Source of the DNA: Eledone cirrhosa
Lineage: Eukaryota
Direction: 5' to 3'
Length of the DNA: 15,412 nucleotides
NCBI GenBank assembly: GCA_964016885.1
Contig: CAXHJY010000172.1
Location: 1 to 15,412, forward strand
The translations under genes were made by a program, and so were the position numbers. Shown here piece after piece: positions 1-15,412 of the stretch. Each line of letters starts with the position of its first letter. Within the stretch, counting starts at the first letter, position 1. The notes below the pieces were generated by a model that was given only the letters and a program-made list of their open reading frames with translations, did no database searches and was not told where the DNA came from.

Positions 1-644
1 TCCACCCTGTAAAGTTGTCATGTTAAAGCCATGACAAAAAGCTCCCAGTCCACCCTGTAATGTAGTTGTGTAAGTGTCACGACAAAAAGCTCCCAGTCCA
101 TGCTGTAAAGTGGTTGTGTTGGTGGCACCCTGTAAAGTTGTCATGTTAAAGCCATGACAAAAAGCTCCCAGTCCACCCTGTAATGTGGTTGTGTAAGTGT
201 CACGACAAAAAGCTCCCAGTCCATGCTGTAAAGTGGTTGTGTTGGAGGCACCCTGTAAAGTTGTCATGTTAAAGCCATGACAAAAAGCTCCCAGTCCACC
301 CTGTAATGTGGTTGTGTAAGTGCTACGACAAAAAGCTCCCAGTCCATGCTGTAAAGTGATTGTGTTGGTGACACCCTGTAAAGTGGTTGTGTTAGAGCCA
401 TGACAAAAAGCTCCCAGTCCACGCTGCAAAGTGGTTGTGTTGGTGGCATGACAAATAAGCATCCAGTCCATGTTGTAAATGTGATTGGCATTAGGAAGGG
501 CATTCCAGCCATAGAAACCAAGCCAGAAACAGTTCTGTATGAGCAAGACGCAGTCACCTGATCTGACTATTCTCAAAACGGGACAACTCGTCTAACCCAT
601 GCTAGCATGGAAAATGGACATTAAATGATGATGTTGATGATGAT
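1..644 (+). mobile_element. RTE-tailed SINE-like element, 3' portion with (GAT)n tail
   Basis: TTAGGAAGGGCAT...CGTCTAACCCATGCTAGCATGGAAAATGGACATTAAATGATGATG shared with copies at 2591, 2909, 5271 and 14172. Confidence 0.8.
3..470 (+). repeat. 123-bp higher-order tandem repeat (about 48+48+27-bp subunits) expanded inside a SINE body
   Basis: CACCCTGTAAAGT recurs at 3, 126, 249 and 372 (period 123); subunit GACAAAAAGCTCCCAGTCCA recurs within each unit; runs off the left window edge. Confidence 0.95.
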
Positions 645-715
645 TATATATATATATAGACATATAGATGTATATGTATACATATATATATAGACATGTT
701 TATGTATATATATAT

Positions 716-792
716 TCATTTCATACATTCATTTCATTTTACGTCCCGCTTTTTCCCTGCTTGCAAGGGTGGGACGGGAACTGATTCTGGCT
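716..792 (-). mobile_element. Extremely 5'-truncated RTE LINE 3' end
   Basis: Reverse complement CCCGTCCCACCCTTGCAAGCAGGGAAAAAGCGGGACGTAAAATGA matches the RTE 3' end at about 11567-11610; flanked by direct repeats ATATATATATAGACATGTTTATGT (682-705, 793-816). Confidence 0.8.
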
Positions 793-853
793 ATATATAT
801 ATAGACATGTTTATGTGTGTATATATATATATGTATGAATGAGACCAGGATTT

Positions 854-913
854 TTTCATTCTGAGGATTGAAAGCAAAACCTTTTGCTTTTAAGAAAACA
901 CTGGTAAATGGAA
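854..913 (+). ncRNA. Type I hammerhead ribozyme motif (stem III degenerate)
   Basis: Stem I TTTCATT/AATGGAA; CTGAGGA 861-867; stem II TTGAAAGCAAA/TTTGCTTTTAA; GAAA 894-897; GUA triplet 904-906. Confidence 0.7.
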
Positions 914-942
914 TAATTGCCTTATGTTGTTTATTACATAAT

Positions 943-989
<47 letters not shown>

Positions 990-1114
990 TATACATGTAT
1001 ATGTATACATATATATATATATATATATACATATACATGTATATGTATACATATATATATATATATGTATATATATATACACACACACACACATATTTAT
1101 CCATCTATATATGA

Positions 1115-1153
<39 letters not shown>

Positions 1154-1510
1154 TCAATTTTTTTTAGGAAGCTTACCTCATAAAAAGCTGTCAACTTCCT
1201 GACAACACTATATTACACTATATCACACACTACACTACACACTAAACGCCACACACAAAACACCACACCACACACCACACCACACACAACACACTATATT
1301 AGATTCAGTATATTACAGTACTCAGAAATGTTTTATTTACATTAAATTGGTGTCCTGGAGTTCATTATAAACAATATTATTATATCTTTAGATATCTTGT
1401 CACTATATTTATGGACAAATATCTTTATATTTTTTTGTTTAAAATATAAAAAACTCAAGACATACTAAAGCAATTAATATTTTGAGATCTTGTCAGTCTA
1501 TGAAGAATAA

Positions 1511-1551
<41 letters not shown>

Positions 1552-1553
<2 letters not shown>

Positions 1554-1886
1554 GTTATTTCGGGTTGAATCGGAGGTAACCACAGTAAGTAAGGTACTCA
1601 ATACATTGCAGAGTATAAAAGTTTTAATATAGATGAGATTCTACAGGACTAGAACTGTTTCATTCTTTAGAAATCATCAGGAATCTGGGTATCAGGAATC
1701 TGGGTATCAAAAAATAAGTATGGTATTTATACAAGTGGTAGGAGAGGGTGGGGAGTGGGATGGGTGTAGGTCATTGGTTGATAGAAAAGGGAATTCATTA
1801 AAAGCTAATTCTACAAAGCTATAGTTTATTTTTATTTTTATTTTTATTTATTTTTGTTTTTAGAGTAACAAAGGCAGACAGAATTC

Positions 1887-1890
<4 letters not shown>
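1552..1890 (-). mobile_element. Penelope-like terminal-repeat (pLTR) fragment between (TA)n tracts
   Basis: Contains a hammerhead followed by a GTATTGAGTAC motif and ends in (TA)n; family assignment inferred from the hammerhead type. Confidence 0.6.
1636..1686 (-). ncRNA. Type I hammerhead ribozyme motif
   Basis: Minus strand AGATTC-CTGATGA-TTTCTAAAGAAT-GAAA-CAG-TTCTAGTC-CTG-TA-GAATCT: 6-bp stem I, short stem II, stem III with CTAG palindrome in the loop, GUA site (cut predicted between 1642 and 1641). Confidence 0.85.
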
Positions 1891-1944
<54 letters not shown>

Positions 1945-1948
<4 letters not shown>

Positions 1949-2065
1949 GGAGGTGAGTGTTATTGTAGTACAATAAAGCAATGCAAATATCGGATAAGTA
2001 GCACTCTACAGTTTGTAGGACTGGAGTATAAATAATATGGAACTCTTTTAACCATCTTTTGATCT

Positions 2066-2072
<7 letters not shown>
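1945..2072. mobile_element. Penelope-like pLTR fragment, family A, with internal inversion
   Basis: 1945-2038 is the reverse complement of about 4748-4841; 2037-2072 matches 4718-4753 directly; flanked by (TA)n. Confidence 0.75.
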
Positions 2073-2145
<73 letters not shown>

Positions 2146-2398
2146 GGCGCAGGGCTTAGTGGTTAGAGAATTGGGCTTGCAATCGAAAGGTTGTGAGTTC
2201 AATTCTCGGACCGGGTGATGTGTTGTTTCCTTGAGCAAGACACTTTATTTCACATTGCTCCAGTTTACTCAGCTGTAGAAATGAGATGATAGGACTGGGG
2301 TCCCTATCATTAAATCCCCCAAGACACCGCCAATGAGATATACCTTGGAGGAGGCCAGCTAAACCTGCATAGGTGTGAACTGTCACAACAACAACAAT
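2146..2398 (+). mobile_element. tRNA-derived CORE-type SINE with (CAA)n tail
   Basis: A-box-like GGCTTAGTGG, B-box-like GTTCAATTC, then CCTTGAGCAAGACACTTTATTTCACATTGCTCCAGTTTACTCAGCTGTAGAAATGAG resembling the CORE domain. Confidence 0.85.
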
Positions 2399-2418
2399 AT
2401 ATATATATCATCATCATT

Positions 2419-2524
<106 letters not shown>

Positions 2525-2590
2525 ACTGGAAGGTAATATCCGTAGTAGTAGAGCACTCAGTCCATGGGACGAGTTAAGTAGAAGTTATAT

Positions 2591-2890
2591 ATCATCATCA
2601 TCATCATCATCATCGTTTAAAGTCCATGTTCCACGCTTGCATGGGTTTGGACGGGAGTTTTCCCACTTGAGGCAAGAGTGGTTGTCTCGCTCGCATAGGA
2701 CTGTCTGGCAGGTTTTCTACGGCTGGATGCCCTTCCTAACACCAACCACGTTTACAGTGTGGGGCTGGGAGGTTTTTACCGTGTTACCTACACGGCCACA
2801 TTACAGCGTGGACTGTGTGTTTTTTTGTCGTGACACCTACACGACCTCATTTGTTTCAGACTGGATGTTGTGGTACCAACATAACTTTAC
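2591..2890 (-). mobile_element. RTE-tailed SINE-like copy (first of a tandem pair)
   Basis: (ATC)n tail, then reverse complement of the 5271-5482 type sequence. Confidence 0.85.
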
Positions 2891-2908
2891 ATATATATAT
2901 ATATACTG

Positions 2909-3207
2909 TATCATCATCATCATTATCATCGTTTAACGTCCATGTTCCACGCTTGCATAGGTTTAGACGGGAGTTTTCCCACTTGAGGCAAGAGTGGTTG
3001 TCTTGCTCGCATAGGACTGTCTGGCAGGTTTTCTACAGCTGGATGCCCTTCCTAACACCAACCACGTTTACAGTGTGGACTGGGAGGTTTTTACCGTGTT
3101 ACCTACACGGCCACATTACAGCGTGGACTGTGTGTGTTTTTGTTGTGACACCTACACGACCTCATTTGTTTCGGACTGGATGTTGTGGTACCAACATAAC
3201 TTTACAT
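2909..3207 (-). mobile_element. RTE-tailed SINE-like copy (second of the tandem pair, period about 316 bp)
   Basis: Near-identical to 2591-2890, with the same 5' truncation point. Confidence 0.85.
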
Positions 3208-3249
3208 ATATATATATATATATATATATCTGTGTGTGTGTGTGTGTAT

Positions 3250-3434
3250 AAGAGGGATAAACTGTAATGTGCAGGAGAGAAGACTGCGTTGGTATGGACA
3301 TGTGGTGCGCATGGAGGATGACTGCTGGGTAAAGAAGTGCCAAGAAATGCCAGTGGAAGGAAGATGCAGTAGAGGACGACCACGGGAGGCATGGGCAGCA
3401 ACTACAGAGGATATGTGACGGCTGGAGAGAAATG
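3250..3434 (+). mobile_element. Rearranged RTE-clade LINE ORF fragment
   Basis: Encodes [43 protein letters not shown], homologous to 11328-11470, then switches to sequence homologous to 11197-11242. Confidence 0.9.
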
Positions 3435-3853
3435 ATGATGATGAAATGAGGATGATGACGAGGACGATGGTGACAATGATGGTGATGATGGCGGTGATGA
3501 TGGTGATGGCGGTGATGGTGGTGATGATGGTGGTGGTGATGATGGTGATGGTGGTGATGATGGTGATGGTGACGATGATGATGGTGATGGTGACGATGGT
3601 GATGGTGGTGATGATGGTGGTGATGGTGATGGTGACAATGATGGTGACAATGATGATGGTGATGGTGATGGCGGTGATGATGGTGATGATGATGATGGTA
3701 ATGATGGTGATGATGATGATGATGATGATGGTGACAATGATGATGATGGTGACAGTGATGGTGACAGTGATGATGGTGATGGTGATGACAATGATGATGA
3801 TGGTGATGGTGGTGATGGTGACAATGATGATGGTGGTGATGATGGTAATGATG
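3431..3853. repeat. Compound (GAT/GGT)n trinucleotide microsatellite
   Basis: Direct inspection. Confidence 0.97.
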
Positions 3854-3900
3854 GGGGCGAGGGGGGGTCGATAATGACTTAACTAAAGGAATTCTTTAAG

Positions 3901-3975
3901 TGACATGAAACAGTTGTCACTTCCAACCATGCCATTCTCAAAGATATTACAAAGTGAAACAGTGCTGCATTATAG
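3901..3975 (+). other. Candidate 75-nt internal exon (DMKQLSLPTMPFSKILQSETVLHY)
   Basis: ttctttaag| acceptor, |gtaatc donor, one open frame, unique sequence; no protein recognised. Confidence 0.2.
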
Positions 3976-4070
3976 GTAATCAATACTTGGTTGCACAACC
4001 GATGACTCCCCTGTGTGTATGCGACTTTCACTAGATGATATCACACACGAACATAGGTTTATATATATGT

Positions 4071-4125
4071 CATCATCAGCATCATCATCATCATCGCTTA
4101 ACGTCTATCTTCCACGCTAACATGT
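4071..4125 (-). mobile_element. Short 3' tip of the RTE-tailed SINE
   Basis: (ATC)n + GCTTAACGTCTATCTTCCACGCTAACATG. Confidence 0.7.
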
Positions 4126-4293
4126 ATAAATATATATATATATATATATACATGTTATACATTAGTATATATGATAAACACAAAACGTGTTTGCATTGTA
4201 ACAGACAAAGTTAGCTATCAATGAAATAAACTAATTAAAGTGAATACAATTTGTCTGTCTCGATATAAGTCAATAAAGACAAGCTTGATGATA

Positions 4294-4360
4294 TATCTGA
4301 TGAGAAGGCAAATATCACCCCATGATGATATTTGTTTTTGAAATGCGCATAATAAAATAC
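4294..4360 (+). ncRNA. Minimal type I hammerhead motif (family A; 5' arm of stem I largely lost)
   Basis: CTGATGA 4297-4303; 14-bp stem II GAAGGCAAATATCA/TGATATTTGTTTTT; GAAA 4340-4343; palindromic ATGCGCAT stem III; AUA triplet 4349-4351. Confidence 0.8.
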
Positions 4361-4461
4361 ATGGAACTCTTTTAACCATCTTTTGATTTTATATGTATTA
4401 TATAATATATACACTCACACATGTATGAATATATATATATATATATATATTGTTATATATA

Positions 4462-4492
<31 letters not shown>

Positions 4493-4602
4493 TGTTATAT
4501 ATATATGTGTATGTATATATATATATATATATGTTCATACATGTGTGAGTGTATATATTATATAATACATATAAAATCAAAAGATGGTTAAAAGAGTTCC
4601 AT

Positions 4603-4669
4603 GTATTTTATTATGCGCATTTCAAAAACAAATATCATCATGGGGTGATATTTGCCTTCTCATCAGATA
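4603..4669 (-). ncRNA. Inverted copy of the 4294-4360 hammerhead motif
   Basis: Exact reverse complement within the inverted repeat. Confidence 0.8.
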
Positions 4670-4675
4670 TATCAT

Positions 4676-4841
4676 CCCATGATGATATTTGTTTTTGAAA
4701 TGCACATAATAAAATACATGGAACTCTTTTAACCATCTTTTGATTTTATATTATTTATACTCCAGTCCAATAAACTGTAGAGTGCTACTTATCCGATATC
4801 TGCATTGCTTTATTGTACTACAATAAAACTCACCTCCTACA
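4676..4841 (+). mobile_element. Penelope-like pLTR 3' portion, family A, starting in the stem II loop
   Basis: Begins CCCATGATGATATTTGTTTTTGAAA, ends CTCACCTCCTACA(TA)n; shared with the 1945 and 10753 copies. Confidence 0.75.
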
Positions 4842-5202
4842 TATATATATATATGTATATATATATATGTCACATATGTCACATATATACCACACACATG
4901 ATAATGTGTGATATATCTATATATATATATATATATACACACACATACATACATATATACACGCATATATATATACAAAGATATATATATACACAAATAC
5001 ATATACATATATATATATATATATATACACAAATACATATACATATATATATATATATATACACAAATACATATACATATATATATATACACAAATACAT
5101 ATACATATATATATATATACACAAATACATATACATATATATATATATATACACAAATACATATACATATATATATATACATGTGTATATATATATATAT
5201 AC

Positions 5203-5270
<68 letters not shown>

Positions 5271-5273
<3 letters not shown>

Positions 5274-5448
5274 GGCAACACGGTAAAAACCTCCTAGCCC
5301 CACACTGTAAATGTGGTTGGTGTTAGGAAGGGCATCCAACTGTAGAAAACCCGCCAGGCAGTCCTATGCGAGCAAGACAACCACTCTTGCCTCAAGTGGG
5401 AAAACCCCCGTCCAAACCCATGCAAGCGTGGAACACGGACGCTAAACC

Positions 5449-5482
<34 letters not shown>
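5271..5482 (+). mobile_element. RTE-tailed SINE-like 3' portion
   Basis: GTTAGGAAGGGCATCC...CGTCCAAACCCATGCAAGCGTGGAACACGGACG + (GAT)n. Confidence 0.85.
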
Positions 5483-5778
5483 ATACACTATATATACACA
5501 CACGTGTGTATGTGTTGATGTCACGAAGAGGTGTTACAGATAACCTCCACATCTGAGGCTGACTTCAGCTTGCTGTGAAGCTTATGTTAACATATTAGCT
5601 TGTGTTAACATATCCCGATACTCTTAAACATCTTCTATATTCCTGACAATATTTCTAATACACACACTACATTACACACTACTTTACGCACTACACACTA
5701 TATTGCGCTCTACTTATGACTCTCTTCCAGGCTGTGTTGTAATTAACACAATATGTTTAGCTTGTGTTAACATCATGA

Positions 5779-6783
5779 TAACCCCTTAGTTACCAACCCG
5801 GCGAAAACCAGCTCTGGTTCTATGAAATAAAACCACCAGTTTTAAAGAGTTCCTATTTAACCCCTCAGTTACCAACCTGATCAGCTCTGGTTCTATGAAA
5901 TAAAACCACCAGTTTTAAAGAGTTCCTATTTAACCCCTCAGTTACCAACCTGATCAGCTCTGGTTCTATGAAATAAAACCACCAGTTTTAAAGAGTTCCT
6001 ATTTAACCCCTCAGTTACCAACCTGATCAGCTCTGGTTCTATGAAATAAAACCACCAATTTTAAAGAGTTCCTATTAACCCCTTAGTTACCAACCTGATC
6101 AGCTCTGGTTCTATGAAATAAAACCACCAGTTTTAAAGAGTTCCTATTTAACCCCTCAGTTACCAACCTGATCAGCTCTGGTTCTATGAAATAAAACCAC
6201 CAGTTTTAAAGAGTTCCTATTTAACCCCTTAGTTACCAACCTGATCAGCTCTGGTTCTATGAAATAAAACCACCAATTTTAAAGAGTTCCTATTTAACCC
6301 CTCAGTTGCCAACCTGATCAGCTCTGGTTCTATGAAATAAAACCACCAATTTTAAAGAGTTCCTATTAACCCCTTAGTTACCAACCTGATCAGCTCTGGT
6401 TCTATGAAATAAAACCACCAGTTTTAAAGAGTTCCTATTTAACCCCTCAGTTACCAACCTGATCAGCTCTGGTTCTATGAAATAAAACCACCAGTTTTAA
6501 AGAGTTCCTATTTAACCCCTTAGTTACCAACCTGATCAGCTCTGGTTCTATGAAATAAAACCACCAATTTTAAAGAGTTCCTATTTAACCCCTCAGTTAC
6601 CAACCTGATCAGCTCTGGTTCTATGAAATAAAACCACCAGTTTTAAAGAGTTCCTATTTAACCCCTTAGTTACCAACCTGATCAGCTCTGGTTCTATGAA
6701 ATAAAACCACCAATTTTAAAGAGTTCCTATTTAACCCCTCAGTTGCCAACCTGATCAGCTCTGGTTCTATGAAATAAAACCAC
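5779..6783 (+). repeat. 73-bp minisatellite, 14 units (first variant, last partial)
   Basis: AACCCC unit starts at 5780, 5859, 5932, 6005, 6077, 6150, 6223, 6296, 6368, 6441, 6514, 6587, 6660, 6733. Confidence 0.98.
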
Positions 6784-6791
6784 ACATACAG

Positions 6792-6878
6792 CGTTTCTTG
6801 GGCATTTTAAGCCTGGTGGTGGAGCTCATCCCTTTCCAGGACTGAGAACAGCAGATTTCTTCCAGAGAAGGATAGAAA
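6792..6878 (+). other. Candidate exon (FLGHFKPGGGAHPFPGLRTADFFQRRIE); strand ambiguous
   Basis: catacag| ... |gtgaga with an open frame; the minus strand also offers a polypyrimidine tract and a gtatgt donor. Confidence 0.2.
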
Positions 6879-6922
6879 GTGAGAGAGGAAATGAGAAAGA
6901 GATATAGAGGAAGAATTGACCC

Positions 6923-7142
6923 CAGTAGTCGAAGTGAGGGTCCCTCGAGAGCCATATGAGTCACATATGTGTTGTCTGAGGGCCACACATGACAAATAAT
7001 TGATCACATTACAACTAACTTTTTTTATTTTATATTACGAAGATAAAGCATGCTAGCACTGTAAAAACCTTCGTGTGGCCCGCAGGTTTGCTTGTAAAGG
7101 GCCACATGCAGTCCACGGGGTCGCATGTTTGACATATCTTTG
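6923..7142. mobile_element. Degenerate non-autonomous hAT (Charlie-like) MITE
   Basis: Right end GGGCCACATGCAGTCCACGGGGTCGCATGTTTGACA and repeated GGGCCAC/GTGGCCC subterminal motifs resemble hAT-Charlie ends. Confidence 0.6.
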
Positions 7143-7222
7143 ACATATAAAGTATTCTATCTAACGGTCTAACAACTCTTCTAATTCGCCACCTATGCCA
7201 GTATATATATATATATATATAT

Positions 7223-7430
7223 ATAGGAACGAGTAGGACCCCGACGGCTGAGCTCAAGCCCTTTCGACAGCTAATTCTGGACTATCTTTTAGTCCAGAAT
7301 TAGCCGTCGAAACGGCTTGAGCTCAGCCGTCGCGGTCCTACTCGTTCCTATTACCCACTCTACTACCCTAAGTATTGAGTACTTTGGTGCGTTATGGTCC
7401 ACCTGGTTCCTTACCACATTTCCTTCGTTA
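7223..7430 (+). mobile_element. Penelope-like pLTR fragment with a 62-bp-arm fold-back and half hammerhead
   Basis: Arms 7223-7284/7290-7351 (3 mismatches); GAAA-CGGCT-TGAGCTC-AGCCG-TC at 7309-7331; GTATTGAGTAC 7372-7382; (TA)n on both sides. Confidence 0.75.
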
Positions 7431-7451
7431 TATATATATATATATATATAG

Positions 7452-7510
<59 letters not shown>

Positions 7511-7513
<3 letters not shown>

Positions 7514-7671
7514 AAAGTTATATTTAAATTGTTGGGTTAACAACGAGTAAATATTTATAACTGATATAAAAGCACTCAACAAGTATTTTATAATATTGTT
7601 AATATGATATCCCTGAAATATATATAACGAAATAAATATGGTTTTATAAATATAGTTTCCATTTATTTAAT

Positions 7672-7675
<4 letters not shown>
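7511..7675. mobile_element. Penelope-like pLTR fragment, family B, with half hammerhead
   Basis: 7521-7583 matches about 12660-12723; 7600-7674 matches about 12850-12923; retains the stem II 3' arm + GAAATATATATA. Confidence 0.75.
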
Positions 7676-7717
<42 letters not shown>

Positions 7718-8369
7718 CAAATAAATTATCGAGAATTGGAACTTTGGCCCACGAAATAATGAAAAAACAATCTTCGAAATGTGCGGCAAAGTGCTCAATG
7801 GTTCGGATAAACCAGAGCTATAACTAACGTTTAATACCAACACACTGAGACGATGCTTAAACAATCATTCGCACAGCCAAAAATACGACCAAGAAAATTC
7901 GGGTCAAACAAATAAAAATATATATGAATGAAAAAAATATATATATATAAACAGATTGAAATAAACTGTTTTGTAGAAGCTGGTGTGGTTTTGGATGGTT
8001 TACTATGTAAAGGGTTAAGCTTCCTGCTTATATAAGCCACGCCTTGGTCCCCCACATCACGATTTGGTAAGGCAAGCATGAAAGGCAGTGAGTGTTATGT
8101 AAACTTCATAGTTGACTGGTTGGTTTAACTGAATGTGGTATGGTATGGTATGGTGGGAGATGGTATGGTGGGGGATGGTATGGTATGGTACTGTGGGGGA
8201 TGGTATGGTGGGCGATGGTATGAAGCGGTCATCCAACTGTGAAATGAATTGATAGATATCTTCTCCCCACCACCGCTACCACCACTACAACAAACATCAT
8301 CACCATCACCAACATTACCGCCACCACCATACTATGATCATAAGAGATGATGAAAATTGCACTCACTAT

Positions 8370-8483
8370 GTATATATGTATATACAAACACACACATATA
8401 TATATATCATATATATATCATATATATATATATATCATATATATATATATATCATATATATATCATATATATATCATATATAT

Positions 8484-8518
<35 letters not shown>

Positions 8519-8560
8519 TATATATATATCATATATATATCATATATATATCATATATAT

Positions 8561-8595
<35 letters not shown>

Positions 8596-8613
8596 TATAT
8601 ATATCATATATAT

Positions 8614-8648
<35 letters not shown>

Positions 8649-8681
8649 TATATATATCATATATATATCATATATATATAC

Positions 8682-8714
<33 letters not shown>

Positions 8715-8757
8715 GATCATATATATATATCATATATCATATATATATATATCATAT

Positions 8758-8788
<31 letters not shown>

Positions 8789-8797
8789 CATATATAT

Positions 8798-8828
<31 letters not shown>

Positions 8829-8837
8829 CATATATAT

Positions 8838-8868
<31 letters not shown>

Positions 8869-8877
8869 CATATATAT

Positions 8878-8918
<41 letters not shown>

Positions 8919-8970
8919 TATATATATCATATATATATATATATATATATATATCATATATATATCATAT

Positions 8971-9009
<39 letters not shown>

Positions 9010-9016
9010 TATATAT

Positions 9017-9055
<39 letters not shown>

Positions 9056-9062
9056 TATATAT

Positions 9063-9107
<45 letters not shown>

Positions 9108-9125
9108 TATATATATCATATATAT

Positions 9126-9162
<37 letters not shown>

Positions 9163-9169
9163 TATATAT

Positions 9170-9208
<39 letters not shown>

Positions 9209-9238
9209 CAATTATATATATATCATATATATATATAT

Positions 9239-9283
<45 letters not shown>

Positions 9284-9356
9284 ATTATATATATATATCA
9301 ATTATATATATATATCATATATATGTATATCATATATATATATATATCAATTATAT

Positions 9357-9414
<58 letters not shown>
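8370..9414. repeat. About 1-kb interrupted (TA)n tract with TATCATA interruptions
   Basis: Direct inspection; a similar tract lies at 9715-10066. Confidence 0.98.
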
Positions 9415-9415
<1 letters not shown>

Positions 9416-9582
9416 GCAGTTCAAGAGTAACCAATCTTAAAGAGAGAGATGAAGATAGAAGAGGAGAGATTGGTGAATTAGTTAGAGGCCAAAGCGTAAA
9501 GGCATGTGCACAATGTGCAATATGCAGTGGATGGCAGTTAGGTGGCTGGGTTCATGCAGAAGTTAGGTGCGCAGAGCTGGAA

Positions 9583-9716
9583 ATATTCATTAGTTAAGCA
9601 AAACAAGATCACAAATTTCACAACAAATTTCACAACAAACTAAAATATGTTGACAATCTTTTAATAATGTCTTCCTTGTGAAATTTGTGGTCTTGTTTTG
9701 CTTAACTAATGAATAT
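9583..9716. repeat. 41-bp inverted repeat (9583-9623 / 9676-9716)
   Basis: One mismatch between arms; 12-bp tandem duplication ACAAATTTCACA at 9611-9634. Confidence 0.9.
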
Positions 9717-9886
9717 ATATATATATATGATATATATATATATATATATCATATATATATACATATATGTATATAGATATCATATATATATACATATATA
9801 TATATAGATATCATATATATATATCATATATATATACATATATGTATATAGATATCATATATATATACATATATATATATATAGAT

Positions 9887-9921
<35 letters not shown>

Positions 9922-10318
9922 TATATATATATCATATATATCATATATATATATATATCATATATTTATATATCATATATCATATATATATATATCATAT
10001 ATCATATATATATATATATATCATATATCATATATATCATATATATATATATCACATATATATATGATAAATGATGATGATACACACTAGTACTACTTAC
10101 AACTACTACTACCACCACCACCACTACTACTACTACCACTACCACCATTACTACTAAGTAAAAGTACAGAGCAATGCCTGCTTAGCCTACTCCAGAAATA
10201 TTGCAGTCATGTGACTAAACTTGAACTGGGACAAGGGGGTGGGGGGCATACTAATACTGAATTCCTCTGTGTATATATATATATATATATACATACTCAC
10301 AGATATATAATACATATG

Positions 10319-10359
<41 letters not shown>

Positions 10360-10381
10360 TCACAGATATATAATACATATG

Positions 10382-10448
<67 letters not shown>

Positions 10449-10616
10449 TCACAGATTCATAATACATATATATATATACACTCATAGATATATAATACAT
10501 ATGTATGTATATATAAATATATTATATATAGTAATAATAATAAATGTGAAGACTAAAATCCAAAGAGGGCTCGATAAGGATAAATATATATCAAATATAT
10601 AAGAACCCTAGAGCAA

Positions 10617-10734
10617 ATATTTATTAAAATAACAGATTAAAGTTTAAGCAAAGAATTGCTGCTTTCACCCTTAACGTTAAGGGTGAAAGCAGCAATTCTT
10701 TGCTTAAACTTTAATCTGTTATTTTAATAAATAT
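10617..10734. repeat. Perfect 118-bp spacerless palindrome
   Basis: Centre CCCTTAAC|GTTAAGGG at 10675/10676; 59-bp arms identical. Confidence 0.97.
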
Positions 10735-10752
10735 ATATATATATATATATAA

Positions 10753-10921
10753 TGTAGGAGGTGAGTTTTATTGTAGTACAATAAAGCAATGCAGATATCG
10801 GATAAGTAGCACTCTACAGTTTGTGGGACTGGAGTATGAATAATATAAGATCAAAAGATGGTGAAAGATGGTGAAATGCGCATAATAAAATACATGAACT
10901 CCTTTAACCATCTTTTGATCT

Positions 10922-10928
<7 letters not shown>
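10753..10928. mobile_element. Penelope-like pLTR fragment, family A, with internal inversion
   Basis: Minus-orientation 3' end (10753-10867) joined to a plus-orientation piece starting at GAAATGCGCATAATAAAATAC. Confidence 0.75.
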
Positions 10929-10986
<58 letters not shown>

Positions 10987-11069
10987 GTGTATGTGTGTGT
11001 GTATACATATATATATATATATATTATATGTAGTGTGTATATGTATATATATATATATATTATATGTAA

Positions 11070-11105
<36 letters not shown>

Positions 11106-11150
11106 CACATAATATATATATAATATAATTATATATATATATATATATAA

Positions 11151-11616
11151 TTATATGATGCCTGTGTAAGGAGCGTGATGCTGCATTGTAGTGAGACATG
11201 GGCAGCAACTGCAGAGGATATACAATGGGTGGAGAGAAATGAGGCAAGCATGCTCCGTTGGAGTGAAATGTCAATGTGCGTGAACGACCGAGCATGGATG
11301 TGTTGAGAGAGAAACTGTGTCTGGGAAGGATAAATTGTAGTGTGCGAGAGAGGAGCCTGAGATGGTATGGACATGTGATGCGCATGACGGATGACCGATG
11401 GGTGAAGAAGTGCCAAGAAATGCCAGTTGAAGGAAGACGTGGTAGAGGTAGACCACGAAAAACATGGGCAGAGCGGAGGTGGTGAGAGCTGACCTCAGAT
11501 CGCTGAAACTCACGGTGAAGATGACGAAGGACCGTGGCAAGTGGAGAGATGCTGTGCTGAATAGGACCCGTCCCACCCTTGCAAGCAGGGAAAAGCGGAC
11601 GCAAAATGATGATGAT
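11151..11616 (+). mobile_element. 5'-truncated RTE-clade LINE (ORF C-terminus, two frameshifts) with (GAT)n tail
   Basis: [17 protein letters not shown]...[10 protein letters not shown] / [10 protein letters not shown]...[14 protein letters not shown] / DRGKWRDAV are typical post-RT motifs of RTE elements. Confidence 0.92.
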
Positions 11617-11628
11617 ATATTATATATA

Positions 11629-11680
<52 letters not shown>

Positions 11681-11929
11681 CACATTCATATTCATAAACA
11701 CACAATCATATTATATATACACATTTATAAACACACAATGACAATATATGTTGTATATATCTGTATATTCCTCTGCTCAACCCTACCCCAGAGTAACCCC
11801 CCCCCCCCCCTCCCCCACAGTACCCTACACCACCACCCTATACCAGAACAACCCCCCACCACCCCCTCACCCCACCACCAATACAGCCCCCCCCAAACCA
11901 CACCCTACCACACCACCCCACCTTTTCAG

Positions 11930-11985
11930 ATCCTCAGCCAAAAAATCAGCACTTTAGATTATGATCTTATCTTCTCTACTGTGAA
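11930..11985 (+). other. Candidate 56-nt exon (ILSQKISTLDYDLIFSTV)
   Basis: ccttttcag| acceptor, |gtgaga donor, single open frame, unique island between simple repeats. Confidence 0.3.
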
Positions 11986-12385
11986 GTGAGAGAGAGATGA
12001 AGATGCTGAGAGAGATAGAGTGTGTGTATATAGGAGAGAGTGAGAGAGAGTGTATATAGGAGAGAGGGAGAGAGAGTGTATATAGGAGAGAGGGAGAGAG
12101 AGTGTATATAGGAGAGAGAGAGAGTGTGTATAGGAGAGAGGGAAAGAGAGAGGGAGAGTGTATGTGTATAGGAGGGAGGGAGAGAGAGTGTGTATATAGG
12201 AGAGAGGGAGAGAGAGTGTGTAGATAGGAGAGAGAGAGAGAGAGCGTATATAAGAGAGAGAGAGAGTGTATATAGGAGAGAGAGAGAGAGAGAGAGCGTA
12301 TATAAGAGAGGGAGAGAGTGTGTAGATAGGAGAGAGAGAGTGTGTGTATATAGGAGAGAGGGAGAGAATGTGTGTGTGTGTATAC
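11986..12385. repeat. GA-rich degenerate minisatellite (TATAGGAGAGAG...GTG)
   Basis: Direct inspection. Confidence 0.9.
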
Positions 12386-12452
12386 ATGGATATACTTGTA
12401 ATATATATATGTTTATGTGAATAGGAGATAGTGTGTATATATGATATACTTG

Positions 12453-12500
<48 letters not shown>

Positions 12501-12503
<3 letters not shown>

Positions 12504-12930
12504 TAGAAGGGGTATTTAATTTGTTGGAAGTCTGACAAACATAAATGTTTATAACTGATTTAGAGCACTCAACAAGCTACTGGAGTAAATATTCAATGAT
12601 ATTAAATAAATGGAAACTATATTTATAAAACCATATTTATTTTATTATATGCAAAATTTTATTTAAAATTGTTGGGTTACAACGAGTAAATATTTTATAA
12701 CTGATATAAAGCACTCAACAAGTTTTGGAGTAGATATACCAAACCAACTTTTTTAAATGGAAGTTGATCAATATTTTATGGTACATCAAATTTATTTATA
12801 AAACTGCTTATATATTGTATTTTATCTGAAGAAGGCATGCCATATTTTTAATATGGTATCCCTGAAATATGTATAATGAAATAGATATGGTTTTATAAAT
12901 ATAGTTTCCATTTGTTTAATATCGTATTTT
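12501..12930. mobile_element. Composite of Penelope-like pLTR fragments, family B
   Basis: Duplicated TTTATAACTGAT..AGCACTCAACAAG; 12598-12641 inverted relative to 12879-12923; contains a hammerhead. Confidence 0.7.
12818..12883 (+). ncRNA. Complete minimal type I hammerhead ribozyme motif
   Basis: Stem I TATTTTAT/ATGAAATA; CTGAAGA 12826-12832; stem II AGGcATGCCATATT/AATATGGTATcCCT; GAAA 12864-12867; AUA triplet 12873-12875. Confidence 0.88.
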
Positions 12931-13192
12931 ATTATATATATTTCAAGGGCGGTGAATTGGCAGTATCGGTAGAGGGTCGGACGCCATGCTTTGTAGCATA
13001 GAGTTACGTCCCTTTACGGTCCGAGTTCAAATCCCGCCGAGGTTAACTTTGCCTTTCTTCCTTACGGGGTCGATAAAATAAAGTACCAGTAATACACTGG
13101 GTATTTGCTGGCCTTGTGCCTAAAGTAGAAACAATTATAGATATTTCAAGGGTACCAAGACAACATTGGTACGCTTTCATCAGATAAAATAC
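12924..13192 (-). ncRNA. Type I hammerhead motif interrupted by the SINE
   Basis: Removing the SINE and one TSD gives GTATTTTAT-CTGATGA-AAGcGTACCAA tgttgtc TTGGTACcCTT-GAAA-TATATA-TA-ATAAAATAC. Confidence 0.85.
12948..13133 (+). mobile_element. tRNA-derived SINE (Meta/MESC-like central domain) with target-site duplication
   Basis: A-box-like TGGCAGTATCGG, B-box GAGTTCAAATCC, GCCTTTCTTCCTTACGGGGTCGATAAAATAAAGTACCAG; direct repeats ATTATA(T/G)ATATTTCAAGGG at 12931-12949 and 13134-13152. Confidence 0.88.
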
Positions 13193-13497
13193 ATAGTTTG
13201 TTTTATAAATAGAGACATACCCATGAAAAACATACCTTATCGGTTGGAAATTCACTGGATAGTGGAAATATATTAGGGATTATTCAAACTTATGTGTGAA
13301 TATGCAAATGAATATGTAAATAATTGAAAAACAACCGTTTATTTAAACGACACTGGAGAGAGAGAAGATATAAGGGGATAAAGATAAAAAATATTACGAG
13401 AGAGATAGAGAGAAGAAATAAACAAGAGAAGATATATATACATGTATATATACACACACGCTCTCTTCTATACACATATATATATATATATATCATA

Positions 13498-13970
13498 AAT
13501 CATGTCCTTAGAATCACTAGATAAAATCTATACCATTTCTTCTCCCAATTAGCATAACTAACCATATAAAAAATCAATTAGACCAAGCTATAAGAATAAA
13601 GGCTCCTATGAAGAAATTTTCGACAAATAACTGAAAGCGGACATAATATGTTATTGGATGTCTAAAAATACGGATGAAACCATGGTAGAGATATAATTAC
13701 GGTATGTACACATTTCTTCCAAGTTTGAATTTACACCTAATTGTGTATGGTTGACGGTATATTTAGTCAGTTTCCACATGCTGTTGAAATGTTGGATAAA
13801 TACTCTATTGGGGCCACCGCGAAAAGGCTGCTTTCGGTTATTTGTCGAAAATTTCTTCATAGGAGCCTTTATTCTTATAGCTTGGTCTAATTGATTTTTT
13901 ATATGGTTAGTTATGCTAATTGGGAGAAGAAATGGTATATATTTTATCTAGTGATTCTAAGGACATGATT
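13498..13970. repeat. 141-bp inverted repeat with 191-bp spacer (MITE/fold-back-like)
   Basis: 13498-13638 versus 13830-13970, two mismatches. Confidence 0.93.
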
Positions 13971-14093
13971 ATTGATATATTGCTCTGATTATTTAATTTA
14001 TTAATTCTTCATTGAGCCACAACGTGACCAGTTGCAAAACATATATATCTATGACTTTATGTATATGTAAACCTTTATATTTTATATAAATAT

Positions 14094-14150
14094 TCGTCTA
14101 ACCCATGCTAGCGTGGAAGAACGGACGTAAAACGGTGATGATGATGATGA
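14094..14150 (+). mobile_element. Short 3' tip of the RTE-tailed SINE
   Basis: CGTCTAACCCATGCTAGCGTGGAAGAACGGACGTAAAACGGTGATGATG. Confidence 0.8.
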
Positions 14151-14171
14151 TATATATATATATATATATAT

Positions 14172-14361
14172 TCCCAGTTCCACACTGTAAATGTGGTTGG
14201 TGTTAGCAAGGGCATCCAGCCATAGAAAACCTGCCAGATAGTCCTATATGAGCGAGACACGGTCACCCGACCAACCTTGCCTCAAGTGGGACAACTCCCG
14301 TCTAACCCATGCTAGAGTGGAAAATGGACGTTAAACGAAGATGATGATGATGATGATGATG
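14172..14361 (+). mobile_element. RTE-tailed SINE-like 3' portion
   Basis: Homologous to 5297-5482 and 460-644. Confidence 0.85.
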
Positions 14362-14412
<51 letters not shown>

Positions 14413-14594
14413 TATGGGTATAGAAGAGAGCGCATGTGTATATACTGTACATGGTGAACTTGTAATATATATGCCTAGTACCATTGCCTGTTTCCTACCT
14501 AGCTATCCTGTATATGCCTAACATATTTGCACTCTCTATACGCTTGCATATGTACTGCTAATGTCCTCGTTTTACGAGTAACTTTCTGCCTTAA

Positions 14595-14710
14595 TGCCTC
14601 TTTAATTGTTATACTATTCTCTTGTAATCTCTGTCACATCCATTCCACTCTGTGCCTCTTTAATTGTTATACTATTCCCTTGTAATCTCTGTCACATCCA
14701 CTCCATTCTG
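14595..14710. repeat. 58-bp direct tandem duplication
   Basis: TGCCTCTTTAATTGTTATACTATT at 14595 and 14653. Confidence 0.95.
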
Positions 14711-14806
14711 TAAATATGAAACTGTTGATGACAACATTAATATATATGTATCTATATGATTGTTCTGTCGAATAGGAAGTTTAATTATATGTCTAAACTT
14801 TGCTAG

Positions 14807-14853
14807 TGCTCTGATGATTCCATACCAAAGTTTGGAAGAAACGATTTTCAGCA
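14807..14853 (+). ncRNA. Type I hammerhead motif with decayed stem III
   Basis: TGCT-CTGATGA(14811-14817)-TTCCATAC CAAA GTTTGGAA-GAAA-CGATTT-TC-AGCA, followed by AATAAA. Confidence 0.65.
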
Positions 14854-14963
14854 ATAAAATGTTTTGAGCATAGTTTTGATTATTGTGTAATTTATATCTT
14901 TATGTATATAGAAGAGAGAGAGAAAGTGTATATAAGATATACACTTTCTCTCTCTCTCTCTTC

Positions 14964-14994
<31 letters not shown>

Positions 14995-15016
14995 CTTATA
15001 TATATGTATATCTTCT

Positions 15017-15047
<31 letters not shown>

Positions 15048-15269
15048 GTGTTTATGTGAATAGGAGAGAGTGTGTATAAGAAAGTGTGTACATGCGATAT
15101 GTATGTATATATATCTCTATATATATATATATATATATAATTATTTATTTATACATTGTAGTTATGAATGTGTATCAATGTGCATATGTATGTATATGTG
15201 TATATATATACACACACATACATATATATATATATATAGATATATATATTGAAGTTTTTCTATATTAAA

Positions 15270-15383
<114 letters not shown>

Positions 15384-15412
15384 ACACACACTCACATATA
15401 TATATATATATA

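What the first reader, a model, noticed from the sequence alone, without database searches (positions are those of the whole stretch)
7223..7430. Long fold-back centred on hammerhead stem II, replacing the CUGANGA half
The right arm reads [hairpin]-GAAA-CGGCT-TGAGCTC-AGCCG-TC, a textbook stem III with a palindromic loop and GUC site, and continues into a pLTR-like tail. Where CTGANGA should be, the sequence is instead the mirror image of the GAAA side. Inference: the cDNA snapped back on the stem II hairpin and self-primed second-strand synthesis, so the ribozyme's own helix templates palindrome formation on insertion.
Basis: partly seen in the sequence, partly recalled or inferred. Interest (0 to 1): 0.8.

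Follow-up and report, generated by a model that had tools for sequence, protein, structure and literature searches.

The report
Penelope fold-back at fixed half-hammerhead end
This is a real back-to-back double copy of a very abundant short repeat, likely the end piece of a Penelope-like jumping gene carrying half a hammerhead ribozyme; the fold sits where most copies of the repeat begin, but the claim that the ribozyme's own helix primes the fold is unproven.

Summary
The fold-back is real: arms 7223-7284 and 7290-7351 (59 of 62 pairs), a 5-base loop, a 79-base tail on one arm, (TA)n on both sides. It belongs to a high-copy repeat (21,706-27,277 records laid per run) with Penelope-type anatomy: two alternative 3' ends, a head-to-head inverted copy and the 3' half of a type I hammerhead. 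Most copies begin sharply at about 7287-7288, and other fold-backs turn there with varied loops, so the pile-up is supported. The 20-bp 'stem II', however, is made by the fold-back itself. CTGANGA is in none of the 11 upstream-facing loose-end consensuses listed (30 letters each; 24 of 939 rows shown). The best reading is that the cDNA likely ran to the family's fixed 5' end and self-primed on a 2-base match. Inverted pLTRs with junction palindromes and self-priming are already in print (PMC3846280). A weaker extra: 5 of 17 listed off-centre junctions have an end exactly at the predicted cut site (corrected p about 0.04), which could record cleavage or a reverse-transcriptase stall.

The parts
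7202..7225 (.). (TA)n target on the left; its last three letters (7223-7225) fit the element as well as the flank
   Evidence: sequence
7223..7284 (-). Short arm: inverted copy of 7290-7351, ending at the family's inner 3' terminus; carries private changes at 7261 and 7269
   Evidence: majority letters G at 7261 (91% of X1 depth) and G at 7269 (3122 of 3526 X18 reads)
7285..7289 (.). Fold-back loop TCTTT; coincides with the family's common 5' end (about 7287-7288); loop letters vary among copies
   Evidence: tables 2, 3, 4, 6; ramp fit
7290..7351 (+). Long arm, first part: 5' stub plus hammerhead 3' half; private change at 7333 (majority G, 97% of X1 depth)
7301..7308 (+). Putative helix II 3' strand (inferred); its natural partner is not present in this copy
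   Evidence: position just 5' of GAAA; partner suggested only by one longer upstream form in RAD reads, table 7
7309..7331 (+). Hammerhead-like 3' half: GAAA, helix III with palindromic loop, GTC; predicted cut between 7331 and 7332
   Evidence: sequence; definition from PMC4209133; cleavage not tested
7302..7317 (+). Alternative natural 6-bp hairpin with GAA in its loop; competes with the hammerhead fold and centres one listed fold-back junction (7260-7306, in X1 and X2)
   Evidence: sequence; table 5c
7352..7430 (+). 79-base tail present on one arm only, ending at the family's outer 3' terminus
   Evidence: depth into the TA flank at both termini, table 2
7430..7511 (.). (TA)n target on the right; no target-site duplication can be read

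Best explanation
This is a head-to-head double copy of a high-copy short repeat, likely the terminal-repeat end of a Penelope-like retroelement, and it likely formed when the cDNA reached the family's fixed 5' end and self-primed there. Shown: the arms, the one-sided tail, the (TA)n flanks, high copy number, two recurrent 3' ends, a sharp common 5' end at about 7287-7288, and other fold-backs with varied loops at that end. Inferred: the element's endonuclease nicked (TA)n; reverse transcription started at the outer end (7430) and ran to about 7287; a few untemplated bases let the 3' end pair through the self-complementary TA at 7290-7291; synthesis ran back 62 bases and was joined to (TA)n at the inner terminus; each arm then mutated on its own. 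The primer was a short match at the cDNA end, not a 20-bp ribozyme helix. The fixed end probably lies in or next to the top of the parent's helix II, but whether it is the start of a truncated master RNA or a reverse-transcriptase stop is open.
For: Depth rises linearly from about 7286-7287 in both contig sets (slopes 162k and 175k per base), i.e. most copies reach that point and stop. RAD reads stop at 7288 (738 of 1099; 812 of 1113) with mixed AT-rich loose letters (agreement 0.42-0.43). A diverged subfamily without the AATT site stops at the same place in contigs (7273 'behind', agreement 0.48-0.49). Fold-backs at this end come in several registers: loop letters to A in 26-39 contigs, 1-8-base indels, a 29-contig X2 class with the mirror GACGGCTA directly before 7287, and an independent 90-base contig spanning 7223-7322 with a 10-base gap. 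Six listed junctions join a copy starting at 7291-7296 to a mirror ending at 7316-7327, five of them with 1-2 shared letters. Both arms share the same allele at 4 polymorphic sites (product of frequencies 0.10 if unlinked). Two 3' ends recur: depth at 7214-7221 versus 7430-7437 is 4,693 versus 10,863 in X18 and 653k versus 915k in X1. This matches the one-sided tail of PLEs (PMC8557442, PMC3846280) and the two RT start sites of PAc (PMC11167929). For R2, snap-back after full-length cDNA synthesis is reported (PMC11371274).
Against: No RT or GIY-YIG sequence was tied to this family (0 of 5 nearby frames hit a relevant Pfam family), so the Penelope label rests on anatomy. The tail is 79 bases, against 30-40 in the papers read. 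Short-ended arms look far more common (about 26-42% of 3' ends) than centre-spanning fold-backs (0.3-11%), which fits a separately primed second cDNA better, unless hairpins are under-sequenced. Allele sharing is weak evidence, since linked alleles would raise 0.10 to about 0.47. RAD reads probably sample only some tens of loci at this boundary, and the enzyme cuts at AATT on both sides of the centre. X1 and X2 are one sample and may be the window's source. No listed piece spans the whole locus.
Confidence: 0.5

Rival explanations
No self-priming is needed.
For: PAc cleaves and extends both strands, has two RT start sites and is predicted to be a dimer (PMC11167929). The short terminus is fixed and abundant. 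Loops vary like end-joining scars. One junction has both copies starting at 7332 with a single base between (7242-7334, table 5c). In a second family in the window, 3 of 3 head-to-head pairs carry the tail on one arm only and end the short arm at about the same place.
Against: The arms share alleles at 4 polymorphic sites (0.10 if unlinked). One junction is centred on the natural 7302-7317 hairpin, which self-priming explains directly.
Confidence: 0.25
2. One reading: the parent has a complete hammerhead; RT copies through loop II into the 5' strand of helix II, the cDNA becomes self-complementary and snaps back, so the ribozyme's helix primes the palindrome and CTGANGA is replaced by the mirror of GAAA.
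For: The fixed end lies 21 bases 5' of GAAA, where the top of a long helix II could be. The one recurrent longer upstream form (1279 and 1219 RAD reads, agreement 0.72 and 0.70) can, by eye, close a bulged hairpin of about 8 pairs with 7300-7308, including a G-C pair next to GAAA; the fixed end then lies 4-5 bases into its 5' strand. GGCTA-like letters lie 1-13 bases upstream of the end in 3 contig consensus rows. In two other hammerhead families in the window one junction each lies at the top of helix II (4669-4676; about 7593).
Against: The window's 20-bp helix is made by the fold-back. In that longer form the letters in the CUGANGA register match only 3 of 6 core positions. CTGANGA is in 0 of 11 upstream-facing consensuses (one near match in X18 at agreement 0.43, not repeated in X19). 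Loops vary instead of keeping one natural loop. Four other copies in the window with a complete or near-complete core read straight through helix II (4297, 4666, 12826, 13183), and two other junctions of the second family are not at the loop (10872, about 2028-2038).
Confidence: 0.15
3. The shared centre is inherited: a few palindromic master copies spread, and the hairpin tip was opened at insertion or one arm was later deleted, leaving many single arms that start at the old centre.
For: It would explain a sharp 5' end with both folded and unfolded copies; long palindromes are known to be unstable in genomes (own knowledge, not tested here).
Against: There are many loop variants and registers, and two diverged subfamilies share the end.
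Confidence: 0.07
4. Assembly or read artefact, or a palindromic DNA transposon (MITE).
For: No listed read or contig spans the whole locus; TA flanks also fit Tc1/mariner-type targets.
Against: Each arm has its own non-majority changes; the short arm stops at a terminus shared by thousands of reads; the ends are asymmetric and most copies have no mirror arm.
Confidence: 0.03

Closest known systems
Head-to-head inverted pLTRs of EN+ Penelope-like elements with junction palindromes (Arkhipova et al. 2013, PMC3846280; Craig et al. 2021, PMC8557442)
   Same: Inverted 5'-truncated copy at the 5' end, tail on one arm, palindrome at the junction, AT-rich or (TA)n targets; self-priming already proposed.
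   Different: No ORF here; tail of 79 rather than 30-40 bases; a whole high-copy family begins inside the hammerhead, after the CUGANGA position.
[quoted passage not shown]
   Same: GAAA, helix III with palindromic loop and GUC in type I order, near the element's 3' end; C before GAAA.
   Different: The 5' core half, helix I partner and natural helix II partner were not seen; helix III (6 bp with closing pairs) is longer than the 1-2 bp usual in animals.
PAc Poseidon element in vitro (Frangieh et al. 2024, PMC11167929)
   Same: Two RT start sites explain two 3' termini and the tail; AT-rich target.
   Different: They found no RNA reads beginning or ending at the hammerhead cut site and cleavage was not needed; here a minority of genomic junctions end exactly there.
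Snap-back 5' junctions of R2 insertions (Zhang et al. 2024, PMC11371274; PMC11331408)
   Same: A cDNA 3' end primes synthesis on the cDNA, often after reaching the template's 5' end.
   Different: Non-LTR R2 at rDNA in cultured cells; the passages read do not tie the turn point to a ribozyme helix.

Membership tests
EN+ Penelope-like element | ORF with telomerase-like RT and GIY-YIG endonuclease | tested here: inconclusive
   No ORF in this 208-base insertion; 0 of 5 frames elsewhere in the window gave a relevant Pfam hit; parent not available (no genome)
EN+ Penelope-like element | Inverted 5'-truncated copy head to head | tested here: met
   recurrent
EN+ Penelope-like element | Optional tail at one end only (two 3' termini) | tested here: met
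   79-base tail (longer than the 30-40 reported); both termini recur
EN+ Penelope-like element | AT-rich or (TA)n target | tested here: met
Type I hammerhead ribozyme | GAAA, helix III and NUH site | tested here: met
   7309-7331; GGC/GCC and GAGCTC kept in the main listed variants; the pattern alone also occurs by chance
Type I hammerhead ribozyme | CUGANGA core 5' of helix II | tested here: not met
   Absent from this copy and from 0 of 11 listed upstream consensuses; a rarer full-length parent is not excluded
Type I hammerhead ribozyme | Natural helix II and helix I | tested here: inconclusive
   Window helix made by the fold-back; a possible partner only in one longer RAD form, judged by eye; no helix I partner seen
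Type I hammerhead ribozyme | Self-cleavage | not testable with these tools
   Only indirect: 5 of 17 listed junctions end at 7332
Non-LTR retrozyme | Tandem units each with a complete type I hammerhead | tested here: not met
   Single head-to-head insertion without a complete motif; definition from 10.64898/2026.07.22.740005
MITE (non-autonomous DNA transposon) | Terminal inverted repeats at both ends of every copy | tested here: not met
   Asymmetric ends; most copies lack the mirror arm

The most novel reading that the evidence does not exclude
The hammerhead's geometry sets where this element's cDNAs end: mostly at the top of helix II, and sometimes exactly at the self-cleavage site. A family of many thousands of copies then carries only the substrate half of the ribozyme (GAAA, helix III, GUC), which full-length transcripts could cut in trans through helices I and II. 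The junction map would be a genomic record of a PLE hammerhead folding and cutting in vivo.
Probability: 0.2. Interest if true: 0.7.

Novelty: new member of a known kind. Interest (0 to 1): 0.36.

Why it matters
How Penelope-like elements make their inverted ends, and whether their hammerheads cut in vivo, are stated as open questions (PMC8557442, PMC4209133, PMC11167929). This locus alone is an ordinary example of a described structure. The family is useful because its copy ends are not random: with one assembled genome, thousands of junctions could separate self-priming from twin priming and test enrichment at the predicted cut site.

Tried and rejected
No own genome is held, so the copy-by-copy test could not be run. 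No exact match of the family core in viral contigs or metagenome contigs; a looser pattern gave 12 GC-rich loci with no similarity beyond the pattern, rejected as chance. Rfam gave only sub-threshold microRNA hairpin matches. No RNA holder was listed. Read-end peaks at 7276 and 7298 fall on AATT and are treated as restriction cuts, not biology (enzyme inferred, not on record). Homology of this arm to the window's complete hammerhead copy at 1553-1700 is only suggestive (score 42; 25 of 1000 shuffles reach it; best of 5 comparisons, chosen after seeing a 14-base match) and is not used as proof. Earlier-findings look-ups by sequence and by place found nothing. Pfam on 5 nearby frames gave nothing relevant. 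PMC7229834 held nothing relevant.

Full report
Observation. The fold-back is as described. Arms 7223-7284 and 7290-7351 pair at 59 of 62 positions around a 5-base loop; the right arm runs on for 79 bases to 7430; (TA)n lies on both sides. It folds far better than shuffles (z -20, 0 of 200). The right arm carries GAAA, a helix with a palindromic loop and GTC in the order of a type I hammerhead, and CTGANGA is absent from both strands here. The element has no second copy in the window. The right arm alone leaves 7286-7301 unpaired.

Family. No genome is held, so I laid 4 of 20 listed runs on 7214-7438: two contig sets of one sample (X1, X2, possibly the window's source) and two RAD read sets of other samples with the same species label (X18, X19). 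They gave 21,706, 22,341, 26,529 and 27,277 records, mostly 90-99% alike, so this is an abundant repeat of moderate age. At the three arm mismatches the majority letter agrees with the left arm once and with the right arm twice, so each arm has its own changes; this argues against an assembler's mirror. Two 3' ends recur: depth continues into TA both at the short end and at the long end (X18 4,693 versus 10,863; X19 4,286 versus 12,034; X1 653k versus 915k). A variant short end followed by TA shows in 1088 and 1144 reads.

The 5' end. Contig depth falls from 1.8-3.4 million just right of the centre to about 16 thousand at 7278-7285. A straight ramp starting at about 7286-7287 fits the first three bins in both sets, which is what short overlapping contigs give if most copies reach that point and stop; the fit assumes highly branched contigs. 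In RAD reads, 738 of 1099 and 812 of 1113 stop at 7288, and the loose letters are mixed and AT-rich (agreement 0.43, 0.42). Single junctions in these libraries have about 30-110 reads, so this is probably only some tens of loci. The larger peaks at 7276 and 7298 lie on AATT and are taken as enzyme cuts. A diverged subfamily lacking AATT ends at the same place in the contigs.

Do inversion centres pile up here? Yes, but as a minority of copies. In X1, 38, 39 and 26 contigs cross 7285, 7286 and 7287 with A instead of the window's letter; 11 of the 12 indel rows shown (of 20) lie at 7283-7287; 29 X2 contigs have the mirror directly before 7287; and one 90-base contig spans 7223-7322 with a 10-base gap. 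Each off-centre 'skip' junction listed has 1-3 contigs. Centre-spanning depth is 0.3-11% of the per-position depth, depending on contig length; long hairpins may be under-sequenced, and junctions at this centre are easier to lay on this reference than others.

Is CTGANGA upstream in full copies? Not in what I could see. Of 24 loose-end rows shown (of 939), 11 face upstream; none has CTGANGA in its 30 letters; one X18 row has a near match at agreement 0.43 that X19 does not repeat. One longer upstream form recurs in both RAD sets (1279 and 1219 reads, agreement 0.72 and 0.70) but does not dominate the contigs. By eye it can close a bulged hairpin of about 8 pairs with 7300-7308, which would be a plausible helix II with the fixed end 4-5 bases into its 5' strand; but the letters in the core register match only 3 of 6. 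Rows are counted by contig, so a rare full-length parent could be hidden. The test is therefore negative but weak.

Other junctions. I converted the listed junctions to element coordinates. From table 5 (15 of 131 rows shown) I used the 10 'skip' rows and dropped 5 opposite-strand rows; from table 5c (12 of 123 shown) I used 7 and dropped one duplicate and four rows of other kinds. Of these 17, five have an end exactly at 7332, the base after GTC, one with both copies starting there; two more are compatible and one is off by one. Against a uniform null p is 0.0014, or about 0.04 after allowing for 26 possible places. Two of the dropped opposite-strand rows (7291-7360, 7292-7345) are probably head-to-head junctions too and do not end at 7332, which would weaken this a little. 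The rows are the tool's best-supported ones and may not be independent loci. An end at 7332 fits run-off on self-cleaved RNA, but equally an RT stall at the foot of helix III. Six junctions join a copy starting at 7291-7296 to a mirror ending at 7316-7327, and one is centred on the natural 6-bp hairpin at 7302-7317; both fit self-priming on short matches.

Context. The window holds complete or near-complete minimal hammerheads of other families (4297, 4666, 12826, 13183, 1680) and more head-to-head pairs with a tail on one arm (1944-2078, 4559-4842, 10752-10934, 10528-10734). One junction of the second family lies at the top of its helix II (4669-4676), two do not; one copy of a third family resumes at the top of helix II (about 7593). 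These are few cases and mixed. The repeats look to me like those of a cephalopod genome; that is recalled, not tested, and nothing rests on it.

Mechanism. Most likely the cDNA started at the outer end, ran to the fixed 5' end, gained a few untemplated bases, folded on the TA at 7290-7291, copied itself back 62 bases and was joined to (TA)n at the inner terminus (0.5). Twin priming at the two RT start sites with head-to-head joining is the main rival (0.25); the abundance of short ends favours it, allele sharing (0.10 if unlinked) slightly disfavours it. Priming by the natural helix II (0.15) needs a parent that I did not see. All steps of synthesis are inferred.

Literature. PMC3846280 (passages and the Discussion) describes inverted pLTRs, 18- and 38-bp palindromes at pLTR 5' ends, and proposes self-priming. 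PMC8557442 (passages) describes inverted truncated copies, the one-sided tail and (TA)n bias. PMC11167929 (parts 1-2 of 4) shows two RT starts, cleavage and extension of both strands, and no need for hammerhead cleavage. PMC4209133 (parts 1-2 of 4) defines PLE hammerheads. PMC11371274 and PMC11331408 (passages) describe R2 snap-back. 10.64898/2026.07.22.740005 (part 1 of 5) defines retrozymes. I saw no supplements; junction data there could bear on novelty. Nine searches showed no paper that ties PLE inversion points to helix II or describes a family starting inside the hammerhead; the library lacks most subscription papers. Earlier notes of this scan report similar fold-backs in other genomes as known structures, one with a fixed 5' end read as a transcript start and one with only mild enrichment at the cut site; they are unchecked leads.

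Verdict. A real, well-preserved example of a described Penelope-type insertion. Interest 0.36; new member of a known kind.

Noticed in passing
window 10528-10734: Second fold-back of the same build: perfect 59-bp arms (10617-10734), no loop, centre 9 bases from a GAAA, about 85-base tail on one arm, (TA)n on both sides; the hammerhead-like reading after GAAA is weak.
   Followed up: partly
window 4287-4842: 195-bp palindrome centred in (TA)n that mirrors flanking microsatellite as well as a complete minimal hammerhead, followed by a head-to-head junction overlapping 8 bases at the top of helix II (4669-4676).
   Followed up: partly
window 1944-2078 and 10752-10934: Two more head-to-head pairs of that second family; the short arm ends at about the same place and the tail (about 90 bases) is on the other arm.
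   Followed up: partly
window 7477-7694 versus 12620-12940: A third family: the copy at 7477-7694 lacks the core and the 5' strand of helix II that the 12826 copy has, and resumes at the top of helix II.
   Followed up: partly
window 1553-1700 (minus): Complete minimal hammerhead followed about 40 bases after its GTC by an 11-base motif that also lies about 40 bases after the GTC of this finding; overall similarity only marginal (25 of 1000 shuffles).
   Followed up: partly
window 13488-13980: 151-bp inverted arms (97%) around a 191-base spacer with a 98-codon open frame; no Pfam hit.
   Followed up: partly
window 5780-6783: Tandem array of about 13 units of 72-73 bases.
   Followed up: no
loose ends behind 7273 in X18 and X19: One longer upstream form of the diverged subfamily, about 1,200 reads per run, median loose length 80; only 30 letters shown; best lead to the parent element.
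   Followed up: partly
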